From the UHGV virus genome UHGV-2202118: a stretch of DNA of 64,000 bases; one strand, written 5' to 3'. This document shows, piece after piece, positions 1-64,000 of this stretch (positions are counted from its first letter, which is position 1; every line of letters begins with the position of its first letter). The position numbers and the translations under genes are program-made. The stretch comes from a virus. The notes under the pieces are model-generated. The model did no database searches and was not told where the DNA came from. It was given only the letters and a program-made list of their open reading frames with translations.

Positions 1-2013
1 ACATTCTTCAACATCAGCCTTTGGTCTGTTACCACAATGTTCACAGATTGCTAAGTCAAAGTTAAGCCCCTGATAAAAACCCTTCAACATCCCTCTGGTA
101 ATACAACTTTTAAGTGCTGGTAAGTTTTCTGGGTTAGCTACCCTTACATACTGGATTCTGCCACCTCTACAGATATGGAAGAATGGCTCTTCTAAGTCCT
201 GCTTCTCAAATGGTGAGATGTTTGCTGCAACATTCATATGGAAACTGTTTGTAAAGTATTCCTTGTCAGAAACGCCTTTAATAACACCAAACATATCTCT
301 GAACTGTTTTAGCTGAGTTCCACACAATGACTCTGCTGGAGTGCCATATACTGCATACAGGAAGCCATCTTCATTCTTAAACTCTTCAGTTTTCATGTTA
401 ATGTATGCCAGAACATCGTATGCAAAACTGGAACTTCCAACTTCATGAAGTCGTTTACCTTCAGCAAGAACAGATAACTCATCAAGAGCAGTAACCCCAA
501 AAGAAGCTGTGAAGGACTTCACAATATCCCAACCAACCTTGTCAGTAGGCTTCTTAGTCCCTTTATACAGACCACCTTGTGTGAATGCAAGAGGGTTAGA
601 ACTTGCTGGCATATTGGCAATCATTTCGTAACGTTTCTTATGGAAGCTGCGAATCATTTCTAGGTACTTATCAAGCTCTTTCCAGAAATCTAAACCATTC
701 TCTTTAGAATACTGGTAAATCATTGGTAAGTTCAAAGATACAGCACCAATATTAGCACGACCAACGTAGAACTCTTCTCCATTCTCGTTAAGATATGGGG
801 ATAAGAAAGCTCTGCAACCCATCGGTGAAATTACCTTGCCAGAACGCTCAAAAGCTTCTGCTACAGCACCATGACCAGATACACTTAAGAAATCTGGATA
901 CATCGCTTTAGAGCAACACTCAATAGCTTTGCTGTACAGTTGGCCTTGACAGATATTCTCATCGTGTCTCTTCTGGTCATGAATATAAACCAGTTTAGGG
1001 AATACAACAGGCTTCTTACTCTTACCTTGTCCATTCATGCGAACATCAAGAATGGTGTTTGCAATCATGTATTGCAGTCGGTTGTCTTCATTAGACATAT
1101 CTGAGTCAAGTAATCCAAATGTCAAAGTTGTAAATGCAAAATCACCACGGCTACAAGGTACAGTGTTCAGTTTCATTTCGAGTGACTGGAAACCCTGAGT
1201 TAATTCAAGCTGTAGCTGCTCCATGACATAATTGTGGTAATGTTCTTTAGGAATACCGTAAGATGCTGCTTTCTCAGCATGGTAGCGTAGAGACTTTTTA
1301 GCATACGGTACAAGCACCTTATCAATCTCTGCTAAAGTAAATCCACCAAATTGCTGTGCAGTTGCTGAAAGAACTACATCACCAATAACCTGTAAGGCTG
1401 ACAGCACAGACTTCGGTTCACAGTATTCGATGCCAGACATCTCAAAGCCACCTTTCAGTACTTTACCAATGTCAAACAAGCAACAGTTAATGCCGCCAAA
1501 AATCAGGTCTCTTAAATCGTGGATATAGATAAACCCTTTTTCAATGGCTTCAAGTTCCTCTGGTGTTAAATGGTACTGCTTAAAGATTTCTTTAGTCAGG
1601 TAACCACGAATAATTGAACCTTTTGTAGAAATTAAACTGCTGTCAAAGTTAGCGTTTTCACGGTCACCTAAGAAGAGCGTGTCTCTAGTCTTTTTGTAAA
1701 GCTCATCCCAATTTTGAGCAACCTCTTTACGGTAATTTCTATATGTTGAGTAAGACTCATAAATCTCGTGATTGACTTCTGCCAAAGCACCCTCAACAAT
1801 ACTGTGAATATCATTTACCGAAATTAGCAAATTATTCTGCTTAGTGGACTTTACCAGAATCCTCATAAATGCTGACTCAAGAGCTTGAGTAACATCTGGT
1901 GGAAGCTCTTTATAACCAACTCTGTTAGCTGACTTTGTGACTGCTGCTAAAACTTTTTTGATATTAGGTTCTTCAAGTGAGCCATTCTTTTTAATAATCT
2001 GTACTTTGTTCAT
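1..2013 (-). CDS. nrdD: anaerobic ribonucleoside-triphosphate reductase (class III), C-terminal part cut off by window start
   Basis: Long open frame on minus strand running off the window edge, start ATG at 2011-2013 with AGGGG RBS; N-terminal ATP-cone-like MNKVQIIKKNGSLEEPNIKKV; motif HDLRDLIFGGINCCLFD resembles the NCCL region of T4 NrdD as I recall it. Confidence 0.75.
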   Translation of the reverse strand, partial: MNKVQIIKKNGSLEEPNIKKVLAAVTKSANRVGYKELPPDVTQALESAFMRILVKSTKQNNLLISVNDIHSIVEGALAEVNHEIYESYSTYRNYRKEVAQNWDELYKKTRDTLFLGDRENANFDSSLISTKGSIIRGYLTKEIFKQYHLTPEELEAIEKGFIYIHDLRDLIFGGINCCLFDIGKVLKGGFEMSGIEYCEPKSVLSALQVIGDVVLSATAQQFGGFTLAEIDKVLVPYAKKSLRYHAEKAASYGIPKEHYHNYVMEQLQLELTQGFQSLEMKLNTVPCSRGDFAFTTLTFGLLDSDMSNEDNRLQYMIANTILDVRMNGQGKSKKPVVFPKLVYIHDQKRHDENICQGQLYSKAIECCSKAMYPDFLSVSGHGAVAEAFERSGKVISPMGCRAFLSPYLNENGEEFYVGRANIGAVSLNLPMIYQYSKENGLDFWKELDKYLEMIRSFHKKRYEMIANMPASSNPLAFTQGGLYKGTKKPTDKVGWDIVKSFTASFGVTALDELSVLAEGKRLHEVGSSSFAYDVLAYINMKTEEFKNEDGFLYAVYGTPAESLCGTQLKQFRDMFGVIKGVSDKEYFTNSFHMNVAANISPFEKQDLEEPFFHICRGGRIQYVRVANPENLPALKSCITRGMLKGFYQGLNFDLAICEHCGNRPKADVEEC

Positions 2014-2030
2014 TATTGCCCCTTTACATG

Positions 2031-2053
2031 CTAAAAAGGTCTCCGAAGAGACC
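2031..2053 (-). terminator. hairpin GGTCTC-TTCG-GAGACC followed by T-run on minus strand
   Basis: Perfect 6-bp stem with tetraloop then TTTTT on minus strand, upstream of nrdD. Confidence 0.5.
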
Positions 2054-2061
2054 CTTTCATT

Positions 2062-2268
2062 TTAAATCTTTTTAGAAAACTTAGAAACGAGTTTTCTCAG
2101 TTTTTCAGTGATGCCTAGCTGTATCTCTAATATTTCAAAGATAACCCATAGTAACATGGCCCCAAACAATGAACCTTGTTCAAAATCAGTAAATAGGTTA
2201 ACAATCAGCATACCAATCACAATAGCTGGTGCATCGACAACCAAACCTTCCCAAATGCGTTTAAGCAT
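2062..2268 (-). CDS. small hydrophobic (membrane) protein, unknown function
   Basis: 68-aa ORF with hydrophobic stretches AIVIGMLIVNLF and LFGAMLLWVIF. Confidence 0.35.
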   Translation of the reverse strand: MLKRIWEGLVVDAPAIVIGMLIVNLFTDFEQGSLFGAMLLWVIFEILEIQLGITEKLRKLVSKFSKKI

Positions 2269-2503
2269 TATTCACCTCTGCCATAAAATTCTGTAGCGTC
2301 CCAACAGGTTTTAGGTTTTGTCCATCAGTTTTCATGATGAACGGCATCTGACGAACTGGCATCTGTGCAATATCCATCAGGTCTGATAGTTCATAGTCCT
2401 GCCCTAACATTCTCACAACATGGTCAATACCACGAGCTTTTGCAAAATTCTTTGCAGTCTCACACTGAGGGCATCCAGTTTTGGAGTAAATTACATAAGT
2501 CAT
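2261..2503 (-). CDS. glutaredoxin/thioredoxin-like redoxin (NrdH/NrdC-type)
   Basis: 80 aa with CPQC active-site motif near N-terminus; sits between nrdD and nrdB. Confidence 0.7.
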   Translation of the reverse strand: MTYVIYSKTGCPQCETAKNFAKARGIDHVVRMLGQDYELSDLMDIAQMPVRQMPFIMKTDGQNLKPVGTLQNFMAEVNNA

Positions 2504-3576
2504 TAAGGAACCTCTAAAAATCCACTATTCAAATCATCTACAACAGTATTCAACAGGTACGCACCGTTCTGTTGCTCCTGATTAGCATTCTGCTCTTTAT
2601 CAATTTCCATCTTCTTAATCATGTACTTCAAAGGTGGTTCTTTAGGAGCTACAAAATCTCTGGGAATGCCAAACATGTCATACAGTGGGGCAGCATTATA
2701 GTAAACCCACTCATGGAGAAGCTTTGTATTTAAGCCAACTACAGCACGTCCTTCGGAGAAGATATAATACGACCATTTCTCTTCACTTTCAACTACTTCA
2801 TCTAAGATTACTTTAATCTCTGGAAGAATTTGTTGAAAAGCTTTCTGCCACTCATCATCTCTTAAAGTTTCTTTTAAAACTTCAATATCAATTTTAGTGT
2901 GAAGGATTTCGTCAAGCATAATTTTCTGGACAGCTTGAGCAATACCCTGAAATTTATCTTGAGCATCAAGTGCAAAAGTACATGCAAAGGATGCCATAAA
3001 AGATATACCTTCAAGTGCAGTCACTGCAAATAGACCTTTTAAAATCACTTTATGGAAGTGTAAAGGGTCTTTGTCCAGAAGTGAATCACGGACATAACTC
3101 AGTCGGTAGTTTATCCCTTCATCCAGTAATTCTTCAAGAACACGATTCACAGTTTTTAATCGGTCTTGCACAGCAACATTCTGGTTAATCTCATCTAAGA
3201 TTGTTTCAGGGTTTTTAATACATTGTCTTACAATCTCTGAGTAAGTAAGAGCATGTAGGTTTTCAATCTCAGACTGCTTCATAATTGCAGTTGCATAAAT
3301 GTCATCAGAGATAAAAGGTGCAAAGGCAAATGCCAAGCTCTTAGCAACTTGAGTGTCTGCTTCCCATTGCCACTTAAGAATCTCAAGCATTACACCTGAC
3401 ATTGATGCTGGAACACTCTCAAAATCAAGACGTGATTGTTCAAAAGGAAACTCATCTTCTGACCAGTCTTGTGCTTTTTGTTGTTTATAAAGTTCAAAGA
3501 TTTTTGGGTAGTGTTTATTAAGTGAGTCAAAAGTTTTTCTCTCACCACCTAAAAAGATTGGGTGCTGGTTAATCAT
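2503..3576 (-). CDS. nrdB: ribonucleotide reductase small subunit (class I)
   Basis: About 357 aa adjacent to nrdA; tracked ORF starts at 3636 but the Met at 3576 overlaps the upstream stop as ATGA (translational coupling), so 3576 is the likelier start. Confidence 0.75.
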   Translation of the reverse strand: MINQHPIFLGGERKTFDSLNKHYPKIFELYKQQKAQDWSEDEFPFEQSRLDFESVPASMSGVMLEILKWQWEADTQVAKSLAFAFAPFISDDIYATAIMKQSEIENLHALTYSEIVRQCIKNPETILDEINQNVAVQDRLKTVNRVLEELLDEGINYRLSYVRDSLLDKDPLHFHKVILKGLFAVTALEGISFMASFACTFALDAQDKFQGIAQAVQKIMLDEILHTKIDIEVLKETLRDDEWQKAFQQILPEIKVILDEVVESEEKWSYYIFSEGRAVVGLNTKLLHEWVYYNAAPLYDMFGIPRDFVAPKEPPLKYMIKKMEIDKEQNANQEQQNGAYLLNTVVDDLNSGFLEVP

Positions 3577-3830
3577 AGCGTGATTTCTCCTTTCTTTATC
3601 ATTTCTAAGGCTTGTTTTCTGTCTAAAACTTCCCAATTTTCTTTGTTAAACATCTCATAAGGTCTTGCGTAGATTTTACCATCTGCTGTAGAGATGTAAG
3701 AGATACCAGCAACCCATGAGTCATCATTTTGTTTTATCATCATGTCTGTGCTACTCACATAGTACATCGTTTTCCGAGGCTTGTGGAGCAAGTATATAGG
3801 TCGCTCATGTTTTTCTATTAAATCTTTCAT
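3573..3830 (-). CDS. hypothetical protein between nrdA and nrdB
   Basis: ORF 3573-3914 in the track; internal start at 3830 (MKDLIEK) has a GGAGAG RBS and avoids overlap with nrdA. Confidence 0.4.
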   Translation of the reverse strand: MKDLIEKHERPIYLLHKPRKTMYYVSSTDMMIKQNDDSWVAGISYISTADGKIYARPYEMFNKENWEVLDRKQALEMIKKGEITL

Positions 3831-3885
3831 GGTCTCTCCAAAGTTATTTTTAGAGGGTCTTTTACGACCCTCATAATTGTTAAAA

Positions 3886-6120
3886 CTAAACACCACAACC
3901 CTCGCAATAAGCATCTTGCAGTGCAGATTTACCTACACCAATGCGACTGTTAAGGTAGTACATGGTTTTCATACCTACCGAGTTGGCATAAATCATGTAC
4001 TTCAAAGCTTGAGCCAATGATACCTTCTTAGCTTTTGCGTAGTCAACATAGAAATCTGAAGAGATAGCTTGACCAGTGAACTTTTGAACAATTGCATAAC
4101 AATCAATCAGGTCAAAGGTGTCAATACCCCAAGCAATTTCATATACATACTTCAACTCTTCATAATCTGGAACAATAAACAGCACGTTACCAGTTGCAGA
4201 CTTTTTAGTTAAAATAAAGTCACGAATTGGGTACAAGCCGTTTGTCGTATTAGTTGCTAGTGAAGAACTCTCATTAGGCATGTAAGCTTCTAATACAGAG
4301 TTTCGGATTCCACCATTTTCTTTGATACGTTGTGCTAAGTCATCCCAATCATATCTTAGTTTTGCATCATGCTTCTCATCAATCTTCTTGTTGGCTGTCT
4401 TTGGAGGAACCCAACCTTCAGGGTACTTAGTGAACTGCATATACTCAGGTACACCACGTTCTTTAGCAAGTCTTAAAGAAGCTTCGTGTAAGTAGTAAGA
4501 GTGCATCTCTGCCAGTTCATGGAGTTTCGTTTTACCTGCTCGTGAAGAGTAGTTCACGTAGTTCTTCGCAAGGTAATGAGCCACATTTGTAAGGCCAATC
4601 CCAACAGAACGACGCTTCTGAACATGGTTACGCATCGACGGATACGGATAATCCATAAGGTCAATAACGGAGTCAACCATTGCAAGAGCATAATAAGCAA
4701 CGTCAGCGTATTCATCTTCTGAAATTCTCCCTGCAACCAAACTAGCTAGGAAGCAAAGAGCCACCTCACCATCCTCTTTCACAGCATCGTCTCTGTAAAG
4801 GTCTGTCTCTTTCTCAAAACCATACACTGGCAATACAATTTCCATACAAAGATTTGACATCTTCAATGGTTCTTTAAATGGTGTATGTGTGTTTGCGTTG
4901 TTAGTGAAGAATGGATACACACGACCTGTAGCATAACGCTGTTGAATAAACAGCTTAGCAATTTCACGAGCCTTGACTCGTCTGTGCTTAACTCCTGAAT
5001 GTACTGCGTGACCAACTGCCATAGCAAACTCATCAGCAGATGCTGTGTAGAACATGTCATAGAGTTTTGGTGCATCTTTGTAAGAGAATAGCAACCAATC
5101 TGTATCATACTGAACACACTGCCAGAAATAATCGTTTGTGCCGAATGAGTAGTCCATCTCATTAATACGTTTAGAAGGAACCGTTGTAGGGTGCTTCAAA
5201 CGCAGTAAATCTTCAATCTGCGGGTCTAGAGCAGTGTAGAAGTTATTAGCTGAACCACCACGACTCTTCTGTTTGTTTGCCTCTACAGATGAACGTACAA
5301 GCTTGTAATAAGGCAGTTTACCCATGTGTTCGATAGTGTTTTGACGGATACCATCACCAATAGTGCGAGTCTCCATCAGCATACCGATACCAGCTTGCTT
5401 TGTAGTCATATCATAAGCAACCTTTGCAGCAATACCAAGTGATTCAGCAGTATCGTTTGCCTTAATCAAGCAGCATGACGCATAACCTGATTTAGTTGCC
5501 CTCAAACCGTTTAAATAAGGCGTAGGAGCGTTAATCTTCAGGTCAGATAGGTAAGTGTACAGCTTGATAACATCTTGCAGTCTACGGTGCTTTGGTTGCT
5601 TCTCAAAGGCTTTCATAGCCATACCCATAAACATAAACTGTGGTGACTCAAAAAGTCTTCCCGTTTTAATATCACGGATACCATACTTGTCTCTGAACTG
5701 TTTCAGGACTGCATAACCATAAGAGATATCTTTTGAGTGCACAATGTACCCTTGCAGGTATTCAAGCTCTTCCTGGGAATAGTCCATCTTCTCCCAAAGT
5801 CCTGCTCTCTCCATATTTTTAACGAAGGTAACCAGCGTAGGAACCTTAGTAAAGCCTCCAAAGGCTTCTTTGTAGATAATTCCTAGAAGTAGCCGTCCAG
5901 CCATATCTGAGTACTCTTGAGTTTGTTTATCAACACAAACATCAATCATGGCTTGGTGCATCTCTTTTGTAGTGCAACCCTCATAGACACGTTTCATAGC
6001 TTCCATAGTGACTTCTGACCAGATAATTCCACGTTTATCTGCCCATGATGCCCACTTATTCAGTCTTTCTGGGTCAAAGCTTACTACTGTACCGTTTGAT
6101 TTTTTAATTGTCTTAATCAT
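3886..6120 (-). CDS. nrdA: ribonucleotide reductase large subunit (class I)
   Basis: 744 aa; N-terminal ATP-cone (IKKSNGTVVSFDPERL); NLCMEI active-site motif; C-terminal redox cysteine pair YCEGCGV. Confidence 0.9.
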   Translation of the reverse strand: MIKTIKKSNGTVVSFDPERLNKWASWADKRGIIWSEVTMEAMKRVYEGCTTKEMHQAMIDVCVDKQTQEYSDMAGRLLLGIIYKEAFGGFTKVPTLVTFVKNMERAGLWEKMDYSQEELEYLQGYIVHSKDISYGYAVLKQFRDKYGIRDIKTGRLFESPQFMFMGMAMKAFEKQPKHRRLQDVIKLYTYLSDLKINAPTPYLNGLRATKSGYASCCLIKANDTAESLGIAAKVAYDMTTKQAGIGMLMETRTIGDGIRQNTIEHMGKLPYYKLVRSSVEANKQKSRGGSANNFYTALDPQIEDLLRLKHPTTVPSKRINEMDYSFGTNDYFWQCVQYDTDWLLFSYKDAPKLYDMFYTASADEFAMAVGHAVHSGVKHRRVKAREIAKLFIQQRYATGRVYPFFTNNANTHTPFKEPLKMSNLCMEIVLPVYGFEKETDLYRDDAVKEDGEVALCFLASLVAGRISEDEYADVAYYALAMVDSVIDLMDYPYPSMRNHVQKRRSVGIGLTNVAHYLAKNYVNYSSRAGKTKLHELAEMHSYYLHEASLRLAKERGVPEYMQFTKYPEGWVPPKTANKKIDEKHDAKLRYDWDDLAQRIKENGGIRNSVLEAYMPNESSSLATNTTNGLYPIRDFILTKKSATGNVLFIVPDYEELKYVYEIAWGIDTFDLIDCYAIVQKFTGQAISSDFYVDYAKAKKVSLAQALKYMIYANSVGMKTMYYLNSRIGVGKSALQDAYCEGCGV

Positions 6121-6134
6121 TTTTGAATCCTACA

Positions 6135-6160
6135 GATGAAAAGAGCCTCCGAAGAGGCTC
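6135..6160 (-). terminator. hairpin GAGCCTC-TTCG-GAGGCTC plus T-run on minus strand
   Basis: 7-bp perfect stem with TTCG loop, TTTT following on minus strand, immediately upstream of nrdA. Confidence 0.5.
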
Positions 6161-6166
6161 CCTAGT

Positions 6167-6505
6167 TTAAATCTTGAAAATTTGCTCATTCTGCCACATA
6201 TCGTAAAACTTATCACTTACTTTTGTGACTGAAGAAGTGTGCATACAATTCAGGGAGAACCATGATGATGTATTATCATCCATAAGTGTTTCAAGTTTTT
6301 GTGTAACGTTCACATCCATGTCTGCAACAACGTAATTGCCTCGCATCTTGCAAACAATTCTTCCAAACAAGATTGCACTTCTACCTCTTCGGTCATCACA
6401 GTACATAACTGTGTCCCCGTGCTTAACATCTTGTCCGAGGCTGTCAACGCCTAACTTAGCACCTGAGACAATATCATCATAAGATAGCTTTTTTGCTTTA
6501 GACAC
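6167..6505 (-). CDS. hypothetical protein
   Basis: 112-aa ORF in an operon-like minus-strand run. Confidence 0.4.
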   Translation of the reverse strand: MSKAKKLSYDDIVSGAKLGVDSLGQDVKHGDTVMYCDDRRGRSAILFGRIVCKMRGNYVVADMDVNVTQKLETLMDDNTSSWFSLNCMHTSSVTKVSDKFYDMWQNEQIFKI

Positions 6506-6830
6506 GGTATTTCTCCAAGTTTCTTTTTAGATACAACCAACCATAGTCAGTCCTTTCTACACCCATAAAGAGTGGAGCCATCACAACTTTACCGAAAGTA
6601 TTCCTGTGTTGGCAGATTTCAAAGGAATATTCTTTCTCAATATCAATCCCGTATTTGTACAGGACTGCTTTTAAAACTTGTTCATTGTCCAGAAGTGTAT
6701 CTGGAGTCTCACCATATTTTTCTAGTAACGGGTCATTCATAAACACCGTCATAGAAATATTGTAGTTTGAGAAGTGGCTCTTCTGAGCCACACCCTCTTT
6801 ATTAATGTTCTGTGAATCCATTATAACCAA
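6498..6830 (-). CDS. hypothetical protein
   Basis: 110-aa ORF, small overlap with neighbours. Confidence 0.4.
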   Translation of the reverse strand: MVIMDSQNINKEGVAQKSHFSNYNISMTVFMNDPLLEKYGETPDTLLDNEQVLKAVLYKYGIDIEKEYSFEICQHRNTFGKVVMAPLFMGVERTDYGWLYLKRNLEKYRV

Positions 6831-7557
6831 CCCCTTTTAACCAGCACTTCAGGTTATTAGCATCATAATTCAGTTTCGGGTATGAGGTTACATGGAACTG
6901 CTCACCATCATAGTAGATAATGTCTGCAATCCATAGTCCATTCTCTTTACAGAAGTCTTTATCTGCTTTAGAGGTAATTGGATTAACTTCTACAAAACCA
7001 TCTACACCTAAATCCTTTAAACTATCTACAATACCTTTGCAGATAACGCATGTCTCAGATACTACCACAAAAAGTTCTTGGCTTTCAAGTTCTACAATGT
7101 ATTCACCAAGCTGTACTTTAGGGAGATTCGATTGCTTCATAATCTTCCCATCTGCTGCACGAACAATGGCATACCACTCTTTACCATCAACTACTGACAT
7201 TCTGATAATACACTCTTGACCAGTACGCTTCTCAATATCTGCAAGACGTTTTAAAGCTTCTTCATAGTCATCTGTGTACTTCAGGTCATTATTACGGCAA
7301 ACAGCTTTCATAGCACCGTTATGGTCATGTTGTGACAGGTAAATCAAACCGTCAAGAACATATTGCAAATCTGCCTGAGCATCCAGTGTCTCAATGGGGT
7401 CTTTCTCTTCAATTGCTTTTACAAGCTCTTTTGCTTCTTCCAGCATACACAGAGACTGGGATTTTAAAGATTCCCAATACTCATCACTGTAAGGTTGCTT
7501 TTGAGTGTTTCCACAACGAAGATTCCAGTTTTTTACTGCTTCTCTTGAGTTAAACAT
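6802..7557 (-). CDS. hypothetical protein (possible MazG-like N-terminal segment, unverified)
   Basis: 251-aa ORF; acidic helical segment LEEAKELVKAIEEKDPIETLDAQADLQYVLDGL. Confidence 0.4.
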   Translation of the reverse strand: MFNSREAVKNWNLRCGNTQKQPYSDEYWESLKSQSLCMLEEAKELVKAIEEKDPIETLDAQADLQYVLDGLIYLSQHDHNGAMKAVCRNNDLKYTDDYEEALKRLADIEKRTGQECIIRMSVVDGKEWYAIVRAADGKIMKQSNLPKVQLGEYIVELESQELFVVVSETCVICKGIVDSLKDLGVDGFVEVNPITSKADKDFCKENGLWIADIIYYDGEQFHVTSYPKLNYDANNLKCWLKGVGYNGFTEH

Positions 7558-7795
7558 TTGGACTCCTTAAAAATCTGTTAACCTTTAGCTCTCGTGTTTC
7601 AATATATTCCAGATGCTCACGTAGCTCTTGGCGTTTAAGTATTAGATGCTGCATTTGTGATTCAACAGCTTCAACTTCTTTAATTATTGACTCTCTAGCA
7701 TTTGCAAGAATGCGCTCAAGTTCTTCAATCTTACTGTCAACTTTTGCTACATGACTCACAGCTTTGCTTTTGTTAAACATTTTATTCTCTCTCAA
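7550..7795 (-). CDS. hypothetical coiled-coil protein
   Basis: 81-aa ORF rich in E/K/R heptad-like sequence. Confidence 0.35.
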   Translation of the reverse strand: MRENKMFNKSKAVSHVAKVDSKIEELERILANARESIIKEVEAVESQMQHLILKRQELREHLEYIETRELKVNRFLRSPNV

Positions 7796-7801
7796 TAGTT
7801 A

Positions 7802-8299
7802 TCAAGCACAATTTGCTTTCATTACCTTATGGATTCTTTTTTCAGCATCTTCATAAGTTTCTTTAGTAATAAACTTAATTGCTGCAATATTGGCATTGTA
7901 GAAGAGTCTGAGCTTAGAGTCAATCCTTTTTGTCATTACATCGAATTTATGTTGAAGGTTTGCTTCACCATAGACTAGGCCACCTTTTGTGTAGTAGGTT
8001 TGGATAATGTAAAAGTCAAAAAATTCTTTTCCAAAGCTCTCAATATCTTTTTTAATATACTCAGAAGAGGTTTCGTAAGTCATCCAATCACTTTCCTTAG
8101 TGACTACCTTCTTCCGAGTCTTCCCAGCAACTTTTCTTTTGGTCACACTGTTAAGCTGTTTCTTTCCGATATAATATTGTCCAGTCTTCTTACAGTGCAC
8201 TAAATAGACAAAGCCAAAATGTTTAGTGGGGTCAACTTCCCCACATAAAGACACCCAATGACCATAGGTAGGGCAATTGCCAAATCCTTTAATCTTCAT
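7802..8299 (-). CDS. GIY-YIG homing endonuclease
   Basis: 165 aa with GFVYLVHCKKTGQYYIGKK, matching the GIY...YIG motif spacing. Confidence 0.7.
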   Translation of the reverse strand: MKIKGFGNCPTYGHWVSLCGEVDPTKHFGFVYLVHCKKTGQYYIGKKQLNSVTKRKVAGKTRKKVVTKESDWMTYETSSEYIKKDIESFGKEFFDFYIIQTYYTKGGLVYGEANLQHKFDVMTKRIDSKLRLFYNANIAAIKFITKETYEDAEKRIHKVMKANCA

Positions 8300-8820
8300 T
8301 CATAAGCTTCTCCGTGATTTGAAAACTCTTTATGTAGTTCTTCTCTTTTCTTTTTGACAACTGATTCAGCCTCAGTGATAGAGTCAAATAAACCTAGATG
8401 GTAGCATACTTTATTATGCTTGACTTGTGCAGCCCATCTACCTCTTTGCTTGTGGTAATATACACCCTTCACACCAGACTTATTATCTTTTCTTTTGACT
8501 GCATTGCAGTTGTTGTCTGACCTGCTACACTCTCTCAAATTGTCGAACCAGTTGTCGTGCCTGATACCATTCTTGTGGTCAACAAATTTTGGGAGGTAGC
8601 CTTTCATATACAAGACTGCCAGTCTGTGTGCTGCATATCTTTTTCCGAAGAGTTTTATATAGATATAACCACTATGGTGTTTAAGACCTGCTACTGAGCC
8701 AGCTTTGGCCTTACCTCTTCTACCAACTAACCAAGTAAAGACCCCTGTTTCGGGGTCATAGTGCAGGTATTCTTTAAGAGTTTGTTGAGTTAACATTTGG
8801 TGTCCACCCATACTTATCAA
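8296..8820 (-). CDS. HNH homing endonuclease with AP2-type DNA-binding domain
   Basis: 174 aa; HKNGIRHDNWFDNLRECSRSDN HNH core; GVYYHKQRGRWAAQV...LGLFDSITEAE AP2-like segment. Confidence 0.75.
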   Translation of the reverse strand: MISMGGHQMLTQQTLKEYLHYDPETGVFTWLVGRRGKAKAGSVAGLKHHSGYIYIKLFGKRYAAHRLAVLYMKGYLPKFVDHKNGIRHDNWFDNLRECSRSDNNCNAVKRKDNKSGVKGVYYHKQRGRWAAQVKHNKVCYHLGLFDSITEAESVVKKKREELHKEFSNHGEAYE

Positions 8821-9820
8821 AAGTAAAATCGTCTTTTTTATTTCTTTCCTGATAAGCTAAGAAAAAGTGTTGCTGCATTAATTCTAAAGGTGTTCTGGTA
8901 ATTGTTTGACCATCCCATGATACATAAGTGTAGGAGTCTTTCTTAGCATATAGCTCGTAAATTGCATCAAGACACTCTTTGTAAGTTGTTTTCCCTTCAA
9001 GAGCCTTCATCACAGCAGCTTTGCCAACACCCTTTAAACCAAAGTAATTATCCGCATTATCACCAGCCACAGCTTGATAACAAAGAAATTTAAAACCTAC
9101 ACCAACTGTCTTCTTAGCTTTTGGTGTCGATTTTATTGGACAATCCCAAATTTCACCAACGTTGTTATCAGCAATGAAAATTAAAGGTGATTTTTCATAG
9201 GTCATATCAATGCAGTAAGTACCTTCAGCTTGGCGAAGGTCTTTATCAATACTCATTAAGGCAGCCTTTTTTCCCATCTTTTCAGCTTTAGCGATAACGA
9301 TAGAGTCAGCTTCAAATCCATCAAGAATCAATTTAAACTCTGGTCTTGACAGAAGATACTCACGACAAGCAACTAAGTGTGTTGGTGTGACAGCATCTTT
9401 GCGGTTACCTTGATATTGGTGCTCAAGACCTTTAATGTCTTTATGTTTATGCACACCTTTCTCTGTTAAATAACCTACCCAAGTTCTCTCTTTACCAACA
9501 ATCTTAAGCCATTCCTGAAGCACCTGTTGAGTAGCCATGATAGCTTCTTTTTCACTCTTAGCTTCTTTCCAAGTCTGTCTTTCCCATTCATCTTCATCAA
9601 ATGTCAGGCCAAGCTCTTCCACAAGGATTCTCTGGTCTGCTAACCATCTTGCAGCATCTTTTGCATTATCAAATGATTCAGATTCTTCTGCTGTGAGTTT
9701 ATTGACATATTTATATTTTGCTTTCTCAACTACACAAGCGCCTTTATAGGCAATACTGTCAGAGTCAATAAAAACATGTGTAACTGAATCGGGAAGTTTT
9801 GTTAATGTGTACTTCTCCAT
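8774..9820 (-). CDS. 5'-3' exonuclease / RNase H (FEN family)
   Basis: 348 aa; acidic motifs VFIDSDSIA, GFEADSIVI and ALMSIDKDLRQ resemble T4 RNase H catalytic clusters. Confidence 0.6.
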   Translation of the reverse strand: MEKYTLTKLPDSVTHVFIDSDSIAYKGACVVEKAKYKYVNKLTAEESESFDNAKDAARWLADQRILVEELGLTFDEDEWERQTWKEAKSEKEAIMATQQVLQEWLKIVGKERTWVGYLTEKGVHKHKDIKGLEHQYQGNRKDAVTPTHLVACREYLLSRPEFKLILDGFEADSIVIAKAEKMGKKAALMSIDKDLRQAEGTYCIDMTYEKSPLIFIADNNVGEIWDCPIKSTPKAKKTVGVGFKFLCYQAVAGDNADNYFGLKGVGKAAVMKALEGKTTYKECLDAIYELYAKKDSYTYVSWDGQTITRTPLELMQQHFFLAYQERNKKDDFTFDKYGWTPNVNSTNS

Positions 9821-9834
9821 TATGGCTCTCCATA

Positions 9835-9863
9835 TGAAAAAGCCCCATACTAAGTACAGGGCT
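9835..9863 (-). terminator. hairpin followed by T-run on minus strand
   Basis: AGCCC/GGGCT 5-bp stem with 13-nt loop, TTTTT on minus strand after the 9883-10740 gene. Confidence 0.4.
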
Positions 9864-9882
9864 TTAAAGTAACTTTTAGAGA

Positions 9883-10740
9883 TTAGTCTTCTGTATCGAA
9901 GTCTTCATCTTCTTCGTCATCTGGGTCTGGCAAGTCTTCATCATCACCATCATCAGAATCATTCGAAGATTTATGGTCTGTTGCGTCTTCTTCAGTGATT
10001 TCACCGTTATCTTCAACACCATCAAGACCAAGCATAGCCAGTTCATCTTCATCCAGTTCAGGTTCACCATTAGCACCGTTACCACCAGTGTAAGGTACAA
10101 GAGTATCAATGATAAACTGTTCCTGAATAGGTTTTGTCAGAACATTGTTCTCAAAAGTGTAGAAGTGAGTAGAAAGAATCACACTACCAAAAGAACCGTT
10201 ACCAACTGCAATATCTGGATGAATTACATCATAGTTCTTGTCATCTTCGTGTTTATCAGATGCTTGAGCTTTAATTTTCTTCATCGGCTGTTTAACAGCT
10301 ACACGCTTACCATTTACTTCTTCAATAAGCATAACAGGGAATGACTGTTTAGCTGTCCATACAGCACCATCTTTATAAGCTGCTGCACGACTTACTTTCA
10401 AGATGTAGTAAGTGTCTGCTTCAAAAGGTGGTTTGCAACCAAACTTCTCTTCGAAGTCATCTGCATCAACTGCTTCAGTAGTAACTTTATCCCAACCTTC
10501 TGGGTTCTTCTTAGACTTAGTAAACTCTTTAAAGAGTTTGTTACCGTCTTCTGCCAGAATTGATACGCTGTAGTTACAATCTTTTCCTGGGAATTTCTTG
10601 TCAATAGATTTACCTTTACCCGGACGTGGTGAAGTGTTCAGGTAATAAAACCAGACATCTTTCAGCAGGTAACGCAGAGTTTGACGTTCAGTACCGTTGT
10701 ACTTCTCTACCGGAGCTTTCATTTTAACAACTTTAGACAT
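9883..10740 (-). CDS. putative single-stranded DNA-binding protein with acidic C-terminal tail
   Basis: 285 aa; extremely acidic C-terminus DDGDDEDLPDPDDEEDEDFDTED typical of phage SSB interaction tails. Confidence 0.45.
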   Translation of the reverse strand: MSKVVKMKAPVEKYNGTERQTLRYLLKDVWFYYLNTSPRPGKGKSIDKKFPGKDCNYSVSILAEDGNKLFKEFTKSKKNPEGWDKVTTEAVDADDFEEKFGCKPPFEADTYYILKVSRAAAYKDGAVWTAKQSFPVMLIEEVNGKRVAVKQPMKKIKAQASDKHEDDKNYDVIHPDIAVGNGSFGSVILSTHFYTFENNVLTKPIQEQFIIDTLVPYTGGNGANGEPELDEDELAMLGLDGVEDNGEITEEDATDHKSSNDSDDGDDEDLPDPDDEEDEDFDTED

Positions 10741-10812
10741 TATTTAAACCTCTATCTCAATTTATGAAGAGTACCAATTCTAATTTGTTGATACTCTATT
10801 GTCAAATACTAA

Positions 10813-10962
10813 TTACTGGAAGTTGTGCTTATCTTTAGAAGCTGCTTTACGTGCAGTTTTTCCAGTTCTTACACGTTTTTCTTCATAGTATTTTGCTGGT
10901 TTTCCAGCAGTGGCTTTTAAGGAATCCCCAAAAACTTTTTCAAATGCTTTAGAGTGTTTCAT
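10813..10962 (-). CDS. small basic protein (49 aa), not in ORF track
   Basis: ATG overlaps stop of upstream gene as ATGA; translation MKHSKAFEKVFGDSLKATAGKPAKYYEEKRVRTGKTARKAASKDKHNFQ. Confidence 0.35.
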   Translation of the reverse strand: MKHSKAFEKVFGDSLKATAGKPAKYYEEKRVRTGKTARKAASKDKHNFQ

Positions 10963-11252
10963 GATATTCTCCGATATACTTGATATTCAAACACATTTTC
11001 TTTCATTATAAACAGCCAACCAATATTATGCTGAGGCAGTGTAATGATGACTGTAATCATACTTTGATGGAACTGTTGTTCTATTTCAACTTCTCCATCG
11101 CATTTCATGTGGAGCATTCTATAGAACCTATCAATCTTTGTCAAACACTCTTCATGAAATTTATTTAAACTTTTTTCTTCAAAGAAGGGTGTGAACCCCT
11201 CTCTTTTATAGCTATCACTCAGTTTCGAACGGGCAGTCATCTGCATCCTCAC
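10959..11252 (-). CDS. hypothetical protein
   Basis: 97-aa ORF overlapping the primase-helicase 3' end. Confidence 0.35.
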   Translation of the reverse strand: MRMQMTARSKLSDSYKREGFTPFFEEKSLNKFHEECLTKIDRFYRMLHMKCDGEVEIEQQFHQSMITVIITLPQHNIGWLFIMKENVFEYQVYRRIS

Positions 11253-13206
11253 TTAATACAGGTGGAATCGTTGAGCTTTGACGCTGCTCTTCAGTATAGA
11301 CTTCACCAGTCTCACGGTCAAACACTTCGTCCTCATAATGTGGCAAAGAGTCATCGTAATGGTCTTCAGCTTCACCAATACCAAACTGCTGGCGAATATT
11401 TTCTGCTGCACCATCAATATCAACACCACATCCAGAAGCTTTGATAAGACGTCCTGTATCTGGATTGTACCAAGTATGACCAGCAATACCTGTTGACTTA
11501 CCATGACGACGACACTTAGTTAACTTGATTTTTGTCAAGTTTTTCTTAACAGGGTCTGGGTCAACCTTGTTACGCATTAACAGAATGTTGTTCATAGAAA
11601 TCTGGAAATACGCACCAGAACCTTTAATATCCTCTTCAGAGATATCTCCACCTTCGGAGTTAGCCTTCTGACCACCTGCACTCTTACGAACGTGACAGAC
11701 GTTCACCTGTGCGTACTGGTAGCGTTTGCAACGACGCAATAGCTCAGATAAAACTTCCTCTTCATCCGTATCTGAACGTGACAGGGCCAATGTAATAGGG
11801 TCAAGAATAATAATCTTACAGTCTAAACTATTAACAAGATAGTCAACAAACTCCAGCAAGTTATCTTGGTCAATTGCCCCTTGATGGTCTACGATGTGGA
11901 TACGACGACCTTTAGATAGTTCTGCGTGTGCTTCCTTCAATTCATCCCAATCACGTTCGTCATAAGGAATCTCAGAAATCTGCTTGCTCAGGTGAATTGC
12001 ACAGAGCATCTCCATCAACTCTTCATAGGTATCTTCAACTGGAATTACACCAATATTGTAATCGGTTTCCTTCCAAGCAGTATAAATCATTTCACGAGTG
12101 TATGCAGATTTACCCACTGAAGATGGTGCTGCCAGAGTTGTAATCTCACCTAAACCGTAACCACCATAAGTCAGCCTGTTCAAATCCCCGAAAGATTCTG
12201 GGAAAGGAATCAATGGAATCTGACCACGATTCTTCATTGCCTCAAAACCGTCTGCAAAGTTCTTGATACCAGCAGGACAGTAACGAGGTGCATTGTAGAT
12301 ACGCTGCTTAAATCCTTCCAGAACTGTATCTTTCTCTTTATAGAACTTTGTCCACCACTCGTTAAGGTCTTTTACACCTTCTGGATACTGGAATAAGCGA
12401 ACCTTCTCAATAGGTAGGATACCAGCAGCCTCTTTGGTAGCTTTAGCACCTGCTTCATCGTTATCAAAGCACAAGTAAATCTCATCAAATGATGTGATGT
12501 ACTGATAGTTGTCTTTGATAGACTTAATGTTTGCACCTGATGGAACAGATACGTGACAGTAATTCTTACGACGAGACTTGTCCTTAATCGCAAGAGAAGT
12601 CATATAGATTGCTGTCGCACATTCCATCTCACCTTCCCAGATGAATAGACGGTTACCACCTTCTGGAGCAATCCATGAACCGAACATTGCTAGTTCACCT
12701 TTAATGTCTCCAACACCACCAGAAAAGTCTTTTAACTTACCACGTAGGTGCTCTTTTGGATGGTCTTCTGGGTAACGGTGACGAACACGGTAGCCAACAT
12801 GTTCTAGCTTACCATCTTCATTACGTTTGTAAGTTGGATAGAAGTGCGCATCAATTTCACCGTCACTGTCAATGTCAACCTTGATACCTAAGCGTTCAAG
12901 GACTTTTGCAGGAATCTTCCTATCCTTTAAGTCCATTGCTTCAAGGTTTTCTTTCACATCGTCTAAATCCATTCCACGGAAAGTACGGTTTTTATTGTCT
13001 GAACCAGTAGAATAAGTGCTCACGATTTGTCCTTTATCAAAATCCCACTCTGGGAAACCTTTGTTACAACTAAAGCAAGTCATTGAATAAGAATCATCGT
13101 CATGATGATAGATTGAACCAGCATCTGATGAACCACAACGTGGACATGCGCAATGACCAACAAACTGACCAGCCTCTTTCAATTTACGACCTTTAGACAT
13201 TAGCAC
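11215..13206 (-). CDS. DNA primase-helicase (zinc-finger/TOPRIM primase fused to DnaB-like helicase)
   Basis: 663 aa; N-terminal CPRCGSS...CFSC zinc ribbon; Walker A LAAPSSVGKSAY in C-terminal half. Confidence 0.8.
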   Translation of the reverse strand: MLMSKGRKLKEAGQFVGHCACPRCGSSDAGSIYHHDDDSYSMTCFSCNKGFPEWDFDKGQIVSTYSTGSDNKNRTFRGMDLDDVKENLEAMDLKDRKIPAKVLERLGIKVDIDSDGEIDAHFYPTYKRNEDGKLEHVGYRVRHRYPEDHPKEHLRGKLKDFSGGVGDIKGELAMFGSWIAPEGGNRLFIWEGEMECATAIYMTSLAIKDKSRRKNYCHVSVPSGANIKSIKDNYQYITSFDEIYLCFDNDEAGAKATKEAAGILPIEKVRLFQYPEGVKDLNEWWTKFYKEKDTVLEGFKQRIYNAPRYCPAGIKNFADGFEAMKNRGQIPLIPFPESFGDLNRLTYGGYGLGEITTLAAPSSVGKSAYTREMIYTAWKETDYNIGVIPVEDTYEELMEMLCAIHLSKQISEIPYDERDWDELKEAHAELSKGRRIHIVDHQGAIDQDNLLEFVDYLVNSLDCKIIILDPITLALSRSDTDEEEVLSELLRRCKRYQYAQVNVCHVRKSAGGQKANSEGGDISEEDIKGSGAYFQISMNNILLMRNKVDPDPVKKNLTKIKLTKCRRHGKSTGIAGHTWYNPDTGRLIKASGCGVDIDGAAENIRQQFGIGEAEDHYDDSLPHYEDEVFDRETGEVYTEEQRQSSTIPPVLSEDADDCPFETE

Positions 13207-13393
13207 CTCTTCGTTGTAGTTCTGCCTTCAATCCATTTTCAATCTTGTCCAGTTCATGAATTTCATCTGCAATCTCTTTCCTTCGTGATTCAACTCTCTT
13301 AAGACGTTCAATCATTACCTCATTGGAAAGAGATGAGAGTTCCACTAAACGGTGGTCAATAACTTTAAAATTGTCTTTTACTCTCATCTTCAT
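13193..13393 (-). CDS. hypothetical coiled-coil protein
   Basis: 66-aa ORF. Confidence 0.3.
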   Translation of the reverse strand: MKMRVKDNFKVIDHRLVELSSLSNEVMIERLKRVESRRKEIADEIHELDKIENGLKAELQRRGANV

Positions 13394-13401
13394 TCTCTCT
13401 T

Positions 13402-14145
13402 TTAAACTTTAATGATGGCTCTTAGCTTGTTCTCAAGGTCTGCAAGAGTACCATTATTATGAATAATGTCACGCTCATATTTTGTAGAAATCCCATTTTC
13501 TGAAACATGTGATGAAACTTTGTCCACATTGTCTCTTTTTACTTCAATAGTTTGGTGTGCAAATCTACTCAGCCATTCAGCTTCAGAGTCAAATCTTAAA
13601 TCACTGATTAAGACAAAACCATATTGATTTCTAAGTGAGCACATTTCATGGAATCTAACCATTCTTTTTTCAAGGTCTTTAGACCAGAACTTGTCGCCCA
13701 TTACTTTACGGACAACTTCAGTACCCCAAATCTGTTGAATTTGTCTTGATGAGAATTTATACTTTTTACTAAACCCCAGACGTGTCAATAGAGTCGGTTT
13801 AGCAACCTTCTTAAGCTCCATGATTAATCGTCCGGTTAACTCTGACATAAGCTTGAAGTCCATATGGTAACGTTCATCTCTGAAGGTGAACTCCATAGCT
13901 TCCGTAACTTTAAACATCAGTTCAGAGTATGATAAGTCAAAAACCTGTGGAGTCTCTTTAGTTTCACCGTACAGGTCATTCCAAGTCAAGTCAAATATCT
14001 TTGATGCAGATAGTTTAAGGTTGTCTGCAAAGGCCATTACAGCAACATTGTAGCCATACTCATCCTCTAAGATGTTCTTCACAATAGAACATGAGGTGTC
14101 TTTTCCAGAACGTGCCTTTCCAGTAAATGCGATAATATTACTCAT
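13402..14145 (-). CDS. deoxynucleoside monophosphate kinase
   Basis: 247 aa; P-loop AFTGKARSGKDT closely matches the T4 gp1 SGVKRSGKDT region as I recall it. Confidence 0.65.
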   Translation of the reverse strand: MSNIIAFTGKARSGKDTSCSIVKNILEDEYGYNVAVMAFADNLKLSASKIFDLTWNDLYGETKETPQVFDLSYSELMFKVTEAMEFTFRDERYHMDFKLMSELTGRLIMELKKVAKPTLLTRLGFSKKYKFSSRQIQQIWGTEVVRKVMGDKFWSKDLEKRMVRFHEMCSLRNQYGFVLISDLRFDSEAEWLSRFAHQTIEVKRDNVDKVSSHVSENGISTKYERDIIHNNGTLADLENKLRAIIKV

Positions 14146-14163
14146 TTTATCTCCCTTAATTAC

Positions 14164-14188
14164 TAAAAAGCCCCCAACTAAGGAGGCT
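14164..14188 (-). terminator. hairpin plus T-run on minus strand
   Basis: AGCCCCC/GGAGGCT stem then TTTTT on minus strand after the 14207-15007 gene. Confidence 0.4.
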
Positions 14189-14206
14189 TGTAAGATTTAT
14201 AAAGAC

Positions 14207-15007
14207 TTAGTGCAGTTGCTCAGCAGACTCTTTTTCAGCCATAGCTGAGATTTGCTTCACAAAATCATCACCGAAGTTAATGCGTAGTTTCTCTTCAATG
14301 ATTGAAGCACCAATGTTCACCAAAACATCATTGATTGCTTGCATACTAACGCCACCAGTCATCTCCTCAATTAACTCAATACTCACACCCATCATCTGTG
14401 AAAGTTGGATTAGTGCAACGATTTTCATCATCGTGGAGATAGCTGGAATCATCAGTGTAACTTTCACCTGAAGTGGTTCTATATCAGCTACAGAGTCATT
14501 TTCAACAGCTTCTTCCAAAGACTCTTTAGTTTGCTGTATAATCTCTTTGATTCGTGGGTTTAATTCTTCTACGCCCCAATCAAGTTTTTCATATCGTGAA
14601 AGTTTCTCTTCCATGCGCTTCTCAAGCGCAGCCATAACAGCACTCGTTGACGAAATTAACAGGTCAATTAGCTCATTATTATCTAAGAGCAGTAGTGAGT
14701 CTTTTTCTTCAGAGGTCATGGCAATATAGTCATTTTTCTGCATCTCATAAAAAATGAACTCTGCAAGAGCATCGACACCTACAACAATAGATGCTAAAGC
14801 AAGTTTTTTGTCACAAAGCATCATGTTGACCTGTTCTGCAAAAGCACCGTTATCAGACTTGTCTTCAGGCAAGTTGTAGCTTGCAGGCATAAACTGTTCT
14901 GTGTAGTTGTTCCCACGAAGAATCATAGCCATGCTTTCTACGGCATTGATTAAAAATGCTTCGTTAATACCTTTTTCTTCAAGCATCTTTTCTACATTGA
15001 TATTCAT
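14207..15007 (-). CDS. highly acidic hypothetical protein
   Basis: 266 aa, D/E-rich throughout. Confidence 0.45.
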   Translation of the reverse strand: MNINVEKMLEEKGINEAFLINAVESMAMILRGNNYTEQFMPASYNLPEDKSDNGAFAEQVNMMLCDKKLALASIVVGVDALAEFIFYEMQKNDYIAMTSEEKDSLLLLDNNELIDLLISSTSAVMAALEKRMEEKLSRYEKLDWGVEELNPRIKEIIQQTKESLEEAVENDSVADIEPLQVKVTLMIPAISTMMKIVALIQLSQMMGVSIELIEEMTGGVSMQAINDVLVNIGASIIEEKLRINFGDDFVKQISAMAEKESAEQLH

Positions 15008-15008
15008 A

Positions 15009-15431
15009 TTATTTCTCTCTCAGTTGGTTAAGTTTCTTTCTAGAACATTTTAAGTTTTCTGATGAAGAAAAGTCAAGTGTCTTTTCAGAACGTGGATAAT
15101 AGTGCCTATCCCAAGAAGTTTCAACATCGTTAATCAGTGACGCTAGATTACACAAGTCTGTACCACTTTGCAACCTCTTTTTAAGAGAATCTAGTAAAGC
15201 AACTGTGTCTTTAGCTTTACGTCTAGCTGTAGCAACATCTTTCATATGCTCAAATACAGAGCATTTTAAGTCATCTTCATAGTTTTCAGACAACTCTATT
15301 TCATGTTGTATATCAACCATTCTCCTGTGATGGTGAGCATATTCCCGTTGAGCAGCAATGTCAAGTTCTTCCAACTTCTGCAAAGCTCTAACAAAGTCAG
15401 CTATGTCTGGGTGAACAAACATTTTCTGCAT
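15009..15431 (-). CDS. hypothetical protein
   Basis: 140-aa ORF immediately upstream (minus) of the acidic protein. Confidence 0.4.
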   Translation of the reverse strand: MQKMFVHPDIADFVRALQKLEELDIAAQREYAHHHRRMVDIQHEIELSENYEDDLKCSVFEHMKDVATARRKAKDTVALLDSLKKRLQSGTDLCNLASLINDVETSWDRHYYPRSEKTLDFSSSENLKCSRKKLNQLREK

Positions 15432-15604
15432 GTAAGCCTCTTTTAAGTAACTATTAAGTTTTAATCTTTTATCTTAACGTATTCTATACGTTATACTTTA
15501 AAGCTTTTTAAAAGCTATTAAATAATCTTTTAAGAGTTTTAAAGTATCTGTATAGTTAAACTGTTAAGTAACCTTTTAAGTAAAAACCCACTTCGCAAAG
15601 ATTA

Positions 15605-15629
15605 ACACCTTGTCAAGTGCATTGTCAAC
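15605..15629. promoter_or_regulatory. conserved divergent-promoter module ACACCTTGTCAAGTGCATTGTCAAC
   Basis: Near-identical 25-mer recurs at 54458-54482 in the other strand-switch region; contains two TTGACA hexamers on the minus strand. Confidence 0.5.
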
Positions 15630-15688
15630 TTGCTTTTTATAATTTTTTGCAGTAATGTATGAGGTTAATGATTTTAGAGGGAGTAAAA

Positions 15689-18388
15689 ATGGAAAACGTA
15701 GATTTTAAAAACTTACATTTAGTTGGTGATACAGAAACTGATGGTTTACTCCTTGAGTTCACTAAAGTGCACGTAATGGCTTTCGCAGACTATAAATCTG
15801 ACGATGAAGAGCCGCCTGTATGGGTCTTTACAGATGAGCCTATCCTCGGTCACAAGTATACCAAGTACATTAAGGGTGGCTTACGTGAAGGCATTGAGTT
15901 TGCGTTAAAGGCAAAACGTCTTTGCATCCATAATGGTCTCGGTTATGACTGGTGGGTTTTCAATCACATTGCACCTGATTTATGGAACTTTGATAATCCA
16001 AAGTGTAAACCGTGGAGTAATTTCTTTCAGGATTCTCTTATCCAGTCTCGTGTTCAGTGGATGGATAGACCAACTCCAAAGGGCTATAAAGGTGCTCATG
16101 GTTTGGCTGCATGGGGTGCTCGTGTTGGTGTTCGTAAACCAGAGATTGAACATTGGGGTGTGTGGAATGCAGAAATCTTCACTCGTGTTGTAGAAGATAT
16201 CCGTATTAACGCCAAAACTAAACGGGCACTTGATAATGAATATCTCAAGCTTAAGAAGTGTGGCATAGACACTTATGAAACCTACATGCGAGCTAAAGAA
16301 ACATCTTTCTGGATGAGTCAACAAGCTATCAATGGCTGGAAAGCTGATAAAGAGCTTATGGAGTTCCATGTAAAGGAACTTGACAAGTTGACTAATGAGC
16401 TTGCTTCAGAAGTTGAACCGCATCTACCTCCAACTATTAAGACCAAAGGTAAAGTCACTGGAGAAGAGTTTGCAAAAGCTTGGAATGAGTATGTTGAAGC
16501 ATTTGGTCATGCAGATGGACTGAAAAGAATTACCAAGTACCCTAAGACGAAGTATCGTCAGCAGGTGCGTAATGGTGAGATGCAGACTTATGAAATCAAA
16601 CCATTTGGTAAGCCAACTACAAAGATTTTTAACATTGAAAAGAGAAATTGCTATACACCAACCAACTCTGTAACTGGTGAAGAGTACAAGGAGGGTTTTG
16701 TAGCAATGAAGGATGCTCGTGCAATTTGCAATGAGTTGAACGCAAAGATTGGTAAGAAATGCAAAGACTGGAAACCAGTAAAAACAGTCAAAACTGTGAA
16801 GTACTATAACAGCCACGTTGTTAACCACTTTGAACTTGAGTCAAGTCGCTACACAGGTTTGATTGATGCGCCATATACACCAATTGAGTTTGAAGTTTCT
16901 CGTATGACTCAGGTAGCAGTTGTTAAAGACTACTTGAAATCAGTTGGTTGGGTTCCAGATGACTGGAATTACAAGAAAGACTCAGATGGTCGCCCTGTCA
17001 AAGTTTGTCGTTTCAAAGACAATAAAAAGATGATTACAAAGCATCCTAAGTGGCAGGAAATGGTTGAGCGGTGTGGTTTGAGTTATGTTGAACATGAAGG
17101 TGTACAGTACATCGAGCATAACTGGTCTGTGAAGAAATACACAGATTTGCTTGAACCTTGCTTAATCCGTACTTCACCAAAACTTACTGAATCATCTTAT
17201 GATACGATTGAAGGTGAGCTTGGACAGAAGATTGCTAAGTACTATACTTTGATGCACCGACGCAGAACTATTGAGAACTCAAAGGATGATGAAAAAGGTT
17301 GGCTTAACCAGATTCGTCCTGATGGTCGCCTTAGTGCTGGTGCAATGGTGTTTGGTACTTCAACTGGACGTATGACACAGTATGGTATTGTAAACGTACC
17401 GTCTGGTGCTGCTGTCTATGGAGAACCAATGAGGGCAGTATGGATTTGTGAGGAAGGTACTAACGTTGTCTCTGTAGATATGAACTCAGCCCAGCTAGTT
17501 CTTCTTTGTAACTTTATGGGTGATAAAGACTTCACCAAAGCGGTAACGCAAGGTAAAGAAGAAATTGAGTTCATTCGTCAAGAAGATGGACGCTATTACT
17601 GCAAACATTTTGATGAGTACCTCAACCCAGAGATTGATAAGTACCTTCGCTATGACTCTGAGAATGACCTGTACGTTGTCTATTCAGGGACTGATGCACA
17701 TACATTGAACAGTATTTACTTTAGCTTGAATGATGAGCAGGATATCTTGACTTGTCGAGCTACTCAGGATGAGAATCTTCTTCATGAGATTAGCAAAGGC
17801 CGTAAGAAAGCTAAGAATGGTATCTATGCACTGCTGTTCGGTGCAGGTGATGAGAAGTTTGCTAAGACGATTAAGGCTGCAACTACTCAGGAAGGTGCGC
17901 TGACTAAACAGACTTACTTTATCCGTTTGCCTAAAATTAAGAAGCTGTTAGATGACTTGGAAGCTGACTACAAAGCAACTAAAAAGGCACTTGAAGAGGT
18001 GTTTGGTAAGACTGCTGCAATCTCTAAAGGGGGTTTTGTAAAGGTTGCTGGAGCTTGGTTGTGGTGTAAATCTCCACATAAGTTATTGAATTATTTGCTC
18101 ATGGGTTCGGAGGCTCAGATTCAAAATGAGGCAATTAACCTTGCTTGTAGAAGAGCATGTGAAGAAGGGTTGACAAAATTAAATGGACGAAAACCAGCAA
18201 TTGGTGCTAGGCTTTTGCTGGCATACCACGATGAAAACAGTTGGGAATGTCCAGAAAGTATGACTCAAGAAGTGAAAGCCATAACTGACTGGATGTATGG
18301 TCAGGCATCTAAGAATTTAGGTTTGAAGAGTGAGACGCTTGTAACTGGCACAGGTAAGGTTGGTAAGAGCTGGTTGGAAGTACATTGA
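15689..18388 (+). CDS. DNA polymerase, family A
   Basis: About 900 aa; RBS GAGGGAG before ATG at 15689; Pol A motif B KKAKNGIYALLFGAG and motif C YHDENSWE. Confidence 0.85.
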   Translation: MENVDFKNLHLVGDTETDGLLLEFTKVHVMAFADYKSDDEEPPVWVFTDEPILGHKYTKYIKGGLREGIEFALKAKRLCIHNGLGYDWWVFNHIAPDLWNFDNPKCKPWSNFFQDSLIQSRVQWMDRPTPKGYKGAHGLAAWGARVGVRKPEIEHWGVWNAEIFTRVVEDIRINAKTKRALDNEYLKLKKCGIDTYETYMRAKETSFWMSQQAINGWKADKELMEFHVKELDKLTNELASEVEPHLPPTIKTKGKVTGEEFAKAWNEYVEAFGHADGLKRITKYPKTKYRQQVRNGEMQTYEIKPFGKPTTKIFNIEKRNCYTPTNSVTGEEYKEGFVAMKDARAICNELNAKIGKKCKDWKPVKTVKTVKYYNSHVVNHFELESSRYTGLIDAPYTPIEFEVSRMTQVAVVKDYLKSVGWVPDDWNYKKDSDGRPVKVCRFKDNKKMITKHPKWQEMVERCGLSYVEHEGVQYIEHNWSVKKYTDLLEPCLIRTSPKLTESSYDTIEGELGQKIAKYYTLMHRRRTIENSKDDEKGWLNQIRPDGRLSAGAMVFGTSTGRMTQYGIVNVPSGAAVYGEPMRAVWICEEGTNVVSVDMNSAQLVLLCNFMGDKDFTKAVTQGKEEIEFIRQEDGRYYCKHFDEYLNPEIDKYLRYDSENDLYVVYSGTDAHTLNSIYFSLNDEQDILTCRATQDENLLHEISKGRKKAKNGIYALLFGAGDEKFAKTIKAATTQEGALTKQTYFIRLPKIKKLLDDLEADYKATKKALEEVFGKTAAISKGGFVKVAGAWLWCKSPHKLLNYLLMGSEAQIQNEAINLACRRACEEGLTKLNGRKPAIGARLLLAYHDENSWECPESMTQEVKAITDWMYGQASKNLGLKSETLVTGTGKVGKSWLEVH

Positions 18389-18923
18389 TGGTGTTGAAAT
18401 GATTACAGAAATTCGTCTTAAGGAGCTATTGGACTACGACCCCGAAACAGGGGTCTTTACTTGGAAGTTTAGAGAGCCGGTATCACGAGGCAATAAGAAC
18501 TTCAACTCTCGTTTTGGAGGTAAAAAGGCAGGAAATTATAGGATAAACACAGATGGTCACAAGTCTGTTCAGTTATTGCTTGATGGTAAAGGCTACCAAG
18601 CTAACCGTCTAGCAATACTATATGTGGATGGATACCTGCCTGATAAAAACTTACAGGTTGACCATAAGAATGGGGACGGTTGGGACAATAGGTACTTGAA
18701 TTTAAGGGTTTGTACAGCTTCACAAAACTCTTGCAATCGGTCAAGAAAGTCCCCATCTGGGTTGCCAAAAGGTGTACAGAAGATAAGTAAAAGGTTTCGA
18801 GCAATGATACGTTTACAAGGTAAAAACTATCATCTTGGTATGTTTGACACACCAGAAGAAGCCCATAAAGCTTACTGTGAAGCTGCTATTAAACTCCACG
18901 GAGAGTTTGCAAAACTAAGTTGA
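18360..18923 (+). CDS. HNH homing endonuclease with AP2-type domain
   Basis: 187 aa; YDPETGVFTWK N-terminus paralogous to the 8296-8820 protein; DHKNGDGWDNRYLNL HNH core; overlaps polymerase 3' end. Confidence 0.75.
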   Translation: MVRAGWKYIDGVEMITEIRLKELLDYDPETGVFTWKFREPVSRGNKNFNSRFGGKKAGNYRINTDGHKSVQLLLDGKGYQANRLAILYVDGYLPDKNLQVDHKNGDGWDNRYLNLRVCTASQNSCNRSRKSPSGLPKGVQKISKRFRAMIRLQGKNYHLGMFDTPEEAHKAYCEAAIKLHGEFAKLS

Positions 18924-18974
18924 CAAGGTGCTCAGGGAAGAGTACCTTATACTACATCTTGTATAGGAGGGATT

Positions 18975-19184
18975 ATGAGCCATCGTGGAAGAACCCATGC
19001 AGCAATGATGAAAGGTGCTTCAAAGGAGACTATCAAAAATCGTAAGCAGAAGTTGTTTGAGAGAATGAACAGGTTAATTGACAATTCATCTCTTTCAGGT
19101 TCTGAGAAGGTTTTCTTGAAAGGTAACCTTAAAAGCATTGCACAAGAACTTATTGACATTGAGTATTGGAGACATCAAAAATGA
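18975..19184 (+). CDS. hypothetical protein
   Basis: 69-aa ORF with GGAGGG RBS. Confidence 0.4.
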   Translation: MSHRGRTHAAMMKGASKETIKNRKQKLFERMNRLIDNSSLSGSEKVFLKGNLKSIAQELIDIEYWRHQK

Positions 19185-19393
19185 CACTTGCAGACGTTAT
19201 TCAGCAACTTCACGACAATTGCTATACTCCAGAGTTGATTCAGGAGATGCCCATTGTAGTGATGCCTAGTAAGTTCGTAAAAGCTTTTAATAGTGACTCT
19301 TTAAGGGCTGCACATATCCTTATTGTTGACGGCAAGATTGCAAGAGACCGTACTGGAGTCCTTAAGGGCGAACGTATTAATATTGACTTCTGA
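19181..19393 (+). CDS. hypothetical protein
   Basis: Start moved to internal ATG with GGAGA RBS; about 70 aa. Confidence 0.35.
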   Translation: MTLADVIQQLHDNCYTPELIQEMPIVVMPSKFVKAFNSDSLRAAHILIVDGKIARDRTGVLKGERINIDF

Positions 19394-19409
19394 GTATTGG
19401 TATACCAAA

Positions 19410-19565
19410 ATGAAACGCAAAGTAAAACTGTTTAGTTTATATGGAAGAGTCGGTAAAGGTTTTGATTGGCAACTGCTACGTTCAGATGTTAAAAGCAACG
19501 AGTTAGCACAGCTTATTATATACTATCGACGAACGTACAGAGAAGTAGAACATCGTGAACAGTAA
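19410..19565 (+). CDS. hypothetical small protein
   Basis: Internal start MKRKVKLF of the tracked ORF 19323-19565. Confidence 0.3.
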   Translation: MKRKVKLFSLYGRVGKGFDWQLLRSDVKSNELAQLIIYYRRTYREVEHREQ

Positions 19566-19578
19566 TAGGAGTAGTGTT

Positions 19579-19815
19579 ATGTGGAAAGTGGTAATTGCGC
19601 TTGGTGTTATTTTTCTATCTGGCTGCAACCCTTCTTATGAAGATAAAAATGCTTCTTATAGCCTCCCACCAGAGATGCAAGATTGCAGAGTATACAAGTT
19701 ACATGGTGATGCTATAAGCAGAGATATTGTTGTTGTCAGATGTCCAAACTCTCAAACAACAACATCTTACAGCTATGGCAAAAATGGACAATCACATACT
19801 ACGGTTATTGAGTGA
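19579..19815 (+). CDS. putative lipoprotein
   Basis: Signal peptide MWKVVIALGVIFLSGC with lipobox LSGC; AGGAG RBS before ATG at 19579. Confidence 0.5.
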   Translation: MWKVVIALGVIFLSGCNPSYEDKNASYSLPPEMQDCRVYKLHGDAISRDIVVVRCPNSQTTTSYSYGKNGQSHTTVIE

Positions 19816-19825
19816 GGTTTTCACG

Positions 19826-20032
19826 ATGGAAGTCCTAGTAAACTATATCTATCGTTATGATGTTGTTCACTCCACTACAACTGTAGCTCAACGTAATCCA
19901 ATAGTTCCACGAGAAGGTGAGATGGTTCGCATTGATGGTTGGACTTATACTGTGGAAAGCATCATACATAAGTTTGATGTTGCTGGCGATGTTCAAGTTA
20001 TCGACGTAGAGATTGGTGGTAAGAGAAAATGA
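19826..20032 (+). CDS. hypothetical protein
   Basis: Internal start MEVLVNY with GAGG RBS; about 68 aa. Confidence 0.35.
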   Translation: MEVLVNYIYRYDVVHSTTTVAQRNPIVPREGEMVRIDGWTYTVESIIHKFDVAGDVQVIDVEIGGKRK

Positions 20033-21129
20033 CAATTCTGTACAAACAAAATAAAGACGGCTCTTTTAACGTCTGGTCATGTGTTGCTGTAGGTGACAAA
20101 GTTATTACAACCTACGGTAAAGAGAATGGCAAGATGATGTTTGAAGAGTATACAGCAGAGCCTAAGAACATCGGTAAAAAGAATGAGCGTAACGCTGAAC
20201 AGCAAGCTCTCTTTGAAGTTGCTGCTAAGTATAAAAAGCAAGTTGACCGTAAAGGTTATGCTTATACAAAAGAATCTGCACAGAATACTGAGAAGGTAGG
20301 TGTACAGCTTGCTCATGATGCTGCAAAGGTTAGCCATGCAAAGTATCTGAAGTTCCCTGCTGATGCTCAACCAAAACTTGATGGTGTACGTTGTAGGATT
20401 TCAAGAGATGCTGATTCAGTTAGTTTCACAGCCTATTCTCGTGAGAATACTGTTTACAACGTTCCAACAGAACTAATCCCAGATTTGCTTTTGTTGCTTA
20501 AATTACATCCGCAAGTGGAAGACTTTGATGGAGAGATTTATGCTCATGGTTGGGACTTAGAAGATATTGTATCTATGATTAAGAATGCTGACAATCCAGA
20601 CCGTCACCTTCTTAAATTCTACTGGTATGATATCTGCGACAATTCAAAAACTTGGCCTGAGCGTCGTGAAGTTATTGATAATTCACCAATTGTTGAGCTT
20701 GGGGATACCTGTAGAGTTGTTCCTGTACAGACTATCCGTGTAAATTCTTGGGAAGAGTTTGATGAAGCCCATGATAAGTGGGTTGAAGCTAAGTTTGAAG
20801 GTGCAATGTACCGTTCAATCTCTGAAGAATCTTTCTACGAGTGTAGTCACCGTTCATACTTCTTGATTAAGCACAAGAAGATGCACACTGAAGAGTTTAA
20901 AGTTACTGGTGTCAAGACCGATAAACGTGGTCATGGTAAGTTCGTTGTAGAGACGCTTCCTAACGTCTTTGTAGATGTCTCATGGAAGACTACACACGAG
21001 AAGAAACAGTATCTTGCTGAACATCCTGAAGAGTTTATCGGGAAGCCTTTAACGGTTCAGTTTCAGAAGATGACTCGTAAGGGTTCTTTACAGTTCCCTG
21101 TCGGGTTAGTTATTAGGGATTATGAATAG
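20029..21129 (+). CDS. ATP-dependent DNA ligase
   Basis: 366 aa; nucleotidyltransferase motif I KLDGVRC; size close to T7-type ligases. Confidence 0.7.
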   Translation: MTILYKQNKDGSFNVWSCVAVGDKVITTYGKENGKMMFEEYTAEPKNIGKKNERNAEQQALFEVAAKYKKQVDRKGYAYTKESAQNTEKVGVQLAHDAAKVSHAKYLKFPADAQPKLDGVRCRISRDADSVSFTAYSRENTVYNVPTELIPDLLLLLKLHPQVEDFDGEIYAHGWDLEDIVSMIKNADNPDRHLLKFYWYDICDNSKTWPERREVIDNSPIVELGDTCRVVPVQTIRVNSWEEFDEAHDKWVEAKFEGAMYRSISEESFYECSHRSYFLIKHKKMHTEEFKVTGVKTDKRGHGKFVVETLPNVFVDVSWKTTHEKKQYLAEHPEEFIGKPLTVQFQKMTRKGSLQFPVGLVIRDYE

Positions 21130-21317
21130 TGAAAAGAGAGATTATCAAGTTTACCAATCCGGGTAGCTGTTGTCCGGTTCATGATAAGTATCCTAGTAAT
21201 ACTTACAAGAATAGGCGCTCTATCAAGAAGAGGTCACTCTTTATTAAGAAAGAGCACAGGCATGTGAGGCGGGTTGTTAAGCAAAATCTTCATAAAACTT
21301 TATTAGAAAGTTGTTGA
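21129..21317 (+). CDS. hypothetical basic protein
   Basis: 62-aa ORF, very K/R-rich; may not be translated. Confidence 0.2.
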   Translation: MKREIIKFTNPGSCCPVHDKYPSNTYKNRRSIKKRSLFIKKEHRHVRRVVKQNLHKTLLESC

Positions 21318-21420
21318 CATAGAAAATTTGGTGAGTATGCTGAGCAGCATAAACCAACGGGTACTCACCAGCATCACTTAAGAGTCTTTGAAAAGGGTTT
21401 TTAAGTGATGTGTAGCTCGG

Positions 21421-21625
21421 TCAGGTATGGTGCGGTGGTGTAAGGTGGTGTCAGGTGTAGTATGGTGCGGTGAGGTTCGGTATGGGTAGTTAGTCTCAGC
21501 TACATTAAAATGAGACTTACCTTTTTAAAAGGTCTTTAAACAGGGTGTTTTAATAAGGTGCTGTATGGTGGGGTAAGGTAGGGTTAGGCGAGGTCAGGTG
21601 AGGTTTGGTATGGAAGGATGGCAGT
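21421..21625. repeat. two blocks of degenerate GT-rich repeats (GGTG-type) in an intergenic region
   Basis: Blocks at 21421-21489 and 21560-21625 share words TATGGTGCGGTG, GTCAGGTG and GGTATGG; composition is atypical for this AT-rich genome. Confidence 0.6.
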
Positions 21626-21737
21626 AGCCTTATAAAAAATCTGCCAAATAAGCTATAAAATCTGTTGACAAGTCAGGTGTTATAGCTTATTTTTATACTC
21701 AATGTAATACAAAATTTAATATAACTTTGAGGTCATT

Positions 21738-22121
21738 ATGAAAAAGATTTTATTAGCTGCTGCAATGGTTATGGCAATGAATTTACCAGTCAATGCAACA
21801 GAACTCCCAAATGTGGACTTGTCAGGTGTTCCAGAAGATACTTGCCAGATTGTAAAAGGTGTTGCTCTAGCTAATGGTGAGCTACTGAAACCCATCTCTG
21901 AAGAGTCTTTGACAGAGATGACTGATAAGGTGACTGACTACCAGTATCGTGTTCTTGCAGAGTATTTCCTGCAATCTGCAAACATTAAAGAGAAACACCA
22001 TGACGATATTGATGTACAGGCGATGCTCAACCACCGTATCCAGTTTAAAGAAGATTTGATGCAAAAAGCTATGTATGGTGTGGAGTATTTCTTAGAAAAC
22101 AGAAGCTGCACAGGTATTTGA
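21738..22121 (+). CDS. secreted/periplasmic protein of unknown function
   Basis: 127 aa with N-terminal signal peptide MKKILLAAAMVMAMNLPVNA. Confidence 0.45.
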   Translation: MKKILLAAAMVMAMNLPVNATELPNVDLSGVPEDTCQIVKGVALANGELLKPISEESLTEMTDKVTDYQYRVLAEYFLQSANIKEKHHDDIDVQAMLNHRIQFKEDLMQKAMYGVEYFLENRSCTGI

Positions 22122-22122
22122 T

Positions 22123-22335
22123 ATGGCTCTTAAAAAGTTACATCCCAGAAGCGGTTATGGTAAGATAATTGACGATACAGACGGATTTACAGTCTTTACA
22201 GTTATCTGTCAAGATGATTCACAGATTGAAAAGGCTCTTGATGATTATCTTAATGATGAACGTGAAAAGGTTAGGGCTACAAACATAGATTCATTGATTG
22301 ACACTTCACGCAAACGGAAGAAGAAAGATGAATGA
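22123..22335 (+). CDS. hypothetical protein
   Basis: 70-aa ORF. Confidence 0.35.
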   Translation: MALKKLHPRSGYGKIIDDTDGFTVFTVICQDDSQIEKALDDYLNDEREKVRATNIDSLIDTSRKRKKKDE

Positions 22336-22627
22336 GGTTTTTGACCCTTATGCCCCACAAGATGATTGGGAGGCTGATAGAGAGGCTGAAATGGAGAGTT
22401 ATATTTGTCCAATGGATGTAGACGAAATGAGAGACTTCGTTGCACATCGTTTTAAGAGAGAGATTAAATCCAGAGGTCTTTCTCAAGAGCAAGTTGCTAA
22501 AATTTGTGGTATCTCTCAGGCTCGTGTATCCAACATAATCCACCTCACTGGTAATGTTTCCCTTGAGTATATGTTGGAAGTATGTGAAAAATTTGGTGTT
22601 AATTTCAATTTAAGGTTGGCAGACTAA
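22328..22627 (+). CDS. helix-turn-helix (XRE-like) transcriptional regulator
   Basis: HTH-like segment LSQEQVAKICGISQARVSNI; start taken at internal Met overlapping the upstream stop. Confidence 0.5.
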   Translation: MNEVFDPYAPQDDWEADREAEMESYICPMDVDEMRDFVAHRFKREIKSRGLSQEQVAKICGISQARVSNIIHLTGNVSLEYMLEVCEKFGVNFNLRLAD

Positions 22628-22628
22628 T

Positions 22629-22988
22629 ATGAAACGTGAAAACATTATCCACTCTGAAAACTTCGCATTAGGCTTTTATGGTGTACCTACTCACCTTGAA
22701 AAGTATTATGGTGTAAAGATTCTTTCCAATCTCATTATGGCTTACAAAGATGGTAAGATTAAGCATACTGAGAAGAAACGTGTCATGGGCTATATGGCTG
22801 TAGGTTCAGCAATCTCAAACATCAAGCTGGAAACCACTAGTAGCCAGATTGTGAAAGACCACTTCATCAAAGAGCTTTACCAGAATCTTGATGGTGTAGA
22901 TGTTCAGGCTGTTTGGTTGGATGTTGATGGTCATAACTACACAAGTTTCGTTTTCAAAAACGATGACATTAAGTGTTTGTTCCCATAA
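22629..22988 (+). CDS. hypothetical protein
   Basis: 119-aa ORF. Confidence 0.4.
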   Translation: MKRENIIHSENFALGFYGVPTHLEKYYGVKILSNLIMAYKDGKIKHTEKKRVMGYMAVGSAISNIKLETTSSQIVKDHFIKELYQNLDGVDVQAVWLDVDGHNYTSFVFKNDDIKCLFP

Positions 22989-23001
22989 TAGGTGATTAAC
23001 T

Positions 23002-23517
23002 ATGATTGATATCTACTTACAAGATGCTCATGCAGATTTCCTTAAAGAGATGCTTAAAAAGTTTATGGCTTCACAGTATGAGAATGAAGCATCTTTTAAA
23101 ATAGTTACATGTGGCGACGAAGCTGGTTTTGTTGAGATTGAACATGAAGGTACTGGAAAGAGTGTTTGTAAGTTACCTGATAGTATGTTCTCTAACACGT
23201 TCTTAACAAAGACTAGTATAAATGTTAAGCTTGTGCCTCAGATTGAAACATACTCTGGTACAGATTATCCTAAAGGTTTTAAGTCACTGATGAAGTACTT
23301 CTTAGATGACTTTGTGGGTAATCTTCTGAGGGAGGTAAAAGAAAGTCGTACAGTGTTAACTGTAGAGAACATGGGAGGAACTATCAAGGTCACTTCTGAC
23401 TGCTTTGTGATGAGCCTCTTCGACTTCGTTCCTAAGAACTTTGATGGTATTCTGGATGAAGAAGATGACTGTGTAGACTTTATATTGGTTCTTGAGCCAG
23501 TTTTTGAGGTTAAATAG
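23002..23517 (+). CDS. hypothetical protein
   Basis: 171-aa ORF. Confidence 0.4.
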   Translation: MIDIYLQDAHADFLKEMLKKFMASQYENEASFKIVTCGDEAGFVEIEHEGTGKSVCKLPDSMFSNTFLTKTSINVKLVPQIETYSGTDYPKGFKSLMKYFLDDFVGNLLREVKESRTVLTVENMGGTIKVTSDCFVMSLFDFVPKNFDGILDEEDDCVDFILVLEPVFEVK

Positions 23518-23778
23518 ATGAAAATTGAACACTGCTATGAGTCTGATGGAACACCTATCCGATGTCCACATTGTGGGTGTACAGACTTACAAGGCGAGGT
23601 AAGTGAAATAGTCAACGGTCATATTGCTGAAGAGAGTACAAGGTGTACAGGATGTAATGAAATCATTGCTTTCTGGGCTTATGGTTCATACCAACCTACA
23701 CCACACTTAATCTACCATAGCAATAAAGCTGTGAAGAATGTTATCAACTGGTTCATTAAGAAAGGATTTACAAAATGA
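23518..23778 (+). CDS. zinc-ribbon protein
   Basis: 86 aa with CPHCGC and CTGC cysteine pairs. Confidence 0.4.
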   Translation: MKIEHCYESDGTPIRCPHCGCTDLQGEVSEIVNGHIAEESTRCTGCNEIIAFWAYGSYQPTPHLIYHSNKAVKNVINWFIKKGFTK

Positions 23779-24320
23779 TTAAATTAATCTTTGCAAGTGG
23801 TGAAAATGGGGAGTTTGGTACTCCAACTGGTATGCCGTGGCCTCGACATAAACAGGACATGCAAGAGTTTAAGAGACTCACTAAAAATAACTTAGTAGTC
23901 ATGGGTAATGAGACTTTTAAGACTCTGGGTAGTAAACCTCTACCAGAACGTGCAAACCTCATCTTAACAAATTCTGTACCATACTTAGGTATAGACTTTG
24001 GCAAAGATGATGTAATGTATGCTAAAGCCAGTAAAGAGTCATTTGGAGCATTTTTGAACTATCTTGATAGCTCTATTGATGAAGATGTCTTTGTAATTGG
24101 TGGTGCAGGTGTCCTTGTCAATGCTTTACCGTATGCTGGTGTAGTTTTCCATACAGTTTTCCATAAAGTTACTGAAGAGGCCACTGTGCATTTACCTTTT
24201 GAAAACTTCTTTGAGAAGCTGTATGATAACCGTGTATTTACAAAGGTACAGTCAAAACCATCAGAGGATGGTAAAGCAACTTTTGAAATTTATGTTCCAC
24301 AAGTGAAAGGACACTTTTGA
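23775..24320 (+). CDS. frd: dihydrofolate reductase
   Basis: 181 aa; MIKLIFASGENGEFG...MPWP...LVVMGNETF matches the DHFR N-terminal signature. Confidence 0.8.
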   Translation: MIKLIFASGENGEFGTPTGMPWPRHKQDMQEFKRLTKNNLVVMGNETFKTLGSKPLPERANLILTNSVPYLGIDFGKDDVMYAKASKESFGAFLNYLDSSIDEDVFVIGGAGVLVNALPYAGVVFHTVFHKVTEEATVHLPFENFFEKLYDNRVFTKVQSKPSEDGKATFEIYVPQVKGHF

Positions 24321-24321
24321 T

Positions 24322-25221
24322 ATGTCACAAGCAGATACAAGTTACAAAAATATCCTGAACCATGTTTTATCCGTTGGTGAACTGCGTACTACACGAACTG
24401 GAGATGTTATATCTGCATTTGCTCCACCTCAGTTTCGTTTTGATATGCGAACTGGTTTCCCGCTCTTAACATCTAAACAGGTGTTTACACGGCAAGTTAT
24501 TGGGGAAGCTTTATGGTTCCTGAATGGCGAGAATAAGCTTGGTGAACTTCGTTACCGTACTTGGGGTGAAAATGACGGAGAACGCTGGACTATCTGGTCA
24601 GATGATTTTAAACGCTGGTTAAGCTCTAATTATTCTTCTGAACAAGATTGGTTAGAGGATGCAGGTGGAAGAATCTATGGGGTTCAGTGGAGAAACTTTG
24701 AAGGTCATAATGGCTGTGTTGTAGACCAACTAGAGACCTTAGTAACGAAGATGAAGGGTGATATCACAGACCGTTACATGCTTGTTAATGCTTGGAATGC
24801 AGCAGATATTGCAGCAAACTCAATGGCTTTAGCACCTTGTCATGTTCTGTTTCAGATTTATATCACTAACGAGGGTGAAGTTGACTTACAATGGTATCAG
24901 CGTTCAGTAGACACCTTTTTAGGACTCCCGTTTAATATTGCATCTTATGGTTTTATTCTGGAAGTTCTTTGTAAGATGACTGGATACACTCCACGGTACT
25001 TGATAGGTGTCTTTGGAGATACTCAGATTTATCAGAACCACATGAAACAGGTTTATGAACTACTGAACAATGAAGAGTTCCATGCACCAACTTTTGAGAT
25101 TGGTCTACCACTTAATACTTTAAGTGACCTGAAACATCTTACTGCAAGTGATTTTATTGGTGGCATTAACAACTACCAACATGCAGGAAAGATTGAAGCA
25201 CCTCTGTCAGTAGGCAAGTAA
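24322..25221 (+). CDS. td: thymidylate synthase
   Basis: 299 aa; signature FQIYITNEGEVDLQWYQRSVDTFLGLPFNIASY. Confidence 0.85.
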   Translation: MSQADTSYKNILNHVLSVGELRTTRTGDVISAFAPPQFRFDMRTGFPLLTSKQVFTRQVIGEALWFLNGENKLGELRYRTWGENDGERWTIWSDDFKRWLSSNYSSEQDWLEDAGGRIYGVQWRNFEGHNGCVVDQLETLVTKMKGDITDRYMLVNAWNAADIAANSMALAPCHVLFQIYITNEGEVDLQWYQRSVDTFLGLPFNIASYGFILEVLCKMTGYTPRYLIGVFGDTQIYQNHMKQVYELLNNEEFHAPTFEIGLPLNTLSDLKHLTASDFIGGINNYQHAGKIEAPLSVGK

Positions 25222-25230
25222 AAACAAAAA

Positions 25231-25252
25231 AGGCTCCCGTAAAAAGGAGCCT
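25231..25252. terminator. bidirectional hairpin between convergent genes
   Basis: AGGCTCC-CGTAAAAA-GGAGCCT flanked by A/T runs, between td (plus) and the 25259-25630 gene (minus). Confidence 0.55.
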
Positions 25253-25258
25253 TAAACT

Positions 25259-25630
25259 TTATTTTTCAGTATTCTTTGTGTTCTTTTCAGTAATAGCTTG
25301 GAGGGCTGATACTGATTGAGCCAGATTATTCACACTGTCAGAGAATTTATCAAGAGTTTTGGTAAGTTTTGCGTTTTCACCCTTAACATTCTCTAACTGA
25401 ACTTTCTGGTTCTCCATCCCTAGCTGAATCAGTCTCATGTCAGACTGTAAATCACGAATAGCTGAATAGTTACTTTTGGAATAATTATCTAGCTGCTGTA
25501 ACTTTGTTGTGACAGACACTTCTTGTTTACCACTTGAAACTTGCATCGTGGTAAACATCCCAATAACACTAAAAATACCAACTACAATTGCACCAATATT
25601 ATTTTTAAAAGCTTCCTCTAGCCACTTCAT
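25259..25630 (-). CDS. membrane-anchored coiled-coil protein (spanin-like lysis candidate)
   Basis: 123 aa; N-terminal TM segment IGAIVVGIFSVIGMF followed by coiled coil. Confidence 0.35.
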   Translation of the reverse strand: MKWLEEAFKNNIGAIVVGIFSVIGMFTTMQVSSGKQEVSVTTKLQQLDNYSKSNYSAIRDLQSDMRLIQLGMENQKVQLENVKGENAKLTKTLDKFSDSVNNLAQSVSALQAITEKNTKNTEK

Positions 25631-25824
25631 TTATTCTCCCCCTTAAAAGCTTTTTCTAAGTTATCTACGAACTCATCATCAATAGGTGTGTCTGTTTTAC
25701 TCGCAAGGTATCTTGCAAGCCTAAAGAACACTTTCTCAATCATGTATTCACTTAGAAGGGATAAAATGAGTTTCCAGAAGAAGCTACCTAGATTTTTTAG
25801 AAGAATTGCTAGGATTGTAGGCAT
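25627..25824 (-). CDS. small hydrophobic protein (holin-like candidate)
   Basis: 65 aa with hydrophobic N-terminal half; located at the end of the structural module. Confidence 0.3.
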   Translation of the reverse strand: MPTILAILLKNLGSFFWKLILSLLSEYMIEKVFFRLARYLASKTDTPIDDEFVDNLEKAFKGENK

Positions 25825-25902
25825 TTAATCACCTCATCAGCCAAGATGGTGAGAATACCCATAAAGAATATTAACACCATCTTAACAATCAGTCAACAAG
25901 GA

Positions 25903-28290
25903 TTAAGCAGTTCTCACCCAAGCCATCAACTTGTAGAACTGGTTAGTGACACTAAATGCTGAACCAGAACCTGTACCACCAGTGTTACCCCTAACTGTAT
26001 GGGTGTGAGCACCAATACCTACAGAGTGGGTGTGAGCACCAGTGTTACTTGTAGTACCAGACCATGTGTGTGTATGGTTACCAGTTGTGTTAGTGTTAGG
26101 GAACTTGTTATCAGTTCTGTCAAGCCAGTCAAGAGTTCTCGTCTTGTTATTGCTAACAGTTGTATAACCGTACTGAGCATCACCACCATTAACCAATAGC
26201 AGACCTAAGTGGTGAGCGTGTTTACCAGCAGCACTTGTTGTGCCACTTACAGAGTGAGTATGACCACCAGTGCTATTAGTGTTCTTCGTACCATAATCAA
26301 AAGATGAAGTGGTAGCAGAGAAACTATGGGTGTGTGATGGTAAGTTGCCAACAGATAACGTTACAGAATCTGAACCACCAGTTGTAGCAACATCTGAACC
26401 GTTTGCTGCTGCAATTCTGATAGTTCTACCAACACCATTGTTCAGGTACGTCCAAGTTAGACCAGGAAGTGCTGTATTAGGGTCAACATTGCTGTTAAAC
26501 CATGTCACAATACCTACTGGATAGATTTTATTAAGGTCTGTAGAGTCACTTACTGCCTGTGCAATCTTCTGGTCAGTTTCAGCTTTAGTATATGCACCAA
26601 TACCTGAAGGGGTTGGTTTAAATGCCGTTGAATACAACTGTGCCTCTCCAACATATGCTCCATCTGACCCATAAGCGTATGTGAAGACATCAAGACCTTT
26701 AGACCCATATGTAAAAGCAATACCTCTGGCATGAGCAATACCAGCAGAATGTGCTACATGGATGGCTAAATCTTTCAGACCCTGCTCAATAGCGTTGTTT
26801 CTTACAAACCCTGAACAATCTTTGTTGAATGATGATGGGTCATCCAGTCTATTAGCTGTCCTTGTCATTAAAGATTGGTTTAACAGTTTTGTTTTTAAGA
26901 AATATCTAGCATCTAAGTTAGAGAAATCTGAAGGTTGAACTTGACCAGTAATTCTGACAGTTTTATCCAACAAGAAATCGTCTTGCATATAAAGCGTAGT
27001 TGCAGTTCTGTCGTTGCGGATAGTAAATCTTGTTGGGTTGGATGGTTCCCCATTACCGATGTACCACCTTCTAACACCATCAGCATTATGGCCAGCAAAG
27101 TAAAGCTCTCTGTCTTGTGTAGTGTTCTTTAGCTGTAACAATGAGCCATTCAGATTGATAACCTGTGTAGACCTGAAAGTGTTTGCATCACTCAGCTTGG
27201 CAAGATTACTCAAAGTTCCTGCCGGAATATATCTAGAGTCAATGTTAGTCCAATCAGAAGGTTGAACTTGACCAACGACTTTAAGTTGCTTATTAACCTC
27301 AACATAACCATTGTCGAGTCTAAGATTAGAACCATACGTATAGTTGTGGATTAATACAGCAGGTGTATTATCACCATTACCTACATACCACTTACCAGAG
27401 CCATCATTAGCTTCGGCTTTAATGTACAGTGCACCATTAGCTACAGTGTTTTTTAACCTTAAGGCTGCACTATTCGTCTTAATTGATAGGATTTGATTAA
27501 ATGTATTCACGCCTCTAAAGGTATTATTACCAGCTAACTGTGCAAACCTCTGATTAGCTGCTGTCTGAGTAAAATACCTAGCATCTAAGTTAGTCCAATC
27601 AGAAGGTTGAACTTGCCCAGTGATTTGGATTGATTTGTTCACGGAGATTAGGTTAGCTAAAATAGCTACATATGCACCAGATTTAACGTTTTTTAAAACA
27701 AGATTGTCTGTACCCTTGTTATCATTACCTAGATACCACCTGTTAGTACCATCTGCATCTTGACCACGAATATAGAGTGGCATCCCTTGTGTAATATTCT
27801 TAGCAATAAGAGCTTCATTGTCAGAGAGAATAGCTTGAGTGCCTCTAAAGGTGTTATTTACAGCCAACCTTGCATATCTTGCATCATTCTCTTCATTAGT
27901 TCTCATCCCAAGCTCATTAGGGCTTGGCTTATTCAGAGTATGATAAACAGTTGCCGACCTTGAAGCATCTGCAATAGTTAATCTAAGGCCGTTTGCGTTG
28001 ATTTTAAAAGTCTTTAAAACATCCCCAATAGTAATCTCAGAAGAGCCTGTTGGGTTAAATACTACCTTACCACCATAAAGTAACTTAACAATTCCTAAGT
28101 CACCCGTCATAGTGCTACCAGCAATCTGAACAAACCTTTCAAGTTTAAAAGATGCTAAGAAGTCTTGATAGGTCATTCGACGGTCTTCATCACCCAGCAT
28201 TTCAGGTCTCTTTTTAACTCTGACATGAAGAAGGTCATCTGAACGGATTGTATTGATTGAGTTTAATTCACTCAACTTGTAATCTGCCAT
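25903..28290 (-). CDS. tail fiber protein with HxH repeats
   Basis: 795 aa; C-terminal His-x-His repeats ([36 protein letters not shown]) resembling T4 gp37-type tip repeats. Confidence 0.65.
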
Positions 28291-28336
28291 TATAAATTTT
28301 CCTCTTAAAAGGGGCTATCAAGCCCCTGTAAAGAAA

Positions 28337-29524
28337 TTAAGCTGTTCTCTGCCATACATACAGTACGAAGGATGGCTGCTCAATGTTAAAAGCTTGTCCA
28401 CCACCAATACTGTTAGTGTTCCCGCTATGCGTATGCTCAGAAGAAGAAACTGTTACAGTACCATTGTGTGTATGTGAACCAATACCAACCGTGTGGCTGT
28501 GAGCACCAATACCAACCGTGTGGCTGTGGTTACCAGTCGTGTTAGTGGTAACACTGAAAGAGTGAGTGTGTGAACCAGCGACTTCACAGACAGCATCTGC
28601 TGAGTACCATGATTGGTCATTCCTTGTAGACCAAACCATTGCAGGTCTTTCCGATAAACCACCACCTGCTTCATAGGTCAATCTATGGTTGTGAGCACCA
28701 GCCGCATTTGTTGACCCACTGCCCACATGGTTGTGGTTACCAGTCGTGTTAGTGGTCTTTGTTCCATAGTCAAAAGAGTTGGTAGTCTTAGTTCCATAAT
28801 CAAAAGCTGAAATTGACACCGTTGCATTATGGGTGTGACCACCACCACTAAGAGACACAGAGTGTGAGTGTTGTGGCATGTTATTAACTGACAAAGTGAC
28901 AGTTGAAGCACCAAATACAGAGCCTGTTGGTCTTGTATCAGAGTCATAACCAACCAATGCTCTACCTTTTGAAACTAACTCCCAAGTTCCTCCACAAATT
29001 AAATATGTAGAAGGGTTTGCAGAGTTCATGGAAAGATGGATAGTACCTACTGGATAGGAAGCCTGAACAGCCTTGTACAAGTTATTTACTGCTCTTGCTG
29101 TAGCATACTTATCTGCATCTTCGTTATAAAGGTTAGATGTTGTCCAGTTCTGAACATTACTCAATCCTACCTGTACCTTAGTTGTATTATGTGGGTTGCT
29201 CTTGTCCTGAATATGCTGTTGAACAAGATTATTAACCTCTTCTGAAGACATAATCTGTAGATTTGCTCTTGCCTGAGCTACATTAGTAACGTCTGATAAG
29301 TTATTTGCAGCAACTAACTGAAGAGCATTGATAACGTTATCTAAACCAATTTGTGTTTTAGTAACACCATGAGGGTTATTTCTTAGGCTTGAGTGTGGAG
29401 CAAGTAATTGCTCAAGAGTACATCTCTTATCCTCAATACCCTGCTTAAGATGGAAGATATCACTAAGGTCAATTGGTAAGGCTGCTTGAGGCAAGGCACT
29501 AATTTGAATTTCACCTACCGCCAT
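28337..29524 (-). CDS. tail fiber protein (paralog) with HxH repeats
   Basis: 395 aa; HSHSVS, GNHNHVGSG, GSHTHSFS, GAHSHTVGIGSHTHNG; C-terminus YVWQRTA similar to MAWVRTA of the 25903-28290 protein. Confidence 0.65.
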   Translation of the reverse strand: MAVGEIQISALPQAALPIDLSDIFHLKQGIEDKRCTLEQLLAPHSSLRNNPHGVTKTQIGLDNVINALQLVAANNLSDVTNVAQARANLQIMSSEEVNNLVQQHIQDKSNPHNTTKVQVGLSNVQNWTTSNLYNEDADKYATARAVNNLYKAVQASYPVGTIHLSMNSANPSTYLICGGTWELVSKGRALVGYDSDTRPTGSVFGASTVTLSVNNMPQHSHSVSLSGGGHTHNATVSISAFDYGTKTTNSFDYGTKTTNTTGNHNHVGSGSTNAAGAHNHRLTYEAGGGLSERPAMVWSTRNDQSWYSADAVCEVAGSHTHSFSVTTNTTGNHSHTVGIGAHSHTVGIGSHTHNGTVTVSSSEHTHSGNTNSIGGGQAFNIEQPSFVLYVWQRTA

Positions 29525-29526
29525 TA

Positions 29527-37542
<8,016 letters not shown>

Positions 37543-37543
<1 letters not shown>

Positions 37544-37782
37544 TACATTTTTCCTGCTCTTCTAAGTTCGTTGTAAGCAATTTCCTCTTTATACGACCTC
37601 TGAATTTCAAGAAATTGTCTCAATGATAATAAATCAGAGAATGTCATAGCAAAGAGTTGGTCAAGTGTTTCTTTACACCCTTCCATACCATAAATAGCAA
37701 GCACAAATTTCATCTCGTCTGCTTCTTCATAGGTTGCCTCTACAGCAGCATCAGTCAGTGGTGTCTGTAGAGTGTTACCCAT
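37543..37782 (-). CDS. tail assembly chaperone, frameshift extension ORF
   Basis: 79-aa ORF in -1 frame relative to the upstream chaperone; becomes in-frame after slippage at TTTTTTC. Confidence 0.55.
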
Positions 37783-37784
37783 GT

Positions 37785-38183
37785 TTACTGAGAAGTTAGG
37801 CTTTTGAAAATGCTTGCTTCGAAAAAACTTCCGAAGTTTGCCTCCAGCGCAAATGCTAAGTAATCAATAAATTCACCATAGTTTGCTTGGAAGTATGTAT
37901 CAATATTAAGTGGGAAGTCATCAACAGTTGCTCCTTGAAATAACAGGGTAGCCATTTCTTCAAGGTTAATTTCTTCAATTCTGTCAAAACAAGCTTCAAC
38001 AAGTTCTTTAAATGGAACCATTGGAGCTTCTTTCTTACCCTTGTCAGTCAGACTTGACAGCATCTGTGCAAAAGTTGGAACAACAATTTTACCCAACTTC
38101 ATAGACATCTTAATACCATCTCTTGCCCCAAGCAGAACGATATTTACTTTCTTACCATTAATTACTCTAGATTCTGTTTTCAT
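37785..38183 (-). CDS. tail assembly chaperone
   Basis: 132-aa ORF between tail tube and tape measure; contains slippery heptamer 13 codons before its stop. Confidence 0.6.
   Translation of the reverse strand: MKTESRVINGKKVNIVLLGARDGIKMSMKLGKIVVPTFAQMLSSLTDKGKKEAPMVPFKELVEACFDRIEEINLEEMATLLFQGATVDDFPLNIDTYFQANYGEFIDYLAFALEANFGSFFEASIFKSLTSQ
37821..37827 (-). other. programmed -1 ribosomal frameshift slippery site T_TTT_TTC
   Basis: Minus-strand codons AGT TTT TTC; the -1 frame from here is open (F F R S K H F Q K P N F S V N) and runs into the MGNTLQ ORF. Confidence 0.6.
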
Positions 38184-38256
38184 TGTGATTCCTTAATACT
38201 TTTAAAAGAAACAAAAAAGGGGAAGACCTTTTAAAGTCTCCCCCTTATAGGATTTA

Positions 38257-38703
38257 TTAAACACTTGACGCTGGAATTGTAGAAGTGTAGTCTAGCTTCT
38301 CACAACCAAAAATCCAAGTTTTAGAGTTCTGGTCACGACCAAGTTCAATCTGTGGTAATTCCTGCAACCAAGCATTAATACCAGTTGCCAGAACAGAGCC
38401 TGATGGGTCGTAGATTACGAAGTTAGAAGAGATATCTTCTTCAAGTTCCATATTGTCTTGTTTAGCTTGAATTGCAGAAAGCATCTGGTTAGAGAGAGAA
38501 GTCTGCATTAACTCAATCTCAATAGTACCTGTCTTGTCTGCATTTCTTGTCAGAGCAACTTGACCACCTGCACCAACAACTGGTGTCACAAGCGGTGATG
38601 TTCTCTGTAGACGCAAGAATGAATCTGGGGCAAAGCCTTCAATGGCAATACCATTCCAGCTACATACAACGTCTTTAGGGGAATATTGCTGATACATAGC
38701 CAT
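38257..38703 (-). CDS. tail tube protein
   Basis: 148-aa ORF directly downstream of the sheath gene. Confidence 0.6.
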   Translation of the reverse strand: MAMYQQYSPKDVVCSWNGIAIEGFAPDSFLRLQRTSPLVTPVVGAGGQVALTRNADKTGTIEIELMQTSLSNQMLSAIQAKQDNMELEEDISSNFVIYDPSGSVLATGINAWLQELPQIELGRDQNSKTWIFGCEKLDYTSTIPASSV

Positions 38704-38718
38704 TCCAATTTACCTCTA

Positions 38719-40071
38719 TTATTCGTAAGCCACTGTACCTTTCAAGTCAACATCCAAGATAGCCCCTGCTAAGATACCTGCGAAGGTAACATCTTTCAGG
38801 ATACGAGCTTTCTTGTCTGCCAAAGCAACTTGAGAGGCTTTAGGAACATTAACTGTGTAAGATGACAGGAAGTTTCTGTTGACTGCTCTTTGTAGAGAGG
38901 TTTCAATGACTTGACGAATACGGGTAATACCAGTATCATCATAAGTAATCTTACCACCCTTCTGGTTAATTAGCAAGTCTCTCAGAGAAGTTTTCAGGTC
39001 TGATTCTAACCAGTCAACGCCACGGACGATATCAATCCATTCCCCACCAGAAGTAATCCCTCTACGAACCACTGGAACACCACCATCAAGGTCAATAAAG
39101 TTACAGTGACGTACATCTAAAGCAGACTTCTGAATACTTGTCAGAGGTCTCTGATTAGATGGTTGTAGAGAAGCTGCTACACCAGTTAGCTGAGCATTAC
39201 CCCAAGCAATTGAACCTGCATCATATGGAGCACCATAAGCAATGTATGCCATCTCTGGGTAGTCTTCTGCTGCTGCGTGATGCCACAAGCAAACTGTACG
39301 AGTGTACATACTCTTAGCAAGCTGTGCTGGAACATCATTTGCACTGGCTAATTCTGTACCTTGCAGGGCTGTTACATCGGAGTTAGCTGTAAAGAAGATT
39401 TTCTTGCGAGCCTGAATCTCAGAAGCCATTGCTAAGACAAACTGTTGAGTTCTGTCTTCTGCTGCAATGAAATACCAGTCAGTAGAGTAAGCTTCGATAG
39501 CTGCCAGAGCAGTTGATGCTGTATCGGCAGTTGTACTTGCAATATACACAGTCTGTGCTGTAGTTGTTACTTTCACAAAGTCATTATCACCAGCTTTGGT
39601 AATAATCATTGTGGCAGAGCCATTGCTACCAGTTACGTTCACAGAAACCTTATCTTTGATTGTTGGGTCAGCTTCAATCTGTGTTTTAAACTGTTGCAAC
39701 ACGTTTTCAGCAGTGTCTTCAGCTTGCGCTGTATACTGATATGGTTGAGAAATTCCACCGCCAGCAGCTACAGTAATTGAGTAGTCTGTACTTTCAGCAA
39801 CGGCATTAGGAATTGATACAGTGTACTGCATAGCACGTCTACCAATATAAAGCTGAGTTACTTTAGGAGTCTGACTCCAAAGTTGTTTAGCAGCCTTATA
39901 TGCAGCAGAGTTTTCATCGAAATCTTCAGCAACTTCAGTTAAGGAAGTGTAACCACGGACTCTTTCTTCAAAGTTATCTGTTGAAGCTAAGAATAGTGGC
40001 AAACCAAAACCTTCTCTTGTAGTTCCTGCGGTGTTCAATGTAATATCTACATTAACAATTGGATTCCACAT
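38719..40071 (-). CDS. contractile tail sheath protein
   Basis: 450-aa ORF upstream of the tube gene in sheath-tube-chaperone-TMP order. Confidence 0.7.
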   Translation of the reverse strand: MWNPIVNVDITLNTAGTTREGFGLPLFLASTDNFEERVRGYTSLTEVAEDFDENSAAYKAAKQLWSQTPKVTQLYIGRRAMQYTVSIPNAVAESTDYSITVAAGGGISQPYQYTAQAEDTAENVLQQFKTQIEADPTIKDKVSVNVTGSNGSATMIITKAGDNDFVKVTTTAQTVYIASTTADTASTALAAIEAYSTDWYFIAAEDRTQQFVLAMASEIQARKKIFFTANSDVTALQGTELASANDVPAQLAKSMYTRTVCLWHHAAAEDYPEMAYIAYGAPYDAGSIAWGNAQLTGVAASLQPSNQRPLTSIQKSALDVRHCNFIDLDGGVPVVRRGITSGGEWIDIVRGVDWLESDLKTSLRDLLINQKGGKITYDDTGITRIRQVIETSLQRAVNRNFLSSYTVNVPKASQVALADKKARILKDVTFAGILAGAILDVDLKGTVAYE

Positions 40072-40671
40072 TTATTTTACCCCTTTGGAGTCTACATCTA
40101 GATGGATAGTATATTCTGGTGGCTCTTGTCCTTCTTCATAAACCAACTCACCATCAACAATGACACGCTCAATAATACTTCCACGTTCATCTTTCAGGAC
40201 TGAATTTTTTACAAGAGTTACAACAAGAGGCGCAGAATTTTCGAAATCTGTATTGAGATAAGTGTAGTCATTTGGGATGGCTCCAGTGTCTAGTACTGTA
40301 GCTCCTGTCTCTTCAAGAATTAAATCCCTGACTGAACTCATCTCTAATCGTTGTTTAAGCTCAAGCATAATACTGTGAGCACCTTTACCATTCACCGTAA
40401 TTAATACTGGAATCTGAAAAGCAATTCTGTAGCAAACTACATCATCCTCAACAAACTTATCAAGAACCCAACCATAAGGTGTTGCAGCATCTTGACAATA
40501 TACGGTAATAAATGGCTGGTCAGGTTTTAAACCTTTGTCATTTGAGTTATCAGAAGGGTAAGCTCTAATTACATTTGGTCTATTATTTTTATCACGAGCT
40601 AGTCTGTGACCAATAACATCCACTAAGGTTCTAACTAGACCTTTTTCAAGTTCTGCTGTTTCTAACTGCAT
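40072..40671 (-). CDS. neck/tail completion protein
   Basis: 199-aa ORF between capsid and tail genes. Confidence 0.35.
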   Translation of the reverse strand: MQLETAELEKGLVRTLVDVIGHRLARDKNNRPNVIRAYPSDNSNDKGLKPDQPFITVYCQDAATPYGWVLDKFVEDDVVCYRIAFQIPVLITVNGKGAHSIMLELKQRLEMSSVRDLILEETGATVLDTGAIPNDYTYLNTDFENSAPLVVTLVKNSVLKDERGSIIERVIVDGELVYEEGQEPPEYTIHLDVDSKGVK

Positions 40672-41047
40672 TCATTTTATCCCTTCTAATAATGATATAT
40701 TCATAATGGGACGTATGGGCTAATTGCTGTGACCAATCCATAGTCATAAATACTTCATACTCATGACCATCAATCATAACAATATCAGACTCATTCCACT
40801 CTACATCATCTGAAGTTCTAAGTTTATATGTGGTATACAGGATTCTTGTATCGGTAAGCCTAATACCTTCCGGTAAAGCAATCTGTGTACCATTCTTTAC
40901 AGAACCTTTGATATATGGCTGAATATTACCTTTACAGTTAACCTCTACAATATCTTGTGAAGCTACCCAATCACCATCAGCATTATAATAACCATCTTCA
41001 GAGACTTTACGCTTTACTACAAAGCTGTGTCTGTTTAAGAGTCTCAT
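40646..41047 (-). CDS. neck/head-tail joining protein
   Basis: 133-aa ORF. Confidence 0.35.
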   Translation of the reverse strand: MRLLNRHSFVVKRKVSEDGYYNADGDWVASQDIVEVNCKGNIQPYIKGSVKNGTQIALPEGIRLTDTRILYTTYKLRTSDDVEWNESDIVMIDGHEYEVFMTMDWSQQLAHTSHYEYIIIRRDKMNAVRNSRT

Positions 41048-41526
41048 TTTTTAATACCCTTCTTAGTAGAAATTTTATAAGCAAGGTTATCTCTTAAGTC
41101 ACCTGTCTCAACAAGAGGTGCGTTAAAGCCTTTTTTCTTGACTGTGGAAGGTGCGTTAGGAGGGAGGATAGCAGAATTACCAAAACCTCTTTTAATTGCC
41201 TTTTGAGCATTCTTTGCAAATGCTTCTAAGGTATTTGAAGGGTCTGTGTTGAGACTGCTAAGTTGCTTATATAGATTCTTCTTAGTCTGCTCTAACAAGG
41301 TCTGTTTGTTTAGCATCATAGTGATTTCAAACAACCTACGATATACTTTACCAGAAGCTGAAGGAACCCCAATAACTTCTTGTAAATACATTAAAGCAGG
41401 ATAAGAAAAACCAGAGCTATGTTGACCTTGTTCTTGAAAATACCCAACTTGAGCATTAGCCGTTTGCAAGTTCTTCATAGCCCCGACTAATTTTGCTCTC
41501 GCGGGGTGAATAACCCTTTTAACCAT
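41044..41526 (-). CDS. head-tail connector/head completion protein
   Basis: 160-aa ORF. Confidence 0.35.
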   Translation of the reverse strand: MVKRVIHPARAKLVGAMKNLQTANAQVGYFQEQGQHSSGFSYPALMYLQEVIGVPSASGKVYRRLFEITMMLNKQTLLEQTKKNLYKQLSSLNTDPSNTLEAFAKNAQKAIKRGFGNSAILPPNAPSTVKKKGFNAPLVETGDLRDNLAYKISTKKGIKK

Positions 41527-41975
41527 TATTCATCTCGCTCGATAATAAATACGCCATTAACACGGTTGCAGTAATCTCTGCCTTCGTATCTGGCAGCATC
41601 ACCATATTCTGTGTATTTCTTGACAGAGCAAGGATTCTGACGACGCATGTCAATATCACACTGATTAATACCACCTGCATAGGGTAGTCCTGAAACAGAG
41701 CTTTTAACAAGGTCGTCATAAACAGCTTTCAGAGATTTGAATCTGGAAGAATTACGTAAATAAACACCACCAACCTTCTCATCTCCCATCTTGGCTACTT
41801 GAAAGAGTAAATATTTAAGAGCTTTGATGGCTGCTTTCTTTTCATCCTTTCCAGATTCTAGATAGAACCACTCTAGCACAGACTGTTCAATAAGAATTTC
41901 ATCATTATTGGTGTCTGTGCAGAGGATTCTTACTCTATCAAGAGGGTTATTGGCTGGGTCGCCTGTATAACACAT
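41526..41975 (-). CDS. head-tail adaptor protein
   Basis: 149-aa ORF immediately downstream of the major capsid gene. Confidence 0.35.
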   Translation of the reverse strand: MCYTGDPANNPLDRVRILCTDTNNDEILIEQSVLEWFYLESGKDEKKAAIKALKYLLFQVAKMGDEKVGGVYLRNSSRFKSLKAVYDDLVKSSVSGLPYAGGINQCDIDMRRQNPCSVKKYTEYGDAARYEGRDYCNRVNGVFIIERDE

Positions 41976-41996
41976 TCATAACCCTCCTTAAGAATA

Positions 41997-43103
41997 TCAT
42001 TCGCCTTTAGCGTCAGCGCGAACATCTACCAGCAACTGAGGACGAGTACAGTATGGCAGCATGTAAGAGTGAGCTTCGAAGTCAATACCTTCGTCACGGT
42101 CTTTTTCGTATTCGAATACGTACAGTTCCTGACCAAGTGTATTTGCGTAACCCATCTTAGGACATGGACCATATGCAACTTCGAAGATGTTGTTAGCTTC
42201 ACCCAGCATAGCTACGTTAGGGAAAGCATGACCAACACCAACAGTGTCTGCTACGCTGTCAATGCTAACCAGAGTGTGAACCTTACCACGCTTGTCTTTG
42301 AACTTACCGTTGTACTGGACAAACTTAACACCACCGTAGTAGAAAGTATTCATATGAGCCTGAACGCCGTCAGCACCACCAGTTCTCAGAGAACCAGTAA
42401 TCTGTTGCCAAGCCAGTGGAGTCTGCTGTGCAAGATAAGCGTCACGAATCTTAGGATGCTTAACCAGTTTGCTGAAGAATACACGGTCAACAACTACGTG
42501 AATCTCTTCACCGTTGATTACAGTGCCAGTCTTAGCTTCATCTTCCATGTGCATACGCAGTTCTTCAATAGAAGCGTCGATATCAGCATTAGGATTGTCA
42601 AGGTCGAAGTAAATAGTCTTCTTCTCAACGTCGAACTGCTTGTACAGGTCAGCGTACAGAGTACCACGAGCATCAACAACTTTACCCTTCAGAGCTTGCA
42701 TAAACAGGAACTCACGAGTAATATCGAACTTGGTACGAATCTTCATCAGCTTCTTAGCACGTACTACAGCTTCAGTAGTCAGTTCGTTTGCAGTGCCTGG
42801 CTGACGTACACCCTGAATTTCATCAGGAGTGATGCTTTCAACTTCTTTGAAGTACATCATTGGGAAGCTGATTTGACGAACACGCTCAGGTGCGCTAGTC
42901 TCTGCTTTACGGCTATCACGGTCTACCGCATCAAGCAAGCTAACATCCCAATCAGTCAAGTCCATAAGGAAAGTAGTTTGGGTGATTGGTGCTGAACGGA
43001 ACAGACCTAAGTTGGAAATATACCCATAAGTATTTGGGATAGACTGGACTTCACCAGTCAGGTCAGCAAGGAAAAATCTGCTTTTTTCAGAATTAGTCAA
43101 CAT
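41997..43103 (-). CDS. major capsid protein
   Basis: 368 aa, downstream of protease/scaffold and decoration-size ORFs; strong codon usage. Confidence 0.75.
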   Translation of the reverse strand: MLTNSEKSRFFLADLTGEVQSIPNTYGYISNLGLFRSAPITQTTFLMDLTDWDVSLLDAVDRDSRKAETSAPERVRQISFPMMYFKEVESITPDEIQGVRQPGTANELTTEAVVRAKKLMKIRTKFDITREFLFMQALKGKVVDARGTLYADLYKQFDVEKKTIYFDLDNPNADIDASIEELRMHMEDEAKTGTVINGEEIHVVVDRVFFSKLVKHPKIRDAYLAQQTPLAWQQITGSLRTGGADGVQAHMNTFYYGGVKFVQYNGKFKDKRGKVHTLVSIDSVADTVGVGHAFPNVAMLGEANNIFEVAYGPCPKMGYANTLGQELYVFEYEKDRDEGIDFEAHSYMLPYCTRPQLLVDVRADAKGE

Positions 43104-43136
43104 TGTAAAATTCTCCAGAATGTCTTATTATTGTTA

Positions 43137-43514
43137 TTACAGGCCAGTTGGTACGAAATCAATACCTTTAGCAGCCAGAGCTTTCTTGACTTTAGTAGCA
43201 TCAACTCTTGATTCAAGAGTTAGCAGGTCTTTCAGTTCTGCATCACGGTGGATACCTACTACTTTCAACTGACCATGATAAGACAGTTGCAGGTCTGCGT
43301 AGAAATTAACGATACATACAGAGTCTGCTTGGGCTTCTTCTCCAGCTTGTACCTTAGTACCATCTGCTTTCAGAACTTCACCTACACGATACTCTGTAGA
43401 TGCCTGTGGAGTGTACTCTTTACGAGAGTGGCCTGTTGGGGTAATCTGTTCCCAAAGAATGATATCATTCAGAGGTTCTCTGTTACCTAACTTAGTAAAA
43501 CCTTGATATGCCAT
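43137..43514 (-). CDS. head protein (decoration-like, unknown)
   Basis: 125-aa ORF between scaffold/protease and capsid genes. Confidence 0.4.
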   Translation of the reverse strand: MAYQGFTKLGNREPLNDIILWEQITPTGHSRKEYTPQASTEYRVGEVLKADGTKVQAGEEAQADSVCIVNFYADLQLSYHGQLKVVGIHRDAELKDLLTLESRVDATKVKKALAAKGIDFVPTGL

Positions 43515-43525
43515 TATTGTGTTCC

Positions 43526-44872
43526 TTATTTGATAAGAGATTTTAGAGCATTCTGGAGAGCCAGTTTGCGTTGTTCAGCGGTGTCTTCGGAAGCATTCTT
43601 AGCTGGTTCTTTTTCTTCTTCAACCAAATCAGCTTCGCCGTCATTACCCATTTCTTCCATAGCATTAGAATGTTCAAGAACAGCACCAGCAGTTTCTTTC
43701 AGCTTGGTAATTTCTGATTCTTTTTCTTCCATTGCAGAAGCATGGGACGCGATAGTTTCATTAAGTTTCTGGTTAGCACCTTCCATAGCATTCATAAACA
43801 GAACACTCAGAGGGTTATCAAGACCAGCACCTAAAATAGTCGTTGCAGCTTCTTTTGCATCAAATCCAAAAGCTTCAGCAGAAGCAGAAATCTTATTAGT
43901 CAAATCTGACAAAGCAGCTTCCTGTTCTTTAGCTTTCATTTGAGCAACCTGAAGACGCAAAGCTTCTAGTTCTTGCTTTTCTTGTTCAGTCATTTCTTCA
44001 CCTGAATTGTTAACGTTTAAACTTACAGGAGCCTCTTCAGAACCTTGTAAGTAATTTAAGAAATCATCTTGAGACATGATTGAGTTAATTAAACCAAGTT
44101 CAAGAGCTTCCTGAGCAGAATAAACATTCGCCTCAGTATTCTTTACAGCTTCTTCAGAGAGATTACGAGATTCAGCTACAAAACCTGTAAAGGTTGCGTA
44201 GGTATCATTAATTCTCTTTTGAAGTCTTTCTTTGCTTTCTTCTGAGAGTGCTTGGAATGGTGAACCCATACCTTTAAACTCACCAGCTTTGATGACGTTA
44301 ATTGTTACGCCATTCTTTTCAAATGCCTTAGTTAATTCCTGATGAACCATGATTACACCGATAGAACCAACATCTGCATCTGGTGATGCAATAATTTCTT
44401 CAGCAGAAGATGCAAGAGCGTATGCAGCGGAACAAGCGAACTCATCTACATAAGCAATAATTTTCTTTTGGCCTCTTGAAGCCATAATGTGACGTGCTAA
44501 TTCAAAGCAACCTGAAGCTTCACCACCACCAGAATCGATGTGCAGAACAATAGTCTTGATTGACTCATCTGCTAAAGCTTCGTCAAAGCCTCTACGCAAA
44601 CCTTCATAAGAGCTTAATCCACCTGTACACATTGCATCAATGAATGTCATACGATGGGTTAAACCACCCATAATAGGGATAATAGCAATGTCATCTTTCA
44701 CTTTTAAAAGACTTCTTGCTTCACCTTTGGGTTTATCAAAGTTTACTGCTGCTTGGACATCACCCAGCAATCTGTTATTCACATAAGTTGCTGCTGAGTG
44801 AGCTAATGATTCAGTGGCTAGTAAAGGTTGGTTGAATAATCTATCAGCAAGTCTGAAGATATTCGAACTCAT
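43526..44872 (-). CDS. prohead protease (S49/ClpP-like) fused to scaffold-like coiled-coil domain
   Basis: 448 aa; serine-peptidase-like core IVLHIDSGGGEASGCFEL...FACSAAYALAS; C-terminal half is an E/K/A-rich coiled coil. Confidence 0.7.
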   Translation of the reverse strand: MSSNIFRLADRLFNQPLLATESLAHSAATYVNNRLLGDVQAAVNFDKPKGEARSLLKVKDDIAIIPIMGGLTHRMTFIDAMCTGGLSSYEGLRRGFDEALADESIKTIVLHIDSGGGEASGCFELARHIMASRGQKKIIAYVDEFACSAAYALASSAEEIIASPDADVGSIGVIMVHQELTKAFEKNGVTINVIKAGEFKGMGSPFQALSEESKERLQKRINDTYATFTGFVAESRNLSEEAVKNTEANVYSAQEALELGLINSIMSQDDFLNYLQGSEEAPVSLNVNNSGEEMTEQEKQELEALRLQVAQMKAKEQEAALSDLTNKISASAEAFGFDAKEAATTILGAGLDNPLSVLFMNAMEGANQKLNETIASHASAMEEKESEITKLKETAGAVLEHSNAMEEMGNDGEADLVEEEKEPAKNASEDTAEQRKLALQNALKSLIK

Positions 44873-44883
44873 TTTTACTCACC

Positions 44884-45216
44884 CTATTTGTTTAAATCTA
44901 CAGAGACTGAAGAGATAACATAGATACCTTCTTCAGCGAAGAATTGAGGTTTGCTAAGAGCACCAGTTGCCACGCATTTATCGTTAGCATCCCACAAGCT
45001 ATAGTGTGAGACCGTTGCAGAAGCTGGAACAGTAATATTAACTGTATCTTCTGAGGCAATTAAGCCATTATCCGGTTCAGAAAAATAAATAGCCACTGGC
45101 TGAGTAACCTTATTTGCTGTAGGGTCTGCCGTTGGGTCTACATTGTGTAAAATAATAGTCGTTGGGGTTAGCGTGGCGAGGATTTTATTCTTACCATCAA
45201 TAGTTAATGTTCCCAT
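44884..45216 (-). CDS. hypothetical head-associated protein
   Basis: 110-aa ORF. Confidence 0.35.
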   Translation of the reverse strand: MGTLTIDGKNKILATLTPTTIILHNVDPTADPTANKVTQPVAIYFSEPDNGLIASEDTVNITVPASATVSHYSLWDANDKCVATGALSKPQFFAEEGIYVISSVSVDLNK

Positions 45217-45716
45217 TAATTAAACCTTACTTTTTGTTTAAGGACTGTTGAATGGTTACCAGATTCATCTACCACATTTACAATCATATCATATACTTTG
45301 CCTTTGACAAGTACTTTGTAATCATTTTGTGAAAAAATGTATTCAAGTCTGTTTGTTTCTTTATTAACTGTCATTGGAGATTGAAATGCAGTGTCGAGGG
45401 TAATGAAAGCGGCTTCAATGCTATTAACATTGATACGTTTATTCTCGCAGTTATATAACTTTACACCCAAAAGGCATGAACTGTCAAATGGAATTTTAAC
45501 AATTTCACTACAATTTCCTAAAATAAACGGTTTTCCACTCATTGGTGCATCAAGTAACCTGCAAATAGTGAAAACGTCAGAGGTTCCACCATCACTTACA
45601 TAACCTGAAAGGCTGACCCTTGAGCCAGCCTCTACAGATAATTTGTCAGTGATAATAAGAACACCTCTATACGAATGCACTCGTGTAGCATTTGAAATAG
45701 AGATAACTTCAGCCAT
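45216..45716 (-). CDS. hypothetical head-associated protein
   Basis: 166-aa ORF. Confidence 0.35.
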   Translation of the reverse strand: MAEVISISNATRVHSYRGVLIITDKLSVEAGSRVSLSGYVSDGGTSDVFTICRLLDAPMSGKPFILGNCSEIVKIPFDSSCLLGVKLYNCENKRINVNSIEAAFITLDTAFQSPMTVNKETNRLEYIFSQNDYKVLVKGKVYDMIVNVVDESGNHSTVLKQKVRFN

Positions 45717-47191
45717 TATTTATTTGCCTTATTTGCTGTGCTTGGGTCTTTCGCTGAAGGTGTCTTTGCAGTACCTTCTCCAGCGGTCTTATAACCATCT
45801 CCTGAACGGCTTTGGCTATTTGGAGAAAGCTTTTCAGATACTGGCTGAGACTCATCAGCAGGAGGAAGACCAATATGCTCTCTAAGCTTGTTAGATAGCT
45901 CTTTGTCAACTTCCAAAGCACCTACTGCAACAGTCTTCTGGATATAAGAACCAATTACTTCAAGGTCTGGGGTTTCGATATCATCATATGTGATTTGCAC
46001 ATGTTCTTCATCGTCCCACATATTAAGAGCATAAGTCTGTGCAACTAAATCACGGTTAATTACGTTCTTAATTTGCTTCAGCAGAATATCTACTGACATT
46101 GCTAGTAAGCTTGTCTTAGAATCTGCAAGAGAGAATGAACCATATTTTGACTGACCCATAGCAAGAACATCTGACATAAATGCCATCATAATCTGCTTGG
46201 AATATCTGTCAATAATAGAACCTGTATCGTATGCTTTAGCACCCTGTCTAGAAACTAATGAGAACTCAAAAATATCCTCTTTAGTATCTGGGTCGATATA
46301 TCTAGGCCAGATTAAACCTGCTCTATCATTAGCAATCATATCGTTAACAACAGTTTTGCAGTATTGTACGAAAGCTTTCTTTTCAGGTTCTGCATTTTCA
46401 TCCAGATAATCTGGTGGTAAACCAATTTTTGGCATACCTACCAAGTCTCTTGAAACACCGACTGCTTCGTACTCTTCAATCTGAACTTTATACTTCCACG
46501 GCACATAGGCATTAAGTAATGGTGAACGACCTTCTGGGTTTCCATATTCATCGTCATACTTAAACAGCATGAATTTAGCTCGTGGGAGTTTTCTTGTTAG
46601 TGGTCTTTCTCCAAGATTAATTGCTCCAGCAATATGTGAAACATTTCTCAGATTCTGTCTAACACCAGTAACTTTTCTAAAGTCTTCGTCAAAATACCAC
46701 TTATCAAGTGTTGATTGGTTTCTGATTGGTAATTTAGCCCATCCAATTAGACCATCATCAAATTTAGACTGGTACTTTCCTTTCTTACCCTGACGCTTCT
46801 TATAAACCTTTTCATTAACACAGAACCCATAAGTGCAGAATGACATTACAGAGTTAATAAAATCTGCCCAATCATGCTCCATGTCATCCATTAAAGAATT
46901 AAAGAAGTCTGCTCTTTCAAGCATTTTAGGGTCTTGCTCTTTTCCCTTTGGAGGTACGAATCTCCAGTTGACTTTTCTGACAAACATCTTAATAATATTT
47001 ACAGATGCTGCTACAGCGGGGTCACGCATCATTAATTGGAAAGTTTTAATACTTTCAGGGAACCTTAGTGCCTGACGAGGTTCTTCATAGATTCTTCCAT
47101 TCTTAACCTTCAGACCCAAAGAACCTACTTCACCCATCCTAAATGGTGGTAAGCTTTCTTGTGTTTCTGTAATATCTGCCATTCTTCTCAC
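45716..47191 (-). CDS. portal protein
   Basis: 491-aa ORF directly downstream of the large terminase. Confidence 0.7.
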   Translation of the reverse strand: MRRMADITETQESLPPFRMGEVGSLGLKVKNGRIYEEPRQALRFPESIKTFQLMMRDPAVAASVNIIKMFVRKVNWRFVPPKGKEQDPKMLERADFFNSLMDDMEHDWADFINSVMSFCTYGFCVNEKVYKKRQGKKGKYQSKFDDGLIGWAKLPIRNQSTLDKWYFDEDFRKVTGVRQNLRNVSHIAGAINLGERPLTRKLPRAKFMLFKYDDEYGNPEGRSPLLNAYVPWKYKVQIEEYEAVGVSRDLVGMPKIGLPPDYLDENAEPEKKAFVQYCKTVVNDMIANDRAGLIWPRYIDPDTKEDIFEFSLVSRQGAKAYDTGSIIDRYSKQIMMAFMSDVLAMGQSKYGSFSLADSKTSLLAMSVDILLKQIKNVINRDLVAQTYALNMWDDEEHVQITYDDIETPDLEVIGSYIQKTVAVGALEVDKELSNKLREHIGLPPADESQPVSEKLSPNSQSRSGDGYKTAGEGTAKTPSAKDPSTANKANK

Positions 47192-47198
47192 CTAGCTA

Positions 47199-48815
47199 TC
47201 AACGTCTAAGCCCCTCATATGGGTTTCCCCTCACTAAGTCTGTGTGAGCGCCCATTGATGGTGGCTTGAATAATTTAACTTCGTTAAGACTGTTGAAAGC
47301 ATCACTGGTAGCATCCACTTGGTCATCTTTAGTTTTGCCATCACCACAAAAGCCTTCAAGCTCTTGAAAGTAAGCTTCATTCCAACTACCTCTCAAGACT
47401 TTTACAAGTCCAGCTTCAGAAGCAGCAGAAAATCCCGCAAAGCGGGTAACTTTATCTTTATTTGTTGGTTTGGCTCTTGCTCGATAACCTTTCTCGGCAA
47501 GTTTCCTGATGAGGGATGTTGCGTAGGATTTACCAGCAGCGCCTGGGTCTTGAGGGATAAAAATACCAGTTCGCTTACCGTCACTTTCAGCAGTCAAATT
47601 AATTTGTGTTTCGACTCCAGAGGGTCTATCTCTAAATCTTACTACATCAATGATATAATAGCAACCGTCTTTTTTAGATTTACCCATCTTAACACCTGCT
47701 GTCCAGTCTGGATTAGGGTTAATCTCAGATGGTAAAGTTGCTGCTAAGTCCCATGCTCTAACATCAAATACATCTTCTGGGAGTGAATCAACAATTTCAC
47801 ACCATTGTCTTTGCCAATAGTTTGAACCTTCTGCACGAGCCTTCCAGTTACCGAAACGAAGTCTTGCAACGTTTAAAGGAGTGTTGTTTTCCAGCTTACC
47901 ACGGTACTTAGGCTCTAAGAAGTCAAGGATTGGGTTATCATCAATCGTACCAGAAATAAAGGTGTATGTTTGAGGAATCTCAAGGGGGAACATTTCAAGA
48001 ATCTTGTCTCTCTCCCAATCAGAAACCATCACGCCATCGTTCATTACATACCAACGAATACGACCACATTTTTCAGGGTCTGGGTAGCCTTCTTCATCTA
48101 AGAATGGCTCTACCCAATCGTAAATAAAGTGGTCTCTGTCTGGGTTCATGGAAATCTTCATGTATGAATCGCCTTCAGCACCAGAACGTAGACGGGTTTG
48201 TAGGTATGAAATCTGTGAAGCAGAGAAGTGTGTACCTTCGTCAAAGTAAATAGCTGAGTATTCAATACCCTGATGACCTTCAGCGTGCTTTTCAAGTTCT
48301 AGGTAGGTAAACTTGATAGTTGCCCCAGAAGGGAATGTGATAGTCATTTTCTGCTCGTGAGGAATCCCACCAAACTTACCAAATAGTTTCTTTGCAGCAG
48401 GCCATAAACCACCTTGTAACTGTGTTGTATTTCGACGGAAATATACAGCATTATAGTTAGGGTCTTCAATAAATCTTAAAGAGTCCATTAACAATGCGGC
48501 AGTCTTACCAGCACCAGCAGCACCACCATAGAGAACCAAGTCAGCATTAGTATTTAAAAAGACCTCTTGAGAACCCGGCTGAGGGGCTACATAGTTCTTA
48601 TCAGTCATCAATTTAAAGATAAGGCGAACTTGGTCTGGTGTGTATCTTAATAAAGTCAGAATTTGAGTTGGAAGGAATTTAGAGGGGTCTTTACCGAATG
48701 ATTTAATAATTTCTTTTACTTCATCAGAAAGCCCCAACTCTCCAGCTAGGACTTTCCTAACATCTTCCACTCGCTTCTGCTTAACAGCATTTAAGTCCAT
48801 TAAGCGCCTCCGCAA
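47199..48815 (-). CDS. terminase large subunit
   Basis: 538 aa; Walker A LYGGAAGAGKTAAL; acidic nuclease-type C-terminal half. Confidence 0.85.
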   Translation of the reverse strand: MRRRLMDLNAVKQKRVEDVRKVLAGELGLSDEVKEIIKSFGKDPSKFLPTQILTLLRYTPDQVRLIFKLMTDKNYVAPQPGSQEVFLNTNADLVLYGGAAGAGKTAALLMDSLRFIEDPNYNAVYFRRNTTQLQGGLWPAAKKLFGKFGGIPHEQKMTITFPSGATIKFTYLELEKHAEGHQGIEYSAIYFDEGTHFSASQISYLQTRLRSGAEGDSYMKISMNPDRDHFIYDWVEPFLDEEGYPDPEKCGRIRWYVMNDGVMVSDWERDKILEMFPLEIPQTYTFISGTIDDNPILDFLEPKYRGKLENNTPLNVARLRFGNWKARAEGSNYWQRQWCEIVDSLPEDVFDVRAWDLAATLPSEINPNPDWTAGVKMGKSKKDGCYYIIDVVRFRDRPSGVETQINLTAESDGKRTGIFIPQDPGAAGKSYATSLIRKLAEKGYRARAKPTNKDKVTRFAGFSAASEAGLVKVLRGSWNEAYFQELEGFCGDGKTKDDQVDATSDAFNSLNEVKLFKPPSMGAHTDLVRGNPYEGLRR

Positions 48816-48821
48816 ATAGAA

Positions 48822-49022
48822 TTATTCAGAGTCTGTAGCAGTCTCTTCTTTCTTAACTTCGAACTTTGCATCAACAGCATCAAGAAGTGCATCCATAGAT
48901 GCTTCTTTAATATCAATACCTGTTGCTACAGATAATCTATCTGCAATTGCCATGATAGTGTTCTGCATAAATTCTAGCTTTTTATTAGCTTCATAAAGTT
49001 CTTTGTAAACGGTCTCACTCAT
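48822..49022 (-). CDS. small protein upstream of terminase (possible small terminase subunit)
   Basis: 66-aa ORF immediately upstream of the large terminase. Confidence 0.3.
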   Translation of the reverse strand: MSETVYKELYEANKKLEFMQNTIMAIADRLSVATGIDIKEASMDALLDAVDAKFEVKKEETATDSE

Positions 49023-49146
49023 TATGTTTTCTCCAAATAATTAACCATGTTTCCCCTTAAAAAAGACGGCACAGAGACCGTCAAGGAGAAACCACAATGT
49101 ACGTCAGAGACATACTGTATAAGTCTTCCTATAAAGTATAACTCTG

Positions 49147-49207
49147 TAAAAAAGCCCTGTCTAAAAATACTCTTCGGTAGCGAAAGGAAGAATACTTATA
49201 GCAGGGC
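49147..49207 (-). terminator. candidate terminator of the tRNA transcription unit
   Basis: GCCCTG/CAGGGC stem with structured loop, followed on the minus strand by TTTTTT (plus 49148-49153). Confidence 0.4.
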
Positions 49208-49243
49208 ATTATTATTATTTTAATTGAGAGAGAGTAAAATAAC

Positions 49244-55588: not shown

Positions 55589-55960
55589 ATGAAAGCTAAG
55601 AGTGCAAAAGACTTTTATTGCTTCCTACAATCCTATATCAATTCCGTGCAAAATGGTGAAAGGTACAACCTTAATGATGTTATCCCAACACCTTTGACAT
55701 GGAGACTCAGTAAATGGCCTGAAGAAGATATTACACCAACAAGCGAACAACGCACCTACAAACCTGAAATCAATATTCCAGACTCTGAGAATCTATTATA
55801 TCCAATGTTCCATATCGTTGGACTTGGAAGATTCCTTATGGATATCCAGTATGTAATTGGTAAAGGTTATAAGGCTAAAGGTATTGTTGTTGGTGATGTA
55901 TCTCCGCATCACAAAGGTTATTTTAGACTAAACGCACATTTAGAGGCTAAAAAGAAATGA
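55589..55960 (+). CDS. hypothetical protein, paralog of the N-terminal domain of the Ig-like protein
   Basis: 123 aa; MKAKSAKDFYCFLQSYINSVQNGERYNL aligns with MIKAKTYPDFKEFVKGFVANVKAGKRYDF of the next gene; ATGA overlap with next gene. Confidence 0.5.
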   Translation: MKAKSAKDFYCFLQSYINSVQNGERYNLNDVIPTPLTWRLSKWPEEDITPTSEQRTYKPEINIPDSENLLYPMFHIVGLGRFLMDIQYVIGKGYKAKGIVVGDVSPHHKGYFRLNAHLEAKKK

Positions 55961-57090
55961 TTAAAGCAAAGACTTACCCAGACTTCAAAGAGTTTGTGAA
56001 GGGCTTCGTTGCAAATGTAAAGGCTGGTAAGAGATATGATTTTAGAACATATCAAGAGGCTATTTTACCACTTACTTATAGTTCATATTGGCCTGAAGCT
56101 GATATTGCAGAAGTTGAGAAGTTTGACTACAAACCAGACTACAAAGTCCCATTTAGTGATGAGTTGCTTTACAGCGTTGGTGCTCAAATGAGAACTTCTG
56201 ACTTCTTCATGGACTTACAATATGCAATTATCAATGGTAAAGACGTTGATACAGTTTATTGTGAATGGCTGGCAAGAGTTAAACCATTCTCAATGCTGAA
56301 TGCTAAGCTGAAGGATGCTATCAAGCCACCATCAATCACTCAGCAACCAACCAACCAAACAGTAAATGAAGGTGGCACACTTACCCTAAGTGTTATTGCA
56401 ACTAATGCCACTGGATATCAATGGAAAAAGGGTGGTGAGGATATCACTAGTGCCACATCTGCAACCTACACAAAACAGTCTGTAGTACCTTCTGATGCTG
56501 GTTCCTATACTTGTGTTGTGTCTGGAGAGGCTGGGACAAGTGTTACCTCAGATGCGGCAACAGTTACTGTCAACGCACTGCCTGTGATTACACAGCAACC
56601 TTCTGGTCAGACTATCAATGAGGGTGGAGACATCAACTTGGTAGTGGCTGCAACAGGTGCAACAGGTTATCAGTGGAAGAAAGATGGCTCTGACATCACT
56701 TCAGCTACAGATGCTACCTATAGCAAGTCCGGTGCGCTGCCAGCAGATGCTGGTTCATACACTTGCGTTGTAACAGGTGCAGGTGGTGCAGTGGAATCTA
56801 ATGCTGCTGTAGTAACTGTGAATGCACTTCCGGTAATCACTCAACAGCCAACCAATCAAGAAATCACTGAAGGTGAGACCTTAACGCTGAATGTTGTGGC
56901 AACAGGTGCAACAGGTTACCAGTGGAAGAAAGGTGAGGAAGACATCCTCGATGCAACTGGTGCAACTTACACCAAAGAAGGTGCAACCGCTGCTGATGCA
57001 GGAAGCTACACCTGTGTAGTTACTGGTGCAGGTGGCTCTGTAACGTCTAATGCAGCAACAGTTACAGTTAACCCAGTAGGAGGGGCATAA
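55957..57090 (+). CDS. protein with three tandem Ig-like domains (Hoc-like candidate)
   Basis: 377 aa; three repeats of about 90 aa each: ITQQP(T/S)xQT(V/I)NEGG...ATGYQWKK(G/D)G(E/S)DI...DAGSYTCVV(S/T)G(E/A)(A/G)G...ATVTVN. Confidence 0.6.
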   Translation: MIKAKTYPDFKEFVKGFVANVKAGKRYDFRTYQEAILPLTYSSYWPEADIAEVEKFDYKPDYKVPFSDELLYSVGAQMRTSDFFMDLQYAIINGKDVDTVYCEWLARVKPFSMLNAKLKDAIKPPSITQQPTNQTVNEGGTLTLSVIATNATGYQWKKGGEDITSATSATYTKQSVVPSDAGSYTCVVSGEAGTSVTSDAATVTVNALPVITQQPSGQTINEGGDINLVVAATGATGYQWKKDGSDITSATDATYSKSGALPADAGSYTCVVTGAGGAVESNAAVVTVNALPVITQQPTNQEITEGETLTLNVVATGATGYQWKKGEEDILDATGATYTKEGATAADAGSYTCVVTGAGGSVTSNAATVTVNPVGGA

Positions 57091-57554
57091 TGCAACTCTC
57101 ACAGAAAGGTTTAGAAGCTATTAAGTTCTTTGAAGGTCTTAAGCTGGAGGCTTACGAAGATTCTGCTGGAATCCCCACAATTGGGTATGGGACAATCCGT
57201 ATTGGTGGGAAGCCTGTTAAGATGGGTATGAAGATTACCGCTGAACAAGCTGAACAGTATCTTCTTGCAGATGTTGAAAAATTCGTTGCAGCAGTGAACA
57301 AAGCCATCAAGGTTCCAACTTCTCAGAACGAGTTTGATGCACTTGTAAGTGAAACATACAACATTGGCATCACAGCTATGCAGGACTCTACATTTATCAA
57401 GCGCCACAACGATGGTAATAAGGTCGGTTGTGCAGAAGCTATGCAATGGTGGAACAAGGTTACAGTCAAAGGCAAGAAGGTCACCTCAAACGGCCTGAAA
57501 AACAGACGTAGAATGGAAGCTGACATTTATCTTGACAGTGTATATCCAAAGTAA
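57090..57554 (+). CDS. endolysin, GH24 (T4-lysozyme-like) muramidase
   Basis: 154 aa; catalytic arrangement LEAYEDSAGIPTIGYG (Glu, 8 residues, Asp, 5 residues, Thr). Confidence 0.8.
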   Translation: MQLSQKGLEAIKFFEGLKLEAYEDSAGIPTIGYGTIRIGGKPVKMGMKITAEQAEQYLLADVEKFVAAVNKAIKVPTSQNEFDALVSETYNIGITAMQDSTFIKRHNDGNKVGCAEAMQWWNKVTVKGKKVTSNGLKNRRRMEADIYLDSVYPK

Positions 57555-57564
57555 TATCTTCATA

Positions 57565-57588
57565 GGCTCCTTCGGGAGCCTTTTTTAT
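57565..57588 (+). terminator. rho-independent terminator GGCTCC-TTCG-GGAGCC + T6
   Basis: Perfect 6-bp GC-rich stem, TTCG tetraloop, TTTTTT. Confidence 0.7.
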
Positions 57589-57605
57589 TTTCTAAGGAGA
57601 AAACT

Positions 57606-58004
57606 ATGAAACTTTGGGCTGATGATGTTGGGACTTTTAAGTACACTCGCAATGGCTCAATGGTGAGAATCATTGGGAGTAACATTGTTACAATTGGTGA
57701 TAGGGTACACACAATGTTCACTGTTGAGTTGGCTGAACTCTCACCTATTGAATCTGCTAACAACGGCCTGTTCAAGTTTGAGACTTACCATGTAAATGAA
57801 CACGGGCAGTTTAATACTCTAGGGGAAAGTGGCCTTGATATTATTTCAGAACACCCCTTGACAAGAGAGCAGCTTGCGAGTTACTATAAAACAGTTCTTG
57901 AAAGGACTTTGGCAACACATGAGCATGAGGCCAGATATCACATAGAACGTTGTGAAGTTTTAAGAGCAAAAATCGAACAAGCAGAGAGAGGTTTTTATGA
58001 ATAA
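57606..58004 (+). CDS. hypothetical protein
   Basis: 132-aa ORF. Confidence 0.4.
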   Translation: MKLWADDVGTFKYTRNGSMVRIIGSNIVTIGDRVHTMFTVELAELSPIESANNGLFKFETYHVNEHGQFNTLGESGLDIISEHPLTREQLASYYKTVLERTLATHEHEARYHIERCEVLRAKIEQAERGFYE

Positions 58005-58386
58005 AGAGATTCAAGTAAAAGTTGACACTTTTGGACATGATGGTCGAGAAGATGCTGGACTTGCCGACGCAGTGATTTTTGAGTGTAATGGGAATATTAG
58101 TCTTCGCTTTACAGGCTCAGGTAGCACCCTTCGCAGAATGCGAGATGATGAAGATGGTTGTCCTGTATTTGGCTGGTATGATATGGAGTTTCCTCGTTAC
58201 GCCATCCATTATCCAGATGGTGGAGAAGACTGGACAACTCAATCAATCCGCGATGAGCTTAATGGCATTCCAGTTGAGCAAGAAGAGCAAGAGCCTGTTG
58301 AACTCACCTTCACTTTTATCAAAGAAGAGAAAGTAGGTGACTTGTCAGTAACTGAAGCAATTCAAGTCTCACAGGTGATTCGTTAA
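57997..58386 (+). CDS. hypothetical protein
   Basis: 129-aa ORF. Confidence 0.4.
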   Translation: MNKEIQVKVDTFGHDGREDAGLADAVIFECNGNISLRFTGSGSTLRRMRDDEDGCPVFGWYDMEFPRYAIHYPDGGEDWTTQSIRDELNGIPVEQEEQEPVELTFTFIKEEKVGDLSVTEAIQVSQVIR

Positions 58387-58679
58387 TGAGTAAAGTACAG
58401 GTTGTTTTCCCTATTTGTGACTTCTCACTAGAGCGTGAACTTGACCTGTACGAAGAAATTACTGACGAAATTATCTGGTCTGTTGTAGAAGAGGCTATCA
58501 AGAAACTGTATGGTGGCCTCTTAAATCCATCAAGTAAAAAGCTCACTACTAAGCAAGTAGCTGATACGTACACTTCATATGATGCCTACAACAAACCTTT
58601 TGAGAATACCTGCTTTGACCTTATGGTAGGTAATAACAAAGTCAACTATTTCTTCGTCAGAGAGTTTAACGATGAGTAA
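58386..58679 (+). CDS. hypothetical protein
   Basis: 97-aa ORF. Confidence 0.4.
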   Translation: MSKVQVVFPICDFSLERELDLYEEITDEIIWSVVEEAIKKLYGGLLNPSSKKLTTKQVADTYTSYDAYNKPFENTCFDLMVGNNKVNYFFVREFNDE

Positions 58680-59016
58680 GCTCCATGTCACAGTGTACAA
58701 AAACTTCTTAGATATCAAAGAGTCTTTAACAAATAAGCTTGACTTACAACGTAAAAGACTCTTCTTAATGTACGATATAGACAACTACAACCATCCTAAA
58801 GAGTTTAACTACAAAGATGGTACAAAGGTTGTTGAGTTTGAAGATTCTGTGACGGTATATGTCAAGCATGACTTACCAGCAAAGTACATAGGGATGTTAG
58901 AGTACTATATATTCAAACATACAGGTATGCGTGGTGAATATGTCAAGATATCTTCTATAGAAGTTTTTGAGAAACCTAACACACAACTTAAAAAGTATTT
59001 AATGAGGAAACTGTAA
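58672..59016 (+). CDS. hypothetical protein
   Basis: 114-aa ORF. Confidence 0.4.
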   Translation: MSKLHVTVYKNFLDIKESLTNKLDLQRKRLFLMYDIDNYNHPKEFNYKDGTKVVEFEDSVTVYVKHDLPAKYIGMLEYYIFKHTGMRGEYVKISSIEVFEKPNTQLKKYLMRKL

Positions 59017-59597
59017 TGTCCGAAGAGCAACAGAATATTACTCCACAAGTAACACTGGTACAACATTTTGGAAATATTGAAGGGTGTATTGCACTTTTTC
59101 AACCAAGCATCAACTCTCCTGCAAAAGTTTGTAAGTTGACTATGAATGTGAACAATATCAGTGTTTGCCTTGTTGATGAAGTCCAGTACTTCAAATTCAA
59201 TGACAGAGAGGTTGATGCTGCACTATTGAAGTATCGAGCAAGCCTCGAAAAAGACATCGACCACAAAGAACTTGTAACACTGTTTGGTGACCTTCACAAG
59301 CTTCTTGAAAAGGTTATGAAGCGCACATACTACATGAACAACGGTTCAATCATCACCACTTTGATTTCACCATGTATTTCAGAGCCAATTTTAACTGATG
59401 ACGGTGGATACTACGTGGTAGCATCAGCAGATTCTGATTGGTGGATGAAGAACACAGCACTTAAAACAGTGATTGAGGCTATCCGCGAACATATCCCTTC
59501 ATTCAGCCCGTGGAAAGGTAAAAGTGATGATTTCATTGCACTATTGAGTGAAGAGAGTAACAAGCGCAGTGCATTGCTGCCTAAAAAATACTCTTGA
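59016..59597 (+). CDS. hypothetical protein
   Basis: 193-aa ORF. Confidence 0.4.
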   Translation: MSEEQQNITPQVTLVQHFGNIEGCIALFQPSINSPAKVCKLTMNVNNISVCLVDEVQYFKFNDREVDAALLKYRASLEKDIDHKELVTLFGDLHKLLEKVMKRTYYMNNGSIITTLISPCISEPILTDDGGYYVVASADSDWWMKNTALKTVIEAIREHIPSFSPWKGKSDDFIALLSEESNKRSALLPKKYS

Positions 59598-59680
59598 CCG
59601 AGTATACAACACTGATTATGATGGGAGCTATCGAGAGGTAGTTCCCTTTTTAGTTTCTAGATAAGAGACATGGTAAAAGA

Positions 59681-59899
59681 ATGAAAAAACTAACTACAGT
59701 TGAAGACTACTACAAACTGTCCCTGTTAGAGCAGTATCGTAGGAGCCAGAATATCAGAAAATGCTATGGTAAACACGCTGAAGGTGACTTTTACCGTTGC
59801 TACGATGCAGATTTAAAAGGTGTAACACCTAGAGGGAAAGTCCTGCAAAGGCTTGTTGACCTTGAGTGGAACAAACGATTGAGAGGGTTTGGGAAATGA
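59681..59899 (+). CDS. hypothetical protein
   Basis: 72-aa ORF. Confidence 0.35.
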   Translation: MKKLTTVEDYYKLSLLEQYRRSQNIRKCYGKHAEGDFYRCYDADLKGVTPRGKVLQRLVDLEWNKRLRGFGK

Positions 59900-60399
59900 T
59901 TTACGAAGAAAGATACAAAATAGATTACCAGAAGACTGGTCATCATACTTCTCTTAGAGTAACCAAACCAAATGGGGATACCGGTATCATAGCACACTTT
60001 GGTGGTGACTATTGGTACGGTACAGGTTGCTTTGAAGGCTACACTCAAGAATACTTGAAAGCTTTCTACAGAGACTTTACAAATGACTACAACAGGGTTG
60101 TTGAAGAGAAGAATAAGTGCATTAAGCATGAATATCATGCCAGAGGTTGTCTAAATATTGTTATGATACTAGTGTTCTTCTTAGCAACATTACTAGCTGT
60201 ATCAGCAATCAGCTACATAGCTCAAGACTTGACCATTACACAGATTACTGCAAAGTTGCATGATGTCTGGTACTTGTATGTTGTTCCTTTAGCTGGTATC
60301 ATCATCTCACTAATGAGGTTCAGAGTTCATAAGAAACGACTTAAGGACTCTGAAGTTAAACTTGAAGAGGTAAGTAAAGAATGCAACCTACAATTATAG
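59866..60399 (+). CDS. hypothetical membrane protein
   Basis: 177 aa with two hydrophobic segments (LNIVMILVFFLATLLAVSAISYI and YLYVVPLAGIIISL). Confidence 0.4.
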   Translation: MEQTIERVWEMIYEERYKIDYQKTGHHTSLRVTKPNGDTGIIAHFGGDYWYGTGCFEGYTQEYLKAFYRDFTNDYNRVVEEKNKCIKHEYHARGCLNIVMILVFFLATLLAVSAISYIAQDLTITQITAKLHDVWYLYVVPLAGIIISLMRFRVHKKRLKDSEVKLEEVSKECNLQL

Positions 60400-60475
60400 C
60401 TGTATGTGTTCGTTTTGCAATCGCTGAAATGATTAACAAGGCAATCTTAAAAGATGCCTATGGAGAGACTAAGTA

Positions 60476-60700
60476 ATGATTAAGACACCTGTACCAATTT
60501 TTGGATTTCCTTCTATAGAAGAGTTCAAAGTTTATCTTGACAAAAACTTCTACAACGAGCAGCCTGTTACTTTGCTGAAGAGTGACTTATCAGAGCTTCT
60601 TGATATGGTTATTAAGGCAACTTCTGAGAAGGAGCCTGAACAGAAAGCTGAGAAGAAGACTAGTAAGAAATCCGATAAGAAGACTGAAAAGTCTGAGTAG
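60476..60700 (+). CDS. hypothetical protein with Lys/Glu-rich tail
   Basis: 74-aa ORF. Confidence 0.35.
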   Translation: MIKTPVPIFGFPSIEEFKVYLDKNFYNEQPVTLLKSDLSELLDMVIKATSEKEPEQKAEKKTSKKSDKKTEKSE

Positions 60701-60753
60701 TAACTTGAGGGGTTACTTGATAGCCCCTTTGTAGAAACTTAGAAGGTAGCGAA

Positions 60754-61026
60754 ATGACACCAGAATTAGAGGGTATCTCAGGTATTTGTAAACCTGAAGG
60801 TGGTTGGAAAGAAAAAACATACTATATTGTAGATGTTGCATACTCTAATAAAAATATAATCCACAGAGCAATTATGTACTCAGGTTTTTGTAATGATGAT
60901 GGAATACCAGAAAATTATAACTGGATTAAGAATGGTAGCTATGAGACAAAGCATACAATCTCTGATGCTTACTATTTAAAAGTGGTGGCTGAGTTACCTG
61001 AAGAGTTTCAAATTGATAGGATTTAA
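60754..61026 (+). CDS. hypothetical protein
   Basis: 90-aa ORF. Confidence 0.35.
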   Translation: MTPELEGISGICKPEGGWKEKTYYIVDVAYSNKNIIHRAIMYSGFCNDDGIPENYNWIKNGSYETKHTISDAYYLKVVAELPEEFQIDRI

Positions 61027-61029
61027 GAG

Positions 61030-61485
61030 ATGAAAGAGTACATAGGTAAAGAACTTGACATTGTAGATTCAAAGACACAGAGGTATATAGCTACTGTTAA
61101 GTTTCTTGGAATGAATGATGCAAGTGATGATTACCCTCTCAACTGCATAGTTTTAGATAAGTTTAAGGTTTGTGGTATTAATTTTAATGAGGATAACTTT
61201 ATAAGCTTTGATAAGGACGGTTTCTGGCGTGGTAAGAACCATCCTCAAGCAAATGAGTTTGATATGCGTCTAGTGATACCACAAAAAGGTAAATCACAAA
61301 ATGTAAAAGATATCCTTGTAGAAGCCTATGCAGAAGGTATAATAGATGTTGTGCATGATGTTGAAAAAGCTTTAAAGCTTGTTATGCCACATTTAGAATC
61401 TGGAAAGCTGACTTTAGAGATGTTTAATAGGGTTATTCGGAGAGCTTATGAAAGTAAAAGAGATAGTGCAAAGAGTAATGCTTGA
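61030..61485 (+). CDS. hypothetical protein
   Basis: 151-aa ORF. Confidence 0.4.
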   Translation: MKEYIGKELDIVDSKTQRYIATVKFLGMNDASDDYPLNCIVLDKFKVCGINFNEDNFISFDKDGFWRGKNHPQANEFDMRLVIPQKGKSQNVKDILVEAYAEGIIDVVHDVEKALKLVMPHLESGKLTLEMFNRVIRRAYESKRDSAKSNA

Positions 61486-61912
61486 CAACTCGACTAAAGA
61501 TGAGATGTACACAGAAATTTGTGATAAGTTAAACTGTTCAAGACATGCTGCTAAGGTTCTTGTACATTGTTTTATCTGGGAATGCTCAGAAGCTTATATG
61601 AAACACGTAGCTTTTGAGAGTTCTCATTTACTCGGTGATGCAAAAATAAGTGTAGCACTAAAAGAGCCTGAGATGAAAACAGTACCTAAAGTTGGTAATG
61701 TGTATAAACTAAAAAATTTTATTACAGGCGAGATTGTTGCAGAAGGTGAAGTGCAACAGGTTTATCATGATGGTAAATATCTGTTTAAGATATTCGAGTA
61801 TGATAGTCGTTACAGACACTTATGTGGTATTACATTTTTAGTTTCAGAGGATGACCTCATCAAGAACAATAGTAATAAATTCGCAGTACCAGAATATCAA
61901 GTTTTACGATAA
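61448..61912 (+). CDS. hypothetical protein
   Basis: 154-aa ORF. Confidence 0.4.
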   Translation: MKVKEIVQRVMLDNSTKDEMYTEICDKLNCSRHAAKVLVHCFIWECSEAYMKHVAFESSHLLGDAKISVALKEPEMKTVPKVGNVYKLKNFITGEIVAEGEVQQVYHDGKYLFKIFEYDSRYRHLCGITFLVSEDDLIKNNSNKFAVPEYQVLR

Positions 61913-62474
61913 TGGTGTGATAGATATGGAAAAAGATAACTTAAAAGAAGTTGAAGGTAACTACTTAGTACTTGACTGGAAGGATGTTCGGGAAGCACTC
62001 TCCGAAGAAAATCTTGACTGGTTCGAACAAATTATCTTTGCAGTACGGCATAACCGAGAAGTTGAAAATGGTAAAGAGCCACTTGAAGGAATCTTTGTAG
62101 AAAGGTCTTATCCATTCTATGAAGACACTTTGCAGAAAGTTAAGATGTACTTTAAACAGAAGAACCGTAAAGTGGTCACTATGGTATCTCTTGGTGGACA
62201 GAGTATGTCTGTGATGGAAGATATCAACCCTAAGAGACCGAGTAAAGGTGTTTGTATAAAAATCACAGGACATGAAGAGTATATCTCAGTGGCTGACTTT
62301 AGTGTGTTCTGTAATGGTTCTGCTGTCTTTAATGGGTTTCACTATGATATCCGAGTGTACCCAATCAAGGGAGATGATATCATGATGCAGATATTCGATA
62401 ACAATAATGGGTTCACTCATTTTTACCAGACAACTAAGTCATCATTGAAAACAGTTCTGGAAACACTGATTTAA
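61851..62474 (+). CDS. hypothetical protein
   Basis: 207-aa ORF, last gene before the non-coding repeat region; followed by hairpin + T-run at about 62485-62512. Confidence 0.4.
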   Translation: MTSSRTIVINSQYQNIKFYDNGVIDMEKDNLKEVEGNYLVLDWKDVREALSEENLDWFEQIIFAVRHNREVENGKEPLEGIFVERSYPFYEDTLQKVKMYFKQKNRKVVTMVSLGGQSMSVMEDINPKRPSKGVCIKITGHEEYISVADFSVFCNGSAVFNGFHYDIRVYPIKGDDIMMQIFDNNNGFTHFYQTTKSSLKTVLETLI

Positions 62475-63079
62475 AATATCTTAAGAGCCTCCTTAATTGG
62501 GGGCTTTTTAATTTTTATAAAATTTTATCGGTTGTCCCAACCTCTGGGTCACCATCATATGTGAATAAAATATCTATCCTTCTTAACAACCTTCTTAATC
62601 TTACTCTCTATATAGTTATATAGTACTATATAGTATCTTAGTAACTATCTAGTGGTCTCAATAGCCCTCTGTATAGCCCTTCTAAATAGCCATCTAAACA
62701 CTCTTCTAACAAGCCTTCTTAACAACCTATACAATCACCTTAACCATCCCTCTACACCCTCTTAGAAGCTCCTATACACCTCTTAATTTCTAGGTAAGCT
62801 ATGACACTCTCTATAGGTGTTCACTAGGTACTACTAAGCCTCTATATAAACTGTTTTAACAAACTTAACAGGAATATCTTCACAGACCTTATCTCACAAG
62901 GTCTAACACGGTACTAACAAGGTATCTTATAAGCCTGTTATTACCTGTATTTTTAAAAGACTGTATAGGTAATTATTCAGAATCTTAAAATTTTTATAAA
63001 ATAGGACTATCAAGTCATTTTTTAGGGTCTTTGAAGGAACTGAAAAATATCTGTAGAAGATGTATATCTGCTTGGTAGC

Positions 63080-63350
63080 CCTTAACAGCTCCCTTACAAG
63101 TACTTTGCAAAATTTTAAAATATCCTTAACAATCTCTTAACAGCTCTCACATCTTCTTAACAACTCTTCATAGGTCTTAACAGATTCTTAACAGAACTAA
63201 CAAGGGCTTAACAGTTTCTTAACAGTTGATACATGGGCTTTACAGAATCTTAACAGATGACTAACAAGAGCTAACAAGTTAATTTTTAAGAGTTATCTTG
63301 TTAAGATAATTAACAAGTTTCTAACAAGTGTTTAATCTTTTTAACAAGCT
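63080..63350. repeat. iteron array of (C)TTAACAG / CTAACAAG motifs
   Basis: At least 15 copies in about 270 bp, many spaced 10-11 bp apart; further copies at 62860-62930 and 63570-63700. Confidence 0.7.
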
Positions 63351-63590
63351 ATTAACATGGTCACTATCTCTTTCTTATCGTTCCCTCTCTTTCTTAATGA
63401 TTCTTTAAATAGCCCTTTTAAAAGCTCTCTATAGCTCCTTGTAAGCTCTTTTAAACCTCTTCCTAGTAATTACACCCCAACTATACAGACACCTATTTAT
63501 AAGGCTTTACAGGAGCTTTTAAGGCTATGTCAAAGACTCTTACAAAGCTTTTACATGGTATTAACAGAGATTTAACAAGGGACTAACAAG

Positions 63591-63740
63591 TTGCTAACAA
63601 GCATAACTATGTAGGGATTGTTAAGAATTTGTTAAGGGGACTAACAAGTTGCTAACAAGCATAACTATGTAGGGATTGTTAAGAATTTGTTAAGAAGATG
63701 TTAAGGGATTGTTAAGAATTTGTTAAGGGGACTAGCATTT
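63591..63740. repeat. 58-bp direct repeat, about 2.6 copies
   Basis: GACTAACAAGTTGCTAACAAGCATAACTATGTAGGGATTGTTAAGAATTTGTTAAGG repeated at 63591 and 63649 with a partial third copy. Confidence 0.75.
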
Positions 63741-64000
63741 ACGTAACTTTATAGCCTTTTTTACGTAACTTTATAGCCTTTTTTACGTAACTTTATAGCC
63801 TTTTTTACGTAACTTTGAAGTAACTTTATAGCCCCTATAACATGCTTTTTAGTGACTAGCATTTACGTAACTTTATAGCCTTTTTTACGTAACTTTATAG
63901 CCTTTTTTACGTAACTTTGAAGTAACTTTATAGCCTTTTTTACGTAACTTTGAAGTAACTTTATAGCCTTTTTTACGTAACTTTGAAGTAACTTTATAGC
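63741..64000. repeat. 22-bp tandem repeat array (ACGTAACTTTATAGCCTTTTTT) with higher-order periodicity, running to the window edge
   Basis: At least 9 copies plus variant ACGTAACTTTGAAGTAACTTTATAGCC; higher-order unit starting GACTAGCATTT repeats at 63741 and about 63866. Confidence 0.75.

Follow-up and report, generated by a model that had tools for sequence, protein, structure and literature searches.

In phage P2, a −1 shift at TTTTTTG, with no structure downstream, yields the two chaperones E and E+E' (Christie et al. 2002; Xu, Hendrix & Duda 2004; as cited in PMC3091744). In phage lambda, the G protein binds the tape measure and the T protein binds the tube protein (Levin, Hendrix & Casjens 1993; Xu et al. 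2013, 2014; as summarised in PMC5009743). Some T4-like phages have a two-gene solution instead, with one gene for the short chaperone and another for the long one (Vladimirov, Gautam & Davidson 2022, as summarised in PMC10885494). The classes of sequences that are prone to frameshifting in E. coli are the UUN and AAN A-site codons and the homogeneous motifs, and U_UU.C is the second-best tetramer behind A_AA.G (Sharma et al. 2014).

For the Felix O1-like phages, such a frameshift has already been annotated and published. [quoted passage not shown] The GenBank record of Salmonella phage Meda contains a joined CDS named "Tape measure chaperone frameshift product" (AXY86324.1). Our search of the literature for an experimental demonstration of the frameshift in Felix O1-like phages or Ounavirinae returned none, only statements in genome announcements.

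The DNA analysed here, which we call the window, is a 64,000-nucleotide stretch of the virus genome UHGV-2202118. The locus under study is 99% identical to Felixounavirus genomes (Andersonviridae, Ounavirinae), and the window originates from a Felixounavirus, that is, a Felix O1-like phage with a contractile tail. Profile matches and coordinates give the gene order as sheath, tube, chaperone G, the −1 ORF and tape measure (Table 1). The match of G to Phage_TAC_15 scored 71 bits against a cut-off of 22 (E = 1.7e-19) and extended over residues 9–124 of the protein and positions 1–124 of the 127 in the profile. No Pfam family matched the T ORF, and no relative of the 213-aa fusion was found among PDB sequences, where the best E-value was 0.61. 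The AlphaFold model of this fusion, calculated from a single sequence, had a mean pLDDT of 32 and was unusable. The ATG of the tape measure gene overlaps the stop codon of T (TAATG). The strong hairpin upstream of the chaperone gene (13 pairs followed by a T-run) has a counterpart at this position in phage Meda, where the annotation calls it a terminator. With it, the chaperone and tape measure genes would be transcribed less than the sheath and tube genes. The naming of G and T in the databases is inconsistent and includes "head closure protein" (C600M2, SUT_S820) and "tape-measure protein" (BPSELC-1).

Table 1. Features of the chaperone locus and its neighbours in window coordinates.
Feature	Coordinates	Strand	Evidence or remark
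Tail sheath gene, 450 aa	38719..40071	−	phrog_205 tail sheath, E 1.6e-123; Pfam DUF3383/E217_gp31_N
Tail tube gene, 148 aa	38257..38703	−	Pfam PF11681 (KPP10_Orf10 / Phage_Tube_PhiTE), E 3e-7; phrog_280
Intrinsic-terminator-like hairpin and T-run between tube and chaperone genes	38217..38246	−	13-bp stem, then TTTTTGTTT
G / TAC-N tail assembly (tape measure) chaperone, ORF1, 132 aa, zero-frame product	37785..38183	−	Pfam PF21822 Phage_TAC_15; phrog_1613, E 2.9e-48
SD-like GGAGG	37841..37845	−	14–15 nt 5' of heptamer
Slippery heptamer T_TTT_TTC (AGT TTT TTC), codons 119–121	37821..37827	−	Sequence reading and scripted translation
Invariant nucleotide island AAGTTTTTTCGA.GCAAGCATTTTCAAAA	37802..37830	−	Alignment of Ounavirinae representatives
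Second, weaker candidate slip site: U_UU.C tetramer (ATT TTC)	37806..37809	−	Sequence reading
Overlap with zero and −1 frames both open, 26 codons	37785..37863	−	Translation
−1 frame part of predicted GT, 92 aa: linker RSKHFQKPNFSVN and T domain	37543..37821	−	Translation; phrog_4963 "tail assembly chaperone", E 2.8e-55
T ORF (ORF2), 79 aa	37543..37782	−	phrog_4963; inside −1 portion of predicted GT
Whole G/GT unit; predicted GT fusion, 213 aa	37543..38183	−	Translation
Tape measure protein gene, 742 aa	35315..37543	−	Pfam TMP_3, E 2e-17; phrog_4036, E 0

Direct reading of the sequence and a scripted translation agree that ORF2 is in the −1 frame relative to ORF1. The heptamer TTTTTTC (37827–37821) is read AGT TTT TTC in the zero frame and is thus correctly phased for X_XXY_YYZ slippage. 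It begins in codon 119 of the 132 in G, which leaves about 13 codons to the stop, and both its position and its phase are as the first-pass annotation, which had proposed T_TTT_TTC as the slip site, described them. The nearest −1 frame stop 5' of the heptamer is a TGA at 37866–37864, so that the −1 frame stays open between 37863 and its stop at 37543. Because of this TGA, the zero and −1 frames are both open over only 26 codons (37863–37785), and the heptamer sits inside this overlap. The earlier suggestion that the −1 frame runs directly into the 79-aa ORF was borne out by the translation. The fusion ORF proposed at the same time, estimated at roughly 200 aa, is also present, but its length had been slightly underestimated: the predicted product has 213 residues, 121 from zero-frame codons and 92 from the −1 frame. 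The predicted junction is ...ANFGSFF|RSKHFQKPNFSVN..., which can also be written as ...ANFGSFF|RSKHFQKPNFSVNMGNT..., and the predicted tryptic peptides across it are ...ANFGSFFR followed by HFQKPNFSVNMGNTLQ....

We compared this arrangement with what would be found by chance, using as a proxy for genes the 69 ATG-initiated ORFs of at least 100 aa in the window (17,569 codons). These ORFs contain 72 in-phase X_XXY_YYZ heptamers, or about 0.1 expected per 26-codon stretch. Only one of the 72 precedes at least 40 open −1 codons. It is the TTTTTTC at 37827–37821, with 94 such codons.

In form, the predicted frameshift is an ordinary one of the G/GT type and is closest to that of P2 E/E+E'. Both phages have a contractile tail and two overlapping ORFs between the tube and tape measure genes, both shifts involve six T's (TTTTTTG in P2, TTTTTTC in the window), and neither has a downstream RNA structure. 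The two systems differ in the family of the chaperone, which is Phage_TAC_15 in the window, in the last base of the heptamer (G in P2, C here), and in the SD-like GGAGG that lies upstream of the heptamer in the window. Furthermore, the P2 shift has been shown experimentally in the work cited above, whereas that of the window is predicted from sequence. The lambda G/GT system shares with the window its position in the genome, short and long products with a common N-terminus, a −1 shift shortly before the 3' end of G and, by analogy, presumably the roles of G and T. However, lambda is a siphovirus, its heptamer is G_GGA_AAG, and its measured ratio of products is about 30:1.

Related loci were collected from IMG/VR (30) and GenBank (3), and four of the six metagenomic or chromosomal loci fetched for their more distant G homologues were added. 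The heptamer TTTTTTC and the continuity of the −1 frame are kept in 37 out of 37 related loci with the two-ORF layout, those read from Logan included, down to a protein identity of 39%. These relatives span Felixounavirus, Erwinia phiEa104-like phages (39–40% identity in G), Hafnia Zyzzx-like phages (48%) and metagenomic relatives (48–54%). In every locus with this layout the −1 frame is open for 94–110 codons. The +1 frame was also considered as a continuation and was ruled out, as it is closed within 6–33 codons in all loci. The predicted fusions can be aligned over their full length, and conservation at the protein level extends to the T part (CKET..., LR.FLE, SY.EE). In one of the distant loci, L039, a −1 frame TAG immediately precedes TTTTTT, and hence the shift there would have to take place at the heptamer or later.

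The gene order, the protein families, the phased heptamer, its conservation and the Meda record all agree with the G/GT-type arrangement upstream of the tape measure gene that the first-pass annotation had recognised. All sequence-level features of a G/GT-type −1 programmed frameshift are present, which supports that interpretation. On this reading, to which we assign a probability of about 0.85, −1 programmed ribosomal frameshifting at T_TTT_TTC would give a Felix O1-like myophage its pair of tail assembly chaperones. The occurrence of slippage, its frequency and the roles of G and GT are what we infer here. Most ribosomes would translate the 132-aa G (TAC-N) and stop at 37787–37785. A minority would slip back by one base with the tRNA-Phe pair on the UUU UUC of U_UUU_UUC, both tRNAs re-pairing on UUU UUU, and reading would continue in the −1 frame (CGA AGC AAG ...) to 37543. 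Such tandem tRNA-Phe slippage from UUU UUC to UUU UUU is the most likely mechanism, and it would yield a 213-aa GT (TAC-NC) joined at ...NFGSFF|RSKHFQKPNFSVN.... If the two forms work as in lambda G/GT and P2 E/E+E', the G part common to both would coat the product of the adjacent gene, the tape measure protein, and the rare long form would bring in the tube protein through its T extension. On the same analogy, the G:GT ratio would be fixed by translation, because it is the rare long form that carries the tube-recruiting extension.

A downstream stimulatory structure, which had been suggested as a point to check, was not found by either single-sequence or alignment folding. Neither the folds of 47–140 nt of the single sequence nor the fold of an eight-sequence alignment contained a stable structure starting 4–10 nt 3' of the heptamer, and nothing close to the heptamer exceeded the shuffled controls. 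For the first 60 nt 3' of the heptamer, the folding energy of −3.4 kcal/mol is less favourable than that of shuffled sequences (z = +1.17). The alignment fold of the eight sequences showed no covarying helix downstream of the heptamer, and its sole nearby helix, formed by the U-run and upstream purines, was rejected as an element since it has no compensatory changes. An Rfam scan of 37400–38300 gave no match at the heptamer; its two sub-threshold matches both fell on the upstream terminator. In this the window site differs from IS3/IS911 and dnaX, which have a downstream hairpin or pseudoknot. As there is no downstream stimulatory hairpin, the efficiency of frameshifting may be low.

With respect to the upstream SD-like stimulator of dnaX and IS911, the window has a candidate in the form of GGAGG, whose distance of 14–15 nt from the heptamer falls inside the interval of 6–17 nt for stimulatory SDs (Sharma et al. 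2014). The GGAGG arises from the codon choice CTG GAG. Among the relatives examined, it is kept in Felixounavirus, L035 and L039, and absent in L031–L033 and L037. L031, which is Hafnia-like, and the metagenomic L037 have TTA GAA for this Leu-Glu and no SD, and the Erwinia-like L032 and L033 are also without one. Hence, as the motif is made by codon choice and is absent where Leu-Glu is written TTA GAA, it is at most a lineage-specific enhancer, and judging from these sequences it may be a frameshift enhancer of this kind.

The nucleotides around the heptamer are also unusually well conserved. In an alignment of eight representatives, about 30% of the columns are invariant across the gene, and this value rises to 95% in a narrow peak at the heptamer (sliding 21-nt windows). 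The peak corresponds to an island of 29 nt (37830–37802), which, apart from one variable position, does not change between Ounavirinae genera whose proteins are otherwise only about 40% identical. In a megablast search with an Erwinia phiEa104-like locus, more than 200 Felixounavirus records matched just a small stretch of it, and this stretch, judged without the match coordinates, appears to be the island. It would be tempting to regard the island and the codon-choice-dependent GGAGG as a sequence-specific, non-hairpin element that tunes the G:GT ratio in Ounavirinae, and not as a by-product of overlapping peptides, but we consider this unlikely. The overlapping peptides EA.φφK (frame 0) and R.K...KP (frame −1) persist in L035, L037 and L039 despite nucleotide differences. 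The strong conservation 3' of the heptamer can be explained, at the level of these alignments, by two moderately conserved overlapping peptides.

The same 213-aa protein could in principle arise without any ribosomal slippage. If RNA polymerase added one U in the U6 run, the resulting U7 mRNA would be translated normally, and the protein product would be indistinguishable from that of a ribosomal frameshift. The site is a homopolymer run, and a scan for terminator-like elements flagged a weak hairpin at 37847–37831, three bases (AAG) 5' of the U-run, that could favour such transcriptional slippage. However, this hairpin has 6 pairs, two of which are G-U, and it is not conserved in L031–L033. 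The feature that relatives retain is TTTTTTC in its correct phase, which is what one would expect if tRNAs re-pair there. Well-documented bacterial sites of transcriptional slippage contain about 9 or more T's, and a run of six is short by comparison. The family literature and the P2 precedent also favour ribosomal slippage. We therefore regard the transcriptional route as very improbable.

A further alternative is that G and T are separate genes, the 79-aa T being made from the ATG at 37782 by termination-reinitiation after the G stop, with the heptamer being incidental. The window ATG does lie 2 nt past the TAA (CAG TAA AC ATG), and many GenBank records annotate two CDSs. On the other hand, there is no SD before this ATG (cctaacttctcagtaaacATG), and relatives do without it. 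The start codon of the T ORF has changed from ATG to ATA in L007, in which the T protein is still conserved, and L031–L033, L037 and L039 have no in-frame T start codon until the middle of the T domain, again with a conserved T protein. In L037 and L039, the gene callers left the T region empty because it has no in-frame start codon. In all these loci the heptamer and the continuity of the −1 frame are kept. Furthermore, the −1 linker 5' of the ATG (RSKHFQKP.F) is conserved as a protein and has a counterpart in an unshifted 201-aa gene of a Buttiauxella prophage. Independent translation of T is a possible side route in the window's phage. As the ATG can be lost in relatives, this route cannot be the mechanism that has been conserved, and we give the separate-gene explanation only a slim chance of being the right one.

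The Buttiauxella locus (L034:4001-4986, a chromosomal prophage of Buttiauxella noackiae, JPRU01000001.1) is the one relative with two genes in place of a frameshift and as such is a natural control. It has TCA TTC TTC and no heptamer. After its 126-aa G gene comes a second, separate gene of 201 aa, which starts with an ATG that overlaps the stop codon of G. The product of the 201-aa gene is G-like (E = 7e-10 against the neighbouring 126-aa G) and is collinear with the predicted fusion of the window across the junction, residues 81–208 aligning with 64–194 (E = 5e-13). This alignment across the junction indicates that a contiguous G-linker-T protein is the functional long form in the chaperone family. 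As read from these sequences, gene duplication has replaced the frameshift in this prophage. This pairing of a G gene with an adjacent G-like+T gene is like the two-gene solution of the T4-like phages, insofar as that is described in the summary cited above; the window's phage differs from it in keeping the frameshift.

Finally, a −1 shift at the U_UU.C tetramer (ATT TTC, 37809–37806), which would give the junction ...FFEASIF|QKPNF..., is the least probable of all these readings: the tetramer lies inside the overlap and the invariant island, and U_UU.C is proven to be shifty with a stimulator present, but tetramers alone are barely shifty and this one, unlike the heptamer, is not conserved in L035, L037 and L039, nor is it kept outside Ounavirinae.

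Returning to ribosomal slippage at T_TTT_TTC, a Meda fusion that we built by slipping at TTTTTTC is identical to AXY86324.1, residue for residue. The window has the same locus, site and product as the Andersonviridae/Ounavirinae records (Meda, Moogle, Mijalis and Adele), and nothing substantive differs. Hence, as AXY86324.1 is the exact fusion and the Moogle, Mijalis and Adele papers describe the frameshift, the case is ordinary and already known. It adds another clean and deeply conserved G/GT example in a contractile-tailed lineage and opens no new question. Its value is in annotation, as many Felixounavirus records list the 79-aa ORF separately, under "hypothetical", "tail assembly chaperone" or "head closure". 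This ORF is most likely only the C-terminal extension of the 213-aa frameshift product.

Some database records of this family carry odd host labels. A G protein of the identical family is deposited under Staphylococcus hyicus (WP_252560994.1) and also occurs in E. coli assemblies, and "Listeria phage LPML1" is 96.9% identical to a Hafnia phage locus. These labels are likely the result of contamination or mislabelling.

Follow-up and report, generated by a model that had tools for sequence, protein, structure and literature searches.

An orthologue of the Felixounavirus hexamer decoration protein and a stand-alone copy of its capsid anchor in the endolysin gene block of virus genome UHGV-2202118

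Gene content and boundaries of the locus

The analyzed window, a stretch of 64,000 nucleotides of UHGV-2202118, represents a Felixounavirus, i.e., a Felix O1/wV8-like myophage. The locus under study contains three consecutive genes coding for a 123-aa protein, a 377-aa protein, and a T4 lysozyme-type endolysin (Table 1). Translational coupling is apparent at both gene junctions: the start codon of the 377-aa gene overlaps the stop codon of the preceding gene (AAATGA), the start codon of the endolysin gene overlaps the stop codon of the 377-aa gene (TAATG), and the final codons of the 377-aa gene include the Shine-Dalgarno sequence of the endolysin gene (GGAGGGG). The position of the 377-aa gene directly 5′ of the endolysin gene, as proposed in an earlier, sequence-only reading of the window, was borne out by this overlap and by the lysozyme family match of the downstream product. 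The synteny around the 377-aa gene is kept in the phages wV8, Moogle, and phiEa104.

The 5′ limit of the three-gene block is set by a terminator-like hairpin that separates the 123-aa gene from the upstream gene (54951-55541). This hairpin was missed by the terminator scan because its T-run is short. The wV8 annotation records an identical GGGGCTGATGCCCC element as a Rho-independent terminator. A second, intrinsic terminator closes the block downstream of the endolysin gene. The promoter scan yielded 4 sigma-70-like sites vs. 8.5 in shuffled controls; the stretch from the upstream terminator to the 123-aa gene contained none of them, and no promoter is claimed. In Felix O1, the corresponding ORFs 36 and 37 both reach maximal expression late. 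The 377-aa gene lies outside the structural module, at a distance of 12.8 kb from the gene of the major capsid protein (MCP), and the gene of its Bas63 orthologue is likewise located more than 10 kb outside the structural module (PMC12609058).

Table 1. Features of the three-gene block and of the capsid genes in the window.
Feature	Position	Strand	Evidence
Terminator-like hairpin, AGGGGC-TGAT-GCCCCT followed by TTTAACTATTT	55550..55575	+	Read from sequence
Anchor-only paralogue ORF, 123 aa	55589-55960	+	
Hex-Dec ORF, 377 aa	55957-57090	+	
Capsid-binding domain (CapBD) with Arg79 and Arg107	55957..56331	+	Few substitutions relative to the CapBD of 9NCF_S and 9C2D_S
Ig-like (I-set) domain 1, residues 126-207	56332..56577	+	Pfam Ig_3/I-set; repeat alignment; AF2; Foldseek
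Ig-like (I-set) domain 2, residues 208-290	56578..56826	+	Pfam; repeat alignment; AF2; Foldseek
Ig-like (I-set) domain 3, residues 291-377, and stop codon	56827..57090	+	Alignment to Bas63 Hex-Dec
Endolysin ORF, 154 aa, T4 lysozyme-type	57090-57554	+	Phage_lysozyme PF00959, E=1.6e-40; phrog_7 (endolysin)
Intrinsic terminator, stem AGGCTCC-TTCG-GGAGCCT followed by TTTTTTATTTT	57564..57591	+	Terminator scan; terminator also annotated at this site in wV8
MCP, 368 aa, HK97 fold, T=9, partner of Hex-Dec	41997..43103	-	phmmer: 9NCF_A, 2.1e-246; 9C2D_A, 3.2e-233; residue 221 is Asp
125-aa protein, candidate trimeric beta-tulip "Dec"	43137..43514	-	Match to phrog_4146 ("tail protease"); adjoins the MCP gene

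Identity of the 377-aa protein and its capsid anchor

In phmmer searches, the 377-aa protein aligned from its first residue with the hexamer decoration protein Hex-Dec of phage Bas63 (PDB 9NCF_S; E=6e-295) and with gp20 of phage Sf14 (PDB 9C2D_S; E=1.4e-169). Its first 362 residues are nearly identical to 9NCF_S and differ by scattered substitutions only. By sequence, the protein is thus the hexamer decoration protein known in this group of phages as Hex-Dec (Bas63) or gp20 (Sf14), and this identity has already been published for the orthologues. Cryo-EM studies of Bas63 and Sf14, both from 2025, showed that a monomeric N-terminal anchor sits at the center of those hexamers of the T=9 head that adjoin the pentamers, and that a flexible Ig part points outward from it (PMC12609058, PMC11821841). 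Bas63 Hex-Dec consists of a capsid-binding domain (CapBD) and an Ig part and occupies the hexamers at the facet edges only (PMC12609058). In the Sf14 protein, residues 1-118 form the anchor of the monomer, and the arginines R79 and R107 form salt bridges to Asp221 of the MCP (PMC11821841). Both arginines are present in the 377-aa protein, and their partner Asp221 is present in the MCP encoded in the window. The location and stoichiometry of Hex-Dec in this phage are transferred from the orthologues on the grounds of sequence identity and the kept contact residues, and would accordingly be the same.

Orthologues have also been found in virions by mass spectrometry, namely Sf14 gp20 (PMC11821841) and Felix O1 gp36. 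The 125-aa protein encoded next to the MCP is probably the second decoration protein, "Dec," of this capsid. Its match to a PHROG labeled "tail protease" corresponds to a mis-annotation that the Dec protein of Bas63 carries as well (PMC12609058).

The 377-aa protein itself is labeled a tail protein in most GenBank records, including a "major tail protein" entry in Felix O1, and in PHROG 3995 (phrog_3995), and PHROGs of Ig-containing major tail proteins match its Ig region too. The latter matches are confined to the Ig repeats, however, and the label is contradicted by cryo-EM, which places the nearly identical orthologue in the centers of capsid hexamers (9NCF_S, 9C2D_S; PMC12609058, PMC11821841), and by the authors of the Bas63 study, who explicitly call the annotation wrong (PMC12609058). 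A tail protein is therefore an extremely improbable interpretation, and the label was rejected.

Ig-like repeats

Three stretches downstream of the CapBD match the Pfam families Ig_3 (1.6e-32), Ig_2, and I-set (7.8e-24), each with a score that exceeds the respective gathering threshold. The repeats comprise 83-84 aa each (period of 249-252 nt) and share pairwise identities of 69-73%. The sequence-only reading had already recognized three tandem Ig-like repeats; their number stands, but the length of about 90 aa given there was too large. A single-sequence AF2 model reached a pLDDT of approximately 90 over residues 125-372, compared to 30-50 on the CapBD, and the best Foldseek matches of the modeled Ig part were tandem Ig arrays, i.e., titin I67-I69 (TM 0.65), Robo1, and LRIG1 (E of approximately 1e-20 to 1e-21). 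The profile and structure searches suggested by the earlier reading thus agree with an Ig fold. The Ig part is acidic (pI of approximately 4.1).

The third repeat is the counterpart of the fourth, C-terminal Ig domain of Bas63 Hex-Dec, as residues 195-376 align to residues 278-459 of the latter. Bas63 (Escherichia phage JohannRWettstein) belongs to the same genus, has the same MCP, carries its Hex-Dec gene at the same place beside the endolysin gene, and possesses a nearly identical CapBD. Ig1, Ig2, and the last Ig domain are collinear in the two proteins, but Bas63 Hex-Dec has four Ig domains and a length of 460 aa, whereas the 377-aa protein lacks the third of them. Sf14 gp20 (Shigella phage, Mooglevirus; PDB 9C2D/9C3A chain S) has three Ig domains, a length of 372 aa, and both R79 and R107, but it stems from a different genus and its Ig domains are more divergent. 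In 27 IMG/VR loci the homologs fell into size classes of 210, 294, 377, and 461 aa according to their number of Ig domains, and comparison of these sequences indicates that the Ig count varies from one to four between isolates by gain and loss of whole repeats.

Comparison with T4 Hoc and T5 pb10

With 377 vs. 376 aa, a string of three Ig-like domains, an acidic fiber, and a non-lattice monomer at the hexamer centers, the protein resembles Hoc of phage T4. The sequence-only reading had pointed out this agreement in size and Ig content together with a reversed domain order, and had proposed a surface-exposed decoration protein. All of this holds: the reversed order is stated explicitly for Bas63 Hex-Dec (PMC12609058), and the orthologues were seen by cryo-EM on the capsid hexamers (PMC12609058, PMC11821841). 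Since orthologues occur in virions of Sf14 and Felix O1 and the repeats are modeled as Ig domains, the proposal of a decoration protein also stands up to the observations that could have overturned it. The exposure of the three Ig domains on the head of this particular phage is assumed by analogy to the orthologues.

A true homolog of T4 Hoc, including a circularly rearranged capsid-binding domain, could account for these likenesses, and both a BLASTP match to T4 Hoc (E=2e-5) and matches to Hoc-like PHROGs appear to point in this direction. The similarity lies entirely in the Ig region, however, with an identity of 25%, and the Hoc-like PHROG profiles align to residues 121-371 only. Comparison of the CapBD profile with T4 Hoc gave an hhalign probability of 0.35%, and the CapBD of Bas63 is larger, topologically distinct, and characterized by a pseudo-C2 symmetry that is absent from Hoc (PMC12609058). 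In contrast to Hex-Dec, the anchor of T4 Hoc is C-terminal, unrelated in sequence, and of a different topology (PMC12609058), and T4 Hoc occupies all hexamers instead of only the 60 pentamer-proximal ones. Homology to Hoc is thus very improbable, and membership in the Hoc family was rejected because the anchor is N-terminal and a Hoc-type C-terminal capsid-binding domain is lacking. On sequence evidence, the anchor domains of the two proteins are analogous and not homologous.

The third Ig domain also matched an Ig domain of a "Decoration protein" (5LXK/8ZVI; E=3.3e-11), which we take to be pb10 of phage T5, as does the comparison in the Sf14 paper. T5 pb10 likewise consists of an N-terminal capsid binder followed by a C-terminal Ig-like domain, but it has one Ig domain only, and no relationship of its N-terminal domain to the CapBD was detected. 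A search of the CapBD profile against all PDB sequences (E<=10) retrieved only 9NCF_S, 9C2D_S, and one chance match. Membership in the pb10 family was rejected as well, because the match to 5LXK/8ZVI is restricted to the Ig domain and a pb10-type N-terminal domain is missing.

Distribution of the anchor domain

The capsid anchor is rare and accounts for no more than 12 clusters (50% identity) in a collection of 1.84 billion proteins. A homologous CapBD (profile E=2.5e-8) occurs in gp38 of Erwinia phage phiEa21-4 and its phiEa104 homolog (Kolesnikvirus; P0057, L033), which are annotated as "conserved structural protein." The gene order in these phages is a homolog of the gene preceding the 123-aa gene of the window, the decoration gene, and the endolysin gene. 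Their decoration protein has, in place of the I-set repeats, one Ig domain of the Big_2 type, and a stand-alone paralogue upstream of it is absent. The family is a modular decoration system with a conserved anchor and interchangeable Ig modules: members of Felixounavirus and Mooglevirus carry one to four I-set domains, and the Erwinia phages a Big_2 domain. Scans of viral contigs did not recover two further relatives, the stand-alone paralogue P0055 and the Ig-less P0059, and for P0056 retrieved only Felixounavirus and Mooglevirus loci but not its own genome.

The anchor-only paralogue

The 123-aa protein, which corresponds to wV8 gp42, Felix O1 gp37, and PHROG 4463 ("unknown function"), had been regarded in the earlier reading as a stand-alone paralog of the N-terminal domain, and the searches agree with this view. 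It shares 37% identity with residues 2-94 of Hex-Dec (E=1e-16) and matches 9NCF_S and 9C2D_S in phmmer searches (E=2.5e-11 and 1.1e-10, respectively). A profile built from the paralogues spans residues 2-123 of the solved anchor in 9NCF_S (E=2.4e-49), and the duplication therefore comprises the whole anchor domain. Its AF2 model, based on a 13-sequence alignment, has a pLDDT of 59 and was used only for Foldseek ranking, in which 9C2D_S and 9NCF_S came out on top (TM 0.61-0.62; next matches below 0.3). The protein ends after the CapBD without an Ig domain and has a pI of 9.1. Both contact arginines are missing, R79 being replaced by an invariant glycine (Gly78) and R107 by His or Gln (position 107).

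The dN/dS ratio of the paralogue is 0.10-0.19 across genera. In the phylogenetic tree, the paralogue clusters with P0055, a divergent stand-alone copy, which indicates an old duplicate that has been preserved. Judged by these sequence comparisons, it is a genuine, full-length copy of the anchor under purifying selection. An internal deletion of approximately 223 bp was nevertheless found in the paralogue gene of about 19 of 212 phage records (approximately 9% of the sequenced relatives), which form the SP116 clade, and in SP3_SHan-2021 the paralogue was fused with Hex-Dec by recombination. The protein has no transmembrane segment, and searches against Pfam and the PHROGs revealed no known lysis or defense domain. 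Felix O1 gp37 was absent from a virion proteome in which smaller and rarer proteins were found, but this is weak evidence because that proteome, from 2010, was incomplete (17-18 proteins vs. at least 22-23 now known). The cryo-EM papers on Bas63 and Sf14 mention neither the paralogue nor any paralogy (PMC12609058, PMC11821841), and the wV8 paper holds no data on the paralogue or Hex-Dec genes. The paralogue is the only part of the locus that has not been described before.

Discussion

In the proposed architecture of the decorated head, one Hex-Dec monomer per hexamer would enter the acidic center of the hexamer with its mostly helical CapBD of approximately 120 N-terminal residues. Of the hexamers of the T=9 head, the 60 quasi-3-fold ones next to the pentamers would serve as sites; there, Arg79 and Arg107 would tether the protein through salt bridges with MCP Asp221, and the three flexible, acidic I-set Ig domains would project from this anchor as a short fiber. 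Expression would take place from the terminator-bounded, translationally coupled late block of the anchor-only paralogue, Hex-Dec, and endolysin genes. Taken as a whole, this explanation, centered on the Hex-Dec identity and the late gene block, is highly probable.

The Ig fiber may allow the particle to adhere weakly and reversibly to glycans, mucus, or the surfaces of cells, or may influence particle aggregation, as has been proposed for T4 Hoc, for which mucin and aggregation phenotypes are known. In the literature, no adhesion or aggregation phenotype was reported for any Felixounavirus Hex-Dec, and no functional study of an Ig-like decoration of these phages was found.

The paralogue arose by an ancient tandem duplication of the anchor domain and carries no Ig part. 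For it, we favor with low confidence the role of a dispensable, non-virion accessory of late Hex-Dec assembly that is not a stable capsid component and that could, for example, chaperone or regulate the loading of Hex-Dec. One alternative is a minor Ig-less decoration protein, which would fill the 20 true-3-fold hexamers closed to Hex-Dec or compete for its sites and thus tune the fiber density. The paralogue retains the complete CapBD fold, is expressed late and translated together with Hex-Dec, and is basic (pI 9.1), while Asp221 lines the hexamer center (PMC11821841), and its changed contact residues could suit the shifted Asp221 geometry of the true-3-fold hexamers (PMC11821841). However, neither cryo-EM study showed density on other hexamers (PMC12609058, PMC11821841), and the absence of gp37 from the Felix O1 virion proteome, the loss of both capsid-contact arginines, and the existence of natural isolates without the gene argue against this alternative, which is unlikely.

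A somewhat better candidate, although still a doubtful one, is a non-capsid function gained by the paralogue, such as in lysis timing or in interaction with the host or its defense, or an almost neutral remnant of the duplication event. Its location in the endolysin block, its dispensability in about 9% of the sequenced relatives, the changed contact residues, and the phiEa21-4/phiEa104 lineage with the same Hex-Dec/endolysin synteny but no paralogue are compatible with this explanation. Neutrality is contradicted by the dN/dS of 0.1-0.19 across genera and by the age of the retained duplicate as indicated by its grouping with P0055, and the lack of a transmembrane segment and of a known lysis or defense domain counts against a role in these processes. 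It may tentatively be considered, as a bolder and rather doubtful reading, that the paralogue is an undescribed third player in head decoration: an Ig-less "blank" on true-3-fold hexamers, pentamers, or procapsid hexamers, a competitor of Hex-Dec that sets the number of Ig fibers per head, or a chaperone that keeps the Hex-Dec anchor in solution until capsids have expanded. Such a mechanism would be easily testable because natural deletion and chimeric alleles exist.

For the main protein, the value of these results is confirmatory and corrective: a Hoc-like decoration protein of reversed polarity had been predicted correctly from the sequence alone, and the widespread "tail protein" label is wrong in this genome too. 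The modular family is of relevance to phage-display scaffolds and to the engineering of Felix O1-like therapeutic phages that are to be retained at mucosal surfaces. We know of no phage whose decoration protein is controlled by a shortened version of its anchor. If the paralogue regulates or complements decoration, this would represent a new mechanism.

Gene organization

The ORF map of the region revealed three close-packed plus-strand genes, which encode a 123-aa protein, a 377-aa protein (termed Hex-Dec after its Bas63 orthologue) and a T4-lysozyme-type endolysin (Pfam PF00959, E=1.6e-40; phrog_7; see table). The block is bounded upstream by a GGGGC-TGAT-GCCCC hairpin, which carries a terminator annotation in wV8, and downstream by a canonical intrinsic terminator. 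The first two genes overlap at AAATGA, and at the second junction (TAATG) the endolysin ATG overlaps the stop codon of Hex-Dec. The endolysin Shine-Dalgarno sequence, GGAGGGG, is located within the final codons of the 377-aa gene; within 57066-57092, GTAGGAGGGGCA both encodes the C-terminal 'VGGA' of Hex-Dec and serves as this ribosome-binding site. This placement and the TAATG overlap link a head-decoration gene to a lysis enzyme by translational coupling. More than 200 Felixounavirus genomes, among them those of Felix O1, wV8, LF82 phages and BASEL phages, match the region at 95-97% identity; in wV8 the block comprises gp42 (hypothetical), gp41 ('tail protein') and the endolysin gene. This enterobacterial Felixounavirus locus also occurs, at 98% protein identity, in GenBank entry GU169904.1 ('Staphylococcus phage SA1', 143190-143558), whose assembly is probably chimeric or contaminated.

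Features of the gene block and of other regions of the window
Feature	Position	Strand	Remarks
123-aa protein (paralogue)	55589-55960	+	ORF
377-aa protein (Hex-Dec)	55957-57090	+	ORF
154-aa protein (endolysin)	57090-57554	+	ORF
Canonical intrinsic terminator	57564-57591		Downstream end of block
Major capsid protein (MCP)	41997-43103	-	12.8 kb from Hex-Dec gene; Asp221 present
125-aa ORF	43137-43514	-	Adjoins MCP gene; matches phrog_4146 ('tail protease')
Array of 15 tRNA genes	49245-52296	-
471-aa DUF2828/DUF7788/VWA-like protein	52462-53877	-	Adjoins tRNA array; PHROG 850 label 'RNA-binding protein'

Hex-Dec as capsid decoration protein

A PDB sequence search with Hex-Dec retrieved two near-identical solved chains, the 460-aa 'Immunoglobulin-like domain protein' of Bas63 (9NCF chain S, E=6e-295) and the 372-aa 'putative tail protein' of Sf14 (9C2D/9C3A chain S, E=1.4e-169). 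Both chains represent the T=9 head's second decoration protein, named Hex-Dec in Bas63 (PMC12609058) and gp20 in Sf14 (PMC11821841). In both heads it is a monomer whose N-terminal domain occupies the centres of pentamer-proximal hexamers. Arg79 and Arg107 of gp20, in the capsid-binding domain (CapBD) at its N terminus, are salt-bridged to Asp221 in three MCP subunits (PMC11821841); both arginines are present in the Hex-Dec of the window, whose MCP is virtually identical to those of Bas63 and Sf14. Orthologues were found by mass spectrometry in virions of Sf14 (PMC11821841) and of Felix O1, where the protein (gp36, a two-Ig variant of 31.6 kDa) was at that time taken, as a guess, for the major tail protein. 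By transfer from the near-identical solved orthologues, the 377-aa protein can be identified as the presumptive hexamer-centre decoration protein of the head. According to the authors of the Bas63 structure, the domains run in the order opposite to that of T4 Hoc, more than 10 kb separates the gene from the structural module, and the protein is mis-annotated as 'tail protein' in most genomes (PMC12609058). The Hoc-like surface decoration with reversed domain order put forward in the sequence-only reading is thus established in orthologues by both studies (PMC12609058, PMC11821841), and location, architecture and Hoc analogy of Hex-Dec are already known, having been published in 2025. The 'tail protease' label is likewise a mis-annotation, borne by Dec, a trimeric beta-tulip decoration protein (PMC12609058).

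Ig repeats and module exchange

Residues ~125-372 of Hex-Dec consist of three repeats with a period of 249-252 nt and a mutual identity of 69-73%, which match Pfam Ig_3 (1.6e-32), Ig_2 and I-set (7.8e-24), all above gathering scores. Single-sequence AlphaFold2 prediction reached a pLDDT of ~90 across exactly this region, and Foldseek ranked arrays of tandem Ig domains highest, among them titin I67-I69, Robo1 and LRIG1 (E 1e-20 to 1e-21). In the solved orthologues the Ig-like domains downstream of CapBD are predicted ones, and their flexibility prevents resolving them (PMC12609058, PMC11821841). Since gene layout, paralogy and Ig repeats were all found in the sequence, the earlier observation is confirmed; number and fold of the repeats hold, and the sole correction concerns their length, which is 83-84 aa instead of ~90 aa. 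The acidic Ig fibre (pI ~4.1) may confer weak adhesion or control aggregation, as proposed for Hoc.

T4 Hoc (376 aa) resembles Hex-Dec in the Ig region only (25% identity, E=2e-5), alignments to Hoc-like PHROGs are limited to residues 121-371, and the CapBD profile did not match Hoc (hhalign probability 0.35%). Searched against the PDB, this profile retrieved nothing beyond the two CapBD chains (9NCF_S, 9C2D_S), and therefore the T5 pb10-type decoration protein (5LXK/8ZVI; E=3.3e-11) shares only the Ig domain. Membership in either family was rejected on these grounds: Hex-Dec is Hoc-like in action, yet outside the Hoc and pb10 families.

The number of Ig domains varies. The window protein lacks exactly one repeat of its Bas63 counterpart, the third, and the genes of 27 IMG/VR relatives fall into four discrete size classes, 210, 294, 377 and 461 aa, which represent 1-4 Ig domains, in agreement with the variation reported in PMC12609058. 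A 209-aa variant (P0053) leaves the frame within Ig1 (…GYQWKRMVRISLV…) and represents either a truncated frameshift allele or an error in sequencing; similar premature stops were noted for CHB7 gp95 (PMC11821841).

The anchor is rare, with only 12 clusters among 1.84 billion representative proteins in the CapBD profile search, and in its more distant relatives this N-terminal domain precedes differing modules: one Big_2 domain (P0057, P0058), one I-set domain (P0060) or a Lys/Ser-rich low-complexity tail without Ig (P0059, 153 aa, whose genome was not found in a scan of a viral contig collection). P0057 is a protein of the Erwinia phages phiEa104/phiEa21-4 (Kolesnikvirus), annotated as 'conserved structural protein'. 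These phages share the gene order of the window (L033, 3380-5138), with a homologue of the 196-aa gene that precedes the block in the window, the decoration gene and the endolysin, but the anchor bears one Big_2 domain in place of the I-set repeats and the stand-alone paralogue is lacking. As P0057 occupies the same position directly upstream of the endolysin, the anchor/endolysin arrangement is an ancestral trait of the Ounavirinae; what has been swapped on the conserved anchor is the displayed Ig module.

The anchor-only paralogue

The 123-aa paralogue is the only undescribed part of the locus. Its proposed relationship to the N-terminal domain was borne out by 37% identity to Hex-Dec residues 2-94 (E=1e-16), and its profile spans the entire solved CapBD (E=2.4e-49). 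For its low-confidence AF2 model (pLDDT 59), Foldseek ranked the two CapBD chains first (TM 0.61-0.62; all others <0.3). The dN/dS values are 0.10 versus wV8 and 0.19 versus Moogle; the gene is genuine, and the anchor is copied in full. It belongs to a narrow, separate family (PHROG 4463; 51 clusters, each at least 68% identical), which forms a clade apart from the Ig-bearing anchors in a neighbour-joining tree. Each clade has one deep-branching member (P0055 and P0056), and the duplication is thus old. Both capsid-contact arginines are replaced, R79 by an invariant Gly and R107 by His or Gln, and the paralogue is basic (pI 9.1 versus 6.3 for CapBD).

Transcription of Felix O1 ORFs 36 and 37 is maximal late. 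Felix O1 gp37, the equivalent of the paralogue according to the FO1a record, was not among the identified virion proteins, although 9.7-kDa and 12-copy proteins were detected there. Both cryo-EM papers report that the remaining hexamers show no density, and neither mentions the paralogue (PMC12609058, PMC11821841). In the SP116 clade (~19 of 212 Felixounavirus phage records; isolation hosts E. coli, Salmonella and Shigella), a ~223-bp internal deletion has left a non-coding remnant of the gene (L003, 2306-2497). Salmonella phage SP3_SHan-2021 carries a single chimeric gene (L002, 2501-3379) in which residues 1-48 come from the paralogue and the remainder from Hex-Dec, with the junction at the WPExDI motif common to both, evidently by homologous recombination between the two anchor copies.

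The paralogue could conceivably be a minor capsid-bound component, or could serve a function unrelated to the capsid. It is co-expressed late and translationally coupled, is under purifying selection, has lost the contact residues, does not occur in the virion data and is naturally dispensable; this combination fits best with an accessory of Hex-Dec assembly that is neither essential nor part of the virion. As Hex-Dec itself is already described, the role of its anchor-only paralogue is the residual, modest question at this locus, and the SP116-clade deletions and the SP3_SHan-2021 chimera are ready-made natural mutants for probing it.

Follow-up and report, generated by a model that had tools for sequence, protein, structure and literature searches.

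The gene-free end of a Felixounavirus genome carries a dense array of a short motif inside and beside the predicted direct terminal repeat (DTR) of the phage. The motif has the consensus (C/T)(C/T)TAACA(A/G), and its 7-9-bp core recurs at 11-bp intervals, with about 30 copies arranged in two opposed blocks. With a probability of about 0.5, we read this array as a lattice, phased at one unit per helical turn, that the terminase would recognise in order to cut the concatemer junction. Positions given here are those of the window, that is, the whole 64,000-nt stretch of DNA that was analysed. The preliminary description of this stretch had offered a replication origin, a partition site or a packaging/terminus region as the function of the repeats; the position of the array inside and beside the DTR speaks for the last of these, while origin and partition were left unsupported.

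The segment 62400-64000 matched 256 phage records; with few exceptions these are Felixounavirus or close relatives of it, with Escherichia, Salmonella, Shigella and Citrobacter as hosts, and by these matches the window is the genome of a Felixounavirus (Felix O1-like phage). The last + strand ORF stops at 62474, and the ORF list of the window holds no ORF of at least 40 aa that overlaps 62475-64000, in agreement with the non-coding status that had been assigned to the array region. Indels among relatives in this tail are not multiples of three, and annotated relatives have a gene-free stretch of ~1.6 kb between two gene blocks that converge on it. The + strand gene block is closed by an intrinsic terminator on the same strand (62483-62508; a 10-bp stem followed by a T run), and a permissive Rfam search of 62300-64000 returned sub-threshold chance matches only. 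At the scale of the window, GC skew tracks gene orientation. Some database records annotate 'hypothetical protein' ORFs of 25-54 aa (L006, 1368-1663; L003, 219-715; L012, 957-1578) that sit inside the DTR or its non-coding flanks. Given the indels noted above and the lack of conservation of these ORFs, such calls are likely to be spurious.

Between 62860 and 63360, where more than 15 repeat copies had been claimed, the + strand holds 19 TAACA cores, 17 of which fit YTAACAR, so the claim stands; exact TTAACAG occurs eight times and exact CTAACAAG five times. The array is real at this location but is not confined to it, with more units at 62584-62915, 63562-63657 and 63619-63727. Over the whole ORF-free tail (62475-64000), we counted 30 TAACA and nine inverted TGTTA. 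The density of TAACA is 19.7 per kb in the tail versus 1.55 per kb in the other 62.5 kb, an enrichment of ~13-fold. CTTAACA occurs 46 times in the window compared with 16.6 ± 3.8 times in dinucleotide-preserving shuffles, none of which (0/100) reached 46; the last 1.5 kb holds 20 of the 46 copies, and the frequency elsewhere in the genome is about what chance would give. The motif, enriched here and at chance level elsewhere, is therefore a signal specific to the terminus rather than a general regulatory word.

The spacing of the units is regular. Within 63072-63702, 11 of the 21 gaps between neighbours are exactly 11 bp, the others being mostly 9, 10, 20 or 31 bp, and a period of ~10-10.25 bp fits the placement best overall (R = 0.68, with the 99.9th percentile of random placements at 0.53). 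Taken together, the 11-bp gaps and the global period of ~10.2 bp indicate that the sites lie on one face of the helix, as the preliminary description had proposed from a phasing of 10-11 bp.

The repeated hexamer TTAACA is also one mismatch from the -35 hexamer TTGACA, and a promoter scan gave 11 sigma-70-like sites, for the most part built on TTAACA, versus 5.6 ± 2.4 in shuffles. This could suggest an array of promoter-like sites or a decoy for RNA polymerase. However, all of the sites score only 9/12, none has a good -10 element, and neither a gene nor an Rfam RNA lies downstream. The excess of promoter-like sites is explained by the hexamer being both repeated and similar to the -35 element, and we consider a promoter or decoy role very unlikely.

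The ends of related genomes place the array with respect to the DTR. Short terminal repeats were inferred for Felix O1 by Whichard et al. (PMC3185647), and Bardina et al. (2016) mapped the ends of UAB_Phi87 by Bal31 digestion and run-off sequencing and printed a DTR of 608 bp (PMC4837284, Fig. S1). In reverse complement, the UAB_Phi87 DTR aligns along its whole length to 63072-~63702 of the window, in an alignment that used 590 of the 608 nt and whose right end is uncertain by about 10-30 nt. Because only 590 of the 608 nt were available, the right boundary was set from four records in which the repeat is duplicated. Citrobacter phage HP1 (Mooglevirus) has an annotated repeat of 570 bp, identical at both record ends, and exact terminal duplicates are present in Pr103Blw (581 bp), Ro111lw (613 bp) and SLAM_phiST56 (611 bp); the DTRs of Pr103Blw and Ro111lw had been derived with PhageTerm (PMC8303462, PMC6454146). 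All four repeats start with GCCCCCTTAACA and end with TTAAGGGCTACC, and the boundaries common to them, GGTAGCCCTTAACA...TGTTAAGGGGGC, map to 63074 and 63732. The records of H12 and ECOH1 begin at the same point or within a few nt of it, and the 'DTR' annotation of UAB_69 maps to 63072-63734. Two other records were rejected. The UAB_Phi87 record JN225449.1, considered for end mapping, is not opened at the DTR, and the Yersinia phage P778 record, supposed to start at the DTR, does not do so.

In the SLAM_phiST56 record, a flanking sequence (...CAGCACCT) directly abuts the first base of the repeat. We take positions 1-50 of this record (PP948675.1; L014), AAGGTTAA...CAGCACCT, to be a Nanopore barcode/adapter flank and not phage DNA. 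The same record is labelled circular despite the 611-bp repeat at both of its ends.

In the relatives, the same sequence therefore stands at both physical ends with fixed, sequence-specific boundaries, and the window has a single homologous copy. By homology, we predict a DTR of ~659 bp at 63074-63732 (± 2 nt), which reads GGTAGCCCTTAACA...TGTTAAGGGGAC in the orientation of the window and would put the termini of this phage at ~63074 and ~63732. The repeat should stand at both ends of the virion DNA and once in a concatemer or an assembly. An exact 58-bp duplication and two additional 11-bp units make it longer than its counterparts in relatives.

The array as first reported corresponds to the left part of the DTR and spills partly into the left flank. 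Its main direct block (63083-63357, + strand) consists of 16 YTAACAR units found by motif scan at 63083, 63127, 63138, 63158, 63178, 63189, 63198, 63209, 63220, 63251, 63262, 63272, 63311, 63322, 63342 and 63353, with a single inverted copy (- strand) within the block at 63299. The central part of the DTR (63358-63561, ~200 bp) is free of TAACA units; it contains words of the CTTTACA/CTTTTAA type and has the invariant TTAACATGGTCAC at its left edge. A second direct block of six YTAACAR units at 11-bp spacing occupies 63562-63657 (63562, 63573, 63584, 63595, 63642 and 63653; + strand), and an inverted block of seven CTTAACA occupies 63619-63727 (63619, 63630, 63677, 63688, 63699, 63710 and 63721; - strand), with 11 bp within each run; relatives carry three copies there. 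The sign of the GC skew flips near 63550, in line with this dyad layout.

The two motif blocks are mirror images about the DTR. Both face inward, and the outermost unit is set in from the DTR boundary by 9 nt at the left and by 7 nt at the right, so that clusters of the repeated word stand beside the predicted cleavage sites. Because the outer units at the two boundaries are opposed, each virion end would read inward G(N1-4)CCCTTAACA. The symmetry is imperfect, and the left flank has seven motif copies beyond the DTR boundary.

The 58-bp tandem duplication (63579-63694, + strand; 100% identical copies) is specific to this phage, the sequence being present as a single copy in relatives (nine aligned). 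It adds two direct and two inverted units, and the copy number of the lattice therefore varies between isolates. Differences of this kind among close relatives, seen in the duplication, in the 11-bp units and in a 22/33-bp array to the right of the DTR, would fit a functionless by-product of slippage or unequal recombination in the terminal repeat. Conservation argues against such an origin. In an alignment of nine genomes from three genera (Felixounavirus, Suspvirus and Mooglevirus; 75-95% identity), unit positions and irregular gaps are kept across the three genera, and the gaps 11, 20, 20, 11, 9, 11, 11 are found in these genera and in a distant Erwinia phage. Furthermore, conservation is significantly higher in the TAACA cores than in the spacers (0.954 versus 0.820, Mann-Whitney p = 1e-8, in an alignment where the aligner will tend to pair repeated words), and the units are interspersed with unique spacers rather than being simple tandem copies. 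We therefore regard the by-product reading as barely tenable.

The match to the Erwinia phage, Prophecy, is a single 75-nt BLAST match of 75% identity. Prophecy nevertheless keeps the boundary word, as TGTATATCTaCTTaGT, followed by motif units whose spacing is 22, 11, 20, 20, 20, 9, 11, 11, compared with 44, 11, 20, 20, 11, 9, 11, 11 here, and it has inverted TGTTA units at the other side, too. Thus, by their gaps, their core conservation and a spacing that extends to the Erwinia phage, the units are in helical phase and under selection. Because the geometry is conserved, simple slippage is disfavoured, and a protein complex that reads the lattice is favoured.

The longest invariant block of the region, 27 nt that are identical in the nine genomes, spans 63061-63087 (+ strand) and straddles the left DTR boundary. 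It reads TGTATATCTGC/TT/GGTAGCCCTTAACA, i.e., TGTATATCTGC/TTGGTAGCCCTTAACA, where slashes mark a cut at 63071/72 or 63073/74. We consider this block a candidate cleavage or recognition site. The word at the right boundary, TGTTAAGGGGGC/TAG..TTTACGTAACTTT, is likewise well conserved. Alternatively, recognition could depend on the invariant boundary words by themselves, the lattice serving another purpose.

Both flanks of the DTR contain repeats of their own. The unique, non-coding left flank (62475-63073) holds the seven TAACA copies (62584, 62707, 62720, 62857, 62866, 62904 and 62915; + strand, motif scan) together with other repeat families. One of these, distinct from TAACA, consists of three CTATATAG units at ~10-bp spacing (62608-62635, in the region 62605-62650), and another of 12-bp repeats of the CTTCTAAATAGCC type (62656-62724). 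TCTCTATATAG, which lies in this short-repeat region, is unchanged in all nine genomes. Two copies of the near-palindrome TTTTATAAAAT, 479 bp apart (62513-62523 and 62992-63002), are the sole exact copies in the 64-kb window, and both fall within blocks that are invariant across three genera; a binding site and a phage-specific promoter element are possibilities for this element. The invariant blocks of the left flank (nine genomes, three genera) are 62515-62525, 62605-62615, 62896-62910 and 62986-63004. The unique right flank (63733-64000, + strand) starts with TAGCATTTACGTAACTTT, which is conserved across genera, and continues as a 22/33-bp tandem array of TTTACGTAACTTTATAGCC with at least 13 half-units in an 11-bp register that runs off the end of the window. 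An 8-bp palindrome, TTACGTAA, is part of the array. In relatives there are 2-3 copies, so that this phage shows an expansion.

Features of the flanks bear on whether the region might be a replication origin, in which the phased repeats would be binding sites for an initiator beside an easily melted AT-rich stretch, in or next to the terminal repeat. Many phased direct repeats are present, in a gene-free region between converging transcription units, and AT-rich stretches at 62920-63040 and 63240-63360, with a GC content of 0.21-0.25 in a genome that is itself 38-40% GC, adjoin the array. In addition, the two invariant near-palindromes occur only here in the window. Because the AT-rich stretches adjoin the array, we keep an origin in view as a possibility, if an unlikely one. 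Usual iterons have 3-8 units of 17-22 bp. The dimensions here are different, with cores of 7-9 bp per 11 bp, ~30 copies plus nine inverted ones and two opposed blocks, and the outer copies are at fixed distances from the DTR cut sites. No initiator-like gene was found in or beside the region, where nine neighbouring or candidate proteins gave no replication domain by Pfam and PHROG, and our literature search found no paper that links this region to an origin in the genus. The term iteron, which the preliminary description had applied to the array, is thus not supported in its origin sense, given the unit size, the copy number, the opposed blocks and the lack of an initiator gene nearby. A partition site is implausible because the phage is lytic and has no par genes in the flanks examined; none are present in the annotated relative, either.

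Another possibility, still improbable although we rate it somewhat above an origin, is that the lattice handles the DNA ends rather than serving terminase recognition. A phage or host protein bound to it would protect the incoming ends against exonucleases, pair the terminal repeats for concatemer formation or recombination, or organise the DNA that is packaged last or ejected first. The motif is confined to the terminal region, both virion ends show it in the same inward orientation, and passage of the DNA through the portal begins or finishes with the non-coding ends. A copy number that varies by the 58-bp duplication and the two extra 11-bp units would also fit a lattice that tolerates changes in dosage. 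However, no candidate protein was found for such a role, nor any precedent in the literature searched, and the fixed 7-9-bp distances and the invariant boundary words are more simply explained by the positioning of cleavage.

We therefore return to the reading of the array as a lattice for the terminase. From the location of the array, the boundaries in relatives, the conservation of motif and spacing, and the mirror symmetry, we infer a protein that binds, a likely binder and a mode of cutting as follows. One face of the DNA along the lattices would be coated by a DNA-binding protein of the phage, which is probably the part of the terminase responsible for recognition, and the coated lattices would mark the junction in replicated concatemers. 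The bound protein would then place the nuclease of the large terminase on the boundaries, TGTATATCTGC/TTGGTAGCCC at the left and TGTTAAGGGGRC/TAGCATTTACGTAAC at the right. Duplication of the repeat would follow, as it does in T7-type packaging, such that each packaged genome carries the DTR at both ends. Duplication of the terminal repeat at packaging is established for phages with short DTRs. The binding of an oligomerising protein, which the preliminary description had suggested, receives indirect support from cores that are better conserved than spacers, from the retained spacing and from the mirror-image blocks, but our searches did not identify the protein.

A domain search assigned the ORF at 47199-48815 (- strand) to a T4-type large terminase (Terminase_6N/6C). 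The Pharokka annotation, in the stretch inspected, names no small terminase subunit, and in each of the 40 records listed the ORF immediately upstream of the large terminase is labelled 'hypothetical'. In the window, the ORF upstream of the large terminase (48822-49022) encodes 66 aa, is conserved and falls in PHROG 4397, a family without functional assignment; a distant relative has an ORF of 71 aa at the same position, with a marginal match (27% identity, E = 0.03). The large terminase probably starts at the ATG at 48800 and not at the TTG at 48815. Its N-terminus (48615-48800, - strand) is predicted to form a 62-residue, four-helix domain (pLDDT ~95) that is confined to this clade and is absent from the nearest shorter homologues, which are 57% identical. 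For the 66-aa ORF and the 62-aa domain, family and fold searches yielded nothing informative. When a database was searched with the N-terminal 98 residues of the large terminase, only two fragments came back, and a PDB sequence search for small terminase candidates yielded no match. We suggest very tentatively, and consider it doubtful, that the lattice is the reading surface of a terminase that works without a classical small subunit, the binder being either the 62-residue N-terminal domain or the product of the tiny upstream ORF.

A scan of IMG/VR for three phased TTAACA returned many matches, and some unrelated contigs among them had true arrays. Four such contigs (169 kb, 28 kb, 17 kb and 12 kb) contain dense, 11-bp-phased (C/A/T)TTAACA followed by inverted TGTTAAG, at 7179-7560 of L076, 4179-4560 of L092, 595-900 of L069 and 10871-11060 of L078. 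These arrays share the convergent layout of the Felixounavirus DTR array, and they are not at contig ends. Pfam gave no informative match for the ORFs next to them. A further, equally doubtful possibility is that the TAACA word and its lattice are a system common to unrelated phages, in which a shared family of binding proteins might take part.

Felix O1-like phages are widely used in Salmonella and E. coli typing, in biocontrol and in therapy, and they are now being engineered. The present analysis narrows the putative packaging signal to the lattice, with its mirror symmetry and helical phasing, and the two invariant words at the boundaries. Footprinting, plasmid-transduction assays and safe genome design can be directed at these defined parts, and the parts list shows which non-coding bases to spare and where to open assemblies. 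The presence of the array in the DTR accounts for assemblies of these phages breaking or varying there, and the same analysis explains why the small 'hypothetical' ORFs that records place inside the repeat are unlikely to be genuine.

The DTR itself was already known in the genus, whereas the motif lattice appears to be new with respect to the literature that we searched. The DTRs of UAB_Phi87, Pr103Blw, Ro111lw, UAB_69 and HP1 are homologous to the one described here, share its boundary words and align from 63072/74 to 63702/32; relative to UAB_Phi87 and the other relatives, the copy in this phage is the longer one, at ~659 bp. The papers on these relatives give the length and sequence of the repeat only and do not describe a phased motif, a mirror layout or conservation, and a literature search for the motif returned nothing relevant.

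Among better-characterised phages, one parallel is the T7/T3 junction, where, as Dunn and Studier in 1983 and Chung and Hinkle in 1990 are said to have described, a 160-bp terminal repeat is flanked by arrays of short repeats and pac sequences are reportedly needed for packaging. The present region resembles T7/T3 in its short, exact DTR, its non-permuted ends and its short-repeat arrays at the junction, and presumably also in mechanism, with site-specific cuts at both repeat boundaries and duplication of the repeat. Unlike T7/T3, the sequences are unrelated, the large subunit is T4-like (Terminase_6N/6C), the repeats are mostly inside the DTR, and no small terminase subunit was recognised. 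The pac site of P1, according to what is reported of the work of Sternberg and Coulby, consists of repeats of the hexamer TGATCA/G, four on one side of the cut and three on the other. As in P1, two clusters of a short repeated word flank the region of terminase cleavage. However, P1 packages by headful from a single cut under the control of Dam methylation, whereas two fixed cuts ~660 bp apart are predicted here, and the units here are many more and contain no GATC.

Phage lambda cosB consists of the R1-R3 sites and an IHF bend, and in SPP1 the pacL and pacR boxes are bound by the small terminase. The likeness to these systems lies in repeated, phased sites next to a nicking site; theirs assemble a wrapped complex that positions the nuclease. 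They differ from the present array in having fewer and longer units and a known small-subunit binder. Finally, parC of plasmid R1 comprises two blocks of five 11-bp repeats that are coated by ParR. R1 parC is a partition centromere beside parM/parR, whereas the phage described here is lytic, has no par genes and has blocks that are tied to the genome ends. Nevertheless, the two have in common an 11-bp lattice in two blocks, which is suited to cooperative coating of one DNA face, and parC can thus serve as a model for how the array might be read.

Follow-up and report, generated by a model that had tools for sequence, protein, structure and literature searches.

The ends of the packaged genome have already been located in several phages of the genus Felixounavirus. 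Terminal repeats of 581 bp in Pr103Blw (annotated; PMC8303462) and of 613 bp in Ro111lw (PMC6454146) were determined by PhageTerm, and a 608-bp repeat was obtained for UAB_Phi87 from Bal31 digestion and run-off sequencing. The records of D4 and SeKF_63 carry the same repeat at both ends, and that of UAB_69 is annotated 'DTR' (direct terminal repeat); of the four records with the repeat at both ends, two are documented as PhageTerm-derived. The terminase of these phages is of a type that clusters with exact-repeat packagers, and a small terminase has not been identified for the group (PMC4837284). The Felixounavirus terminal repeat is already established, and a terminal repeat in such a phage is a real and largely ordinary finding. 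The literature on the genus reports terminal repeats, and in it we found no description of internal motifs, cut-site symmetry or a variable array; the fine anatomy of the terminus appears to be undescribed in searchable papers.

In the T7 reference genome, which we re-examined, the terminal repeat is 160 bp long and has copies of CCTAAAG inside. About a dozen CCTAAAG copies at 13-bp spacing begin at position 175, 15 bp outside the repeat, and further copies lie ahead of the right repeat; these flanking arrays were reportedly named SRL and SRR by Dunn and Studier in 1983. The R sites of lambda cosB and the pacL and pacR boxes of SPP1 are terminase recognition sites made of phased repeats.

The DNA analysed here, a 64-kb stretch of a viral genome (the window), probably contains one edge of the concatemer-junction (genome-end) region of a Felixounavirus with T7-type packaging and a variable repeat array. 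Published isolates of this genus of Felix O1-like myoviruses share about 95% identity with the window; LMP34, VpaE1, fjerdesal and others reach about 95% identity over a 20-kb stretch of it. The region of interest is matched by 256 phage records, nearly all of them Felixounavirus and related Ounavirinae. One matching record, GU169904.1 (Staphylococcus phage SA1), is 91% identical to Felixounavirus terminal-region DNA at its positions 135900-136637, which suggests a mixed or chimeric deposit. The repeats sit within a gene-free gap of about 1.6 kb, with convergent gene blocks on either side. The last plus-strand gene (61851-62474) is closed by an intrinsic terminator at 62483-62508 (plus strand; a 10-pair stem, five of whose pairs are G-C, ahead of a T-run), which forms the left limit of the gene-free region. 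Between 62475 and 64000 the longest open reading frame (ORF) has at most 37 aa, and beyond the array, in relatives, the next genes lie on the opposite strand. Elsewhere in the window, tandem repeats of 27 bp and 30 bp (28466-28528 and 28748-28806) lie within a 395-aa ORF (28337-29524, minus strand), in a minus-strand ORF block that includes a 795-aa ORF.

By homology with the termini of relatives, positions 63074-63732 (659 bp) are predicted to form a short exact DTR present at both ends of the packaged DNA, because both of the relatives' junction sequences occur in the window. The two junction sequences are common to all four end-opened records; each is present once in the window, on the strand opposite to those records. 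The window carries one DTR copy, and its edge falls inside the adjoining array. The left junction, GATGTATATCTGCTT/GGTAGCCCTTAACA (63059-63087, plus strand; here and below the slash marks the predicted cut), places the cut between 63073 and 63074. It reads CTGCTT/GGTAGCCCTTAACA at 63068-63087 and is identical in Pr103Blw, Ro111lw, D4 and SeKF_63, and the 20-mer CTGCTTGGTAGCCCTTAACA within it is shared unchanged by 11 of the 12 phages examined, from Felixounavirus, Mooglevirus and Suspvirus, being missing only from the UNVERIFIED GE_vB_B3 record. That record (MG969406.1; locus L010), at 109 kb about 20 kb longer than the other genomes of the group and without the conserved left-junction sequence at the expected place, is probably mis-assembled. 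The right junction, GTTAAGGGGAC/TAGCATTTACGTAAC (63717-63750, minus strand; GTTAAGGGGAC/TAGCATTTACG at 63722-63743), places the cut between 63732 and 63733. Both window junctions are identical to, or one base off, those of Pr103Blw, Ro111lw, D4 and SeKF_63.

On the other strand the right junction reads ATGCTA/GTCCCCTTAACA and repeats the left-junction motif in inverted orientation. The end-opened records, in their own orientation, start with GCCCCCTTAACA, and their repeat ends at GTTAAGGGCTACC/AAGCAGATA. Consensus sequences built from 24-28 distinct relatives read GaTGTATATCTGCTT/GGTAGCCCTTAACA for the left junction (24 distinct sequences) and AAAGTTACGTAAATGCTA/GCCCCCTTAACA for the right junction on the other strand. 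From these it follows that the two DTR edges have in common TGCTW/G, then 2-4 nt, then CCCTTAACA, in inverted orientation and facing each other; the similarity is short, and an offset of 2 nt is needed between the two sites. Additional halves of the right junction are also present: an inner half, GTTAAGGGGAC/TA, at 63631 (63631-63643), within the 58-bp duplication described below, and an outer half, GAC/TAGCATTTACG, at 63854 (63848-63866), at the start of the second block of the array. Either could be an alternative cut site, so that the real cut could differ from the predicted one or be heterogeneous. Relative to the junctions, the experimental sequence of UAB_Phi87 begins 8 nt further in at the first and extends 2 nt past the second; its run-off ends differ by up to 8 nt from the ends that PhageTerm gave in relatives. 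An earlier reading of this DNA made from its sequence alone (the sequence-only reading) had suggested a terminus, packaging or origin-associated structure; of these, the terminus is supported by the match of the DTR edges to the opened records of relatives and to the UAB_Phi87 run-off sequence. The position tells annotators where the genome should be opened, and with a DTR of 659 bp the packaged genome would be longer than a circularised assembly by that amount.

The predicted DTR has the internal motif content of Felixounavirus DTRs as well as their junctions, in a genome of the same genus (about 95% identity), and it occupies the same position, between convergent blocks of small genes. Its 659 bp compare with 558-658 bp in the relatives; the greater length is due to a private 58-bp duplication and extra 11-bp units. 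To its left lies a conserved non-coding flank (62510-63073) with six forward YTAACAR motifs, situated just inside the left terminal repeat of the packaged genome. In 11 phages of three genera, conservation per 20 bp of this flank is mostly 0.83-1.0 (lowest 0.70), and over most of the DTR it is 0.73-0.97, falling to 0.09 at the 58-bp duplication; the end of the adjacent gene scores only 0.64-0.76, less than the non-coding region. About 450 bp left of the DTR, 62594-62653 is occupied by a series of short CTATATAG-type repeats and palindromes (CTCTATATAGTTATATAGTACTATATAGTATC and others), with no gene downstream; within it, the 11 phages (three genera) show no variation at 62614-62633, and conservation of the adjoining blocks is 0.91-0.95.

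The flank and the DTR together (62510-63732) contain 34 YTAACAR motifs, as compared with 1.37 expected (about 25-fold; Poisson P about 4e-35), and no second cluster was found anywhere in the 64-kb window. Inside the DTR, 21 forward motifs (CTTAACAG or CTAACAAG; 63082-63652, plus strand) are mostly 11 bp from their neighbours, and at its right end 11-bp phased reverse motifs (TTGTTAAG) occupy 63618-63727 on the minus strand. Motif orientation is forward throughout most of the field and switches to reverse in the final 115 bp of the DTR. GTTAAG occurs six times in the last 110 bp of the DTR, as opposed to 2-4 times in the relatives compared; the IMG/VR genome L026 has five copies of the 11-bp GTTAAG unit. 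Intrinsic curvature was considered and rejected: AA/TT periodicity at 10.5-11 bp does not exceed background when the whole DTR is considered and is confined, trivially, to the tandem array, and our claim is limited to the local 11-bp spacing of the motifs.

Tandem arrays were called by Tandem Repeats Finder. Within the DTR, a 58-bp unit forms an exact tandem duplication at 63579-63694 (2.0 copies, 100% match, score 232). The sequence-only reading had it begin at 63591, 12 bp too far to the right, and had counted two full copies and one partial copy. The two full copies are exact; the 'third copy', however, is a composite at 63695-63737 that consists of an 11-bp insert, the last 22 nt of the 58-bp unit and then its first 10 nt with one mismatch. 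The duplication was not found in about 30 relatives, and other long DTRs, which lack it, owe their length to other places. By homology, the 58-bp repeat is a recent, lineage-specific duplication within the DTR.

The first base beyond the DTR, 63733, is also the first of the 22/33-bp array; by homology, this side would immediately precede the right-hand DTR copy in the virion genome. Tandem Repeats Finder called a period of 22 at 63738-63816 (3.6 copies, 100% match) and at 63862-63918 (2.6 copies), and a period of 33 at 63889-64000 (3.4 copies, 100% match, score 224). At least nine copies of one unit had been claimed from the sequence. There are indeed nine copies of GTAACTTTATAGC, the ninth ending at base 64000, but only five units are the exact 22-mer ACGTAACTTTATAGCCTTTTTT (at 63741, 63763, 63785, 63865 and 63887), the remainder being 33-bp variants (ACGTAACTTTGAA plus GTAACTTTATAGCCTTTTTT). 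The core GTAACTTT occurs 13 times in 258 bp, as compared with 12 times on both strands of the other 63.7 kb, and the palindrome TTACGTAA, present nine times in the array, is found at a single place elsewhere in the window (63.7 kb). Exact repeats of such length are far beyond chance. Since the array reaches the window edge at 64000, the core count is at least 13.

The array also has a higher-order repeat, previously estimated at about 125 bp; it is present, with a period of 124 bp, and TAGCATTTACGTAAC occurs at 63733 and again at 63857. Block 1 (63733-63856, plus strand) consists of TAGCATTT, three 22-bp units and a terminal 33-bp-type unit ending in CCCTATAACATGCTTTTTAGTGAC, a short non-repeat stretch that parts the two blocks. 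Block 2 (63857-64000, plus strand) opens with TAGCATTT, followed by two 22-bp and two 33-bp units and a third 33-bp unit truncated by the window edge. As a higher-order duplicate of 124 bp, it is bounded by copies of the 8-bp repeat GACTAGCA, at 63730 and 63854. Block 1 is homologous to the 51-bp, three-core element of most relatives. The block-2 junction was absent from relatives, IMG/VR and JGI metagenomes, where the best matches were 91-95% identical. A CRISPR array, which the sequence-only reading had dismissed, was also rejected here because the units stand head-to-tail, without unique spacers.

Comparison with relatives indicates that the array is, by homology, a copy-number-variable expansion of a conserved ACGTAACTTT element abutting the predicted cut site. 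Among about 32 relatives compared, the array usually has three cores and measures 51 bp, being made up of a single 22-bp unit and the terminal unit; Mooglevirus and Suspvirus have one or two cores. Expanded arrays were found in VSe102 (17 cores), FO1a (11), GE_vB_B3 (10) and two IMG/VR genomes, L026 (9) and L038 (6). With at least 13 cores compared with the usual three in Felixounavirus, the window array ranks with the largest observed. In Felix O1 and FO1a, two members of one species, the DTRs are identical at 569 of 569 positions, yet the arrays measure 55 bp (three cores) and 198 bp (11 cores), respectively. Comparing copy number between isolates, the check that had been proposed for the array, thus revealed differences among independently sequenced relatives. 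In view of these varied copy numbers, the array behaves as a variable-number tandem repeat, many copies of which are dispensable for viability. As a hypervariable marker it could tell apart near-identical Felix O1-type phages used in therapy or typing, although short reads will probably mis-size it.

The large terminase is encoded at 47199-48815 (phrog_979, E = 4.7e-233; Terminase_6N/6C), in a block that shares about 95% identity with Felixounavirus genomes, and by sequence it belongs to the Felix O1 type, which is associated with exact terminal repeats. When small ORFs near the terminase and the terminus were compared with PHROGs, Pfam, NCBIfam and PDB sequences, no small terminase or DNA-binding partner was recognised; the sole named domain among them was DUF5681, in ORF 53960-54331. 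Two conserved small proteins are encoded in the neighbourhood of the packaging genes, this 123-aa DUF5681 protein (minus strand) and a 66-aa phrog_4397 protein (48822-49022, minus strand) directly upstream of the terminase; as no small terminase has been recognised in the group, both are candidates for it. An HNH endonuclease is encoded by ORF 49569-50021 (minus strand, 150 aa), which is located two ORFs upstream of the large terminase. Close copies of it (at least 90% identity; for example ECML-1, 99.3%) occur in only 10 phage records, as compared with about 250 relatives sharing the terminal region. HNH-assisted terminase cutting of the HK97 type was rejected because the gene is sporadic among relatives, and the ORF behaves as a mobile homing endonuclease rather than a core packaging gene.

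We propose that genomes in the concatemer are joined via a single DTR copy and that, during packaging from concatemers, the terminase and a recognition partner would assemble on the YTAACAR field. The terminase would then cut or nick at the two inverted TGCTW/G..CCCTTAACA sites, one per DTR edge; staggered cuts of opposite strands and subsequent strand-displacement synthesis would yield a second DTR copy, as proposed for T7. A strand-specific enzyme would need inverted sites, and the inverted motif seen at the DTR edges fits packaging with short exact repeats. In this scheme the right-hand site probably has the ACGTAACTTT element as its outer half, and slippage or unequal crossing-over among ACGTAACTTT copies and across GACTAGCA (63730 and 63854) may have produced the expansions. 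Expansion of the array would be tolerated, not required, because most relatives manage with one to three ACGTAACTTT copies. The mechanism by which genome ends are recognised and duplicated in this group is not worked out in the searchable literature, and the inverted cut-site motif and the motif field offer mutable targets for studying both steps in exact-repeat myoviruses.

The same features raise the question of whether the repeats are instead iterons of a replication origin at the genome end, where a phage or host initiator would bind YTAACAR and/or ACGTAACTTT and open AT-rich DNA. The short motifs are dense, phased and oriented, the G+C content is 0.29-0.33 compared with about 0.39 for the window, and the region is gene-free, strongly conserved and apparently untranscribed. 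We nevertheless consider an origin unlikely: the motif field coincides exactly with the DTR and its junctions, most relatives have just one to three ACGTAACTTT copies, no initiator-like gene was recognised adjoining the region, and no DnaA box within one mismatch was found in it except one weak site. Far less probable still is a role of the arrays in the transcription of the convergent gene blocks on either side, as promoters, terminators or a small RNA. Promoter-like hexamer pairs are in excess (12 compared with 6.7 expected), but this excess is explained by the resemblance of TTAACA to TTGACA, and the matches, all of just 9/12, arise from the repeat motif. The gap has no downstream gene in either direction, the plus-strand block ends at its own terminator before the region, and the record of Michonne annotates terminators on both sides of the gap. 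An RNA element was rejected, as no credible Rfam match was obtained, and so was a hairpin or cruciform role, since single-strand folding of the DNA was no better than that of shuffled sequence (z-scores of -0.9 and +1.0).

A different concern is that the copy number, and possibly the 124-bp and 58-bp duplications, were produced during assembly. Arrays longer than a read are often mis-sized, the doubled coverage over terminal repeats confuses assemblers, and the exact junction sequences occur in no other record or metagenome searched. Against this, the element is conserved across genera, and comparable expansions are present in several independently sequenced relatives; as these carry the same array with differing copy numbers, the array as such is not an artefact. 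The two 124-bp blocks, moreover, differ in unit composition (three 22-bp units plus the terminal unit in one, two 22-bp and at least two 33-bp units in the other), and are therefore not a simple k-mer overlap. An assembly error in the copy number or the duplications is, in our judgement, quite improbable. We give equally little credence to a more elaborate form of the packaging model, in which the conserved 1.2-kb motif field and the array would act as one cis-acting unit for both packaging recognition and the start of replication, with the half-junctions at 63631 and 63854 as alternative cuts. If this were true, virions with DTRs of different lengths would be expected, and the array copy number would tune the efficiency of cutting or the choice of ends.

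Under the preferred reading, as a genome-end region with T7-type packaging, the locus can be compared with recognition sites of the lambda and SPP1 type. In both cases a defined cut site is adjoined by a short motif repeated several times at intervals of about one helical turn. The ends in the window, however, are predicted to be exact repeats as opposed to the cohesive or headful ends of lambda and SPP1, and, in contrast to those recognition systems, the phage group of the window has no identified small terminase (PMC4837284); its motifs would be putative binding sites.

The closest analogue in organisation is the set of short-repeat arrays beside the T7 terminal repeat. Both phages would have a short exact terminal repeat and non-permuted ends, and in both a short motif is found within the repeat as well as in arrays that begin a few bases beyond its edge, towards the unique sequence; the array begins at the first base outside the DTR in the window (63733) and 15 bp outside the repeat in T7. 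The likeness is one of organisation only, as CCTAAAG of T7 is unrelated to ACGTAACTTT and YTAACAR. The window phage also belongs to a different family, being a myovirus with a T4-type large terminase, and its DTR is four times longer than the T7 repeat. Unlike T7, it has two motif families, inverted at one DTR end, and an array whose copy number is hypervariable among close relatives.
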